NCBI GenBank assembly: GCA_002269645.1
Contig: NIVC01002975.1
Coordinates: 1-64,000, forward strand
DNA length: 64,000 bases
Source of the DNA: Macrostomum lignano
Lineage: Eukaryota
Reading direction: 5' to 3'
A program made the translations under genes and the position numbers. Positions within the stretch are counted from its first letter, which is position 1. Each line of letters opens with the position of its first letter. The notes below the pieces were generated by a model. The model was not told where the DNA came from, made no database searches, and worked only from the letters and a program-made list of their open reading frames with translations. Of the stretch, positions 1 through 64,000 are shown piece after piece.

Positions 1-149
1 CTGATTGATTTATTGAATAATGAAATCGCCGCAGGTTTGCAACAGAGCAGAATCGCCGACTGTAGAAGTGGATTTTATGATTGCTAAAAATTATCGTATT
101 TTAAAAACAGTTTTTGTTGCAGGATTAGCAGGCCTACTTACTAGTAGTA

Positions 150-450
150 GGCCTAGTAGTTAGAGTGCCGGACTCACGACTGAAAGGTCCGGAATTCGAT
201 TTCCGATCCACGGAACAGTTTGTGTCCTTGAGCAAGACACTCAACTCTGCATTGCTTCAGTTCACCCAGCTGTAAAATGGGTGCCAGCATTAGCTGGGGT
301 AATTAAGGGTGTGCATGCGACCCCCCAGTCCTTGGACTGAACAGCCGTACGCAGCCTTCAGATGCGCCGTGCAATAGCTGCGGCTGAGCAGCCGATTGCA
401 CATCTGCTCATTAGAGCAGGTGTAATCAATTATCATTGTTATTGTTATTA
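150..450 (+). mobile_element. tRNA-derived SINE family 1 (CORE-like central domain), copy 1
   Basis: Contains gtgtccttgagcaagacactcaactctgcattgcttcagttcacccagctgtaaaatggg, which resembles the MIR/CORE domain, and ends in an att/gtt tail. Near-identical to 12825-13035 and 23940-24100. Confidence 0.8.
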
Positions 451-517
451 CTAAGTAGTAAACTGAGAAATTCGTATCAAAATCCTGTGCAAAATCCGCT
501 TAATTAGATATATTATA

Positions 518-1192
518 CGAGGCGTGCCCTAATATTAATGCTACTTTTTATCGCACCTCATCGTTGGCAAACTACAGGCCCACATAGTTGTTGTCACTGG
601 AAAGCGGCAAGTCTCTTTAAAAATAACTTTAATTTCAATGGCTTTGGATCAGTAGTTTCAGAGATATGGTTAGTTGAGTAGAGCAAGGTCGCTCTTGACT
701 GACTTACACGACGTCGCATATGTGCCAAAATAGATTGCATGCATTCGCTGTCTATGGTCTAAAGCAGAGGTCGGCAAACTCCGGCCCGCAAGCCACATGC
801 GGCCCGCAAAGCCTCTCTATCCGGCTCTCGGGTCCTTTGAAACTTCACAATAGCAATCCGGCCTGCTCAAGGTTTGTGTCTCTCCTCTCCTCTCCTCCTA
901 TATCCCTTCTCCTTTCTCCTCTCCTATCACTTCCCACCTCTCCTCTCCTCTCCCTTCTCTCTCCTCTCCCTCCTCTGGCCCGCAGTCATGTTTTAGGTTC
1001 CAAATCTGGCCCTTAAGATAAAAAATGGCCGACCTTGCTCTACTCAACTAACCATAATTCTCAAACTACTTATCGAAATCCATTAAAATTAAATTTATAT
1101 TTAAGACTTGCCGCTTTCTTGGCACCAAATGTATTGGTCTGCAGTTTACTAACGATGAGCTGCGAAAAAATAGCACTAATGGGCACGCCTCG
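518..1192. mobile_element. Tc1/mariner-type foldback MITE with a nested hAT MITE
   Basis: TA|CGAGGCGTGCCC at 516-529 and GGGCACGCCTCG|TA at 1181-1194 give a TA target duplication. Imperfect inverted arms span about 518-691 versus 1030-1192. Confidence 0.85.
765..1037 (+). mobile_element. hAT (Charlie-like) MITE nested in the mariner MITE
   Basis: Starts CAGAGGTCGGCAAACTCCGGCCCGC and has a CT-rich core. Homologous to 26997-27191 and 27215-27380. The right end is ambiguous because it overlaps the mariner arm. Confidence 0.65.
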
Positions 1193-1219
1193 TATTAACG
1201 GGGTTGTGCCACTGAAAGG

Positions 1220-1500
1220 TATATTCTTACGGGCTAAGCAGCTCAGTGGTAAACAAGTCAGACCTTCGCGCCACAAGCCCTGATGAAAGTGAAAGGGTTG
1301 TCGTGAAAGCTTTGAGGGCCAACCCCCCAAAGCACGGAGAGTGCACATGCCTGACGATTACAATGTCAGGGTCGCTGTGCACCCTATGTGAGCGTCTGGA
1401 TGAGTTTTGTGCCTGCAAACAGTTTTGGCGCGCTTCACGATCAGGGTCAGTGGATGGGCAACGGGTGCCCGCAATCCTCCTGCAAATATTATTTATTTAC
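1220..1500 (+). mobile_element. SINE family 2, copy 1
   Basis: gagggccaacccc..aagcacgg..gtgcacatgcctgacgattacaatgtcagggtcgctgtgcac core is shared with 23575-23810, 39840-40040 and 61390-61520. Ends in a tattatttattta tail. Confidence 0.65.
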
Positions 1501-1560
1501 ACGCTCAACTGCCGCCCTCTCGTCTAATAGCAGTCTCCTCTCCTCTCCCCGCAATCGCAG

Positions 1561-4500
1561 GTGATGAAAATCGTTGAATCAATTCGGCCCGACCGTCAGA
1601 CGCTGATGTTCAGCGCGACATTCCCCCGCCAAATGGAGATTCTGGCGCGCAAAGTGCTGGACTCGCCTATCGAAGTGGTGGTGGGCGGCCGGGCGGTTGT
1701 CTGCAGCGAGGTTCAACAGGAGATCATCCTGCTGACTGAGGACGACAAGTTCTTTAAGCTGTTGGAACTGTTGGGCGTCTATCAGGAGCGCGGCGGCTGT
1801 CTGATCTTTGTTGACCGACAGGAGAAGGCTGACGAGCTGATGAAGCTGCTGATGAAGCATGCCTATCCGTGCCTGTCTCTGCACGGCGGCATCGACCAGT
1901 ACGACCGGGACAGCGTCATCACCGCCTTCAAGCGAGGCGACGCCCGCCTGCTGATCGCCACCAGCGTGGCCGCCCGCGGCCTTGACGTCACCGGCCTCAT
2001 TCTGGTTGTCAACTACGACTGCCCCAATCACTACGAGGATTATGTGCACCGCTGCGGCAGGTGCGACTGGGAGTTGCTTACTGTATCTAATCTTGTTAGA
2101 TGTCCTCTTAGACTGATTGATGCCTTTGACCCTCATCTCCCTCACGATACCTAAGGGCTGTCACCTTTGACCCTCATCTTCTCCCTCACGATGCCTAAGG
2201 GCTGTCACCTTTGACCCTCATCTTCTCCCTCACGATACCTAAAGGCTGTCACCTTTGACCCTCATCTTCTCCCTCACGATACCTAAGGGCTGTCACCTTT
2301 GACCCTCATCTTCTCAATCACAATACCTAAGGGCTGTCACCTTTGACCCTCATCTTCTCCCTCACAATACCTAAAGGCTGTCACCTTTGACCCTCATCTT
2401 CTCCCTCACAATACCTAATGGCTGTCACCTTTGACCCTCATCTTCTCCCTCACAATACCTAAAGGCTGTCACCTTTGACCCTCATCTTCTCCCTCACAAT
2501 ACCTAAAGGCTGTCACCTTTGACCCTCATCTTCTCAATCACAATACCTAAGGGCTGTCACCTTTGACCCTCATCTTCTCCCTCACAATACTTAAAGGCTG
2601 TCACCTTTGACCCTCATCTTCTCCCTCACAATACCTAAAGGCTGTCACCTTTGACCCTCATCTTCTCAATCACAATACCTAAGGGCTGTCACCTTTGGGT
2701 TGACGACTAAACATGGATTTTGGGGAAAGTTTGAGAGTGGGTCAGAGACCAAGCTCTACTGCTACTTTGCTCCCTGAGTCTCTTGATTTCAATGCTAATT
2801 ATTGAAATATTACACGTAAGCTTCAACTCTACCGCGCAGGACCGGCCGGGCCGGCAACAAGGGCCACGCCGTGACTTTCATCACTCGCGATCAGGAGAAA
2901 CACGCCGGCGATCTGATCTGGGCGCTTAAATTGGCCCAGGCAAATGTGCCAGCTAATCTGCAGGCTTTATGGGACGCCTACGTGCAGCGAATGGAGGCTG
3001 AGGGCAAACCTGTGAGTAGTATTATGATGTAACCGCCCTTGTCGCCTGTCCGCTCCGTAGAGAGACGAACGCATGACTAGAGGGGGCAATGACCGTAGGC
3101 TGCCTATGACCGGGCAATGACCTGACGGACCTCCAGCACCAGACTGTCCCGCCCACATGATTAGTAGCTTTGGTAGCGCTTCGTGACCAGAGGGCCAAGG
3201 ACCCACATGGACCCCACCTGTAGCCAAGGTGCAATAGTTGGTCACTCGGTCATAGTATGACCGAGTGGCTGCCACCACTCTATGTGACCTGGCGCACCTG
3301 GATCTTTCTACCAGACCTCTCGAGGCTAGAGCCCCGCCTGGATTGGTTACCAGGGGATTTAGGCTAACAGGGGAGACGCATGCAGCCGAGTACAGGGACT
3401 CTGCTTGGGGCATGATCGGGAACTCTGGGCTCAATCCTGGAGGATTTCTCAGCAGGGGATCCTTTGTGGCTGTGAGCGAGGCTGACTTGCGACTTTGATT
3501 ACTAAGAGTAGTATGAGGCGAACATGTACTGTCTACAGTTTAGATTGCTCAGGGCGAAGGGACGCGTTAGCATGGGGTTGCAACCTTCCTACTGCCATTC
3601 TGTGCCAAGACTCGCTAATCCCTCTACTGCACGCACACGCGGCCCCGCAGCACGCACTCACAGGCGGGCTTTGCACGGGGAGAGGCCATTAGCTTACCCA
3701 AACTTCCTTATGCTTTGCCACCCGGGAGAAAGGCTTAGCAAGCCATGAGTGAAATGATGGTGAAAGATTGAATAATGATGAAGTTAGTTAATAGTTAATA
3801 ATTAGGCCCTTAGGCAAATAAGCAGGCAATTAGGCAGCTTCACTATTGAGTAAAATACAGCAAAAGATACGGTATCACAATTGGCTCAGCTCTCTAATCA
3901 GACAATGGAAAATAGGCAAACCCCGGATAAGCAAAGGCAATTAGAGCACAAATTAGTAGCAGGAACTTACCGGCAGCTGCACAGAGAGAGAGAGAGGCGG
4001 AGTGACCGAGGGCGGCTGTAGGCTGCAGTCAGGCAGACGGTGAAGCGGCGATGCGCTGGAGCGACGAGGCGCCGATGTAGATCAGGCGATGCTGATGATG
4101 CTGGGCGGTATCAGACCGCTGGCCGATAGGCGAGCTCACTTGGGGAGCTAAGGATAACTTGGCGGTAACAGACCGCGGACCGGCAGGGATTCGTCTTATA
4201 GACGAATGGGTCAGAACTCAATCTGACAGCAAGTCCAAAGAAGGACGAGGAGAGGAACAGAGATAACCTCAGTTGAGTATTCTCATGCCGAAATCGCTTC
4301 CTTTTATAGACCTCACAGCCGCCTCCTCAAGGTCGTTACCATGGCTCCCTCTCTCTGATTGGCTGCCGGCAGAATGACGTCAGAATGAGTCATGATGAGA
4401 AGCATGAGACCGGCATAGCAACATGAGAAATCGGGAAAATGCGCAATCCGGAGGTGGGGTGGGGGGATAATTGGCGCAGCGGGTGGTCGCGAAAGTGTTG

Positions 4501-6792
4501 CGCAAGCAAACATTGAGAACAATAGGGCTGGGGTCGAGAACAAAGGAATTGGAAATCGGGGATAATTGGGGAAAACTGAGAACAATGGAAGAGTAAACAT
4601 TGGAGAAAAGGTGATAATTAGGTGCGAAAACGAGAACAAAAGAAAGAGAAAATCGGAGAAAATGTGATAATTGGTGGGGGTCGAGAGAACAAAAGAAGCA
4701 AAAACGAGAACAATAGAAGCGGAGGTGGGGTGGGTGTCACATGAGAAATTTGGGAAGGAGAACAATAGCGTGAGAAAAGGTTGCGCAAGAGAGGGGGATG
4801 AGTCATCGATGAGTCACCGAGGGGGAGAAGGGGTCACACGACTTGCGTCACCGTTTGGGAGTTTGAGAGGGGATGGGGAGACGGTGAGCACACAAAGTAC
4901 TGTAAGTAGACACAGGGAAAGAGGGGACAGCGCAGGAAAAGAGTGCAGAGGGAGACAAAAAAGGAGGAGGTAGAGAAAGTACAGGAAGAATAGGGCGGGA
5001 ACAGAAGAGATAGGGTAGAGGGGGAGGTACAGAAAGGGGTAGGGGCTCCGGAAAGGCAGGTGTGGCGGCAGGAGAGACGGGACCAAGGCAGCAGGAGGGG
5101 TGCAGCAGAGCGGGAGTCTCCAGGCCCGGTCGGAGACCTGGCCGAGTCTCGACAGCTCTGTGCAGAGGGTGCACGGGATAGGAGGCACTTTCAAAAAAGT
5201 TCCCATGCCCTATCCCGCGACCAGAGCGTGGTTACATCAATTAGTAATAGTAGTAGTTAAAGTCTATAGTAGATTTTTATTTTATAGAAAACAAAAATTG
5301 CGAGCCAACATCAAAACGCGCAGTTCAATGTGTGCAGACACAGTAGAGAAGTCAGGACCGCTGTACACCCTGCGTGGGTGCCTGCGTACTTATCCGTCTG
5401 CTCACCTCCCCGCTGATAAATCCCTTATTAATACGAATTTCATCACAGTGCGGCTTTAAAGTAAGTGACTTACCGAATCACGTCGAATTTACCTCTCGCC
5501 CCGCCAGGTGCGCAGCGCCAGCGGCTTCACTCGCCGCTGCAAAGGCTACGCATTTGACGACGAGGAGTCGCGCCTAGCCAAAGATCGCAAGAAGCTGCAG
5601 AAAGCCTCCATGGGTCTGCAGGACTCCGACGACGAGGCCGACAATATCGACGATCACATTGAGGAGCTCTTCGCCCCGCGACAGCGCGTCAAGAATGTGG
5701 CGCCTGGCGCTCCCACTGCCTCATCGACTGCCGCTTCGACCTCAGCGACGCTCACCTCCGCTGCCGCCAGCGCTGTCGCTTCATCCTCAGCCTCCAACAC
5801 GGTTGCGGTATCTTCCTCGCAATCTTCTGCTGCACCGTCCACCCCGGCCGCCGCCGCCGCTGCCGCTGCAGCCGCTGCAATCGCCGCCAACTGGGCCGCT
5901 GGTAACGTTGGAGGCGGGGCCGCCCCGGTGGGCTCGGCTGCCTCCGCTGTGCCCGACGTAGCTGCAGCCGCAGCCGCCGCTGAGCAGCAGCCGCAGAACA
6001 AGGAGCTCCAGCGGAAACTGCAGCTGGCCAAGCAGCGGGCCACGCTGGTTAATCTGGGCCGCCAGGAGGACCAGCAGCAGGCAGCCGCCACAGCCATGCG
6101 CGGCTCAGTCAGTCTGAATCCGTCATCGATCTCCGTTAGCAGCAAAACTCTGGCTAACCAGATGGCCGAGCGATTGAATGTCCGACTGGGCTACCGGCCA
6201 GCCGAGGAGACTCCAGTGGAAGCTGAGGAGACCACTGTGAAACGGTAAGGCCCGGCTGTAGAACTCCGGGTAGAACTGGATTTTTTAGATGCTTATCGAT
6301 TTTTAAGATCTTATAATGTTTCAACTAGCTACTCAGAGTAGAAATAAAAGTTTTTAAACTATTTCTTAAATAAAATTACGTTTTTGTGCTTTTCAATGGT
6401 ATAACAAACGTTATTTATTATGTATATAAAAAAATTTAACCTAGAAATCCACCTTGACCCGCAGCTACGAGGTGGAGCTGGAGATCAACGACTTTCCCCA
6501 GAACGTGCGCTGGCGCCTCACCAGCCGGGAGTTCCTTGGCAACCTGTCCGAACTGTGCGACGTCGGCATCTCCGTACGCGGCGCTTTTATGCCGCAGCGG
6601 CCGCCGCCGCCGCCAACTCCCGAAGCAGCCGAGGCGGCAGAGCGGCCGCTCTACCTGCTAGTGGAGTCGCTGTCGGATATGAACATCCAGAATGCTAAGA
6701 AGGAGATCACCCGGGTGGTCAAAGAGGAGCTGCTCCGTCTGCAATCTTCTACGCAGTTGAACCGGCTGCCCGGTCGCTACAAAGTGCTCTAA
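1561..6792 (+). CDS. DDX46: DEAD-box helicase DDX46/Prp5, 3' part (5' exons not found in the window)
   Basis: Exons 1561-2060, 2840-3011, 5508-6244 and 6465-6792, all GT-AG with matching phases. Motifs SAT, ARGLD and HRCGRTGRAG, plus LQDSDDE and the C-terminal [17 protein letters not shown] typical of DDX46. Confidence 0.95.
2123..2696. repeat. 44-bp minisatellite, about 13 copies, in a DDX46 intron
   Basis: Unit gatacctaagggctgtcacctttgaccctcatcttctccctcac. Confidence 0.95.
3025..5239 (-). mobile_element. Probable solo LTR (Gypsy-like), 2.2 kb, in a DDX46 intron
   Basis: TGATGTAACC...GGTTACATCA termini with about 20 bp of imperfect inverted repeat and a perfect 4-bp ATTA duplication (3021-3024, 5240-5243). 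Minus-strand TATAAAA at 4302-4308. No coding capacity seen. Confidence 0.75.
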
Positions 6793-9208
6793 GCTGCTTT
6801 GCTTCTCTGCCTTGAGAGCGACTGCTTTGTTTGACCCATACACGAATTCAGTAGAAGGGAAACTTTCTTAGAAAATTCTTGACGGCTGGCTTTACGTCTT
6901 TTTTTCGAAAAAAAATTGCGCGGTGCTCTGATGTGCCAGCGGCCCAGGCTCGATTCCAAATGCGTCTTAGAAACCCAGCCTTAAAATGTTTTTTTTAAGA
7001 AACAAAACTTCTACGTTTCTACTTAAGTCGTCAACGGTTTGACCTTGAATGTCCTTGCGCAGCGTTTTCTGATGGTTATGGCTTTAAATTTTCCAATATA
7101 AATGTGCGCATGGGAAATTTTTAATAAAGCTATCCACTATTAAGTACTTCGGAATTTTTTCGTTTTTTTCTGGTGCATGATGTGGTATAGAATCGATAAT
7201 ATTTGCATGAGTTAGTTACTCGTAACTAACGAGTATCAGTTTCGCTGGTCAGTTCAAGTCTAAATTATAGTTGTCATACAGTATGCCTGTTTCAAAGTAA
7301 CTGCTACTTGTTTCGTATTGCTACGTATTTGCATTAACAAAAAAAGGTAATAAAAATTCTGCAATACACACCTAGTGTTGCACCTATCTGCTTTGTGCGT
7401 TTTCTGTATCTAAAGATATTTGAAGTTTCTAAATACTGGATACCTAGAAAACTTCTTTTCGCATATTACAGCGACAAAATTTCGGACATGGGTGTACGTA
7501 ATGTTCGTAATATTTTTGGTGGAAAATAATTATTTCGAGACTTGTTATAATTAATAACTATTCATTCATTCTACTTGAAAAGGGGAGCGAGCGAACGCAT
7601 TACAATATGCTTTCTACTTAAAAACTAAAATGTGTATATATATAGCAACTCCGTTGAGATGCAACTTTTTGGATAGCTGTTTCAATAAATGAACTGTATT
7701 GGGCACTGGTATACCTATAGTTATCTTGATGGGTGATAATACTAGGCTTCATCAATCGAAAATCAGTCCAACAAAATAAGATTGCTTGCTATCTTCCGTT
7801 CCCGTCGGATCGATGTACATATACATAGAAAATCATAAATTATGTAGCCGTTAGATGGCCGAAATTGTCATGCACCTAATTAATTTACGCTAAATTAATC
7901 CAATAAAGTGCATTCAATAAAACGCATGCGAACCAAACGTAGCATGTCCCGACAAAAAAATCCGGGTTTGCTTGAAATAAAAGAATTTAAACAAAAAATA
8001 TTCATTAATGAACAGCTTTCGAGAATATTAATTATACTTTACTGAAAATGCAATGCAGTAGCTTTTTTTTCAATAAACGTACTAAAAAAATTACTTTTGC
8101 AATTGCTCAAAGGCGCGTCAGTTCTTTTGCCATCATTTTGGTTTAGAAATATGCATCTTTTTGCATTTGCATATTTTTTATCGACCAACCAACAGGACAG
8201 GAAAGACAAAATCAAAATGCTTTATAAAACGGCGATAATACCTATTTAAAACCTTTCAATGCTTTTGTAGGATATAAATTCTTTAGAAAAACCTTGTTTT
8301 TTGTCTTTGGCCATAAGTTTTCTTTCAAAGCAGATTTCTGTTTTTTTGCATTTTGCGGCTATACACTGGTCACTGAATCTGGGTTGGGGATAGGTTCCAT
8401 TTATTTAAGACTCTGTCAAATAAACCGAAAGTAGGGGATTTTGATTAAATTAGTTTCTCGTTGTTTAAAAATATCATAAAGTATTAAAAATATACTAAAA
8501 TATTATAAAGTATATATGACAAGTTACTTATCACAGTTTTTATGTGGCATGCTTTTTCAGTGGTCATACAGCCAAGCCATGACCATGTTACCATACCTTT
8601 TTAGCTAGTGATATGAGCTTTTGATTTTATTATTATTTAATTGCATGTATTAAATCACAATTTTCTGGACCCTGCATTCTTATCCTTAAATAATAAAATT
8701 TACTGACAGTTTTCAACCATAAAGAAAGTAAAAAAATATCAATTTTTAGTGTACAATTTCATACTGTTTTAGCCTAAAAATGTTGAATTCTATTATCTGG
8801 CAGTGCTGCTATAAAAATTAAATAGGATATGGAGTAATTTTGGACTTGAATTACAAACTAAAATTCTAAAAATTCTAATCAAGTCAATATTTCAAGTATG
8901 TAAAATTTTAAAGTATATGAATATTTGAGTTTTATTGCTTTAGTTTTCTTCTGCACCATGTTTTTCCCCATATATTCTAATATACTAATCATACTTCCAT
9001 TTATAGTGATGAACAGGCAGTAGTATAATTTTTTAATATATTTTATACATTAGATATTGAAATTTGTCATGTCTTAATTACACATTTTAATATTTTAAAT
9101 ATTCAATTAAGTATACAATTCGAAATCTTGAGTCTGAATGAATAATAGAAATGGGTACATTGTGGCCACCCCAACCTGACATTAGATTTAAACTCAACTT
9201 TCTTTCAG

Positions 9209-9553
9209 GCAGTCCCTCTGGTTTATGGCGTTGGACCAGGCATTGTCGCCCTGGGCTGCCTGCTCTGCCTCACCCTACTGTCGGGGCTGATCGCCTCGCG
9301 CTTGAAGTCAAGTTCTGCTGGTCGCCAATTTGGTCTTTTGATCGGCGCCGCCGCTCTGTTGGCCTGCGCCGGCTTGCTCAGCCTTCCACGGCCGGCTGTT
9401 CCGGCGGCCGACGCTGCCACGGTCGACTTCATGCTGATTGGCCGGGCCAGCCTGCTGTGCGGCCTGGCTGTGGCCCTGCTCCTTGCCGGCCTGCAGGAGT
9501 TCGTCCTGCTGAACTCGGTTGGCGGCGGGCCGGACTTTGTGCACCGGCTTTAA
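9209..9553 (+). CDS. TMEM218: TMEM218-like ciliary transition-zone protein, paralog a
   Basis: AVPLVYGVGPGIVALGCL..LIASR..LLSLPR..TVDFMLIGRASLL aligns by eye with TMEM218 (GVGAG..LLSR..LLLFPR..IVDDFFIGRYVLL). Start is either ATGG at 9151-9154 spliced to 9213, or an external ATG at acceptor 9208. Confidence 0.75.
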   Translation, partial: AVPLVYGVGPGIVALGCLLCLTLLSGLIASRLKSSSAGRQFGLLIGAAALLACAGLLSLPRPAVPAADAATVDFMLIGRASLLCGLAVALLLAGLQEFVLLNSVGGGPDFVHRL

Positions 9554-10080
9554 CTAGCGGCTGGACCCGCTGGGAGTAAGACGGTGTATCTGCATGTATG
9601 GGAATTTAATTTAATCTCCTAGTTTCTCTTCACGTGTATTACATTTTTATTTTACTTGTGATTGTAATTTTAACTGAAATATTCATTGTATTGTATTGTA
9701 CTGTGAATGTAATTTTGATTGCACTGTCAACTGTACTTTTGACTGTGCTGTTTTTTGTACTCTTTATTGTACTTCAGAATGTATTGTTTTTGTACTTTTT
9801 AATGTACTTTTAATCGTTTCTAATCCCAATCCCATAAATGCTGGTATTTAATGTGTATCGAACAGAAATCCGAATGTTCCTATCCATACAAATTTCATTA
9901 AAACTCTTAACGTATTCTCGATTTATGATCTTAGTCTGACTGTTTCGTCCCGATGCACTAAAAAACATCCAGCTTGTATCGTGTACTTTCGCAACTATGT
10001 ACATGTATTAGCAATTTGAGATTAGTGTCAATCAAACAGCTTCCGGTATTTTAATTGTGCAATTTATGCATCTTTTCTAG

Positions 10081-11168
10081 TCTCCATTTTTGGTAAGTAT
10101 GTCCACGCAGTTTGCACTTGGTATTTTCTACAAATAAATCCTCTGCAAAAAAATTTTTACACAAAATTATATTGTCTCAACTTGAATTTAATGATTAATT
10201 GATTAATCGGGGAGTTTTAGCTAACAACTATAATAAATTTTTTAATGCTTTCTACGAGTATTAGGTCGTAGTAGAAAGAGATGAATTATAAGAGACTATA
10301 CTGTCTTGGCTATAAAACATTTGCTAACTGTCCGATTTGGGAGTGGCTTTTACAAGCTCGAAATTTCACATTATAGTTTTAGAATTTGTTTAAGTGACTA
10401 GCTGGGCTTTGCGACGATGTGAAGTTTCGAGCTCTTGAAGTTTCGAGCTTATGAAAGTTTCGAGCTTGTGAAAGCTTCGAGCTTGTGAAGTTTCGAGCTT
10501 GTGAAGTTTCGAGCTTGTGAAGTTTCGAGCTTGTGAAAGCTTCGAGCTTGTGAAGTTTCGAGCTTGTGAAGTTTCGAGCTTGTGAAGTTTCGAGCTTGTG
10601 AAAGCTTCGAGCTTGTGAAGTTTCGAGCTTGTGAAAGCTTCGAGCTTCTGAAGTTTCGAGCTTGTAAAGTTTCGATCTTGTGAAGTTTCGAGCTTATGAA
10701 AGCTTCGAGCTTAAGAAAGTTTGGAGCTTTTAAAGCCCCCGCCACGTAAAACTTGGCTAAAAGCAGCTTAGTAACTCTATATACAGCTAAGACAACACTT
10801 AAAAGTGTTTAAATATTGAAGATGATTCGAATTACTCACCCCAGGCCACCGTCGGCTCGGGCCTCATCCTGCTAGCGGTCCTATGGGGCCTGGCGCTTCT
10901 CCTGCTTACCGTGTCCGCCCGGGCGCATTCCGGGCTCCGTTTTATTGGCGTGCCGGTCTTGCTGCTCACCGGCCTGGTCACGGCTATTCTGGTCACCATG
11001 CCGCGCGGCGATTCGCAACTAGCCGATGCCAGCGCTATGTTCGATGCGATGTACGTGCCAAGGGTTGTGCTGCTGCTGCTATTCTCCCTGCTGGCGCTGT
11101 CGTCGGGGCTTGTCTACTTCCAGATGGCCGCCGGGTTGCGTCTGGTGCCAGCTGAAACTGCGAGCTGA
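10081..11168 (+). CDS. TMEM218: TMEM218-like protein, paralog b
   Basis: Exons 10081-10092 (SPFL; ttttctag|...|gtaagt) and 10845-11168: ATVGSGLILLAVLW..RAHSGLRF..ILVTMPR..MFDAMYVPRVVLL. The start codon is not in these exons. Confidence 0.7.
10430..10720. repeat. 16/17-bp minisatellite, about 18 copies, in the TMEM218b intron
   Basis: Units gtgaagtttcgagctt and gtgaaagcttcgagctt. One inverted unit at 10352-10370. Confidence 0.95.
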
Positions 11169-11430
11169 TTGGCTGGGACTGGTGCGAGGTGCCTGGCTCT
11201 GATTGGCTGGGACTGGTGCGAGGTGCCTAGCTTTGATTGGCTGTGACTGGTGCGAGTTGTCTGGCTCTGATTGGCTGGGACTGGTGCGAGGTGCCTGGCT
11301 CTGATTGGCTGGGATTGGTGCGAGGTGTCTGGCTCTGATTGGCTGGGACTGGTGTGGGGTGCCTGGCATTGACTGCAATTTGATTGGCTGTGACTGTTAC
11401 AGGGTGCCTGGCTTTGATTGGCTGGGACTG
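11165..11430. repeat. 34-bp minisatellite, about 8 copies, starting at the TMEM218b stop codon
   Basis: Unit gattggctgggactggtgcgaggtgcctggctct. Confidence 0.9.
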
Positions 11431-12153
11431 TGCTGGTTGTTTGGTGATTCGAAAACGTCATCTCTTTTAAAAATCATGCTAAGAAGTGTGTCGGGTGTTA
11501 CCCTCTGATATTTTAAGATCTTGCCCGTTTGACTGCTGTGGTTTTGAAATTTACCTACCCAATAACTGTTATTTTCGTCGTTTTCTGTTTTACAGTGCAT
11601 GTGCGCACACACTACTACTAGTCCATAGGAATTACGTGATTTTCCCGTCCAGAATTGTTTCAGTCTGATCCATTATTGATTTACGCTATTCGCACAAGCC
11701 ATCAAGGCTTAAGGTATATTTTACTTACTTTTTTTCAGTGCAATATTTATTGTGCGAAGTTTTTACGGATTTTTGAGTTTTCTATCGCAACAATAAAACA
11801 GGCCAATTAATGTACTTTAATGTGCAATTTCATTTTGTTGACAATGTGCATAAAAACAGTGAAACAGGTCGCACTCGCTGTGTATTTTTTCATTTAAATA
11901 ATTTGTTTTAAATACGTTACGTTTCTGCCTTTCTGGTTTGTTCGTTGTTCTTAGAAGCAAGGTGTACGCAATTAAATTTGTTTAAATTGAGTGAGATCAT
12001 AGAAAAACTATTTAAATAATTTGAGATCGGTGCGCAATGTTGATAAATTTACTCATTTAGAAGTAATTTTACTCGTATATAATAAGTAAAAAATAGGTAG
12101 TATAACAAAAATTTCATCAATAAGAGTTCCATGCGCTGGCGAACTCCAAAAAT

Positions 12154-15100
12154 TCACTCTGCAGGCTGGTTCTGCTCAATCATATCCTTCACCGACATTG
12201 TGAGCACCCGGGCGAACTCTGGAAGTTTTTTGTAAACAAAATTAAATATAAAATCTGGCAATATAACGATATAGCCAGCAACCCTGCCATCAGATCTTCA
12301 GTGCCAGCCCCCCTGTCCACCAGATCTTCAGTGTCAGCCCCCCCCCTGTCCACCAGATCTTCAGTGCCAGCCCCCCCCTGTCCACCAGATCTTCAGTGCC
12401 AGCCCCCCCCCCTGTCCACCAGATCTTCAATGTCAGCCCCCCTGTCCATCAGATCTTCAGTGTCAGCCCCCCTGTCCACCAGATCTTCAATGTCAGCCCC
12501 CCTGTCCACCAGATCTTCAGTGTCAGCCCCCCTGTCCACCAGATCTTCAGTGCCAGCCCCCCCCTGTCCACCAGATCTTCAGTGCCAGCCTTCCCTTTCC
12601 AATGTCCCTAATTCGCACCTTCGATGCTCAGCTGACCGTCGCCGTCCATGTCCACCAGATTCATGAGTTCTTCGATCTCCTCGTCAGTCAGAGGCTCCTT
12701 GCCCATGGCTGTCAGGCCATCCTTGAGCTCCTGGCGATCAACGTAGCCCGAGCCGTCGGTGTCGAATACCTGTAGAATAAATTTTAAAGCCTGGATTAGT
12801 TTAATTACCGAGTTGAAGTAAAAGGGGTTGTGGCTAGAGCGCCGGACTCACGACTGAAAGTTCGGGGGTTCGATTCTTGCGTCCTTGAGCAAGACACTTA
12901 ACTCTGCATTGCTTCAGTTCACCCAGCTGTAAAATGGGTGCCAGCATTATCTGGGGTAATTGAGGGTGTGTGTGGCGACCCCCCAGTCCTTGGACTGAAC
13001 AGCCCCACGCAGCCTTCAGATGCGCCGCAATAGCTTATATATATATAGATATATGTAATGAGGTAGAGGATGTTACATTCTATACTCGATTTTCTTAGAA
13101 ATCAGCTGAAATGCTATATGCTATTTAAATGCTATAGAAAGCCCATAGCGCTGAATGGGCTTTTACCATAGACAAACTCGGTCGAAAAAGATACTAAATG
13201 CAATAGGGTTTCGGCTCGTTTCTAAGAAAATCGAGCTTAACTTCTTTTTCTTCACTCCAACGTCTGCACCACCCGTACTAAAATTTTGATGATAAAGTGT
13301 CCAGCTTAGAGAGAAGATTTTTTATTTTAAGTTTCAAAGAAACTGAATATGGGCTTCTGTGACTGAAGTTTTACAAAAGGATTGCTGAATATACCAACAG
13401 CTACCGCCATGAGATCTCATGATTCTGTCAAATTGCACTGACATGTAAGTGATCAGATGGATTAAATTTTTGAATACTTTTTTTCAGAAAAATTTTTCAA
13501 CTTTCAAGTCGTCCACGATTGATACTTCCTTCCCGCTTGCCCGGACAACTTTTATGAACAGAAAAAAATACAGTAAAGTCCTTGATAACTCACGCTGAAT
13601 GCTTTGCGCAGCTTCTCCATCCGGTCGTTCTTCTGCTTCTGCTTCTTTTTAGCCATGGCGCAGAACTCCTTGAAACTAACTGTCCCGTTGCCGTCTGCAA
13701 TTGAGCACAAGACGGAACAATTAATGATAAGAAACTTTGAGTCTAATATGAGCGTACAGGTAGTAAAATTATCCTTAGCTAACCTGTGTCAACTTCTTCC
13801 ATCATCTTTTTGATGGAATTCTCCGACACGTCGCAGTCGGCAACCTGCATAACATTTCGCAGCTCAGTCTCGTCGATGCTGCCGCTGTTGTCGGCGTCGA
13901 ACAATTGGAAGCAACTGTAGACAACTGGAGCAGCGGGTGGGGCAGTGAGGAATCGTGTAACACGTTAGCGGAAGTCGTCTGGGGATCAGCTGCTTGTGAT
14001 TTGCTTTGGGTAGCAGTTGAGAGCGTTGTTTCTTATGCAACTGTCCGAGTAAGCGTTTGTGAAAGCTAAGACGTGTTTATGATGTCTTCTAAAGAGTGTT
14101 TGTGAAGGCTTCTAAGAACAATGATATGATGGCGTCAGAGAACGTGGTTGTGATGGCTTCTAAGTATATGGTTGTGATGGCTTCTAAGTATATGGTTGTG
14201 ATGGCTTCTAAGTATATGGTTGTGATGGCTTCTAAGTATATGGTTGTGATGGCTTCTAAGTATATGGTTGTGATGGCTTCTAAGGATATGGTTGTGATGG
14301 CTTCTAAGTATATGGTTGTGATGGCTTCTAAGTATATGGTTGTGATGGCTTCTAAGGATATGGTTGTGATGGCTTCTAAGTATATGGTTGTGATGGCTTC
14401 TAAGTATATGGTTGTGATGGCTTCTAAGTATATGGTTGTGATGGCTTCTAAGTATATGGTTGTGATGGCTTCTAAGTATATGGTTGTGATGGCTTCTAAG
14501 TATATGGTTGTGATGGCTTCTAAGTATATGGTTGTGATGGCTTCTAAGTATATGGTTGTGATGGCTTCTAAGTATATGGTTGTGATGGCTTCTAAGGATA
14601 TGGTTGTGATGGCTTCTAAGTATATGGTTGTGATGGCTTCTAAGTATATGGTTGTGATGGCTTCTAAGTATATGGTTGTGATGGCTTCTAAGTATATGGT
14701 TGTGATGGCTTCTAAGTATATGGTTGTGATGGCTTCTAAGTATATGGTTGTGATGGCTTCTAAGTATATGGTTGTGATGGCTTCTAAGGATATGGTTGTG
14801 ATGGCTTCTAAGTATATGGTTGTGATGGCTTCTAAGTATATGGTTGTGATGGCTTCTAAGTATATGGTTGTGATGGCTTCTAAGTATATGGTTGTGATGG
14901 CTTCTAAGTATATGGTTGTGATGGCTTCTAAGTATATGGTTGTGATGGCTTCTAAGGGATGTGGTTGTGATGGCTTCTAAGGATATGGTTGTGATGGCTT
15001 CTAAGGATATGGTTGTGATGGCTTCTAAGGATATGGTTGTGATGGCTTCTAAGGGATGTGGTTGTGATGGCTTCTAAGGATATGGTTGTGATGGCTTCTA

Positions 15101-16012
15101 AGGATATGGTTGTGATGGCTTCTAAGGATATGGTTGTGATGGCTTCTAAGGGATGTGGTTGTGATGGCTTCTACGGATGTGGTTGTGATGGCTTCTAAGG
15201 ATATGGTTGTGATGGCTTCTAAGGATATGGTTGTGATGGCTTCTACGGATATGGTTGTGATGGCTTCTACGGATGTGGTTGTGATGGCTTCTACGGATGT
15301 GGTTGTGATGGCTTCTAAGGATATGGTTGTGATGGCTTCTAAGGATATGGTTGTGATGGCTTCTAAGGATATGGTTGTGATGGCTTCTACGGATGTGGTT
15401 GTGATGGCTTCTACGGATGTGGTTGTGATGGCTTCTAAGGATATGGTTGTGATGGCTTCTACGGATATGGTTGTGATGGCTTCTACGGATGTGGTTGTGA
15501 TGGCTTCTACGGATGTGGTTGTGATGGCTTCTAAGGATATGGTTGTGATGGCTTCTAAGGATATGGTTGTGATGGCTTCTAAGGATATGGTTGTGATGGC
15601 TTCTACGGATGTGGTTGTGATGGCTTCTACGGATGTGTTTGTGACGGCTTCTAAGGGATGTGTTTGTGATGGCTTCTAAGGGATGTGGTTGTGGTGTCAG
15701 AGGACGTGGTTGTGACGGCGTCATACTTTTTAGTAAATTAAATTAGCACATGCTTGTTAATAATGAAATTTGTGAAAATATTTATGGAAATATTTATTTC
15801 CATTTCATAGAATTTTACAAGCAAAACAATTCGTTGGAAGCCTCTTTGGTTGTCCACCCACCTCTGGCCTCGTCCTCGGTGAATCCGCACTCCACAGCTT
15901 CGTCAATGCGCTCCTGCGGTATCTGCAGTGATGACGCAGTGGATTACTTCTCATATTTTAATCAATTCTTGATAATCCATAACTTGATACTTACATAGTC
16001 AGACTCAGACAT
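12154..16012 (-). CDS. Calmodulin-like 4-EF-hand protein, 178 aa
   Basis: Exons 16012-15995, 15922-15862, 13924-13784, 13694-13594, 12769-12619 and 12218-12154, phases consistent. Loops DADNSGSIDETE, DTDGNGTVSFKE, DTDGSGYVDRQE and DMDGDGQLSIEE. Confidence 0.92.
12290..12590. repeat. About 30-bp minisatellite, about 10 copies, in an EF-hand gene intron
   Basis: Unit ctgtccaccagatcttcagtgtcagcccc(c). Confidence 0.95.
12825..13035 (+). mobile_element. SINE family 1, copy 2 (with tRNA head)
   Basis: A-box-like tggctagagc and B-box ggttcgattc, followed by the same core as copy 1. Confidence 0.85.
13085..13235. mobile_element. 151-bp MITE
   Basis: Perfect 17-bp TIR ctcgattttcttagaaa / tttctaagaaaatcgag, extendable to about 27 bp with mismatches. 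No clear TSD. Confidence 0.7.
14140..15710. repeat. 24-bp minisatellite, about 65 copies, in an EF-hand gene intron
   Basis: Unit atggttgtgatggcttctaagtat. The MVVMASKY ORFs are artefacts. Confidence 0.97.
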
Positions 16013-16643
16013 GGCTGCAGCAGTGCTGTATTTGGCGAGTCACTGGGGGCGAGAGTAATAGGAGTGCGAACGCGGTCGCCAAGGAGTGAGCGTCAAGCCT
16101 TTATTGAGTAACTGTGTACTCGAAAGTATGCCAGTCTGTCACCCAGCGTAGCAGTTTGAATTGCTTCATTTTCTATTTGCTTTAGCCTGCTGCACTCGCT
16201 GTGCAACAAATAGCAATGCCCCTGCGGCTGAGTGCACTCGTGGGGTTGCGTTGCTGGCAGGTTTTTGTGAACGTAGTTACAGCCAGAGCCTATAGAGCCC
16301 TCTGCTGAGCTCTACTCTAGCTTTAGCCGTTGCCATTGGCAGCAGATGTACGCAAGTTGAGAAAGAGAAGAGAGAGCTAAAGAGAGGGAGAGAGGTGAGA
16401 CAAGATAAGAAACGATTCTGCTTTCTGTAGCAATTATTATGTACCATTAGATAGATTTTGATTATATACTTATCCCTATTATATGGCTGGTATATATGTA
16501 CATGTACATGTATATATGTACAATCAATCCACATTTGACTTTTATTCAGGAGGAAGTAGATTAACTAGAAACTGAACTCTAAATTGAAACTTTCAGGATC
16601 AACAACTTGCTACATGTAATCGTGTTTAGCCGAATAATCGAAC

Positions 16644-17564
16644 AGTAACGTAACGGAAAGGCGTACTAATTGCATCATAAGCATCTAATTTACCCATGTT
16701 GGCTACCCAACAGGCATGAGAATACCTGTGCAAACCCCTGGGCTCTCTGGCGCTGAAGAGAGTATACAGCCGCCAGGCCTCGCCCCCCTCCCCAGACTTT
16801 GTCCACCTCTGGATGGTGCGGTAGCTGACGCTTGCGACCGAGATCCCTGTGCGGGAGTACACCCGGTATAAACTCCCACTAACGAGACAGGTGTCAGGGG
16901 AGGTCGCAAAGACGGGGAGGAGTGGACATTTAGCGGGTGCCTATTGGGGAGGATCCTGAAGATCTAGGAGCAATCATGCAAAGTATTTAGGGGAAATTAA
17001 ACTTGGTCCTATAGGGGGAGATCGGCGGTTCCGGTACTGAGTTTACCGGGGAAGGTTCGGTCTCGCGTGAAAACAACACAAGGGACGGAAACTAGTGAAA
17101 CGAGTACAGGTCCCGATCGAGGTGTTGAGTCTGAGGGCTCAAAACGGGTTCCTATTTACGCGTATAGCCCTGCTGAGATCACTCGTCATGCGATCACGTG
17201 AGTCGTTACTTGTCCCTGACCTCCATTACCAAGCAACCCTGATGACGTCACTGTCTAGCCACGCTGCGATTGGACGAGAAATTGGGGCGGGGCGCACGGT
17301 GGAGAATTTTTTTATGATAGAGAAGTGGGATTTAATTATGGGATTACGTAACCACGGGGAAAGCTAGCTTGGGAAGATAAGTGGTCATAAAACTGTCACA
17401 CGCATGAATTATTTCTAACAATAGAAAAGAGGTGGGGTTGGATGATAAGCATTTGAGTCCTCGTGATGACTCATCCCGGCCGGAATAAGTCATTGCGGGG
17501 CCCAATGATCACAGGGAGGGAAAGGAGGTGCGCAAAAGTTAGTGGGGAGGCCCAGGACGCTACT
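16644..17564 (-). mobile_element. LTR-like segment, boundaries tentative
   Basis: AGTAACG...CGCTACT inverted ends. CRE, CCAAT, GC-box, AP-1 and C/EBP motif cluster like the 3025-5239 element. No TSD found. Confidence 0.35.
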
Positions 17565-19108
17565 AAATCAAAATTTATTCTTCGAGTAATGGTTCTTTTT
17601 AGCTACCTGTAGTTCACAGTATAATTTGTCCGAGTAGAAATCGTTTCTTTTGAACCAAACGCTACGACGAAATCAAGTGTAACTCTTACACATGTGCAGG
17701 CATTTGTCATGGTATATCTATCGAAATTTCGCTGCTGAAAGGCTACATATGTACATTAGCTTGAGCCTTAAAAATATCGAACTCTTAAAAGTAGGCAATG
17801 TACTTTTGTTTATTTACGAATGAAATAATACCTATAGTTAGGAGGGAGCATGGCCTCTATAAAAACTGCTTTGTTGGCAAATTCGAATTTCGGTAGGCAC
17901 CGAATGAGTACTGATAATTTTAAGTGGCGTTTGTATGCAAAACGATGCATCACTTTCGGCACCTAGTGGCTATACTAATGCATGTGATGGGTTTCGGCCT
18001 TTTCGGCTTCTTAAAGAAAAGCCTTTGGGCCTCAGGTCTCAGAAATAATTATCAGTTAGAGTCCTGGCCCCCCACTCCTGTCAGATGGTCAGCCCCAAGA
18101 AGCTTGATCTGTGGCGAGCAGTCTAGGTCCTATAGCTAAGAGAGGGACAGCGAGAGACAAGCAGGGAGAATTTTGAAGGTAGAGATCAGCTAATCCGCGG
18201 ATTAACTAACCCGCTGCCACCAGACCGTGCGTTCTGGCTTACCAAACCGGAACTTTCGAAATCGGGCTTTCGACTAGAAGGGGCTTCAGCACTTACCTGC
18301 CAACTAGTGTCTTTTCGCTGTCAATCTCGAAGTCATAGCCGATCATAAGGGACACTGATGGGACTAGATCGCATTGGCCATGCAGGTACAGAGGGGACTT
18401 GTGCAGGGGATTCTTGCAGTGGCGAGACTATGGGGTAGCTACATGTACTATTACATTGCTAAATACGAAGATATGTACTTTTGGCCTTCAACGCGCCAAC
18501 CAGCCTCTCGTAGCGCTGATGATAGACTAACCCGAACCCATGATTCACCACCCGAGCCGCTTGGCGAATCTAGAGTGCACGGAAGCACATCTCTGGCGCC
18601 GATTTTGCACTATTGACAATTTCGCTAACTGATTTGATAGAACTGCCTCGCCATTGGTCCACTGTGCTTACTAGCTTAGCTATACTCATCTGAGCCATCG
18701 GCGAACAAAGAAATAATACCGATAAATATAACTGTCAGATTTAACCTTCTCACTAAATAACTTCACACTTCAGATTGAAATGGAGTAATCAGACTACTAT
18801 CAGTATTATTGACTGATTTCTGCCTCAGTAACAGCACTACTGAACAATATGAACAAAAATGTGCGCCTAATCCAGCTACTGAAATAGGGGACAGACAAGG
18901 AATCACCCAATCAAGCAATTCTATAGGTAGCCTCTCACCCAACCAATCAGAAACTCGACAGCCGGAGGCCAGGCAATCCACAGTGACCGAATCGGCTTCA
19001 GCTGTAGGCCCGGGATGATGATGTCATAGTCTTTACTGATAGCTAGCAGGTGATGATCTTTACCTCGATGATTGATGCAGCTGACCGGGGGATTCGCCCT
19101 TGATGATG

Positions 19109-19474
19109 AAGGGGGGTGTTGCAATCCGGGGATCAAGGCCGACGACGGTCAGGTGTGGGTTAGAACAAGGTAAGGGGCGGTGCCCGGTTAGGCCAAGGTC
19201 CGCCGAGTCAGAGGTTTGTTCGCGTTTGTCCGCGGTTGAGTCCGAGCGGGCCAAAAACATCGATTTATATAGCCGCCAACTGGACTGCAATTTAATTGAT
19301 AAAATGGAACACCTCGACACTGATTGGCTGAGCCGATTTGTTATAACTGACGTCGAATTTTCTGATTGGCTGAGCTTGTTGCCACCCAAACTCACGTTAC
19401 CAAAAGATCCTATCAGTTTCCTCGGGGCCATAAAAATACGCCAGGTGCGGTCATGATCACTCAAAATCGCTACA
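19109..19474 (+). mobile_element. Polypurine tract plus 3' LTR remnant
   Basis: AAGGGGGG (19109-19116) directly followed by TGTTGC (19117), TATA-like tttatatag near 19264, and GCTACA ending at 19474. No matching 5' LTR seen. Confidence 0.45.
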
Positions 19475-22016
19475 TTTTGATTTATGACCATGACATACGT
19501 AGAAATTACAAAAATTAAAGAAAAAATATACATTAAAAAGATCTTTTTAAGTAGAAAGTGAAGATGGTGAAGAGAAATCGATAATCTCTAATCCCAAAGT
19601 ACTTTTTAGGGGTAAAAAGCATAGCTGTCAAAGCTGTCACACGCTTGAGTGAACACGAACAATAGGACTGACCTAAAAAATCTGATGACCTGTCAAAAAT
19701 GATGAGAAACAAGCTAACCGCCCGCATCCACTCAGACCATCTGGCGCCAGCCTCAATACTGAGTGAGGCGCAGGTGGCTGATGTCAGACAAGCTCGCAAG
19801 CAATGATTTACGACCCAGCTCGAATTTACAAAATTTTAACTTACGAAATATTTACGAAAAACAGCGAAAACCGCGCCTATATGTTATTATGACTACAAGT
19901 ATGGTAAAATCACATAGCTACGAAAATACTACTAGTATAAATTCTAGGAAAATTTCATAAAAGGGGAAAATGCCCATAGTCTGCTGTTAGTAGGCTAAAA
20001 AGTTTGGAACCCATGTACAAGCGTGATCAGATTTGGAAAAAGTGCGTCCTCATCACATGTACATAATTACTGCGATCGATCGACGGCATTTTGTCAGATT
20101 TGACACGCCACCGCTGCATACCGTATGTATCTGCTCTCGTATCAACAAAATTTTAACATGGATTAAGGCTCGTTCACTAGCATCAAATTACGTCAAAAGT
20201 CCAATTTTGTGAGATCACACGGCTTGTACATTGGTTGTGTGATTTGAAGGCTCATAAATTTGATAGCAGTGTGAATCGGCCTTTAAAAAGGATTACTGGA
20301 TTCTCCGCATATCTAATAAACAAATGCAAATTTATTTGATAAATCTTGCAGTTTTTTAAGACAGTAATAATAAAAAATAATTTTGGCGCTGTGCATAAGC
20401 CGACTGTACGTTTCTTATAATATTGTACGTTAAATTGGCCGGGTGCCACAGAAATCTAAATGTACATACATGTATAGCAACAGTATCAATTTACAGTACT
20501 TCTGTTCTGATGTGCATTTTTTCTGCAGTGCACTCAGCTGACAATGCACACCTCGTGCTTAAGTTGAAGTCATGTGTTGTTACTGTTAACGAAGGGGATG
20601 GGGTTTGTCTGACAGCAGACGGCTAATATATGAAGCCCTGGTTACGATCGATAAATCAGACTTAAAAATACTTGTCGCCGTATTTGCTTTCGCCGAATAA
20701 TAGTCCGTGTTAATTTCTGTTGCCGAATTTGTTTATCGCCAAATTTGCGTGCATCCGTTAAATTTGTATTACAGAATTCTTAGAACCATAGACGACGAGG
20801 CCTTAATAAGTCACTAATTGGTAATTAGGAGTCTTTCTAGATTCACCACATTGTACCAAAGCACGTAACTGGTTCATGTTAGCTGAGTATGCTAGCTGAC
20901 TGATTTCGAAATAGAAATTTCAATTGCTAAATTACTTGCTTTTGATAGACATTTATTTGATGGTTAAATGAAAAATAAAAAACATTTGTCAACTTTTCTA
21001 TCAACTTTTGTGTCAACTTTTCCATCATTCTTTATACGATTCACATGTTTATGTCTATGAAAATGACTTAACTGCATCATTAGTAGGCCTAGGGCCTATT
21101 TTTAATTTTAATTCTATTCAAATGCACTAACCATTTTCTAAATTTTTGCTTTATTATATAGTTATATTTCCATTTTTTGCCTTTAATGCTTTTATATGTA
21201 TTCACATGGGCGTCGCCATTCGGGGGGGGGGGGAGACAGGCAAAAACTATAGGCCCAAGGACATGTGCCAACAATGTACCTTAATTGTCCTTCCTCCCAA
21301 CTCCACCTTGTGAACCATTATGGTAATGAATAATTTTGCTTTAAGGCAACAAAACATAGTGTCAGCAGTGCCATTATGAGTGCTGACAATACCAATTGCT
21401 CGAAGTTGATACAAAGGTTGATACAAAAGTTGACAGAATAGTTGATAGAAAATTTGATGCAAAATTGACAACTCAAAAATGATACAAAAATGAATACAGT
21501 TTGTTTTTTTACCCTAGAATTGTTGCCTATCTATCCTAGAATTGTCTATCTACCTTAAAATTGTTGCTTATCTACCCCAGAATTGTTTATCTAGCTTTGC
21601 CAAATTGACTTTTGGCCAATTACTTTTAGCAAAAAGGTTTCAGCAAATTGTCTAATAATTATATTTGAGCATGTTTAAAATCTATAGGCCTATAATCTAA
21701 AAAGAAATTTAGATTCAAATTGAAATTTTATTTAATATGAAAAAGGCAACACAAGGATAAATCCTAGTATTTTTGGATAAAGAAGTCTTTCTAATACATT
21801 AGTATATTTTGCTATAATATAATTATTGATCTCATTAAAGTATTAGGAAGGCAATGCCTTTCAAACATAATTATTGGATAGGCAATTGCCTACCCTACCC
21901 CCTCTCCTAATAGCTTTGCCCAACCTGCCCATTAGGTAAGCAATGATTTAAATATATAAAAGTTGTCTATAATTTTTTTAGATTTGCTTTAATAGGACCT
22001 AATATTAGATAAAAAT

Positions 22017-23210
22017 TAGTGATGGACCGAATGTGGATTTTTGCAAGTTTCTGAAACCGAATCCGAATGTACAAAAAAAATCCGAATCCAAATCCGAATG
22101 TTTCTGAATGAAAGCAAAGTGTCAGGTAAACGGCGGGAGTAACTATGACTCTTTTAAGTTACGAAAATGTCTCATCATCTAATTAGTGCGCACATAAATT
22201 GACTGACAAGATTCCATCTCTCCTGGGATTATATTCGTACTCGTACTTTTATCTTAGGGGTCGGATGTGATCACAATTGTGAATTCAAGACCATTTTTTC
22301 ACGATAGTGATTTTGTTGAAACCTGTTCCAACAGTTGTGAATTTCTGCTTACATTTTTATTAGAAATATAACTTTTCTACTTGATTTACCAAAAAACGTG
22401 AACACAAATGTGTAAAGAATTAACAAATTTTAAATTTGTTGACTTGATAGCATTACGGCCAAGTAGCTATTATCAATATACGAGTATGATTTCTTTTCTT
22501 GTTTGTTATTTTCAACACTTGTAACTTACAAGCTCATAACATGTATGCTAATATAAATTCACAATCACGATCACGCCTGCCTTTGAAAAATTCACGCATG
22601 ACCAAAATCTTCTACTTGTCCGACCTCTACTGATATCTATCGCGAAACCAAATTTAAAGAGACGGACTTAGATAGGAAATTCAGTTCTACTTCTACTGTG
22701 TTGCATGAACATCTAATTCTAGTACTACTGACTATAGCTAATGAGTGACATATATATATACAGTGCAATTATGATAATTTTACTGTACATACGTATAGTC
22801 CATGCATTTTGAAAAAACCTGTTATTACACTTAAACAATAATTACCAAAATATTTCCGTAACTTTAGGTTTATTGTCTTACGGGTCCCTAGGTTTAGTAA
22901 ATTTACTTATTCAACTTTTTTAAAACATATATTGCTGCAAAAATAGACAATCGTAGAAAAAAAAATAATGTGATAGATTTTGCTCTTTGCCTTTTAATTT
23001 TCTTTCTTTTTAGTTTTTAGTTTCTTTATTTAATGGGTTGCATGCTTTGGTTTCTTGATTTGTAATATTTATTTTAGATTTGAATTTTAGAAGCACATTC
23101 GGAAATATTCGGAAAAAAAAATTTCCGAATCCAAAACATTCGGATTCCTATAAAAGTAAGACTTTTTTTCGGATTCGGATTCCGAATCCGAATATTCGGA
23201 TCCATCACTA
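22017..23210. mobile_element. Non-autonomous hAT element, 1194 bp
   Basis: TIR tagtgatgga(t)ccgaat, subterminal ccgaat/attcgg repeats, and a perfect 8-bp TSD ATAAAAAT (22009-22016, 23211-23218). Confidence 0.92.
22125..22224 (+). pseudogene. Degenerate 28S rRNA fragment inside the hAT element
   Basis: ggtaaacggcgggagtaactatgactct is identical to the conserved eukaryotic LSU sequence, and similarity continues through catctaattagtg to agattcc. Not a functional rRNA gene. Confidence 0.9.
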
Positions 23211-23574
23211 ATAAAAATCTATATTTTTTATTTTATATGATGCTAGTTAATATTGGCATTGATCCTAATAGAAATCATTTTGTATTTAATATTAAAAACT
23301 TATAAATGAATTACATGACTATTTTAAGTCTAAAATAGCATGAAAATTGCCATTAGAAATTATCAAAAGTAAAAAATGTCATCCTTAATTTATAGCCTTT
23401 CTTGGTTATATATTAAGTTTTTATAGCCTTTCTTAATTACATATAAAGTTTTTAGATAGCCATATTTGCTAAGGCTAGGTCTAAGAGAAGACAAATTTGA
23501 AATTTGCTGTCATTTAGAGCCTATATGCCCTTTTTGAAAATTTTGGCAGTTTAATATTCTAAGATATGTATGCA

Positions 23575-23810
23575 GTCATACGCACAGGCACACACTCACA
23601 CAGAGTGTACAAGGGCCCTGACTTTATTTATTGTTAGGCATGTACACTTCACTGTGCTTTGAGGGTTGGCCCTCAAGCTGGGCATTCATTGCACAAGCAG
23701 AGCCAAGCCGAGATTCCAATTTAGCTGCAAGTTAATATGACTGCACTTGGAATCAAGCCTGGGCTGCTGGCACATCAGAGTGCTACGCTAGACCACTAGG
23801 CTATGGCCTC
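23575..23810 (-). mobile_element. SINE family 2, copy 2 (tRNA head intact)
   Basis: Minus strand: A-box tagcctagtgg, B-box-like ggcttgattcc, then the family-2 core. Confidence 0.75.
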
Positions 23811-23939
23811 CCAAGCTCCTGGAGACACTTTGTTCCCCAGTTCAGGCGACAAAAGGTGGCATTTCAGTCAATTATTTTAGCTCAAAGAAAGCTCAAAGTT
23901 TCATGCTGATGTCCTCCATTTTTTGTCATTGCCTCTGGA

Positions 23940-24100
23940 TGTGTCCTTGAGCGAGACACTTAACTCTGCATTGCTTCAGTTCACCCAGCTGTAAAATGGG
24001 TGCCAGCATTAGCTGGGGTAACTGAGGGTGTGTGTGGCGACCCCCCAGTCTTTGGACTGAACAGCCGTACGCAGCCTTCAGATGCGCCGTGCAATAGCTG
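23940..24100 (+). mobile_element. SINE family 1, copy 3 (5'-truncated)
   Basis: Core and 3' part nearly identical to 221-380. Confidence 0.85.
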
Positions 24101-24246
24101 ATTGTTGCTATTATTATCTAAATAATGAAAGCTTGGTATCTTTGCCTAAACATTTGGATGAAAATGACAATTCTTTTGAGCAAATTTCACCCAAGTCTGT
24201 CCAGAGTAAATCAACCATTTTAATTGGACTTTCTAGCTTACTAAAA

Positions 24247-26610
24247 ATGTCAACAGAAGCAATTGGAGACGTTGGCGACATTCGTCGCGTCCTGATCGCT
24301 GTTGATCGCAGCGAGCACAGCGAGCGCGCCATCCGCTGGTATTTGAGCAAGCTGCACCGGCCATCCGATCAGCTGGTGTTTGTGAACGTGTCCGAGCCGC
24401 CGGAAGTTGCTCTGGGCTTTGGCATGGCCGGACCGGCCGTGGCCGAAGTCTATTCTAAAGCTCTGGATGAGACTGTGAGTCTGCGGCTTCCATTATGCGC
24501 CATTTGTTGCAAATCAGTGTGGAAACCCAACCCTACTGATAGCTGCCTAACTGCCTGATATTCACTATAGCCAGATAACCAGCCTTAGCCAGATTTAGCT
24601 TCAAAAAAGCACTTTATAAAAATTCTCCTAGTTACATTACATTTAGAGTTATCCTACCCTAGAGTCGTTGTCTATCTACCTCAGAACCGTTGTCTATCTA
24701 CCTCAGAACCGTTGTCTATCTACCTCAGAACCGTTGTCTATCTACCCTAGAACCGTTGTCTATCTACCCTAGAGTCGTTGTCTATCTACCTTAGAACCGT
24801 TGTCTATCTACCCTAGAACCGTTGTCTATCTACCCTAGAACCGTTGTCTATCTACCCTAGAACCGTTGTCTATCTACCCTAGAGTCGTTGTCTATCTACC
24901 TCAGAACCGTTGTCTATCTACCCTAGAGTCGTTGTCTATCTACCTCAGAACCGTTGTCTATCTACCCTAGAACCGTTGTCTATCTACCCTAGAACCGTTG
25001 TCTATCTACCCTAGAACCGTTGTCTATCTACCCTAGAACCGTTGTCTATCTACCCTAGAGTCGTTGTCTATCTACCTCAGAACCGTTGTCTATCTACCCT
25101 AGAGTCGTTGTCTATCTACCTCAGAACCGTTGTCTATCTACCCTAGAACCGTTGTCTATCTACCCTAGAACCGTTGTCTATCTACCCTAGAACCGTTGTC
25201 TATCTACCCTAGAGTCGTTGTCTATCTACCTTTGAATCGTTGTCTATCTACCCTAGAACCGTTATCTATCTACCCTTGAATCGTTGTCTATCTACCCTAG
25301 AATTGTTGCTTATCTACCCTACGCTATCCACTCAATCTAGAATCGCTCCCTAGTGTCTAACTACCCAAAGAATCGGCCTTCCTTACCTCATAGCTCATAT
25401 CAAGTAAGAATTTTCCTTACTGTTAAAATTCCAAATTAGCACTGGAACAGCGCTGGCGAGACTAGTGCACTCTGCATGCGCCCCGTGGGAGCCCAGTAAG
25501 CACTTATTTGCAACCCGGCTTAGTTGCACAGCCAGCGATAGTAAAATTTCCTGCGATAAAATCTTCGCTCTGAATAATTAATGTTGACGCCAGCTTTCAG
25601 ACCTACGCCTGGGCCTTGGCCAGCATAGCCCAGTCCGAAGTGTCCCTAGAGATGCTGGTGAAGTCGAAGCAATTTATCACCCTAGGCCATCTTGTAGAAA
25701 CACTCTAGACTATCTTGTAAAATCGCTCTAAGACCGTCTTGTAGAAACGGCATAGACATCTCTACAGTGTTTTAAATTATTTTTTGGCACCGCCAACTGG
25801 TTTCACCTGTGCGAATTTTAGCATCCGCCACCCCTGTTCACCTGTCGCTGACACCTGGCACCCCTGTTCACCTGTCTCTGACACCTGGCACCCCAGTTCA
25901 CTTATCGCTGACACCCGGCACCCCTGTTCACCTGTCGCTGACACCCGGCACCCCTGTTCACCTGTCGCTGACACCCGTCACCCCTGTTCACCTGTTGCTG
26001 AAACCCGGCACCCCTGTTCACCTGTTGCTGATACCCGGCACCCCTGTTCACCTTTCGTTGACACCCGGCACCCCTGTTCACCTGTCGCTGACACCCGTCA
26101 CCCCTGTTCACCTGTTGCTGAAACCCGGCACCCCTGTTCACCTGTTGCTGATACCCGGCACCCCTGTTCACCTTTCGTTGACACCCGGCACCCCTGTTCA
26201 CCTGTCGCTGACACCCGTCACCCCTGTTCACCTGTTGCTGAAACCCGGCACCCCTGTTCACCTGTTGCTGACACCCGGTACCCCTGTTCACCTGTTGCTG
26301 AAACCCGGCACCCCTGTTCACCCGCCAGGTCGCTCAAGCCAAGCAGCTGGCCGTAGACATCAAAGAACTTTGCCGCGGCCTGGGCGCCGAGCACGTCCGC
26401 TTTCTTGAACGCATCGCCCGCAGTCCCGGCCAGTCCATTGTGGATCTGGCCGAAGAGGAGAATGTGGAACTCATTATCATGGGCTCGCGCGGCCAGGGCC
26501 TGCTTAGGCGTACCTTTTTAGGCTCAGTTAGCGACTACGTGCTGCACCATACTCACCGGCCGGTGCTGGTGGTGCCGCCTGCGGCCAACACCGCCGCAGC
26601 CGAGAAGTGA
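24247..26610 (+). CDS. Universal stress protein (UspA domain), 169 aa
   Basis: Exons 24247-24474 and 26329-26610 (phase 0). RRVLIAVDRSEHSERA..W and IIMGSRGQG..RRTFLGSVSDYVLHH..PVLVVP are Usp signatures. Confidence 0.93.
24652..25320. repeat. 22-bp minisatellite, about 30 copies, in the Usp intron
   Basis: Unit gaaccgttgtctatctacccta. Confidence 0.95.
25828..26322. repeat. 30-bp minisatellite, about 16 copies, abutting the Usp acceptor
   Basis: Unit cacccctgttcacctgtcgctgacacccgg. Confidence 0.95.
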
Positions 26611-26996
26611 ACACACTCCTCACCCAACTGTTCTTTTGTGTAGGCGTTAAGTTATAACTTGTTATTATTAATAAATAGAGTTTTCACCGATTAAATTCTG
26701 CACTCATCTATTGTGTTATATTTTCATTTTATGATTCTTACTTTTCCCGAAAAAAAGGATTCGAAAATCGCGAATTTTAATTAGACTTATTTGGAAGTAT
26801 TATAAATTGTATATTGACTTTAAAATTTATAAGTCCAATCCGGTTAGTGGGTAAGTACCCCCTGAGTACGTGTAGTTCTAATCTTAATTTATGTACTTTT
26901 GTTTAGCGGATACCTTTTACCGTTCATTCGCGCGACTCTCTTGTTTCGGCTCTATTCTTATCATTTTTTACACCTTTCTGTATAGATGCATTACAC

Positions 26997-27380
26997 CAGG
27001 GGTTGGCAAACCTTTAACCTCAAGGGCCCGATGAAGAATCTAGCGCATGACTGCGGGTCAGAGAGCGGGAGAGAGAAGATAGAAAGAGAGAGGAGAGACG
27101 ATTGGAGAGGAGAGCTGAGACTAGCTGAGAAGATTAGAGCATGGGCCGGATGAAGAGGCTTGCCTGGCCGCATGTGGCACGCGGACCCCTGCTTTAGACC
27201 ATTGTTTCCTCTTACCAAAGACTCTATCCGGCCCTAAGGCATTTTGAAACTTTACGAGTACAATAGCGATCCGACCTGCTCAAGGTTTGTGTCATCTCTT
27301 TTATTCCCTATCCTTTCCTCTCTAGCCATGAGCTACATTGGCTTTCTGGCCTTTGAAGTAAAACAGATCTACCGACCCCT
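26997..27380. mobile_element. Two partial hAT (Charlie-like) MITE copies in opposite orientation
   Basis: caggggttggcaa at 26997, ggccgcatgtggc..ggacccctg ending at 27191, and a second copy ending ccgacccctg near 27380. Homologous to 765-1037. Confidence 0.6.
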
Positions 27381-27874
27381 GGTTTAATTGGCTGTCAAGG
27401 TCAGATGTTGCATAACTTCGATTGTTTAACCCTTGAAACAAATAAAAAATTTAATAATGCTTTAATCTGTCAAATTGCACTATCCAAACTTTTCCTCTCT
27501 GCCTTTTGTACTTTAAACGCTGCTGTTGCTGTCTTCCCGATGTCATCAATTTTCTCTTGCTTTTTTTCTATCCATTGTGATTAAACTCTGCAGTCCTCAC
27601 AACTAAACTTTATCTTTCTTATAACGCTAAGGCAACATTTTAATTTTCTCAAGTATTTCATTAATTTTATACTGCTATAAATTCATTACGCTGCTTTAAA
27701 AGTGCATCTTGACTGAAAGCTAAATAAATAATAATTAATTTCAATACTACCCTGTTGCAGCAAGCCTACTGTTAGTTACATATTTATTTTCATGCATCCC
27801 ATGTTATATTAGTATTAGAAGTGACATGAAAAGGGACAGTTAAGAAGTAGAAAGGAAAGATGGAAGGCAGAGTG

Positions 27875-28725
27875 CAGGACACACAGGTGGAGGGAGGACA
27901 CAGCAAGGCAGTGCAAGAGACACAGGTTGAGGGAGGACACAGCAGGATAGTGCAAGAGACACAGGTTGAGGGAGGACACAGCAGGACAGTGCAAGAGACA
28001 CAGGTTGGGGGACAGCAAGACACACAGGTGGGAGGACAGCAAGACACAGGTGGGAGGACAGCAAGACACAGGTGGGAGGACAGCAAGACACACAGGTGGG
28101 AGGACAGCAAGACACACAGGTGGGAGGACAGCAAGACACACAGGTGGGAGGACAGCAAGACACACAAGTGGGAGGACAGCAAGACACACAGGTGGGAGGA
28201 CAGCAAGACACAGGTGGGAGGACAGCAAGACACACAGGTGGCAGGACAGCAAGACACACAGGTGGGAGGACAGCAAGACACACAGGTGGGAGGACAGCAA
28301 GACACACAGGTGGGAGGACAGCAAGACACAGGTGGGAGGACAGCAAGACACACAGGTGGGAGGACAGCAAGACACACAGATGGGAGGACAGCAAGACACA
28401 CAGGTGGGAGGACAGCAAGACACACAGATGGGAGGACAGCAAGACACACAGGTGGGAGGACAGCAAGACACACAGGTGGGAGGACAGCAAGACACACAGG
28501 TGGGAGGACAGCAAGACACACAAGTGGGAGGACAGCAAGACACACAGGTGGGAGGACAGCAAGACACACAGATGGGAGGACAGCAAGACACACAGGTGGG
28601 AGGACAGCAAGACACACAGATGGGAGGACAGCAAGACACACAGGTGGGAGGACAGCAAGACACACAGGTGGGAGGACAGCAAGACACACAGGTGGGAGGA
28701 CAGCAAGACACACAGGTGGGAGGAT
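27875..28725. repeat. 22-24-bp minisatellite, about 36 copies, upstream of the ENT gene
   Basis: Unit caagacacacaggtgggaggacag. Confidence 0.95.
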
Positions 28726-28777
28726 AGCGACACAAAGCAGTTCCCGACTTGCTCGCTGCAGGCCGGGGCCGTGCGCG

Positions 28778-31700
28778 ATGCCGAAACGCCGTCATCAGCC
28801 CGAGCAGCCGCTGCTGGTGAACTGCGACGAGGTGGACGACTCCGAGCAGCTGGATTCAGACGAGGCGATCGGCAACACTGACAACAATGTAGACGCGAGT
28901 GACAACAGCGTCACTACCCCGCTGCTGAATGGAGCCGGCAGCGAGAGTGTGCATCTGTACTACAGCGGAAGCGCTGGCGGCGGCCGCGGCAGTCGGGACT
29001 CATTCAACGCCGCTCTGTTTCTATTCTTCTTCCTAGGCATCGGCTCGCTGCTGCCTTGGAATTTTTTCACAACCGCAAAAGGCTACTTTAACTTCAAGCT
29101 GAGAAATGTCAGCGCCGATAGCACCGAGGATGGCGGCGGTACAACTTACCTGCAATTGACGTTTGAGAACTACTTGGCCGTGTTCTCAAATCTGCCTAAT
29201 ATAGTCTTCACCCTGGCCAACGCTGCTGTTACCAAGCGGATTGGGCAGGCCACCCGCCTGCTGGCCGGCCTCTGTTTGATGATTGCCGTGTTTGCCGCCA
29301 CCGCTGCGTTCGTCTGTGTTGACACCGACGACTGTGAGGCTGGGTTTTAGTATTATTATTATTAGTAATAGTAGTAGTAGCAGCAGTAGTTGTAGCAGTA
29401 GTAGATGTAGTAGTAGCAAGCAGCAGTAGTAGTAGCAGTAGTAGATGTAGTAGTAGCAAGCAGCAGTAGTAGTAGCAAGCAGTAGTAGTAGTAGCAAGCA
29501 GCAGTAGTAGTAGCAAGCAGCAGCAGTAGTAGCAAGCAGCAGTAGTAGTAGCAAGCAGCAGCAGTAGTAGCAAGCAGCAGTAGTAGTAGCAAGCAGCAGT
29601 AGTAGTAGCAAGCAGCAGTAGTAGTAGCAAGCAGCAGTAGTAGTAGCAAGCAGCAGTAGTAGTAGCAAGCAGCAGTAGTAGTAGCAAGCAGCAGTAGTAG
29701 TAGCAAGCAGCAGTAGTAGTAGCAAGCAGCAGTAGTAGTAGCAAGCAGCAGTAGTAGTAGCAAGCAGCAGCAGTAGTAGTAGCAAGCAGCAGTAGTAGTA
29801 GCAAGCAGCAGATGTAGTAGTAGCAAGCAGCAGTAGTAGTAGCAAGCAGCAGTAGTAGTTGTAGCAAGCAGCAGTAGTAGTAGCAAGCAGCAGATGTAGT
29901 AGTAGCAAGCATCAGTAGTAGTAGCAAGCATCAGTAGTAGTAGTAGCAAGCATCAGTAGTAGTAGTAGCAAGCAGCAGTAGTAGTAGCAAGCAGCAGTAG
30001 TAGTAGCAAGCAGCAGTAGAAGTAGCAAGCAGCAGTAGTAGTAGCAAGCAGCAGTAGTAGTAGTAGCAAGCAGCAGATGTAGTAGTAGCAAGCAGCAGTA
30101 GTAGTAGCAAGCAGCAGTAGTAGTTGTAGCAAGCAGCAGTAGTAGTAGCAAGCAGCAGTAGTAGTAGTAGCAAGCAGCAGTAGTAGTAGTAGCAATAGTA
30201 GTTGAAGTAGTAGCTTCGCACTATTAGTGATCTTAAAACGCTATGAGTCACTTTCAAATCGCTCATAAATTTCGGTTTCCTGTTAGTATCTACAAACACC
30301 GGTATATGTGGTTAAACCATGAAGTTCTCTTTATAAATGAGAGGTCATCATTCATCATTTTTTGATTTCCCATTTTACTTTTTTGCTGCCCACAGACCAA
30401 ACCGCTTTCTTCTGGTGCACCATGGCCTCCGTGATGGCAGTAAACATCGGAGCCGCCCTCGTGCAGGGCTCGCTATTCGGTCTGGCTGCCATGTTTCCTC
30501 ATAAATATGTTACCGCGCTGATGCAGGTGAGCTGACACTCCAGTGCCCCCCACTGACACTCCAGTGTCTCCCACTGACACTCCAGTGCCCCCCACTGACA
30601 CTCCAGTGTTCCCCACTGACACTCCAGTGCCCCCCACTGACACTCCAGTGTCCCCCACTGACACTCCAGTGCCCCCCACTGACACTCCAGTGTCCCCACT
30701 GACACTCCAGTGCTCCTACTGACACTCCAGTGTCCCCCACTGACACTCCAGTGCCCCCACTGACACTCCAGTGCCCCCACTGACACTCCAGTGTCCCCCA
30801 CTGACACTCCAGTGCCCCCACTGACACTCCAGTGTCCCCCACTGACACTCCAGTGCCCCCCACTGACACTCCAGTGTCCCCCACTGACACTCCAGTGCCC
30901 CCACTGACACTCCAGTGTCCCCCACTGACACTCCAGTGCCCCCCACTGACACTCCAGTGTCCCCCACTGACACTCCAGTGCCCCCCACTGACACTCCTGT
31001 TTCCCCCACTGACACTCCAGTGCCCCCACTGACACTCCAGTGCCCCCACTGACACTCCAGTGTTCCCCACTGACACTCCAGTGCCCCCCACTGACACTCC
31101 AGTGTCCCCCACTGACACTCCAGTGCCCCCCACTGACACTCCAGTGTCCCCAGTGACACTCCAGTGCTCCTACTGACACTCCAGTGCCCCCCACTGACAC
31201 TCCAGTGTCCCTACTGACACTCCAGTGCCCCCACTGACACTCCAGTGCCCCCACTGACACTCCAGTGCCCCCCACTGACACTCCAGTGTCCCTACTGACA
31301 CTCCAGTGCCCCCATTGACACTCCAGTGTCCCCCCCCACTCAGGTCACCCTACAAACCACCCGCAGGGCCAGGCCAGCGGTGGTGTCACAGCCGCCCTGG
31401 TGTACATAGCCAGCCTAAGCCTTGGCTCTGGCGCCCTATCAGCGGGCCTCGTGTACTTTGTATCAGCCACCTGTGTACTTCTACTGTGCCTGCTGGCCTA
31501 CCTGGCGCTGCGTAGGCTGCCATTCGTTCGAGAGCAGGTGAACAGATCGCAAAGTGAGTGCGTCAATGAGTACAAAGCTCGATCCTAATTGTTTTTATCG
31601 ATATCAAAATCGTTCTCACCATTCACCAGCCATAGAAAGCTATCTACGAGTATATACTCGCATTCTGAAATGTTTAGTAAATCTGTTCGCTTATTATTTG

Positions 31701-33238
31701 TCTTATACAGATAGACCAATTCGGCTCAGGACCATCAGGGCAACCAGGCCGACACGTAATTGCTGACTGCTAGTTTAACATTTGTTTCAGATTTTTCAAC
31801 GTTGTTTTTCAGTAGCGATAACAAATCGTTTGCTAACTGCTCACCACTGTTGCATTCTTCTAATATTGTCGCGGCCCAGGGCCTCGTGAAAATCTAATCT
31901 TATCGAGTTTTTGTTGGCTAACATGCATTATTGTGGTTTATGCACTCGGCACTACTACTGCGTAAATGATTCAGTTCCAGATCCTCACTCTGGGTCGCTG
32001 TCGCCCTCCCGGATCCCTATCTGCTAGGCTGACACCCTCCCCGGATCCTCAGTTGCTAGGCCAACACCCCCGGATCCTCAGTTGCTAGGCCGATACCCCC
32101 GGATCCTCAGTTGCTAGGCCGACACTCGCCAAGATCCTCAGTTGCTAGGCCAACACCCCCGGATCCTCAGTTGCTAGGCCGACACCCCCGGATCCTCAGT
32201 TGCTAGGCCGACACTCGCCAAGATCCTCAGTTGCTAGGCCGACACTCGCCAAGATCCTCAGTTGCTAGGCCAACACCTGCCAAGATCCTCAGTTGCTAGG
32301 CCGACACCCCCAGATTCTCAGTTGCTAGGGCGACACCTGCCAAGATCCTCAGTTGCTAGGCCGACACCCGCCAAGATCCTCAGTTGCTAGGCTGACACCC
32401 GCCAAGATCCTCAGTTGCTAGGCTGACACCCGCCAAGATCCTCAGTTGCTAGGCCGACACCCACCAAGATCCTCAGTTGCTAGGCCAACACCCCCCGAGA
32501 TCCTCAGTTGCTAGGCCAACACCCCAGGATCCTCAGTTGCTAGGCCGCCAACACCAGATCATAAAGCTGGGTCACTGCCATTCTCTCAATGGATGAGGAG
32601 AATGTCTTCAAGAATGCTTAAGAATGTCTCCAAACCCACATTGCACCGCAGGCATCTCCTACGACTCCAGCCTGCCATCTGCCGGTAGCAGCCTGTCACT
32701 GTCCGGCCAGCCGGCCACCTGGCGCCGGGCGCTGTCCGACTTGGCCTGGCCGGCCCTGTCCGTATTCATGGTGTTCGCGGTGTCGCTCAGCCTCTACCCG
32801 GCCCTGCTCAGCTCGGTCAGCTCAGTTGCCAGGCCTGACTCGCTCTATTTTGTCCCGCTGGCCTGCTTCCTGGCATTCAACGCTGCCGACCTGCTGGGCA
32901 GGTGTTTTGTCAGCTTCTCATTGCCCAGCTCAAATCGCCTGCTTGCCGGCCTGGCCCTGCTCAGGCTGGTCTTTGTTCCCCTATTCCTGGCCTGCAACTA
33001 CCAGCCCAGGCGGCAGTGGGCGATCCCGCCAGCGTTCACTTCTGACGCCGCTCTGCCCATCCTTGTCAGCCTGTTCGGCCTTAGCAACGGTTACCTGGGC
33101 GCTCTGAGCATGACTCGAGGCGCCGCCGCAGCCGAGATTCAGAATGCCGAATTGTACGGCGCGTTGATGAGCTTCTTTCTGACCCTGGGACTGGGAACGG
33201 GATCTGCGGCTTCGTTTGTGTTCACCACGCTGCTGTGA
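28778..33238 (+). CDS. SLC29A: Equilibrative nucleoside transporter (SLC29/ENT family), 486 aa
   Basis: Exons 28778-29333, 30396-30526, 31367-31553 and 32652-33238. Motifs [50 protein letters not shown] and SNGY. Subtype not assigned. Confidence 0.95.
29365..30200. repeat. CAG/TAG-based about 18-bp repeat, ENT intron 1
   Basis: Unit agcaagcagcagtagtagt. Confidence 0.95.
30533..31340. repeat. 20-21-bp minisatellite, about 39 copies, filling ENT intron 2
   Basis: Unit actgacactccagtgcccccc starts 6 nt after the donor and ends about 25 nt before the acceptor. Confidence 0.95.
32030..32510. repeat. 29-31-bp minisatellite, about 15 copies, ENT intron 3
   Basis: Unit gatcctcagttgctaggccgacacccgccaa. 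Confidence 0.93.
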
Positions 33239-33285
33239 CTGGAGTACTGTGGCTGTGTCCTGTGGCGTGTTCTGAGTTATCTTTC

Positions 33286-33780
33286 CTTCAGTGCCGCAAC
33301 CCCCATTCCTTCAGTGCCGCAACCCCCATTCCTTCAGTGCCGCAACCCCCATTCTTTCAGTGCCGCAACCCCCATTCCTTCAGTGCCGCAACCCCCATTC
33401 CTTCAGTGCCGCAACCCCCATTCTTTCAGTGCCGCAACCCCCATTCCTTCAGTGCCGCAACCCCCATTCCTTCAGTGCCGCAACCCCCATTCCTTCAGTG
33501 CCGCAACCCCCATTCCTTCAGTGCCGCAACCCCCATTCCTTCAGTGCCGCAACCCCCATTCCTTCAGTGCCGCAACCCCCATTCCTTCAGTGCCGCAACC
33601 CCCATTCTTTCAGTGCCGCAACCCCCATTCCTTCAGTGCCGCAACCCCCATTCCTTCAGTGCCGCAACCCCCATTCCTTCAGTGCCGCAACCCCCATTCC
33701 TTCAGTGCCGCAACCCCCATTCTTTCAGTGCCGCAACCCCCATTCCTTCAGTGCCGCAACCCCCATTCCTTCAGTGCCGC
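33286..33780. repeat. 23-bp minisatellite, about 21 copies, downstream of the ENT stop
   Basis: Unit ttcagtgccgcaacccccattcc. Confidence 0.95.
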
Positions 33781-34054
33781 TAGTCCATCCAATTCTTTCA
33801 AAGCCGTAGTCGACATTCCTACGAGTCGCTACCTCTTGTTATCGCAAGTCAGGAACTCCAAAACAATACTATATTGTACTGCATGGCGGATTCACTATAC
33901 TTCTGTTAGCTTCATATTTACGTGCAATGCATTGCGCTTAATTTTTCGGCATTATACTGTTTATTGAATTGCAGTACATTAGACCTCGGCTTGATTGACT
34001 ATTAATTATTAACTAGATGTTTGAGGTAAAACTTTTTGTACTTGTATAGGGGCG

Positions 34055-34925
34055 CGAGTGTCGGTGGCGCCGGTGACTGTCGGTGGCGCCGGTGGCGCCC
34101 GTGACTGTCGGTGGCGCCGGTGTAAGTGTCGGTGGCGCCGGTATGAGTGTCAGTAGCGCCGGTATAAGTGTCGGTGGCTCCGGTATGAGTGTCAGTAGCG
34201 CCGGTATAAGTGTCGGTGGCTCCGGTATGAGTGTCGGTGGTTCCGGTATGAGTGTCAGCGGCTCCGGTATAAGTGTCGGTGGCTCCGGTATGAGTGTCGG
34301 TGGCTCCGGTATGAGTGTCAGTAGCGCCGGTATAAGTGTCGGTGGCTCCGGTATGAGTGTCATTAGCGCCGGTATAAGTGTCGGTGGCTCCGGTATGACT
34401 GTCGGCGGCTCCGGTATGAGTGTCGGTGGCTCCGGTATGAGTGTCGGTGGCTCCGGTATGAGTGTCGGTGGCTCCGGTATGAGTGTCATTAGCGCCGGTA
34501 TGAGTGTCGGTGGCTCCGGTATGAGTGTCATTAGCACCGGTATAAGTGTCGGTGGCTCCGGTATGAGTGTCATTAGCGCCGGTATAAGTGTCGGTGGCTC
34601 CGGTATGAGTGTCATTAGCGCCGGTATGAGTGTCGGTGGCTCCGGTATGAGTGTCATTAGCGCCGGTATAAGTGTCGGTGGCTCCGGTATGACTGTCGGC
34701 GGCTCCGGTATAAGTGTCGGTAGTTCCGGTATGAGTGTCGGCGGCTCCGGTATGAGTGTCGGTGGCGTGGGTGTGAGTGTCGGTTGCGCTGGTATGAGTG
34801 TCGGTAGTTCCGGTATGAGTGTCGGTGGCGCGGGTATAAGTGTCGGTTGCGCTGGTATGAGTGTCGGTAGTTCCGGTATGAGTGTCGGTGGCGCGGGTGT
34901 AAGTGTCGGCTGTGCCGGTATGAGT
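34055..34925. repeat. 21-bp minisatellite, about 41 copies
   Basis: Unit ccggtatgagtgtcggtggct. Confidence 0.93.
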
Positions 34926-35709
34926 CAATTGTGCCGTTATGTGTGTCGGTGGCGCCAGCTTCTGATTTCGACCTGTGCAGGTCTTTCTGTACGCTATGAG
35001 CCGCAGTAGTAGTACAGAATTATCACTGTTATGCATCATTATCTTCTGATTGGTGCCGATTATCTGCTTTCTTCCTAATCTGTTAATTGTGCTAACTTGA
35101 CCTCAATTTTTTCACTAATAACTTGTAAAATTCAACTGCGAAATTATAGAGTGGATGCTAATGCTATTTTTTTAGTATCGCTTGCATTACCAATTCTATT
35201 TGATTTTGGGGCAAAACTTTATTGCTCAAGGTACTGTAGAGCAAACTTATAGCTTGGCCTTGAAATCAAGCTATTTTTTCTAAGCCTACCTGCTAGTCCT
35301 GCTAGCTTGCGTGCATACAGACTCTTTTCATAACCTCCTCCTCTTGCTTCATAGACAGGTTATTTTGATATGCAGTATTTTAGTTCTTGGTGGACGGCTT
35401 AATAAATATGTAAATTTCTTTAACTGCGATTGCTTTTACATTCGCTATGCTTGTATGTGATACGGTTTGCTATGTCAGGCTCTGCCAATATTAACTAATA
35501 TGCCATCTATTATAGCTCAGTCATGTTACTAGTCGTTCCTGATTTGCGACTAATCTAAATAATATAATGTATGCTGTGTAACTTCAGCTTTACTTTTATT
35601 TTATACTGTCTTTTATCAGTCAAATAAGTCTCGTGTCTTTGTTTTCGCTTTTTGTTAAGCGGTTGAGTAACTATAGTGTGTCATTGGTGAATGTGACTGA
35701 TCAGATTAA

Positions 35710-36424
35710 AGTGAGTGAGTGATTGGTGAATGCGGCTGATCAGAGTGATTGATTGGTGAATGCGGCTGATCAGAGTGAAGTGATTGGTGAATGCGGCTGA
35801 TCAGAGTGAGTGATTGGTGAATGCGGCTGATCAGAGTGATTGATTGGTGAATGCGGCTGATCAGAGTGAGTGATTGGTGAATGTGGCTGATCAGAGTGAG
35901 TGATTGGTGAATGCGGCTGATCAGAGTGAGTGAGTGATTGGTGAATGCAGCTGATCAGAGTGAGTGATTGGTGAATGCAGCTGATCAGAGTGAGTGAGTG
36001 ATTGGTGAATGCAGCTGATCAGAGTGAGTGAGTGATTGGTGAATGCAGCTGATCAGAGTGAGTGATTGGTGAATGCGGCTGATCAGAGTGAGTGAGTGAT
36101 TGGTGAATGCAGCTGATCAGAGTGAGTGAGTGATTATGGAATGCAGCTGATCAGAGTGAGTGAGTGATTGGTGAATGCAGCTGATCAGAGTGAGTGATTG
36201 GTGAATGCGGCTGATCAGAGTGAGTGAGTGATTGGTGAATGCGGCTGATCAGAGTGAGTGAGTGATTGGTGAATGCAGCTGATCAGAGTGAGTGAGTGAT
36301 TGGTGAATGCAGCTGATCAGAGTGAGTGATTGGTGAATGCAGCTGATCAGAGTGAGTGATTGGTGAATGCAGCTGATCAGAGTGAGTGAGTGATTGGTGA
36401 ATGCAGCTGATCAGAGTGAGTGAC
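35710..36424. repeat. 27-31-bp minisatellite, about 24 copies
   Basis: Unit gtgattggtgaatgcagctgatcagagtga. Confidence 0.93.
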
Positions 36425-37515
36425 CGCTAAAGAGTCATCAACTGTTGCAAGTTGGTGAATGAAATTGCTGCGGTTAAAAAATGAAGTCTTGCTAGAAGTT
36501 AGCAAAAGACTGCAGACAGAACCCAAGCTGAAACAGGCAAGCCGCTAATTAACTAATTAAGAGTCAGGTGTGAGTGCTTAGCTACCTCTCGTGGACCACT
36601 TGTCCGTCAGCGTGGCTTCATCAACTCGTCAGCAGCTGCAGAATTGACAGACCGGCAGCCCTGCGGCAACCCCAGTACAGACACGGTGTGACAGCGGCGC
36701 TTGATTCGTTCTCCTCGCCCCTCCCTTCCCCTGCTATAGCTCTTGGCTAAAACCAAGCCAGCAGTTTGTTTGCTTCGCCTCCCATTGTGGAGGGGGTTGG
36801 CTGACCATGGATTACTGGACAGCGCATCTGGATTGGAAGCTTGGCTGGCTTCTATTTAGATTGAACTTTTAATATGTACAGCAGTAGTCTACTACGAGCG
36901 TACTAACCAGTCTCTAATAATGTCAATGCTTTGTCCCCCGCCCCACCCTATCTTGTGACCTGTTATGGAAATCAATAATTTTGCTTCAAGGGTGACAAAA
37001 TATAGCGCCTGCGGCGCCAAAAATGAGTATCTGCGACGCTAAAATGAGCGCTGACAACACTGATTCTAAGTTACGAATTATAGTTAAGTGTAAAATTTTC
37101 GGTGAAAAACACTTTTAAGTTCAATCTACAAGATTTAAGATTACAGTCTACGATGAAATCTACTTTGTCCATATGGTCGAGCCCCGCCTCCCAGTCAGTT
37201 TCCAGTTCCAGATGCTTCATCTAGTAGTCCACGGCTTGGCGAGAATTTCCCCGAGACGCTCCGTCTGTCCCAACTGTTCAACTATAGACTGGACTAAGGC
37301 TCTCTGTGTGTGTGCATTTTTGTTGCCATGACAACCGACCGACAGCTCTTGACGGGAGGGAGGCAGTGGGGTGGGGGGATTTGTGAGAAAAGAACAGGGG
37401 ATAGGCGGGTCGGTGCAGGCGGGAGTCTAATATATAGCTCTGTCGGGAATTTGCTATTCTACTCGTAGTTGGGAAATCTGAAATTCTATCTTGATATCCG
37501 GGACTCAAATCTGAT

Positions 37516-42524
<5,009 letters not shown>

Positions 42525-43037
42525 CGCTAGAGCTCAAATTATTTATTTGCACATGTTTAAACATGATGCATTCCGAACTATTCGACCAAGCTTATAAGTT
42601 TCTGCTATAGTATATTCGCATATGACCATACATTTGTTTTCCTTTAAAGAATTTTCTATTCATCTTATATGCGTAAATGTATATACACCCGGTAATATTT
42701 CTTATTTCAACAACTGACCGTGAAAATGTTATGCATCGGATTAATAAAGTACAATACAACACACTGACTGTTGAGTTTCCCGGGAAATTTTTTAAACTTG
42801 GAAATTTGCTATAACTCAAAGTACTCTGTGTCACTTTTCCCTCCGTTACTTTCACCACGATGTACAGAGAAAACCACGTAGGGGACCAGGTACCTGCTGA
42901 TAAGTGACAGATTTGCCGTTCCAACATGAGTACAAACTACTGCTTCATCTGAGCCGCAATCTGCCTAATTTCCAAGCGTCACAGCTTTCAATTAAAGCCA
43001 CAGCCTAACAGACACCCAGTTCACAGTCCATTCTGCT

Positions 43038-43615
43038 ATCCTCAGTGGGTCATAAAGCTATCCTCCGTGGGTCATAGAGCTATCCTCCATGGGTCATAGA
43101 GCTATCCTCCGTGGGTCATAGAGCTATCCTCCGTGGGTCATAGAGCTATCCTCCGTGGGTCATAGAGCTATCCTCCGTGGGTCATAGAGCTATCCTCCAT
43201 GGGTCATAGAGCTATCCTCCGTGGGTCATAGAGCTATCCTCCATGGGTCATAGAGCTATCCTCCATGGGTCATAGTGCTATCCTCCGTGGGTCATAGAGC
43301 TATCCTCCATGGGTCATAGAGCTATCCTCCATGGGTCATAGAGCTATCCTCCATGGGTCATAGAGCTATCCTCCGTGGGTCATAGAGCTATCCTCCGTGG
43401 GTCATAGAGCTATCCTCCGTGGGTCATAGAGCTATCCTCCATGGGTCATAGAGCTATCCTCCATGGGTCATAGAGCTATCCTCCGTGGGTCATAGAGCTA
43501 TCCTCCATGGGTCATAGAGCTATCCTCCATGGGTCATAGAGCTATCCTCCGTGGGTCATAGAGCTATCCTCCGTGGGTCATAGAGCTATCCTCCGTGGGT
43601 CATAGAGCTAGCCTC
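43038..43615. repeat. 22-bp minisatellite, about 26 copies
   Basis: Unit agagctatcctccgtgggtcat. Confidence 0.95.
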
Positions 43616-44120
43616 AGTAGGTCATTCGGTATCATTTAATATTATCCAGGCAAATCAAGTCTGATTTCCCCGATTAAAAGTACTAAAACAAGATAGAAAA
43701 ACACTGGTGCAGTTTTTGGTTTAGCAAGTTGCAGTCATTGCACTGCAGGATTATTATTTAACTAATACGAAGAAATAATTAAAAAACAACGAATTGCATT
43801 ATACATTAGACATTTAAAAAGCCAGACGGACACTTAACTACAAGTAACTAGTTAGATTTTACAATATTTTTTAAAGTTCTTAAAACTGCAGCAATCGCTG
43901 TAGAAGACCTATTAAATTAACATCTTCATCCTGTTTTACCGACTCCAGACTGCCTCAGGGCTCGAAATTAAGTACTTAGCACTGAAGATTGCAGAATAAC
44001 TTGAAAAACCAAATCCAGTGCGTGTGCATAGCGAGCAAGAGAGAAAAAGGTCACCCTAGGTCCCAGCCACGAGCCAGGCCGATAAACAGTTTAGCTTTCC
44101 TCTTGCCCGTGTGTGTCTGA

Positions 44121-44325
44121 CTTTGACCTCTCTCCTTACTGCGCTCTCATTGGCTGAGCCAGATTGGGCCTGGCCCCAAGGCCGAGTTTCGTCCTTTGAT
44201 CTCTCTCCTTACTGCTCTCTCATTGGCTGAGCCAGATTGCGCCTGGCCCCAAGGTCGAGTTTCGTCCTTTGATCTCTCTCCTTACTGCTCTCTCATTGAC
44301 TGAGCCAGATTGGGCCTCCGCCTCC
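44121..44325. repeat. 73-bp tandem repeat, about 3 copies
   Basis: ctttga(c/t)ctctctccttactg recurs at 44121, 44194 and 44267. Confidence 0.9.
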
Positions 44326-44735
44326 TAAGCTGAGTTTAATCTATCTTGCGTTCACTTGTGCACATCGAGTTAACTGCTTGTTCTTTCTTAAACCCATATG
44401 CTCCTGAGGCCGCAAACCCTGAGAAAGGAAAGGAAATTTTAGCTGACACATTAAATATTGGTAACAATGCGCAGACAACTACTTATAAAAGAGTAGACGC
44501 TATGCTTTTTTAAAAACTTTAATTGCGAGCGACATATCTAGCAATTCCAGTATCTGTGCTATTAAGCAATAAAAACTGTTATTTAAAAAAAATTATAACC
44601 CCACTTAAAAACATTTGAAGCTAGTTTGTCTTTGATAACTTTTTCAATGATAAATTTTAAAAAATTAGTTTACTAGCTATTTAAACAGCTGACGCTATTT
44701 CTTCATCTAGATTAGCTCGTATATCAGTTATACCA

Positions 44736-47700
44736 TTAATCAGCATTGGCTTCGCCTTCCGTTTTGCTGTCTGCCGCGGCGGCGGTGGCGATGGCGGCCC
44801 CGGTGTCGGTCTTGGCCGCTGTGCCGTCTCCGTTCTCGGAGGCCTTGCCAGCGGCAGAGGCGGCGGCCGTCTCGCCCCGGCTGTCCCGCTTCTGCCGCTT
44901 GTGCGACCTCGAGTCGCGCCTGCCGTCGCCGGCCTCGTCTTCGCTGTCGCTGAGCTCGTTGTCGCCGGAGACGCGCTTGTCTGAGGAGCGGATGCTCACC
45001 CGCTGCTCGTCCCGCTTGCCGCGGTCCTGCTCCGCCTCCTCCTGGGCGACGTCCTCGTCAACCGCCATGCCGTCTTCGGGATGTCTGGCGGCGTTGGGGA
45101 ATGGAAACTACTGATTGCAAATGCTCAACTTGCTACTTATTAGTAGCAATATGAAATTATTCAAAGTAAAATTTAAAATATCAATAGGATTTTAGTGCAA
45201 CAAATCTCATACTTGCTACTCGTTAGTAGCAATATGCAACTCTAAAGTAAAAACAGGAGAAATCAACCACAGGGATAACCACCCTGGGATTCCTTTCACT
45301 ATAACCCCATATGGAATTCTACTGATGGGGATTCCAATGGCTGGGATTTTATGGCAGGGGATTCTACTTAATTCACAGTGTATATCAAATCAAGAGTTTA
45401 TCTTCTTTATGCACCCCCATCCCAAATTAAAAAGCCATTAGCAAAGAACCGCAGGCAGCGCCAGACACGCACCCTGCATCTGCACCCCAGGCGAGTTCGG
45501 CAGCATTCGCAGATTCTCCAGCAGCCGAGTTTTGATCTTCTCCAGGTACTCGGGCGTGTTCTGGTTGGACATGTTCGACGGCTGGATGTGCAGCTTGAAG
45601 TCCGGCCCGAAGTACTCAAAGTAGTCATTGTAGGGTAGCTCGTTCGGAATCTCCTGGCCCAGGGCGATGGCCGTCTCGTAGGTCCAGCAGCGGGCCACGT
45701 TTCTAGGAATTGGGAATGATTTTGGGATCAGTTGGTCACGTTTCTAGGAATTGGGGGCGATTTTGGGATCAGCTGGTGACGTTTCTAAGAATTGGAGGGA
45801 TTTTGGGATCAGCTGGTCACGTTTCTAGGAATTGGGGAAGATTTTGGAATCAGCTGGTCACGTTTCTAGGAATTGGGGAAGATTTTGGGATCAGCTGGTG
45901 ACGTTTCTAGGAATTGGGGGCAATTTTGGGATCAGCTGGTGACGGCAACCAGCGTCCCATATTAATCATCAAGAAGCATTCCAGATTCCCAGATGAGGCA
46001 CCCTCATGAAACACCCAGAATCCCAGATTAAGGATGCAGAATAGCAGATGAAGCACCCAGAATCCTAAATAAGCACCCAGAATCCTAGATAAGCCCCCCC
46101 AGCATCCCAGATGAGGCTCCAGCATCCCAGATGAGGCACCCAGCATCCCAGATGAGGCAACCAGCTCACCTGATGGTGTAGCCGCCGCCACCCAGCAACA
46201 GCAGGGGGGTGTCGAACTTCTTCATGAACTGGACGCAGCGGCCGTGGCCCTTCAGCGACAGGTTGAAGCAGCCAAGGCGGTCCCCAGCCAGAGAGTCGGC
46301 ACCGCACTGCAGAACGGTGGCGGAGGGCCTGTAGTGCTCCATGACCTTGGTGATGACGGGGGCAAAGATCTGCTCAAATGCCTCATCGTCAATGCCGTCC
46401 CTCAGCGGAAAGTTCACAGCGTAGTGCTTGCCCCGGCCGGCCCCGATGTCCTTGAGGTCGCCGGTGCCGGGAAAGTACTCGCCGTACTTGTGAAACGAGA
46501 CGGTCATGACGCGGTCGGTGGTGTAGAAGGCCTCCTCGACGCCGTCTCCGTGGTGGATGTCGATGTCGACGTACAGAACCCGCTGGTGGTACTTGAGCAG
46601 CTCCAGGATTGCCAGCACGATGTCGTTGACGTAGCAGAAGCCGGACGCCTCGGACTTCTTGGCGTGGTGAAGGCCGCCGCCCCAGTTGATGGCGATGTCG
46701 GTGGCGCCCTTGTTCAGCTTGACGGCGCCGGCGATGGAGCCGCCCGTGCTGAGCTGGCAGAACTCGTACAGGCCGTCGAACACGGGGCAGTCCTCGCCGA
46801 CGTTGAAACGCTGCATCTGCTTGTTGAACTCGTGCATGTTGTCCGGCCGGATGGAGCGCAGGAACTTGATGTAGTCGTCGCTATGGAAACGCGTCATCTC
46901 TTCGGCTGTGGCCTTGTGCGGCCGGTAGATCTCCATCTTGCGGTACAGGCCGTAGTTGAGCAGCAGGTTGTGCGTCATCCTGATGCGGTGCGGCTTCATG
47001 GGGTGGCCCTGGCCATAGTAGTAGTTGCCGATGTCGCCTGGGCAAGTTGGTGGAAGCCGATATATGCTATATTATATCTTTATACAAAATACAAATGGGG
47101 TTAATAGGGTGACTAGGGTCGGGGAAAATTATAGAGATCAGAGCATATTGGTTGACACAGGGTTTGCCTTTTGTGAGTGTGACTGTGAATGCTAAAAACA
47201 CTCAATAACTATTATTTTATACTATGTGATTATTGTTTTGTAAGCTTTATATTCACATAATAGATTATAACAGTAATAAAATATACATGTGCATATTTTC
47301 CTCTTCTATTAGTTTTATATTTTCATAGCAAAGCTTTTCAAAAGTTCTGACTGATTTTCAAATAGAGAATTAAATTTTATCATTGTCACTAACTAACTTT
47401 ATAGCATAATTCTTTAGCTTCCCCTGCTTTATTATTTTAGCCTATGCCCTCCAAACAGTTAAATTGTGCCACAATGTCAATTGGACCATGTACCAATTCT
47501 TAATAATAAATAAAATTTTAATAGCAACAGCAAGAAATGCTTATGTTAGCATAGAAGCCCTGGAATACTTGCAGGCCTTAAGTGCTAATGATATTTTTTT
47601 AGCAACAAAGCAAAGTATTTATAGACTTTAACAATAATAAGTAAACCTTTGGCAGAACTATTTTTGTTAGATTTTTTTAGCTTTATATATGCTAAGCATT

Positions 47701-48219
47701 AAGAAACTTTTTTTCCTATTACTATGTATGACTATAAGTTCATGCATGTATATAATTTTCATGGCTCTTAATAACTCAACTTGGTTCTATTAAATATTCT
47801 AGATATGTAAAAAATATCATACAAGACTTAGGCCTAAAAGTAATGATATAGGCCTAATAGAACCTTGGAAAATTAGGCTACCCTTGGAATTTTTTTCTGA
47901 ACTCTCAGCACAGCATATGCTTGGCAATTTTTAGAATTTATTCCAATGAGGTCTTGTGCACTAAGAAAAATCAATACTTTTGCTTGCATTGAAAAATCCT
48001 ATGCACTTCAGACTTGTAGGCCTATGCTATGAGTCTGAGTATGACCAGGCCTAGGGCTGGGCATACATGTAGTAGTCAGATATGTTATATGTATAGAAAT
48101 ATATGTTTAATGTTAGTATTATTAGAATTTATAACATTCCCTTTCTTACAAGCATACTTAGACTTACCATCGTAATAATAGCAAACTCTTTTCTTGGTTC
48201 CAGTCAAAGAGCTGGTCAT
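44736..48219 (-). CDS. HDAC1: Class I histone deacetylase HDAC1/2 (Rpd3), with an apparent 1-nt frameshift in the last exon
   Basis: Exons 48219-48168, 47037-46170, 45702-45473 and 45084-44736. [54 protein letters not shown] and [14 protein letters not shown]. Confidence 0.95.
45697..45943. repeat. 41-bp array x6 duplicating the HDAC1 splice acceptor
   Basis: Minus-strand cccaattcctag|aaacgt recurs with AG ending at 45703, 45744, 45785, 45825, 45866 and 45907. Confidence 0.95.
45985..46160. repeat. Degenerate about 20-bp array at the HDAC1 donor side
   Basis: Unit cccagatgaggcacccagcat. Confidence 0.8.
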
Positions 48220-48894
48220 TCTGAGATTAAGATTCTGGTAATAATGTTGAACGAAACAATATTACAGAAATTTGGCCCTGATAATTTAACTTCAGTGGTA
48301 TAATAAGAGATGGTGATTCAGAAAAAGTCAATTAGTCAGCATCAGCAGAGCAAAACTCAAAAGCAAAGCTAAATTAACAACTGCAACTCGTTTGATCTTT
48401 GTTCGCTAGATAAATAGTAAATAAAAAATAGCGGCTGGGAAAAGTGTACTCGTAATTTAGTTCATGTTTCTTTTAAAATATTGTCACTGACGAGAACTTT
48501 TCATTCAACATGCACCAGATTAAAGAAAAGATCGGTAGTCAGAAGATTCATATATGCCTGAATCGGCTGAGGCCTCTGTTATAACTTTAAATGTATAAGG
48601 CAAGGACGACTAGTTGTTCTTGGGAATGTGCACATATAGGTACAATGTATGTTTTAAATGCATGTGTACATAAAATTCTATGGTTTTTGACGCATTAATC
48701 AATGGTTTTATATTCACTCTTAAAAAGGGAGGAATGTGTGAATATAAATCACGGATCGGAGTTTTTCATATTGTGCCAAAAAAAATGAAAGTTTCTACCT
48801 CGTGCATGACCGTAATATTCGCGGTGCGAAGGGAGTCCATAAGAATTGCCCGCAGACAAATTGCCCGCCGTGATTTGCCCGGTCTTCAATTCCT

Positions 48895-49950
48895 GCTGCT
48901 GCTGAGCCTCCAAAGCGGCTTCCGCTCGGACAGGTCCACTACCGAGCAGGTTGCCACCATCCGCTCTGTCATCGAGGCCTGCAAGACCCGCCAGCGCTCC
49001 GTGTCAATTATCTTCGCCGACTTTCGCAAGGCGTTTGACTCGGTGTCCAGGCCTGCGATCGCGTGGCTTCTATCTCATTATGGCGTACCTGCTGCGCTGC
49101 TGAGCGCGGTGATAGACCTCTACCGCAACTCCAGGGCTTTGTCATGTCGAGCGACGGCCCCACAGAAGAGTTCGGCACCAGCTCAGGCGTCCTTCATGGC
49201 GACGCGCTGGCTCTTCTGCTCTTCCTCGTAGTTGTGGACTACGTGCTTCGTCGGTCCCTCCGCGAGGATGACAGCTACTTCTTGCTGGTCCCACGCCGAA
49301 GCTCCAGACACCCTGCTGTTTCGCTTCTCGCTCTCGCGTATGCTGACAACATCGCTCTGCTCTGCCGCGATCCAGCTGCTGCCCAGCGCGCTCTCACAAG
49401 GCTTTGCAATGAGGGTGCCCGTGTTGGGCTGCGGCGATTGTCTCCGACAGGAGGAACCAGGCCTGGCGCGCCGCGCACTTCCTCAGGAACATTTTCATTC
49501 AGCTGCCAGAGAGGACCTGAAGGTGCGCCTGTTCCTCGCGGCCTTCTGTACGGCATGGAGGCTGTGCCGCTGACCGAGACGCGAGAGCGGGCCTTGGACG
49601 CGCTTTACCGATCGCTGCTGCGCTACGCGCTGGGCGTGCACTACCCGGAGCGCCTACCGACCAACGCTCTGATGGCCCACGCCGGAGCTCCGCCCCTGAG
49701 CGCTACCCTGCGCCGGCGCCGCCAGATGCTCCAGACCCTGGGTCGCGGTGCGCCCGTCCCTCTGGCCCTGGCCATGCTGCACCGGCCGACCGAGCAATTG
49801 CGCCACGGCCAGGCCCGCACTGCCACTCTAACGGACTGCCTCATCGCTGACTTGCAGGCGCTTAAGCTGACCCCTCAGGCTGCTGCTGCCTGCCCCTCCC
49901 GCCTGTTCTGCGAGCGCGTGCGCGCGAGGCGCCTCCCCACTGCGTCTTAA
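48895..49950 (+). mobile_element. RTE-like non-LTR retrotransposon, 5'-truncated and inactive
   Basis: QSGFR..RSTTEQV, IIFADFRKAFDSV, GVLHGDAL, YADN (YADD mutated), LLYGMEA..LDALYRSLLR. Frameshift near 49135 and an internal deletion. Confidence 0.9.
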
Positions 49951-51356
49951 TATATGTAATGACCATACTGCATACATATGTATATTCCGCGCAAAGCCAG
50001 GCCGAGTAGCCCGAGTAGTTGCAGACTAATTAAAAATGTATTTTTGGTAGACATAAATGTATTGGTTACTGATCAGATTTAATTATTAATTAAACTCAAT
50101 TCATGTACATGTACATGTAAATGTTATATTTAATCGCATAAAAATATACATGCACCTGAGATGCTGCACATGCAATAAATCATCAACATCCAGGATGTAA
50201 ATGTACATGTAAATTTAGACTGCATGCATATACGCATGTACATGCATGTATAAGATATTCTATGGGTTTGAGGTCGGTATGTGATTAAATCCTGAGAGCC
50301 ATTTAAACTACTTTAATTTTGCGGGATGTATTCAGATAAATCCCGGAGCCATACCTATGTCTATGGCTCATGTCTATGGTTGAAGTTCGGGATGGGTGTG
50401 TGGGGGCGAAGCCCCTGCTGGGAGTGTGGGGGATTTTTACCATAGACAAAATTTCATCAAGAAATTTCTCGAGTCACGAAGGAAGAGAAGAGAGAAGCTG
50501 CTCGCTTATTTAGATACATACAATAATTCTTGTAATATGTCCGGGAAAGTGATCGATTAAATCCGGCAAAATAAAATCTATGTCAATAACCTCCCTGAAA
50601 GTGAGCTTTAAAGTGGTTTAAGATTATGATTGTGGCTTTTTATGAATCTGTCATGAACATAAACAAGAATCGCCTGATACGAGGAGATAAGCCATAGACA
50701 GTATTTTGTATGTAATCCGCGGCATGTGCGACCTGAATAAAACGCCGTATCTCCGCCGGAGATAATGAGTTATCTCCGCTATCCATCTCTATCCATCTCG
50801 GTTGGTTTGTCTATGGTAGCTGAGTTACGCTAAACAGATTATCACCGCTCATTTAACACTGGGGGAATAGACGAGGCGCACAGGCAAATGGATTACATAA
50901 CAATTAAACAGTTTATAATTAAACAATCAAAAGTATAATTTTTAATCTACAGCTACAGCCTGCAAGCATGCATGCAGTGATGCAAGGTCTATTTTTTCCG
51001 TCAATTCCGTCAGTGCATCACGATCAGGTGTTATAATTGTTGAGTTCTCATTAGTTTTAGCCATTAAATGTATGATTCAATATTATTTTGCATGGCCGTA
51101 TACGAGTATTTAATGCACGTGTAATTTTTTAATACAAACTTAATTGCAGCAGGTTCGAACGCACGACGACAATTTTAGTATGGCATGGCAACACGCACGT
51201 TGCAACTCGAGCATATTATCGGAATGACGTACTGCACGTTGGACTGACTTATTAAGCCCTCTTATTGTAGAAGTGTATATATTTCGACTGAAAATATATC
51301 CAACAAAATAGCATAAACTAACCGTAGAAATTCAACAATTCACACAAGTTCACAAT

Positions 51357-52334
51357 ATGGCTTTGAGATATTTTATGCTTCTTTCATTGCTACCTTTATT
51401 CGTAGCGCTCTGCTGCTCTCAAGAGGTTCCCAACATCACTGCCGTCACTTCTGAGCAGCAAGTCACTCGCTTGCCCTTGATTAAGGAAACTACTCCCGTA
51501 CCTGAAGAGATTCAAACTACGGATCCGAAGAACGTGGAAACTACTATTCCGGAGACGGAAACTACTCCAATTCCGGAGACGGAAACTACTCCAATTTCGG
51601 AGACGGAAACTACTCCAATTTCGGAGACGGAAACTACTCCAATTCCGGAGACGGAAACTACTCCAATTCCGGAGACGGAAACTACTCCAATTTCGGAGAC
51701 GGAAACTACTCCAATTCCGGAGACGGAAACTACTCCAATTTCGGAGACGGAAACTACTCCAATTTCGGAGACGGAAACTACTCCAATTCCGGAGACGGAA
51801 ACTACTCCAATTCCGGAGACGGAAACTACTCCAATTTCGGAGACGGAAACTACTCCAATTCCGGAGACGGAAACTACTCCAATTTCGGAGACGGAAACTA
51901 CTCCAATTTCGGAGACGGAAACTACTCCAATTTCGGAGACGGAAACTACTCCAATTCCGGAGACGGAAACTACTATTCCTGAGACCGAAACTACGCCAGC
52001 TCCCATAGGTGAGACAACTTCCGACGTGGATGTAGTTGCTGAAATAACCTACAATCTCGACAATATCCTTGAACCAATAGATTTGGATGAAGAGCCGCTG
52101 CCCACGGAGGAGCCCGAGATCCCGGATGAGCCCGAGATCCCGGAGGAGCCAAATGTTGACATTGACAACTGGCCCGAAATACATGTAGACTGCGGCCTGA
52201 AGAAATGCCCAATTGCGTACAAGCCGGTCTGCTGCAACGGCATCACGGAGTGGAACTTGTGCCTGGCCAATTGCTTTTGGGACGACAACTGCCCGAACCC
52301 CATTCCTGGGGAGTGCAGCCCAGTACTGGACTAA
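51357..52334 (+). CDS. Secreted mucin-like protein (TETTPIPE repeats) with a C-terminal Kazal-like domain, intronless
   Basis: Signal peptide MALRYFMLLSLLPLFVALCCS, about 18 8-aa Thr-rich repeats, an acidic linker, and CGLKKCPIAYKPVCCNGITEWNLCLANC..C..C. Unique sequence flanks the repeat in the same frame. Confidence 0.85.
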   Translation: MALRYFMLLSLLPLFVALCCSQEVPNITAVTSEQQVTRLPLIKETTPVPEEIQTTDPKNVETTIPETETTPIPETETTPISETETTPISETETTPIPETETTPIPETETTPISETETTPIPETETTPISETETTPISETETTPIPETETTPIPETETTPISETETTPIPETETTPISETETTPISETETTPISETETTPIPETETTIPETETTPAPIGETTSDVDVVAEITYNLDNILEPIDLDEEPLPTEEPEIPDEPEIPEEPNVDIDNWPEIHVDCGLKKCPIAYKPVCCNGITEWNLCLANCFWDDNCPNPIPGECSPVLD

Positions 52335-52873
52335 AACTATATGGTCATATTTAATTTTTAAGCTACATGTATTTTCATTTATTCGAGACTCGAGAGTTTT
52401 AAGTTTTTTATCTCAACAATATAATTTTCCAATGATTTTCGATCCTTTCTACTTAGTGAAAATTCACGAGTAGCAGAGCAAGAAAATGTTATGCGCGTTG
52501 TGCTAAAAATTAAAACATTTATTTCTTGCATCTTAGTAAAATTCAAATTTTAAATTTAATGGCCTGAGTATGACTCTTGAGGGCGGAAGTCAATTCAAGT
52601 CATCAAAAGTGGTCTCTGGTGTGCTCGTAAACTTTTCCTACAGTTTTCTATGGGTTCTACTCGTATTATTTTATTTATACTTTATCAAGTTGCTGTTTAC
52701 TCGTTTTTATTCATGTAAGTAGGCCTTTAAATCAAAGATATCATGTGGTTTGAGAATTTTCATAAACCCACTGACTCTAAAATTCCAAGCATAAAAACTT
52801 TGTGTATGATTACTTCAAATAGCTGTGTAACTTGTGTTTTCTGGTTTTCTCTAACCGTTGAATTTCCAAAGGT

Positions 52874-52889
52874 AGCCCTTAAAAGGGCC
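52874..52889 (-). terminator. Histone-type 3' stem-loop with no histone gene attached
   Basis: Minus strand aaaac-GGCCCT-TTTA-AGGGCT-acc. Confidence 0.75.
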
Positions 52890-53094
52890 GTTTTACATTT
52901 CAGTTAAGTTTGTTGCCAAACAAACCTAAAAGTTATTCTCATGAAAAAACGCCGTTATAGTAGATAGTTTGAGAACTAAAAAACTATGTAAGAACAGTTA
53001 CGCCAATAATTATATCGATTATTGATTTAGGAAATCGAGTTGAGTTACTTCTTAATCGGAAATAGCATGGCATAAAACACGAACTTGTGAACAT

Positions 53095-53267
53095 CAGTGG
53101 CGTAGCCAGGATTTCCTTCTGGGGGGGGGGGAGCCGGAGGGGGGTCACAGTCAGTCACAGGCTCACAGCGGCAACCGGGGGCAGGGGGTGCTAGGCCTGA
53201 AAATATGGCCTGGATCAGCCGGCTGGGGGGTCATGACCCCCATGACCCCCCCTTGGCTACGCCCCTG
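53095..53267. mobile_element. 173-bp hAT MITE
   Basis: TIR cagtggcgtagcca / tggctacgcccctg (13/14) and a perfect 8-bp TSD GTGAACAT (53087-53094, 53268-53275). Confidence 0.92.
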
Positions 53268-53654
53268 GTGAACATCGTTGCTAAACCATTGTAACAGAAA
53301 CGGAAGATGGCTGGACACAACACTAGATGGCTGGAATTCCTGGAACAAAAGTGTAAATTTCTATATATGGCAGTGTATTAAAATGCCTAAAAATAAAAAC
53401 TAGTAAGTGCGTCGCTTCAGTTGCAAAAACGCTGTCCGTAAGAAATGTTTTAAGCATTAAGACTAAAGTGTATGAGTCTGCGCTATTAGGCCCCTATACA
53501 GTTAACAGATTTACATATTTCACTGGCAAGTGGCAATGTCGAGCTAGAATCTGTGGTTATTTCGAATATTGGGGCAAATGGGCAAAATTGACGCTTCTTC
53601 CGCGAAGCGTAGAGAAAAATTTAACTAATCGATAATTTCGTTTGCTTGTTTCAG

Positions 53655-53691
53655 CCAATGAGAGGGCAGCGAGGAAAACTGGGCTTATATA
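53655..53691 (+). promoter_or_regulatory. Putative H4 promoter
   Basis: CCAAT at 53655 and TATATA at 53686, about 90 nt before the ATG. Confidence 0.55.
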
Positions 53692-53764
53692 TCCCACTTA
53701 CCCTCCATGGAATGTTCTACATCAATTCTCACCTCTACCATTGAGTCTGCCAATTCTATTCTGA

Positions 53765-54091
<327 letters not shown>

Positions 54092-54214
54092 GCAAAGTCT
54101 GCGTTCCCATGCGAAAGTGGTTTTCTACTTCTAGATCAGATAGTTCTACGAGCTTGTGCGCTGTTAATGGGTTGATAGCTCTACCTATCTATTTCTTTTC
54201 ATGAACGTTAAAAC

Positions 54215-54230
54215 GGCCCTTTTCAGGGCC
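54215..54230 (+). terminator. Histone 3' stem-loop of H4
   Basis: aaaac-GGCCCT-TTTC-AGGGCC-acca. Confidence 0.95.
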
Positions 54231-54937
54231 ACCACATCTAAACGATGCCACGTAGTCCCATGGCTATATTACGTATACGCATGTTGTATCAAGCTGAGCC
54301 GGCAAATGTCATAGTAGGCAAATGACTAGGTCCTATTTATAGTTATATAATCATATAACTCGTTCCTAACGACCTAAGATTGATTTAGGGCTTGTTCAAT
54401 GCGGCCCATGATCAAAACGGCCCTTTTAGCGACAGCCATCAAATTCTGCTCTTACAAATTAATGGCTACGCTTAGATATTATTATTTAACATTCCATCAA
54501 GCATTTCACTAATATTTACGATAAAAATATCAATTACCTTTTAATTTGCCATCTCTAAAATTTAGCTTTTAGCAAATTCGGGGCGGGAATGTAGCGCCCT
54601 CGCCCCTCACTAAAATCATCCGATGTCGTACATACACATTCGTACATCTACAAATTTATTTTCATTTTAGTTTTAATCATTAGCATGATTAAACTGTGCG
54701 ACTGATTTATGTCAGTTATTTTTATGTGCAGATAAAAAAATTAAAGAAAAATATCAATTAAAACAAAAATAACGGAATAATTGGCGGGACTCGCTGCTGG
54801 CATATCATTTATTCTGCCTTTATTAGGAAATTAGAAAGTTTCTGTTTTCACAGACATTGCGAGGCTGCCTTTGAAAATTAAAGGCATGGCAAAACCGCGA
54901 CATCCTTGATATAATTAAGTGCCAGAGTGAGCGACAG

Positions 54938-55744
54938 CTATCTGCCAATTCCTTTGGCGCTGCGAAATCCTGCGGCCGCTCCAGCCTGACCGGCTTCTCC
55001 ATCTTGACCAGCTGTGCCTCCGCGGCCTCCCCTGGCCCGGCCTGCGCCTCGGCCTCCGGCACCTCCGCGACCTCCGGCAGCTCCGTCTTGGCCATCCTCT
55101 CCGTCTTGTCCACCGCCGCCGCCTCCGCGACCTCCCCTGGCCCCGCCTCGGCCTCCGCCACCTCCGCGACCTCCGGCAGCTCCGTCTTGGCCATCCTCTC
55201 CGTCTTGTCCACCGCCGCCGCCTCCGCGACCTCCCCTGGCCCCGCCTGCGCCTCGGCCTCCGGCACCTCCGCGCCCTCCGGCAGCTCCGTCTTGGCCATC
55301 CTCTCCGTCTTGTCCACCTCCGCCGCCGCCTCCACGACCTCCGAGACCCCCAGCACCTCCGCGACCTCCTCCGCCGCGTCCACCGGCGCCACCGCGGCCT
55401 CCCCCGGCACTTCCATCTTGACCATCCTTGCCATCTTGTCCGCCTCCGCCGCCACCTCCACCCCTGCCTCCGCCGCCATCAGCCTCATCATCATCGTCAG
55501 AATACTCATAATCATATTCCGCGTTCTCGTCGCTATCTGCTGTTTGGCCTTCTGCACCGCCGCTGCCGCTACGACGGCGACGGCTTCGACTGCCGTTGCG
55601 TCGGCGGCGAGTGCTGCTGCGGCTTCGCCGACGGTTGCGACCTGACCCGCCGCCGGTTTGTTGGCCGGCTTTCGCAGGCTTGGCTAGTTTGCCGCCATTG
55701 TCACTGCTGCTGCCTTCAGCTTCATCAGCGCAATTGTTCTGCAT
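54938..55744 (-). CDS. Gly-rich low-complexity protein with GQDGEDGQDG repeats, 5' end uncertain
   Basis: 268-aa GC-rich ORF with an Arg/Ser basic tract, an acidic EYDYEYSDDDDE tract, and 3-4 repeats of about 35-40 aa. A competing frame (54823-55557) is also open. Confidence 0.5.
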   Translation of the reverse strand: MQNNCADEAEGSSSDNGGKLAKPAKAGQQTGGGSGRNRRRSRSSTRRRRNGSRSRRRRSGSGGAEGQTADSDENAEYDYEYSDDDDEADGGGGRGGGGGGGGQDGKDGQDGSAGGGRGGAGGRGGGGRGGAGGLGGRGGGGGGGQDGEDGQDGAAGGRGGAGGRGAGGARGGRGGGGGGQDGEDGQDGAAGGRGGGGGRGGARGGRGGGGGGQDGEDGQDGAAGGRGGAGGRGAGRARGGRGGTAGQDGEAGQAGAAAGFRSAKGIGR

Positions 55745-56310
55745 GCCGCGACTGCGCTATATTTCTGGACAATGGCGCGTGGCTGCTAGCTTATAAGGTG
55801 CTTCAAAAAGCTTAACGAGTATATGTGCATGTGTATTTCATTTAAATTGATTATTGTATACATTTACAAACATAGACATTAATTATAATCTAAATTAAGT
55901 ACTTGTGATTGTTCACTACTATTAATGATTTTAACTGCTACACCGTTTTGCACTCAATTTCGGCAGCGCCAATCTAAAAGGGGAATAAAAAGAGAAGTGT
56001 GGCATGTATGTGTCCTTCAGCCTTCAAATGCAAGATATGTAGCTCTATGGCTGAAGAGCGGGTCGTTGCTTTGCGCTCACAACGTGGGTGTACACGCGAG
56101 GGAGGAAGGGCGGGAGGACGAGCATTCGCAGATTGTAAGGGTGGAAGCAAGAAAGAGAATTGACTCTCAACATGTATCCCACTTTGCCTGTACGCCTTGT
56201 CTATGTCGCTAGTGCTTTGCTACCGGAGATTCTCACTAAGTAACCTCCGCTGCCATAGACAATAAAATTAACGCCTTGAGCCAGAGTGGAGGTTGGTTGA
56301 ACACTTTCTT

Positions 56311-56544
56311 CTACCCTCCACAACTATCCTCCACAGCTACCCTCCACAGCTACCCTCCACAGCTACCCTCCACAGCTACCCTCCACAGCTACCCTTCACA
56401 GCTACCCTCCACAGCTACCCTCCACAGCTACCCTCCACAGCTACCCTCCACAGCTACCCTCCACAGCTACCCTCCACAGCTACCCTCCACAGCTACCCTC
56501 CACAGCTACCCTCCACAGCTACCCTCCACAGCTACCCTCCACAG
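56311..56544 (+). repeat. 13-bp minisatellite array A, about 18 copies
   Basis: Unit cagctaccctcca. Confidence 0.95.
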
Positions 56545-56546
56545 AG

Positions 56547-58553
56547 TTGTAACTGAGTCAGAGGCCGTGTTTACTGTGTAGCCAAACTCTTGTACAATCT
56601 CGCTGGGTTAAATTCAGTCACTGCAGGATTCCAAATTCAGTCCTTGTAGATTTTCACGCCAGCCCGAGCAGCGCGGGGGTGCGGGCGCAGCGCCACCGGG
56701 GAGGCGGGTGGATCCCGGGCCGCCTCTCCAGCAGCTCTCGGTGTAGCGTTCTGCGTATGGACGCCGGCGTCGGCCAAGTCATGGCGTAGCAGCAGCGAGT
56801 TGCCGGCCACCCGCTGGACCGTCCAGGCACCGCTCTCGAATGGCGTCTGCGTCTTGCTGGCACTGACCCGCCGTCGTAGCACCGAGTCGCCGACCTGGAC
56901 GTCGTGCCGCCGTGGTCGCCTCCTTGCGTCCGAGTGCTGCTTCATCGCCGCCTTGGCGCCGGCGTCGGCGTCTCTCAGCCGCTGCTCGTTGATGCGGACT
57001 CGCTGGGATGGCCGGGCGGCGGGGATGACGTCGTTTAGCCGCCGGCCCATCAGCAGCTCGGCTGGTGCGCGCCCGGTGGCCGTGTGCGGCGTGTTCCTGT
57101 AGGCCAGCAGCCACTCGTCCAGAGCGGTCCTCCAGACCCGCCGCTCCTCGATGGCTGCTCGCACGACTTTGTTGATGGAGCGGTTCAGCCGCTCCGTCAT
57201 GCCGTTGGCCGCTGGGTAGTAGGGCGTGATGAGGCGGTGCTTGATCCCGTAGCTCGCCAGGAACCGGCCGAACTCCTTGGACGAGAAGGGCGGTCCATTA
57301 TCTGTCACGAGCTCCTGCGGGATCCGAAGTGGGCGAACATCTCTCGCAGGCGGGGAATCAGTGCCTCGGCCGTCGTCTGCGTGAGCTGCACCTCCGGAAA
57401 CCTTGAGTAGCGGTCCACGCACACCAGCAGCATGTTGTGGCTGATGGGTCCCACGAAATCGGCGCCGATCGACAGCCAGGCGCCTGCGGGGATCGGCGCC
57501 GGCTGCAGAGGCGTGGCCCGGACGGCTGGCGTGTGCGACGTGACGGCGCAGCTGCGACATCGACTGATGAATTCCTCCGCTTGAGTTGCCATCCTCGGCC
57601 ACCAGACCTTCGTGCAGAGTCTGGCGATCGTCTTCTGCGAGCACTGCATGGTGCCCTTCATGCGCTAGTTCGAGCATCTGCTGCCGCAGATCAGCTGGCA
57701 CGACGATTCGGTGGTGCCGAAGGAGGACCCCGTCAACCGCAGACAGCTCCTCTCGCAGCGCGTGGAGCGAGCGCATCTCGGGGTTGGAGCGATCCCAGCG
57801 GCCGCCTTGCGTCGCCGCTATCGCTGCCCGGATGACTGGGTCGCTGGCAGAGCTCTTGCGGATGTCCTGGAGCGTCAGCGCCATCGGCACAGCCGCCTGC
57901 GCCACCTCGTTGATGTAGGCCTCCCTCAGCTGCTCGCCAAAACTTCTGCCTTGTGCGCTTAGGGGCTGCCTGCTGAGTACATCTGCAGCATTGGAGACTC
58001 CCGGCTGGTACTCGACCTTGAACACTAGGTGCTGGATCCTCAGCGCCATTCGCTCGACTCGTGGAGGCGGCCGCGACCCAGGCGCGAACATGGCCGTCAG
58101 CGGCTTGTGATCGGAGACCACTGTGAACTCGCGCGATCCATGCAGGTAGTACTCAAACTTCAGGCAGCCGAACTTCATGGTGAGTGCCTCCTTCTCGGTC
58201 TGCGAATATCGCCGCTCGACATCGGAGAGGGTCCGGCTGGCGTATGCAACCGGCCTTGAGTTGCCGTCGCGCTGCACCTGCGCCAGGATGGCGCCCAGTC
58301 CGGTCGGCCCCGCGTCCACGATCAGCTGCGTGTGTAGCCGCTTGTCGTAAAAAGCCAGCGTTGTCGGCTCCGCGATGCTGCGCTTCAGCTGCTCAAAGGC
58401 TTCCCGCACTTTCTGCAGCTCTTGCCCTGCGCTGCGGTGCACGTGGGGTGCCATGGCCTGCCGCAGCGATCGCAAGATCCGTGCTGCTTCGGTCTCTGCG
58501 GCCTCTGTGGCTTCTGGTCTCTTCTGACTGCTGCGAGCTGCTTCGATTCTCAT
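56547..58553 (-). mobile_element. Gypsy/Ty3 pol fragment (RNase H + integrase), frameshifted
   Basis: LIVDAGPTGLGAIL, AYASRTLSDVERRYSQTEKEAL, SDHKPL, AHEGH, DFVGP, VTDNGPPF, YYPAANGMTER. Frameshifts near 57660 and 57320. LTR-end-like GTTACA at 56547-56552. No RT. Confidence 0.92.
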
Positions 58554-58554
58554 G

Positions 58555-58825
58555 ACCCTCCACAGCTACCCTCCACAGCTACCCACCATGGCTACCCTCA
58601 ACAGCTACCCTCCACAGTTACCCTCCACAGCTACCCTCCACAGCTACCCTCCATGGCTACCCTCCACAGCTACCCTCCACAGCTACCCTCCACAGCTACC
58701 CTCCACAGCTACCCACCATGGCTACCCTCAACAGCTACCCTCCACAGCTACCCTCCACAGCTACCCTCCACAGCTACCCTCCACAGCTACCCTCCACTGC
58801 TACCCTCCACTGCTACCCTCCTACA
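58555..58825 (+). repeat. 13-bp minisatellite array B, about 21 copies
   Basis: Same unit as array A. Confidence 0.95.
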
Positions 58826-59447
58826 GTAAAATAAAATGAAAATGAAATAATCAAACGCATAAAGATCTACATGTAGGAGCATAGAAACCAGAGGGTGGAG
58901 CGCCCATCCGACATTGTCATGTGGCAGGGTCACTCCAGGTCACTCCAGCTCTGATGAAGCGCAGCCATTCAGGCGTTACAGCACAAGCAGCTGCACACAA
59001 TCAACTTCCTTCCCAAAAGTCGTCTGTCGTCCGGGCCTCGCGCCTGGCAATTCCATATTTTGATTTCATTTCTTGACGAAGAAAGATTGGCATGAATTAT
59101 GAATGCTGTAGCAACATCAAGCAGCTAACGTGGCAGCTAAGTCTTGCTTCCACAACTGACGGACTAAGTCGTTAGAAGTTTGTCACCTCCCTTGGCGTGT
59201 TTTAGCAACTCAATCGTGTGGGCGGACCGGCCCATGCCGCTGCTGCCGCGGCTGTTGTGCGTCACTCTTATATAAATTGATTGATTTTTGCGATACTTAA
59301 CAATATTTCATTAACAATCAAAATTGAAGAGTAAATTACCATTGGGACCGGTATTTTTCCTGGTGTATGGATTGCTCAAATTTGAAACATGAGTTAGCAA
59401 GTGCCTCCTGAAGAATCGGGACTAAGAGTGGAATAGTTGAAGGAATG

Positions 59448-59958
59448 GTAGCTGTGGGGCGTAGCTGTGGAGGGTAGCTGTGGAGGGTAGCTGTGGAGGG
59501 TAGCTGTGGAGGGTAGCTGTGGAGGGTAGCTGTGGAGGGTAGCTGTGGGGCGTAGCTGTGGAGGGTAGCTGTGGAGGGTAGCTGTGGAGGGTAGCTGTGG
59601 AGGGTAGCTGTGGAGGGTAGCTGTGGAGCGTAGCTGTGGAGGGTAGCTGTGGAGGGTAGCTGTGGAGGGTAGCTGTGGAGGGTAGCTGTGGAGCGTAGCT
59701 GTGGAGGGTAGCTGTGGAGGGTAGCTGTGGAGCGTAGCTGTGGAGGGTAGCTGTTGAGGGTAACTGTGGAGGGTAGCTGTGGAGGGTAGCTGTGGAGGGT
59801 AGCTGTGGAGGGTAGCTGTGGAGGGTAGCTGTGAAGGGTAGCTGTGGAGGGTAGCTGTGGAGGGTAGCTGTGAAGGGTAGCTGTGGAGGGTAGCTGTGGA
59901 GGGTAGCTGTGGAGGGTAGCTGTGGAGGGTAGCTGTGGAGGGTAGCTGTGGAGGGTAG
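59448..59958 (-). repeat. 13-bp minisatellite array C, inverted, about 39 copies
   Basis: Reverse complement of the A/B unit (gtagctgtggagg). Confidence 0.95.
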
Positions 59959-60369
59959 CGTGCTCCGGCCATGCTCCATGCAGGTCAACAGGTGGTAAAT
60001 TCCGTGCAATCTGTCCAGGTAAAACACCATACATTGACATTACATGTAGAAGCTCAAAAGCAGCTGTGGAACTTCTAATTAAGATGGCGAGGTGCTAATT
60101 AGCCCGCGAGAGATTAAGTTTCAGGTGAGCAAGTGTTTGTGAAGGGGTTTGGAACCAAAGCTAACAGACTGCGGGGACTCAAGCACAAGGAGAGGAGAAT
60201 AAATAATATTAGGCCTGTTGTTCACAGTTTAATTGCCATAGAGATCAGCACTTGTCAATCATTTTTAATAATTATTTTATTTTAGCCATCGTTCTGGTAT
60301 GACCGGGTTCGGTGTTTACACTGAGATTATGAGAGCTAAGATGCTGAAGGGTGTGTTCAGGTTCTACAT

Positions 60370-60720
60370 GGATGTTTTCAGGGTATCTTCAGAGCGTCTT
60401 CAGGGTATCTTCAGAGCGTCTTCAGGGTATCTTCAGAGAGTCTTCAGGGTATCTTCAGAATATCTTTAGGGTATTATCAAGGTATCTTCAGGGTATTCTC
60501 AGGGTATCTTCAGGTCGTCTTCAGGGTATCTTCAGGTCGTCTTCAGGGCGTCTTCAGGGTATCTTCAGGGCATATTCAAGATATATCTTCAGGGTGTCTT
60601 CAGGTTTTTTCAGGGGCGCCTTTTCAGGTTATCGTCAGAAATCTCTAGGGTATTCTCAGGGCATCTTCAGAGCATCTTCAGGACATCTTCAGGGCGTCTT
60701 CAGGGTGTCTTTAGGGTATC
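60370..60720. repeat. Degenerate 11-bp repeat
   Basis: Unit tcagggtatct. Confidence 0.8.
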
Positions 60721-60763
60721 TTTAGTAGTGTCCGCAGCAGTTTGCAAATCCCGCTCCAGCTGC

Positions 60764-62375
60764 TCAGTCGAAGGGCGACACACACATGAAGAGCGCCGCC
60801 GAGTACGGGTTCACTGGCACATCCACCAGCCCCTTGGAGGTGCCGCCGCCGGCGAAGTACACCCCGACAAAGTCTTCGCCAGCCCGATTGTCCGGATCGC
60901 CCGGCCAGAAGAAGCCGGGGTTTACTGTCCGGTTGCAGCGGCTCCAGCGGAAGCCGCCGGCCGGCTCCGGACTGCCCGGCAGCTGGGCGCCGGACAGGAA
61001 AAATGATGAAGAATGGCGGACGCTGAGCGCCAGCACCCAGGACAGCTCGTCGGCTGTCAGGGCGTCGGCGAAGCCCGCGAGGCCGCCTGGCTCGACTTCG
61101 GCCATCGATTTGAAAGCCGTCCAGCTGTGCGCCCCGGTTGCCAGGCGGTAGCGAAGGCCGCACCTGAGAAGCCAATGCGGGGGCTTTTGACTTGTTGCTG
61201 GGACGGAGTAAATAACTTTCCAGCGTACTGTATGTACTTTGATAATAAAAACATCTTTTTGAACAGGTATGACGCAGGCATTAGGTATCTAATTATGCTA
61301 CAATGTACCTGTACATGAATACTACGAGTATATATGAAACAAATATTCACAGAAGAGCCGTGGGCGACTTCATCCAATATTATGTACTGCAGAGGCAATT
61401 TTGAGCCAATACTGTACTCAGGCACGAACTCATACACACAGCTCACACAGGGTGTACATCGACCCTGACTTTCTAATCGTCAGGCATGTACGTACCATGT
61501 ACCCCTTCCGTGTCTTCGGGGTTTGTGTGGCACGACACAGGCACGACAGTATTTCAGTAAGAATCCTATATACTAAATACCTGAAGACCCGCACCCGAAT
61601 GCCTGAAGTCCCGCACCCGAATTCCTGAAGACCCGCACCCGAATTCCTGAAGTCCCGCACCCGAATTCCTGAAGACGCGCACCCGAATTCCTGAAGTCCC
61701 GCACCCGAATTCCTGAAGACCCGCACCCGAACACCTGAAGTCCCGCACCCGAATTCCTGAAGACCCGCACCCGAACACCTGAAGTCCCGCACCCGAACAC
61801 CTGAAGACCCGCACCCGAACACCTGAAGACCCGCACCCGAACACCTGAAGACCCGCACTCGAACACCTGAAGACCAGCACCCGAGTGCCTGAAGTCCCGC
61901 ACCCGAATGCCTGAAGTCCCGCACCCGAATGCCTGAAGTCCCGCACCCGAATGCCTGAAGTCCCGCACCCGAATGCCTGACGACCCGCACCCGAATACCT
62001 TGAACGCAGTCCTCACCTGGCGTCACCGTAAGCATCCGGACAGAGTCGGCCAGCCGTCAGTCCCGGCCGGCGCCGCACGAAAACGTCGCCGGTGCGGTTG
62101 CAGACGCCGCAGTCGGCCAGCGGCCTGCTGCACATGTCGAAGACGAACAGTCGGCAGATGCCGCGGCCATCCGGCAGCTCGAAGGCCTGACAGTCAGGCA
62201 GCCCTGAGCACTCAAACGCGCAGGCCAGGGGAGTCCCGATCGGGTTGGCCAGCTCGACTACGAACTCCCCGCGGATGCACAACGAGCCCCGGACCAGGTG
62301 GAAGTCGGCTGCCCGGCTGGCATCAAGGTGGAGCAGCAACAGCAGAGTCAGCAGAGTCAGCAGAGTCAGCGACAT
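60764..62375 (-). CDS. Secreted PAN/apple + atypical C-type lectin-like protein, 252 aa
   Basis: Exons 62375-62017 and 61163-60764 (phase 2). Signal peptide MSLTLLTLL.., PAN pattern CAFEC..LPDCQAF..CRL, and CTLD-like CPDAY..HSW..GGLA..FRW..FWPGDPDN..GEDFV..FMC. Confidence 0.7.
61390..61520 (-). mobile_element. SINE family 2, copy 4
   Basis: Minus strand gtacatgcctgacgattagaaagtcagggtcgatgtacaccctgtgtgag matches 1345-1392. Confidence 0.7.
61580..61997. repeat. 22-bp minisatellite, about 19 copies, in the PAN-CTL intron
   Basis: Unit cctgaagacccgcacccgaaca. Confidence 0.95.
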
Positions 62376-62480
62376 CGACGGCTTCAGGGTGGGGAGCTTC
62401 CTTTTTGCTGGGCACGGAACTTGCAAAATGTTGATGGACTGAAAAACAGTCGGCTCGATTCATTGAACAACAAGTTTCAT

Positions 62481-62690
62481 AAACAGGAGTGGGATTTTAT
62501 GAACAGGAATGGGATTTTATGAACAGGAGTGGAATTTTATGAACAGGAGTGGGATTTTATGAACAGGCGTAGGATTTTATGAACAGGAGTGGGATTTTAT
62601 GAACAGGCGTAGGATTTTATGAACAGGAGTGGGATTTTATGAACTGGAGTGGGATTTCATGAGCAGGAGTGGAATTTTATGAACAAGAGC
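62481..62690. repeat. 20-bp minisatellite, about 10 copies
   Basis: Unit gaacaggagtgggattttat. Confidence 0.93.
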
Positions 62691-62992
62691 TGACTCAACA
62701 TAATAATGGCAAAGTACTATATAAGGATGTACACAAAAGATACTCACCCAGCCTTTCTAAAAAACTGATTCAGTTACTCTTCTGTTGATGCGGAAGCCGC
62801 CAGTTAAACTTTTATAAGCTTCCATGTTGCTATAGCAACCAGAGCCTGCGTCTTTTGCATGCAGACTACATTGTTGTCCGAGTGTTGGTGCACGCCGATT
62901 GGCTCTGGCCTCCTTGGGCCAACAGAATTCAAGAAGAGCAGAAAGTATTGCTCTGCATGTTCATGTAGCTCTAAGGATATTGAAGTGTGCAT

Positions 62993-63240
62993 CCTACAGG
63001 GTATCCCACAGGGTATCCCACAGGGTATCCCACAGGGTATCCCACAGGGTATCCCACAGGGTATCCCACAGGGTATCCCACAGGGTATCCCACAGGGTAT
63101 CCCATAGAGTATCCCACAGGGTATCCCATAGAGTATCCCACAGGGTATCCCATAGGGTATCTCACAGGGTATCCCACAGGGTATCCCACAGGGTATCCCA
63201 CAGGGTATCCCACAAAGTATCCCACAGGGTATCACATAGG
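62993..63240. repeat. 12-bp minisatellite, about 20 copies
   Basis: Unit cagggtatccca. Confidence 0.95.
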
Positions 63241-63298
63241 GTCTACAGCATCTTCCCAAACACTGTCAGCACCTACTCAAACACTGTCAGCATCTACT

Positions 63299-64000
63299 CT
63301 TGACTTACTTGACTTAGCTGCAGGGGGCGTCCGGCGGATGCAGCGGGGAGGCGGAGGAGACCGCCCATTCCGCTAGCCCCTGGCGACCAATGACTTCCGT
63401 TGAAGTGAAGTCGCTCAGGGGGACCCGTCGGTCTCGCCTGCAGCGCGATCCTCCTCACCGACAGTGGGGAAGAAATCGGCTCGTCCCGTGTCCCTGAGGT
63501 ACCGGGCGAGCAGCGGGATGCTCTCGGGCCTGCAAACGTCGGAGAGAACCGGGTTTGGCCCGAGGTGAGTGAGCCTGGCCCTGGTGAAAACCGGGCAGTG
63601 GCAGATAAAATGCTCGGCGTTTTCAGTGCCTGAGCGGCAGAAGGGGCACCGCTCCTCGGGTACTTGGCCCTAAAGGAAACGGTGGCGAGAGAAGCAGCCA
63701 TGCCCGGAGAGGGCCATGCTAGCTGCTCTGAGGTCTCTGCGGTTGAGCCTGAGGAGGGCTCTACGCAGGAGAGGGGAGGGGCAGGGGACGGCCGCCCGGG
63801 ATTGCCTACAATTCCGGGTGTCGTGCCACCTGCGGAGATGCTCGGAGTCAGCCCAGCGCTTAACGCGGGAGTTGATCACCGAGGCGGGGATGGGGGCCCC
63901 CGGGCCCGGCCCCAGCAGCGCGCCGGCGGAGCCAGCCTTGGCCAGCAGGTCGGCGTGCTCGTTGCCGAGGAAGCCGGCGTGGCCCGGGATCCATCTGAGC
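63299..64000 (-). mobile_element. 3' end of an I-group (LOA/Lian-like) non-LTR retrotransposon
   Basis: RNase H WIPGHAGFLGNEHADLLAK, SGHG, zinc knuckle CPFC..ENAEHFICHC, in-frame stop at 63670, ORF end at 63415, and a (taagtcaag)2 tail. Confidence 0.88.

What the first reader, a model, noticed from the sequence alone, without database searches (positions are those of the whole stretch)
10066..11168. TMEM218b begins with a 12-nt ATG-less exon: candidate start codon donated by a spliced leader
Seen: ttttctag|TCTCCATTTTTG|gtaagt joins in phase 0 to the main exon. The nearest upstream ATG (10066) ends in the TAG of the acceptor itself. Adding a single Met gives MSPFLATVGSG, in exact register with TMEM218 MAGTVLGVGAG. 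Established: flatworm spliced leaders end in AUG, which can act as initiator. Inference: the protein is made only after trans-splicing. Caveat: a cis alternative exists (ATG CTG|gtattt at 9838-9843).
Basis: partly seen in the sequence, partly recalled or inferred. Interest (0 to 1): 0.7.

Follow-up and report, generated by a model that had tools for sequence, protein, structure and literature searches.

The report
Flatworm TMEM218 gene lacking its own ATG
A small membrane-protein gene of the flatworm Macrostomum lignano has no start codon of its own and almost certainly borrows the AUG at the end of the trans-spliced leader, a mechanism known in flatworms since 2006. The proposed 12-base first exon is probably not needed, and nothing I could check supports it.

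Summary
The window is Macrostomum lignano contig NIVC01002975.1.

The main exon (10845-11168) encodes a true TMEM218-family protein. It has no usable genomic ATG: an in-frame stop lies at 10800, and the first in-frame Met is residue 53. The M. lignano spliced leader ends in ATG, so an SL-donated initiator is well supported.

The 12-nt exon is not supported.
- The public, SL-read-guided annotation gives a 107-aa 5'-partial CDS starting exactly at 10845 in all three genomic copies.
- This includes a copy that has an in-frame ATG 14 codons upstream of the acceptor, which the model ignores.
- Five of 26 family representatives have the N-terminus that direct trans-splicing would give (M-xxx-GxG).
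- The micro-exon adds only 1-2 Pfam bits and has intron-like GC content.
- It carries 2 of 12 substitutions between copies, giving Leu to Ile.
- A candidate of this kind arises by chance in 14-71% of simulated outrons.

A divergent tandem paralogue, TMEM218a (9209-9553), has the same ATG-less, acceptor-flush layout.

Best reading: the SL is spliced directly at 10845, giving MATVGSG... This is a known mechanism with new examples.

The parts
10845..11168 (+). TMEM218b single coding exon: 107 codons (ATVGSG...ETAS) plus TGA, with no initiator ATG. The acceptor is ...ttactcaccccag|GCC.
   Evidence: Searches give the sequence and translation. Pfam TMEM218_N scores 32.5-34.7 bits against a cut-off of 27. 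The public annotation product P0001 covers exactly this range in three contigs. Between copies there are 1-5 substitutions in 324 nt, all synonymous, because the protein is identical in all three.
10843..10844 (+). AG acceptor, proposed as the spliced-leader trans-splice site. SL ...TTGCATG joined to GCCACC puts the AUG in frame 0.
   Evidence: The annotated 5'-partial CDS begins at the next base in all three copies. The annotation pipeline cuts transcripts at SL-read peaks (PMC5730564). The site ends in CAG, so it partly matches the trans-acceptor motif [T/C]TNCAG (PMC8629364). The flanking 25 nt are identical in the three copies.
10800..10802 (+). In-frame TAA upstream of the acceptor. There is no ATG between it and 10845 in the window copy.
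   Evidence: the upstream in-frame open stretch is KCLNIEDDSNYSPQ.
10081..10092 (+). Probably not part of the main mRNA.
   Evidence: Present as described. It reads TCTCCATTTATA in the two other copies, and L001 has a 14-nt insertion in the acceptor pyrimidine tract. GC is 0.33, like its flanks. The chance expectation is 0.14-0.71. It is not in the annotated CDS.
9209..9553 (+). TMEM218a, a divergent tandem paralogue: one coding exon of 114 codons (AVPLVYGVGPG...) plus stop. It has no ATG and starts flush with the acceptor ttctttcag.
   Evidence: hhalign against the TMEM218 family alignment gives probability 95%, E 2.5e-8. It is annotated as a 5'-partial CDS in contig NIVC01004326.1. The 20 in-frame codons open upstream contain no ATG.
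9557..10844 (+). AT-rich interval between TMEM218a and TMEM218b, the likely outron or intergenic region. It holds AATAAA at 10133 and 10232 and a 16-nt minisatellite at 10418-10736.
11165..11367 (+). Six copies of a 34-nt tandem repeat that starts at the stop codon. It is the presumed 3' UTR.

Best explanation
TMEM218b of Macrostomum lignano is a one-coding-exon gene whose genomic sequence lacks an initiator codon. The 35-nt spliced leader (...TTGCATG) is trans-spliced directly onto the acceptor at 10843-10844. Its terminal AUG then lies in frame with GCC ACC GTC..., and translation gives a 108-residue, three-helix TMEM218-family protein, MATVGSGLILLAVLW... The upstream tandem paralogue TMEM218a (9209-9553) is built the same way and would give MAVPLVYGVGPG...

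Shown here: the sequence features, family membership, the absence of any usable genomic ATG, and the annotated CDS boundary.
Taken from the literature: the SL ends in AUG, and flatworm ribosomes can start at that AUG.
Inferred: that the SL is joined at 10845 rather than 10081, and that translation starts at the SL AUG.
For: 1. The window is M. lignano assembly GCA_002269645.1, contig NIVC01002975.1.
2. The M. lignano SL is CGGTCTCTTACTGCGAAGACTCAATTTATTGCATG, and 30% of genes are trans-spliced (PMC8629364). Macrostomum workers note that its final ATG is a start codon (PMC10468722).
3. The SL AUG is an established initiator in flatworms. Cheng et al. [quoted passage not shown] Echinococcus shows the same (PMC3510090).
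4. The annotated product is 107 aa starting ATVGSG, and its range is exactly the exon, in three contigs. The pipeline cuts transcripts at SL-read peaks and then runs TransDecoder. A 5'-partial ORF flush with the AG therefore implies a transcript 5' end at 10845.
5. Neighbouring helicase and EF-hand CDSs start with ATG, so the collection does not strip the Met.
6. In copy L001/L003 a derived in-frame ATG lies 14 codons upstream of the acceptor (MCLNIEDDSNYSPQ|ATVGSG). The annotated product is still the 107-aa partial, so the transcript model does not extend upstream.
7. The window copy has an in-frame TAA at 10800 with no ATG after it. The first in-frame Met is residue 53, after two of the three hydrophobic segments.
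8. Five of 26 family representatives (MASLGTG, MASIGTG, MAYIGPG, MFNFGVG, MTNFGVG) have exactly the M+3+GxG N-terminus of MATVGSG.
9. TMEM218a shows the same layout. In the one copy where it is annotated, the CDS likewise starts at the acceptor without a Met.
Against: - No RNA reads, ESTs or transcript-derived proteins could be examined. Exact look-ups of MATVGSG..., MSPFL... and MSPFI... found nothing, and a junction scan of metagenome contigs found nothing.
- Aligners can lose a 12-nt exon, so an annotated start at 10845 is strong but not decisive.
- A near-consensus donor (G|GTAAGT, 10093) lies upstream of the 10845 acceptor. If the primary transcript includes it, cis-splicing should compete with trans-splicing (the Conrad 1993 principle, cited in PMC8629364).
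- The 10845 acceptor (CCCCAG) matches the trans-acceptor motif [T/C]TNCAG only partly.
- Most family members have 3-4 more N-terminal residues than MATVGSG.
Confidence: 0.7

Rival explanations
1. The SL is trans-spliced at 10081, the 12-nt exon TCTCCATTTTTG is cis-spliced (10093 donor to 10845 acceptor), and the SL AUG starts MSPFLATVGSG... (112 aa). This could be the only form, or an alternative isoform that shares the 10845 acceptor with direct trans-splicing.
For: - Both splice sites are good and the join is in phase.
- Acceptor AG and donor GTAAGT are kept in all three copies, and the reading frame stays open (SPFL or SPFI). In L001 the acceptor becomes TTTTCAG, a full match to the trans-acceptor motif.
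- The N-terminus then has the majority or vertebrate register.
- A strong upstream donor would be expected to turn the outron into an intron.
- Parasitic flatworms often share acceptors between cis- and trans-splicing (PMC12582326).
Against: - The annotated CDS starts at 10845, not 10081, in all three copies. A transcript starting at 10081 would have given a 111-aa partial ORF.
- The gain in Pfam score is only +1.2 to +2.2 bits.
- Between copies, 2 of 12 positions differ, against 1-2.5% in the flanks (P about 0.006-0.04). This gives Leu to Ile and changes donor position -1, while the 107-codon exon has no non-synonymous change.
- GC is 0.33, the same as the flanks, against 0.64 in the exon.
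- Such candidates arise by chance in 14-71% of simulations.
- Both AATAAA motifs of the interval lie downstream of it, at 10133 and 10232. If TMEM218a uses either, the micro-exon would fall inside TMEM218a's 3' UTR. Which signal TMEM218a uses is not known.
Confidence: 0.15
2. A conventional cis-spliced first exon supplies the ATG, for example ATG CTG|gtattt at 9838-9843 or an exon further upstream. The annotated 5'-partial CDS would then be an incomplete model.
For: ATG CTG followed by GT exists at 9838-9845 and is kept in the three copies. About 35% of M. lignano donors do not match GT[AG]AG.
Against: - The donor GTATTT (GTAATT in L001) does not match the species motif.
- Only two GT[AG]AG donors exist in the interval, at 9576 and 10093. 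Neither has an in-frame ATG upstream before a stop (and reading).
- An incomplete transcript model would be unlikely to end exactly at the AG in three copies.
- The MLSPFL... variant, which adds this ATG exon upstream of the 12-nt exon, gives no Pfam gain (32.8 bits). The direct join 9843 to 10845 (ML-ATVGSG...) was not scored.
- TMEM218a shows the same ATG-less layout.
Confidence: 0.07
3. The locus is not translated into a full TMEM218 protein. It would be a decaying duplicate, or would yield only a truncated product from Met53.
For: There is no genomic ATG. M. lignano is a hidden polyploid with many redundant copies (PMC5730564, PMC10468722). TMEM218a shows amino-acid changes and a C-terminal frameshift between copies.
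Against: Three copies of TMEM218b encode identical 107-aa products despite 1-5 synonymous differences, which indicates purifying selection. The family's invariant and near-invariant residues are kept. The gene is in a transcript-based annotation.
Confidence: 0.05

Closest known systems
[quoted passage not shown]
   Same: The SL ends in AUG. The AUG is in frame with an ORF that lacks its own start. The SL Met is needed to give an N-terminus matching conserved orthologues, the same argument used for S. mansoni and Echinococcus cDNAs.
   Different: The species is M. lignano, a free-living macrostomorph, and the gene family is TMEM218. The evidence here is genomic and annotation-based only. No cDNA or translation assay was seen.
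SL trans-spliced genes and operon-like gene pairs of M. lignano (Wudarski 2017, PMC5730564; Ustyantsev & Berezikov 2021, PMC8629364)
   Same: Two same-strand small genes each begin at an acceptor. The annotation is of the TBONE type, with transcript 5' ends placed at SL sites.
   Different: The distance from the TMEM218a stop to the TMEM218b acceptor is 1291 nt. About 320 nt of that is minisatellite, so it is near or above the 1000-bp repeat-adjusted operon threshold of that paper. Operon status was not tested.
TMEM218 (Pfam PF25810, TMEM218_N)
   Same: About 110 aa with three hydrophobic segments. It has the invariant G-x-G near the N-terminus and the conserved W, P-R and R positions.
   Different: Identity to any other protein in the searched libraries is at most about 40%. 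The N-terminus is 3-4 residues shorter than in most members if the SL joins at 10845. The C-terminal EPxxAxPxK motif of the family consensus is not evident in TMEM218b.

Membership tests
TMEM218 protein family (PF25810) | Pfam TMEM218_N match above the curated gathering score | tested here: met
   32.5-34.7 bits against a cut-off of 27, depending on the N-terminus used. P0001 also carries a precomputed PF25810 hit.
TMEM218 protein family (PF25810) | Conserved G-x-G, W, P-R and R positions, and three hydrophobic segments in about 110 aa | tested here: met
   G4, G6 and P53 are invariant. L10, W14, L49 and R73 are at least 90% conserved across 27 sequences. A Kyte-Doolittle scan gives three hydrophobic regions.
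TMEM218 protein family (for TMEM218a, 9209-9553) | Significant profile similarity to the family | tested here: inconclusive
   Pfam alone gives 10.2 bits, E 0.79, below the cut-off. hhalign against the family alignment gives probability 95%, E 2.5e-8 over 92 columns. It is a divergent member at best.
SL-AUG-initiated ORF (Cheng et al. 2006 type) | The organism's spliced leader ends in AUG | tested here: met
   From the literature: the 35-nt M. lignano SL ends ...TTGCATG (PMC8629364; PMC10468722). No SL gene lies in the window.
SL-AUG-initiated ORF (Cheng et al. 2006 type) | The mRNA is trans-spliced at an acceptor immediately 5' of the ORF | tested here: inconclusive
   Indirect only. An SL-guided annotation gives a 5'-partial CDS flush with the AG in three copies. 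No reads were available.
SL-AUG-initiated ORF (Cheng et al. 2006 type) | The SL AUG is in frame with the ORF, and no alternative in-frame AUG lies near the N-terminus | tested here: met
   The exon begins at codon position 1. There is an upstream in-frame stop at 10800, and the next Met is residue 53. The same holds at the 10081 acceptor, which has an in-frame TAG at 10078-10080.
SL-AUG-initiated ORF (Cheng et al. 2006 type) | Translation actually initiates at the SL AUG | not testable with these tools
   This needs Ribo-seq, N-terminal proteomics or reporter assays.
Coding micro-exon (10081-10092) | Transcript evidence for both junctions | tested here: not met
   The annotated CDS is a single block, 10845-11168, in all three copies. 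No transcript data could be reached that would show the junctions.
Coding micro-exon (10081-10092) | Conservation or coding signature above the flanking intron | tested here: not met
   Two of 12 positions differ between copies, against 1-2.5% in the flanks, giving a non-synonymous change. GC is 0.33, equal to the flanks. The splice dinucleotides are conserved, but so are the 15 and 8 nt on either side.

The most novel reading that the evidence does not exclude
Both tandem TMEM218 paralogues of M. lignano depend entirely on the spliced leader for their start codon. TMEM218b would in addition use a 12-nt first exon, or alternate between the 10081 and 10845 acceptors, so that choice of trans-splice site sets the N-terminus (MSPFLATV... 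or MATV...) of a conserved membrane protein. This would be a case of trans-splice-site choice acting as a protein-isoform switch.
Probability: 0.1. Interest if true: 0.45.

Novelty: new member of a known kind. Interest (0 to 1): 0.25.

Why it matters
It adds one or two clear cases, in a free-living model flatworm, of conserved genes that cannot be translated without the leader's AUG.

The practical value lies mainly in annotation. Such genes are deposited as 5'-partial CDSs, or missed altogether: TMEM218a is unannotated in two of three copies. Gene finders that require a genomic ATG will truncate or drop them.

It does not change what is known about the mechanism, which was established in Schistosoma in 2006.

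Tried and rejected
- tblastn of the exon product against the window found no close second copy. TMEM218a was found only by reading the annotated upstream gene and running hhalign.
- The word-indexed homologue search returned only the window's own protein.
- Exact look-ups of MATVGSG..., MSPFL... and MSPFI... forms, and of the window's TMEM218a, found none in the collection, so no transcript-derived proteins exist there.
- A scan of metagenome contigs for SL-junction DNA, with a gap of 0-12 nt, gave 0 hits.
- Supplements of two M. lignano papers hold no TMEM218 entry.
- Cheng et al. 2006 is not held, so its numbers are quoted second-hand from PMC9851317.
- There is no SL RNA gene in the window within 3 mismatches.
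- Rejected as a discriminator: Pfam score and register, because the difference is only 1-2 bits and short N-termini occur naturally in the family.
- Rejected: translation from unspliced read-through, because of the in-frame TAA at 10800.
- Rejected: the 142-aa ATG ORF at 9151-9579. It is in a different reading frame from TMEM218a and was not tested further.

Full report
**Source and observation**

The window is the first 64 kb of Macrostomum lignano contig NIVC01002975.1 (assembly GCA_002269645.1, Mlig_3_7). Locus L005, fetched from that record, is identical to window 845-21168.

All letters and coordinates in the finding are correct:
- ATG 10066-10068 opens a 4-codon frame ending in the TAG whose AG is the acceptor.
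- TCTCCATTTTTG occupies 10081-10092, followed by GTAAGT.
- The main exon runs 10845-11168 after ...caccccag.
- The two pieces join in phase 0.
- ATG CTG|gtattt lies at 9838-9843.

**What the gene is**

The 107-codon exon encodes a TMEM218-family protein.
- Pfam TMEM218_N scores 32.5-34.7 bits against a gathering score of 27.
- An exhaustive HMMER search of 1.84 billion representatives found 26 relatives at E up to 1e-3, all at 40% identity or less.
- The alignment shows an invariant G-x-G near the N-terminus, an invariant Pro, and near-invariant L, W, L and R positions. All of these are present here.
- A hydropathy scan gives three hydrophobic segments.

**The gene has no start codon of its own**

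In the window copy, the in-frame sequence upstream of 10845 is open for only 14 codons (KCLNIEDDSNYSPQ), back to a TAA at 10800. It contains no ATG. The first in-frame Met of the exon is residue 53, after two of the three hydrophobic segments. At the other candidate acceptor, the codon immediately before 10081 is an in-frame TAG.

The interval holds only two donors matching the species motif GT[AG]AG, at 9576 and 10093. Neither has an in-frame ATG upstream before a stop (and reading).

**The leader**

The M. lignano spliced leader is the 35-nt CGGTCTCTTACTGCGAAGACTCAATTTATTGCATG. About 30% of genes receive it. The trans-acceptor motif is [T/C]TNCAG and the cis donor motif is GT[G/A]AG (PMC8629364). 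Macrostomum workers themselves note that the final ATG is a translation start codon (PMC10468722).

Use of the flatworm SL AUG as initiator is established. Cheng et al. 2006 found it in frame in 28% of trans-spliced S. mansoni transcripts, with more than 40 cDNAs requiring it (as summarised in PMC9851317). Similar evidence exists for Echinococcus (PMC3510090).

**Which acceptor receives the leader?**

The only empirical evidence within reach is the public annotation. It came from a pipeline that maps SL-containing reads, cuts transcripts at SL peaks (TBONE), and then calls ORFs with TransDecoder (PMC5730564).

The annotated product is 107 aa, starts ATVGSG, and has a gene range equal to the single exon in all three genomic copies.
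- A 5'-partial ORF can start flush with the AG only if the transcript model starts there.
- A model starting at 10081 would have given a 111-aa SPFLATVGSG... product.
- A model reading through from upstream would have met the in-frame stop.

Neighbouring helicase and EF-hand CDSs start with ATG, so the protein collection does not strip the Met.

One copy provides a natural control. L001/L003 (NIVC01001554.1) has acquired an in-frame ATG 14 codons upstream of the acceptor (MCLNIEDDSNYSPQ|ATVGSG). Its annotated product is nevertheless the same 107-aa partial, so the transcript model does not extend upstream of the acceptor.

The caveat is that short-read and BLAT alignment can lose a 12-nt exon. 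The annotation is therefore strong evidence but not decisive.

**Tests of the 12-nt exon itself**

1. Chance. In first-order Markov simulations of the 1.29-kb interval, at least one in-phase, stop-free AG|3n<=60|GT[AG]AG candidate occurs in 71% of sequences. With at least 8 of 10 upstream pyrimidines the figure is 14%.
2. Copies. The two other copies read TCTCCATTTATA, which is Leu to Ile with donor position -1 changed from G to A. That is 2 differences in 12 nt against 1-2.5% in the surrounding non-coding DNA (P about 0.006-0.04). The 324-nt exon has only 1-5 differences, all synonymous. The AG and GTAAGT are kept, but so are the flanking 15 and 8 nt. L001 carries a 14-nt insertion in the pyrimidine tract that yields TTTTCAG.
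3. Composition. GC is 0.33, the same as the flanks (0.28-0.34), against 0.64 in the exon with GC3 of 0.76.
4. Register. The MSPFL prefix does put the protein in exact register with the Pfam profile and with vertebrate-type MAGTVLGVGPG. It adds only 1.2 bits, or 2.2 bits for MSPFI. Five of 26 family representatives start M-x-x-x-G-x-G (MASLGTG, MASIGTG, MAYIGPG, MFNFGVG, MTNFGVG). That is exactly the N-terminus direct trans-splicing would give, MATVGSG.
5. Poly(A) signals. Both AATAAA motifs of the interval, at 10133 and 10232, lie downstream of the micro-exon. If the upstream gene uses either, the micro-exon would lie in that gene's 3' UTR. Which signal it uses is unknown.

In favour of the micro-exon is a mechanistic point. 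A near-consensus donor upstream of an acceptor should favour cis-splicing if it is present in the primary transcript (Conrad 1993, as cited in PMC8629364). Flatworm acceptors are also often shared between cis- and trans-splicing (PMC12582326). I therefore leave it at about 0.15, including the case where it is only an alternative isoform.

**The upstream paralogue**

- It is one exon of 114 codons, AVPLVYGVGPG..., and starts flush with ttctttcag, a full match to the trans-acceptor motif.
- The 20 in-frame codons open upstream contain no ATG.
- Pfam alone does not recognise it (10.2 bits). hhalign against the family alignment gives probability 95%, E 2.5e-8 over 92 columns.
- With an SL Met its N-terminus, MAVPLVYGVGPG, is of about the usual family length, two residues longer than the most common form.
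- It is annotated in only one of the three copies, and there again as a 5'-partial CDS beginning at the acceptor.

Two tandem paralogues with the same ATG-less, acceptor-flush, phase-0 layout make direct SL-AUG initiation the most economical reading for both.

**Verdict**

- Observation: confirmed.
- Interpretation: partly supported. The SL-donated start is likely (about 0.85 across both acceptors). The 12-nt exon is probably spurious or minor.
- Mechanism: already known. This is a new member, or pair of members, in M. lignano.
- Interest: modest, mainly for annotation practice.
- The question can be settled directly from existing RNA-seq, which these tools could not reach.

Noticed in passing
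window 9209-9553 (+); L004 8296-8643; L003 from 8467: TMEM218a is intact in all three copies but annotated in only one (NIVC01004326.1). In that copy a 1-nt deletion changes the C-terminus (...DFVPGFN against ...DFVHRL). The copies also differ by A/V and G/D substitutions, so it is less constrained than TMEM218b.
   Followed up: partly
L003 9959-10000 (same copy as L001); corresponds to window 10803-10844: This copy has a derived in-frame ATG 14 codons upstream of the acceptor (AAAAGT changed to GAATGT). It would allow an SL-independent 121-aa ORF if the region were retained in an mRNA. The annotation ignores it.
   Followed up: partly
window 10418-10736: A 16-nt minisatellite (TGTGAAGTTTCGAGCT, about 19 copies) lies between the two TMEM218 genes. 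About 210 nt of it are absent from copy L001.
   Followed up: partly
window 11165-11367: Six copies of a 34-nt tandem repeat (CTGATTGGCTGGGACTGGTGCGAGGTGCCTGGCT) begin at the TMEM218b stop codon, so the TGA is part of the first unit.
   Followed up: no
window 10060-10071: CAATTTATGCAT, directly upstream of the 10081 acceptor, resembles the SL 3' end CAATTTATTGCATG with one deleted base. This is probably chance. There is no SL copy in the window within 3 mismatches of the last 18 nt.
   Followed up: partly
window 9576-9580: A GTAAG donor motif lies about 20 nt after the TMEM218a stop codon. It could define a 3'-UTR intron or a cis-splice within a two-gene precursor.
   Followed up: no
window 22059-22214 (+): A degenerate fragment of eukaryotic 28S rRNA (Rfam LSU_rRNA_eukarya, 55.9 bits, model positions 2130-2335) sits isolated in AT-rich DNA. 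It may have been carried there by a mobile element.
   Followed up: no
window 53780-54091 (+) and 54210-54256 (+): A histone H4 gene (103 aa) is followed by a canonical histone 3' stem-loop (Rfam RF00032, 35.1 bits).
   Followed up: no
window 1564-6792 (+): A DEAD/Helicase_C/KH_12 helicase gene is annotated as 577 aa here but 1141 aa in the other two copies, where it runs beyond the fetched loci. The shorter model may be because this gene lies near the start of the contig.
   Followed up: no

What the first reader, a model, noticed from the sequence alone, without database searches (positions are those of the whole stretch)
45697..46169. HDAC1 intron holds five tandem copies of its own splice acceptor, each followed by an in-frame stop
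Seen: the 41-bp unit contains the real pyrimidine tract, the AG and the first 6-7 exon bases (cccaattcctag|aaacgt). Five decoys lie upstream of the true acceptor at 41/41/40/41/41-nt spacing. Splicing to any decoy reads A AAC GT(G/C) ACC A(G/A)C TGA, a stop in the fifth codon. Established: spliceosomes usually favour the first AG after the branch point, and premature stops trigger NMD. Inference: the spliceosome must skip five near-perfect upstream sites, or the array acts as a copy-number-tunable poison-acceptor rheostat on a core chromatin enzyme.
Basis: partly seen in the sequence, partly recalled or inferred. Interest (0 to 1): 0.85.

Follow-up and report, generated by a model that had tools for sequence, protein, structure and literature searches.

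The report
Splice-junction minisatellite in flatworm HDAC1 intron
A 41-bp tandem repeat in an intron of the flatworm Macrostomum lignano HDAC1 gene really does copy the splice acceptor five times, but it is a hypervariable "mirage"-type minisatellite, a kind already described elsewhere, in a genome full of such repeats, and there is no sign that it regulates the gene.

Summary
On the minus strand, a 467-nt GT..AG intron (45703-46169) of an HDAC1/2 orthologue ends in a 41-bp x 6.3 tandem array (45688-45944). The last unit of the array is the real acceptor. The five upstream units carry the same tract, an AG and an in-frame TGA.

The window is Macrostomum lignano. Four other genomic copies of the gene carry the same array with 1, 10, 11 and 14 decoys, so the array is real and hypervariable.

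The stop is not five separate events. It is made by the unit junction (..GCTG|AT..) and inherited by every copy. The same junction forms a branch-point-like CTGAT 26 nt before each AG.

Decoy AGs show no constraint: 2 of 41 are lost, which is the average rate per column. All RNA-seq-based gene models join exon 2 to the true acceptor.

A quarter of the window is minisatellite. Neighbouring arrays also differ in copy number between haplotypes.

The architecture matches the amphioxus "mirage" minisatellites, the human F7 IVS7 VNTR and the CBS 844ins68 duplication, all of which are spliced normally.

The intron position is absent from four other animal phyla, so the intron is lineage-specific. The rheostat idea is untested and unsupported. 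Interest is low to moderate.

The parts
45688..45944 (-). 41-bp minisatellite x 6.3. It consists of a partial copy 0 (45933-45943), decoy units 1-5 (45892-45932, 45851-45891, 45810-45850, 45770-45809, 45729-45769) and the authentic unit (45688-45728). The authentic unit is 26 nt of intron plus the first 15 nt of exon 3.
   Evidence: TRF; pattern search (5 hits against 0 expected); unit table
45703..46169 (-). Intron 2 of the HDAC1/2 gene (467 nt, GT..AG, phase 2, splitting the Arg codon AG|A between YTI-R and NVARCW). The position is lineage-specific.
   Evidence: The position is intronless in Lineus, Daphnia, Branchiostoma and Orbicella.
45703..45704 (-). Authentic acceptor AG, used in all gene models.
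   Evidence: Protein models P0001 and P0121-P0124 read ...GGGGYTIR|NVARCW.... The annotation is RNA-seq based.
45727..45731 (-). CTGAT branch-point-like motif for the true acceptor (A at 45728, 26 nt before the 3' splice site). The same 5-mer, which contains the in-frame TGA of the preceding decoy, recurs at every unit junction.
   Evidence: Read directly. Its role as a branch point is inferred from the yUnAy consensus and was not mapped.
45744..45907 (-). Span holding the five decoy AGs (G at 45907, 45866, 45825, 45785, 45744). Each is followed 15 nt later by an in-frame TGA.
45945..46165 (-). Degenerate 21-bp minisatellite (consensus GCCTCATCTGGGATGCTGGGT) filling the 5' half of the intron. 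It is in register with the donor junction, but its pseudo-donors read GA, not GT.
   Evidence: TRF (46012-46165, 7.4 copies, 77% matches). The in-register junction 21-mer matches the consensus at 13/21, P about 4e-4.
46170..47037 (-). Exon 2 (868 nt, residues 18-307 of the 495-aa protein). It covers a stretch that holds six introns in Lineus.
   Evidence: tblastn
45473..45702 (-). Exon 3 (230 nt, NVARCW...VQMQ).
48168..48219 (-). Coding part of exon 1 ([18 protein letters not shown]), followed by a GTAAGT donor.
44736..45073 (-). Exon 4 coding part up to the TAA stop, using the acceptor of model P0001.

Best explanation
The array is a 'mirage'-type minisatellite.

Origin (inferred). A 41-bp segment straddling the intron 2 / exon 3 boundary of the Macrostomum lignano HDAC1/2 gene was tandemly duplicated. 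The segment was 26 nt of intron, with branch-point-like motif, C-rich tract and AG, plus 15 nt of exon. Duplication probably went through the CTG microhomology at its two ends. The array has since expanded and contracted by slippage or unequal exchange, as dozens of other minisatellites in this genome do.

Why only one copy is the acceptor. Only the last copy is contiguous with the rest of exon 3, so only it can give a functional mRNA. That copy is the one used in the stable transcripts. The upstream copies are by-products and sit inside the intron.

The stop. The in-frame TGA is an accident of the unit junction (..GCTG|ATCC..) and was inherited by every copy.

Why the decoys are bypassed (inferred, not shown). 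The tract is weak and interrupted by A residues, so use of a 3' splice site probably depends on downstream exon sequence. The decoys have only 15 nt of exon-like sequence, and these differ from the true exon at +8 and +11. Any transcripts that do use a decoy would carry a stop well upstream of the last exon junction and should be removed by NMD.

Net effect. Probably neutral or slightly deleterious, and buffered by the several copies of this gene in the genome.
For: Shown.
- The unit spans the junction and includes 13/15 of the first exon bases.
- The same array is present in five genomic copies of the gene, with 5, 10, 1, 11 and 14 decoys. Unit variants are homogenised within each paralogue type.
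- The window and L001 are the same locus at 98-99.6% identity, yet they differ in 4 of 9 shared arrays, for example a 22-mer at 26.9 against 58.9 copies.
- 24.6% of the window is tandem repeat, in 40 arrays. The genome paper reports 15% simple plus tandem repeats genome-wide.
- Across 41 decoys there are 29 minor states in 42 columns. The two AG columns carry 2 of them (TTG in L002, TAA in L004), so the AG is not constrained.
- At -26..+7 the true unit is not distinguishable from the decoys. The only fixed differences are exon +8 (G against A) and +11 (C against A).
- All GenBank and UniProt gene models read YTIR|NVARCW, and the GenBank models derive from RNA-seq transcript assembly.

Precedents in which junction-spanning repeats leave splicing normal.
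- Amphioxus Adh3 and globin 'mirages', including acceptor-side BflGb6 with 6 against 3 units in two haplotypes.
- The human F7 IVS7 37-bp VNTR, whose pseudo-sites stay silent.
- CBS 844ins68, where the distal of two identical 3' splice sites is used.
Against: - There is no junction-level RNA data. A substantial NMD-masked use of decoys cannot be excluded.
- Gene models on near-identical copies may share multi-mapping reads, so correct splicing of each individual copy is not proven.
- 39 of 41 decoys keep an AG and all 41 keep a stop. This is what recent copying predicts, but it is also what selection would give.
- The reason the distal site wins is inferred from general splicing knowledge, not from flatworm data.
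Confidence: 0.8

Rival explanations
1. Poison-acceptor rheostat. Decoy acceptors compete with the true one. Decoy-spliced mRNAs carry a premature stop and are degraded by NMD. Array length would then set the HDAC1 output of each gene copy, and this would be maintained by selection or used for regulation.
For: - Decoys match the true site at -26..+7 and each has its own CTGAT motif.
- All 41 decoys are followed by an in-frame stop that would lie upstream of the exon 3/4 junction.
- Copy number varies 1-14 between gene copies.
Against: - There is no constraint on decoy AGs.
- The single decoy in L002 has lost its AG.
- The stop is one inherited junction accident, not repeated convergence.
- Length variation is no greater than in unrelated neighbouring arrays.
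- RNA-based models use only the true site.
- In the analogous F7, CBS and amphioxus cases the pseudo-sites are silent.
- No decoy-junction peptide from Macrostomum was found in the protein collection, which is a weak negative.
Confidence: 0.07
2. Footprint of intron birth. The intron is a recent, lineage-specific gain that was generated or enlarged by tandem duplication of its own junction sequences (Rogers-type or 'mirage' model). On this reading the two arrays are the remains of the event that created the intron, not later additions to an existing intron.
For: - The position YTIR^NVARCW is intronless in a cnidarian, a cephalochordate, a nemertean and a crustacean. The nearest ancestral introns are at least about 20 codons away on each side.
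- Nearly the whole intron consists of two arrays, each in register with one splice junction.
- Ebner et al. predict that introns gained through mirages contain mirage-derived repeats.
Against: - The 26-nt intronic part of the unit has no counterpart in the exons, so a simple exon duplication cannot have produced it.
- The donor-side similarity is only 13/21.
- No intron-less Macrostomum copy or sister-species genome was available to date the gain.
- All five copies already carry the intron, so it predates the A/B paralogue split.
Confidence: 0.1
3. Assembly artefact: the array is a mis-assembly of repeated reads.
For: The M. lignano genome is hard to assemble because of its repeats.
Against: - The array is present in five independently assembled loci.
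- The window and L001 share units 1-4 in the same order and differ by an internal block.
- The arrays are only 80-620 bp long.
Confidence: 0.02

Closest known systems
'Mirage' minisatellites of amphioxus (Adh3: Canestro et al. 2002, cited through Ebner et al. 2010; globin genes BflGb6/BflGb9: Ebner et al. 2010, PMC3087553)
   Same: - Tandem repeats whose unit spans an intron-exon boundary.
- BflGb6 duplicates the 3' end of an intron plus the 5' part of the next exon, exactly as here.
- Many units keep AG/GT signals.
- Copy number differs between haplotypes (6 against 3).
- Evolution is concerted within clusters.
- Splicing appears normal.
- The authors propose a link to novel intron positions.
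   Different: - The host is a flatworm, not a cephalochordate.
- The unit is much shorter than in the globin genes (41 bp against 150-160 bp), though it falls within the 10-72 bp range given for Adh3.
- There are up to 14 decoys.
- Each unit carries a complete branch-point-like motif, tract and AG.
- The array sits in a lineage-specific intron whose other half is a second, donor-side array.
Human F7 intron 7 37-bp VNTR (Borensztajn et al. 2006, PMC1557585)
   Same: The terminal element of the minisatellite spans a splice junction, giving several pseudo-sites identical to the authentic site. The pseudo-sites normally stay silent, and the site adjoining the exon is used.
   Different: - The F7 repeat is on the donor side and this one is on the acceptor side.
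- In F7 the silence of the pseudo-sites was shown experimentally with 50 constructs. Here it is inferred from gene models.
CBS 844ins68 polymorphism (Romano et al. 2002, as cited in PMC1802585)
   Same: The intron-exon boundary is duplicated, giving two identical 3' splice sites, and the distal (authentic) one is selected.
   Different: - CBS has a single 68-bp duplication, not an array.
- Distal choice there depends on G runs between the sites, and no G runs occur in the 41-bp unit here.
Unproductive splicing coupled to NMD (poison exons, AS-NMD)
   Same: An alternative splice choice would introduce a premature stop upstream of an exon junction.
   Different: Known cases have documented isoforms, NMD sensitivity, strong conservation and usually a feedback loop. 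None of these is shown here, and conservation was tested and not found.

Membership tests
Mirage-type (junction-spanning) minisatellite | Tandem repeat whose unit contains both intronic and exonic sequence of one splice junction, with the authentic junction as the terminal unit | tested here: met
   The unit is 26 nt of intron plus 15 nt of exon (13/15 identical). The array 45688-45944 ends inside exon 3.
Mirage-type (junction-spanning) minisatellite | Duplicated units retain splice signals (AG/GT) in many, but not necessarily all, copies | tested here: met
   39 of 41 decoys across five loci keep the AG. L002 unit 1 reads TTG and L004 unit 10 reads TAA.
Mirage-type (junction-spanning) minisatellite | Length instability between haplotypes or copies | tested here: met
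   Five gene copies carry 5, 10, 1, 11 and 14 decoys. The window and L001 are the same locus at 98-99.6% identity and differ 5 against 10.
Mirage-type (junction-spanning) minisatellite | Concerted evolution within clusters | tested here: met
   Variant units are specific to each paralogue type. For example, TTGCC..TTTCTAG runs occur only in L003 and L004, and CCCTCC..TTAG only in the window and L001.
Mirage-type (junction-spanning) minisatellite | Regular splicing is not disturbed | tested here: inconclusive
   All RNA-seq-derived gene models use the true acceptor. No junction-level read counts or NMD-inhibited data were available. Three transcript contigs, L005-L007, show a normal junction but come from a sequence about 5% diverged whose intron status is unknown.
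AS-NMD / poison splice-site regulator | The alternative PTC-bearing isoform is detectable and is stabilised when NMD is blocked | not testable with these tools
A peptide search found no Macrostomum fragment ending RNVTS (weak negative).
AS-NMD / poison splice-site regulator | The poison element is under purifying selection or conserved | tested here: not met
   The AG columns mutate at the background rate (2 minor states in 2 columns, against 29 in 42 overall). The number of copies drifts from 1 to 14. The single decoy in L002 is dead.
Intron gained by tandem duplication (Rogers model) | The intron position is absent from outgroups | tested here: met
   [14 protein letters not shown] is encoded without interruption in Lineus, Daphnia, Branchiostoma and Orbicella.
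Intron gained by tandem duplication (Rogers model) | The intron sequence is a duplicate of the flanking exon sequence around an AG|GT proto-splice site | tested here: not met
   The 26-nt intronic part of the unit (ATCCCAAAAT..CCTAG) has no match in exon 2 or exon 3. The unsplit sequence ATCAG|AAAC is not AG|GT. Only weak in-register similarity exists on the donor side (13/21).

The most novel reading that the evidence does not exclude
The intron is a young, Macrostomum-lineage intron built almost entirely from tandem copies of its own two splice junctions. The different gene copies, with 1 to 14 complete decoy modules (branch-point-like motif, tract and AG), differ measurably in productive HDAC1 mRNA because a fraction of splicing goes to decoys and is cleared by NMD. 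This would be a natural dosage series for 3' splice-site competition and a live example of the 'mirage' route to intron gain or growth.
Probability: 0.1. Interest if true: 0.6.

Novelty: new member of a known kind. Interest (0 to 1): 0.27.

Why it matters
The array is most useful as a natural experiment. Five near-identical gene copies in one animal carry 1, 5, 10, 11 and 14 acceptor modules that match the true one from -26 to +7. A single RNA-seq or RT-PCR experiment in a transgenesis-ready flatworm could therefore show how a spliceosome chooses among equivalent 3' splice sites, the acceptor-side counterpart of the human F7 model.

It also extends 'mirage' minisatellites from amphioxus to a flatworm. 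It links them to an intron at a lineage-specific position, which bears on how introns grow or arise.

It does not, on present evidence, reveal a new way of regulating HDAC1.

Tried and rejected
- RNA structure. The 507-nt intron region was folded as RNA to test whether the G-rich 5' array pairs with the C-rich 3' array and hides the decoys. The z-score was -1.28, and 12 of 100 shuffles folded as well. Not significant.
- Rfam scan of 43000-49000 at E <= 0.1: nothing.
- Search with a 63-aa peptide ending RNVTS. Only short HDAC fragments at 84% identity or less came back, and none from Macrostomum. This is uninformative, because not even the known full-length Macrostomum proteins appeared in the list.
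- Dispersed repeat. The 41-mer occurs nowhere else in the window, so it is not a dispersed satellite or transposon.
- Other junction-spanning arrays. At a helicase exon (array starts about 60 nt into the intron) and at a nucleoside-transporter exon (arrays about 100 nt upstream of the acceptor and in the 3' UTR), the arrays do not span a junction.
- Simple Rogers-type origin of the intron from exon duplication: rejected, because the intronic part of the unit has no exonic counterpart.
- Canestro et al. 2002 (PMC117041) is not held in the library, so it is cited through Ebner et al. 2010.

Full report
**Observation**

The finding is accurate. The gene lies on the minus strand.
- Exon 2 ends ...GGC TAC ACC ATC AG at 46170.
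- The intron runs 46169-45703 (GTGAGC...CCTAG, 467 nt).
- Exon 3 begins A AAC GTG GCC CGC TGC TGG at 45702.

Tandem Repeats Finder reports a 41-bp unit x 6.3 copies at 45688-45944 with 89% matches. A 37-nt unit pattern finds 5 matches with up to 3 mismatches, against 0.00 expected in shuffles.

Read on the minus strand, the units are ATCCCAAAATnnnCCCCAATTCCTAG|AAACGTsACCArCTG. There are five decoys with acceptor spacing 41/41/40/41/41 nt, followed by the authentic unit. From the split Arg codon AG|A, each decoy reads AAC GTS ACC ARC TGA.

- The repeat includes the first 15 exon bases (13/15 identical), so the array runs into exon 3.
- The 5' half of the intron is a second, degenerate 21-bp array (46012-46165 by TRF).

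**Gene and organism**

A tblastn search with human HDAC1, written from memory and used only to locate exons, found 82-86% identity in the catalytic core.

The spliced exon 2 + 3 translation is 100% identical over 366 aa to UniProt A0A1I8HLF6 of the free-living flatworm Macrostomum lignano. The next-best hits are HDAC1/2 proteins of many animals at 86-90%. Solved human HDAC2 and HDAC1 match at E = 7e-257 and 2e-252.

The window is collinear with contig NIVC01001554.1 of assembly GCA_002269645.1 (L001) at 98-99.6% identity.

The coding sequence has four exons:

| Exon | Window coordinates (minus strand) |
|---|---|
| 1 (coding part) | 48219-48168 |
| 2 | 47037-46170 |
| 3 | 45702-45473 |
| 4 (to stop) | 45073-44736 |

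**Other copies of the gene**

The 90% protein cluster holds several M. lignano models. Four of them could be fetched with their DNA. All carry the same intron and the same array, with different numbers of decoys:

| Locus | Paralogue type | Decoys |
|---|---|---|
| Window | A | 5 |
| L001 | A | 10 |
| L002 | B | 1 |
| L003 | B | 11 |
| L004 | B | 14 |

- Exons are 98.3-99.7% identical among the copies. The whole exon 2-intron-exon 3 stretch aligns between types A and B at only about 85%.
- The window and L001 share units 1-4 in the same order and differ by an internal block.
- Unit variants are specific to each type, which indicates concerted evolution.

The array is therefore real, predates the A/B split, and is hypervariable.

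**What the decoys look like as a population**

Across the 41 decoys:
- 39 keep the AG. L002 unit 1 reads TTG and L004 unit 10 reads TAA.
- All 41 are followed by an in-frame stop (TGA, or TAA once).
- There are 29 minor states over 42 alignment columns. The two AG columns carry two of them, which is at least the average rate. I see no sign that decoy AGs are protected.
- The intronic part of the authentic unit (-26..-1) varies among gene copies in the same way as the decoys do (CATT, CGCC, CTTC).
- The only fixed differences between the true units and all the decoys are exon +8 (G against A) and +11 (C against A).

**The stop and the branch point**

The TGA is formed by the last two bases of one unit and the first base of the next (...GCTG|ATCC...). 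It arose once, at the duplication junction, and was copied with the unit. 'Five in-frame stops' is therefore one event.

The same junction spells CTGAT, which fits the metazoan branch-point consensus yUnAy. Its A lies 26 nt upstream of the next 3' splice site. Its use as a branch point is inferred and was not mapped.

Each unit is thus a complete module of branch-point-like motif, tract and AG. The 'first AG after the branch point' rule is not violated if the last module is the one chosen. The open question is which module is chosen.

**RNA evidence**

All protein models of the five copies read ...GGGGYTIR|NVARCW..., apart from P0125, which lacks the 16 residues just before NVARCW; none shows decoy-derived sequence. 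The GenBank models come from a genome-guided RNA-seq transcript assembly using StringTie and TACO (PMC5730564).

Three Logan transcript contigs (L005-L007) also show an uninterrupted junction. They are about 5% diverged and probably come from a sister species whose intron status is unknown, so they add little.

Minor, NMD-sensitive decoy isoforms cannot be excluded.

**Genomic background**

- 24.6% of the window is tandem repeat, in 40 non-overlapping arrays. Of these, 39 have a period of 10 or more.
- Of nine arrays shared by the window and L001, four differ in copy number: 89-mer 3.0 against 4.0, 22-mer 26.9 against 58.9, the 41-mer 6.3 against 11.3, and a 24-mer about 18 against 10.6.
- The genome paper gives 15% simple plus tandem repeats genome-wide, and describes a duplicated karyotype with 180 Mb of blocks at least 95% identical.

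Length variation of the HDAC1 array is what any minisatellite in this genome shows.

**Intron position**

[14 protein letters not shown] is encoded without interruption in Lineus (nemertean), Daphnia, Branchiostoma and Orbicella. In Branchiostoma and Orbicella the nearest introns are at about LKG^H and IAN^ELP.

M. lignano has lost the ancestral introns between residues 18 and 383. It has this one intron at a new position.

The 21-mer array is in register with the donor junction: ACACCATCAG|GTGAGCTGGTT matches the consensus at 13/21, P about 4e-4. Its pseudo-donors read GA. Nearly the whole intron is therefore made of tandem copies related to its two junctions.

A simple exon-duplication origin is not supported, because the intronic 26 nt of the 41-mer has no exonic counterpart.

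**Comparison with known cases**

[quoted passage not shown] BflGb6 duplicates the 3' end of an intron plus the 5' part of the next exon, has 6 against 3 units in two haplotypes, shows concerted evolution, and is spliced normally by RT-PCR. The authors suggested mirages as a route to new introns (PMC3087553).
- *Human F7.* The 37-bp VNTR in intron 7 has its first element across the donor junction, and its identical pseudo-sites stay silent (PMC1557585).
- *Human CBS 844ins68.* This allele duplicates the intron 7 / exon 8 acceptor, and the distal site is used.

The present array meets the structural criteria of a mirage. It is an acceptor-side, multi-copy example in a flatworm.

**Mechanism and verdict**

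- *Most likely (about 0.8).* This is a neutral or slightly deleterious junction-spanning minisatellite. The acceptor adjoining the real exon is chosen because only it has full exon context, and rare decoy products are removed by NMD.
- *Rheostat idea (about 0.07).* It is neither supported nor strictly excluded.
- *Footprint of intron birth or growth (about 0.1).* This is the most interesting reading left open.

The finding is a true and tidy observation of a known kind of structure. Its value lies in being a ready-made natural series for testing 3' splice-site choice.

Noticed in passing
window 45078-45086 (minus strand, start of HDAC exon 4): The C-run is CCC in the window but CCCC in the four other gene copies. 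The UniProt model for this copy avoids the frameshift by using an AAG acceptor 12 nt downstream and loses the residues DIPE. This is either a homopolymer sequencing error or a real allele.
   Followed up: partly
window 47222-47229 against L001 6937-17015: L001 carries about 10 kb of extra DNA in HDAC intron 1 that the window lacks. Two 186-bp tandem arrays lie within this stretch, near its two ends, so it is probably a transposable-element insertion polymorphism.
   Followed up: no
whole window: 24.6% of the 64 kb is tandem repeat, in 40 arrays, almost all with periods of 11-99 bp. Several arrays lie in introns and UTRs of neighbouring genes.
   Followed up: partly
window 45945-46165: The 5' half of the same intron is a degenerate 21-bp array in register with the donor junction (13/21 match, P about 4e-4). 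It looks like a donor-side counterpart of the acceptor array, but its pseudo-donors read GA, not GT.
   Followed up: partly
window 43035-43625: A 22-bp minisatellite downstream of the HDAC gene has 26.9 copies here and 58.9 copies in the allelic contig L001.
   Followed up: yes
window 56311-56544, 58555-58826, 59447-59959: 13-bp arrays (CTACCCTCCACAG and its complement) lie on both sides of an ORF with reverse-transcriptase RNase H and integrase domains (56637-58553, minus strand). This is presumably an LTR retrotransposon with satellite-like flanks.
   Followed up: no
window 1561-2154 (+), 32624-33238 (+), 48680-49231 (+): Neighbouring coding pieces: a helicase C-terminal domain exon, an equilibrative nucleoside transporter exon, and a reverse-transcriptase fragment just upstream of HDAC exon 1.
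   Followed up: no
L005-L007 (Logan SRR28338163-5): HDAC1 transcripts 94-95% identical to the window read AGG instead of AGA at the exon 2/3 junction. They probably come from another Macrostomum species.
   Followed up: partly
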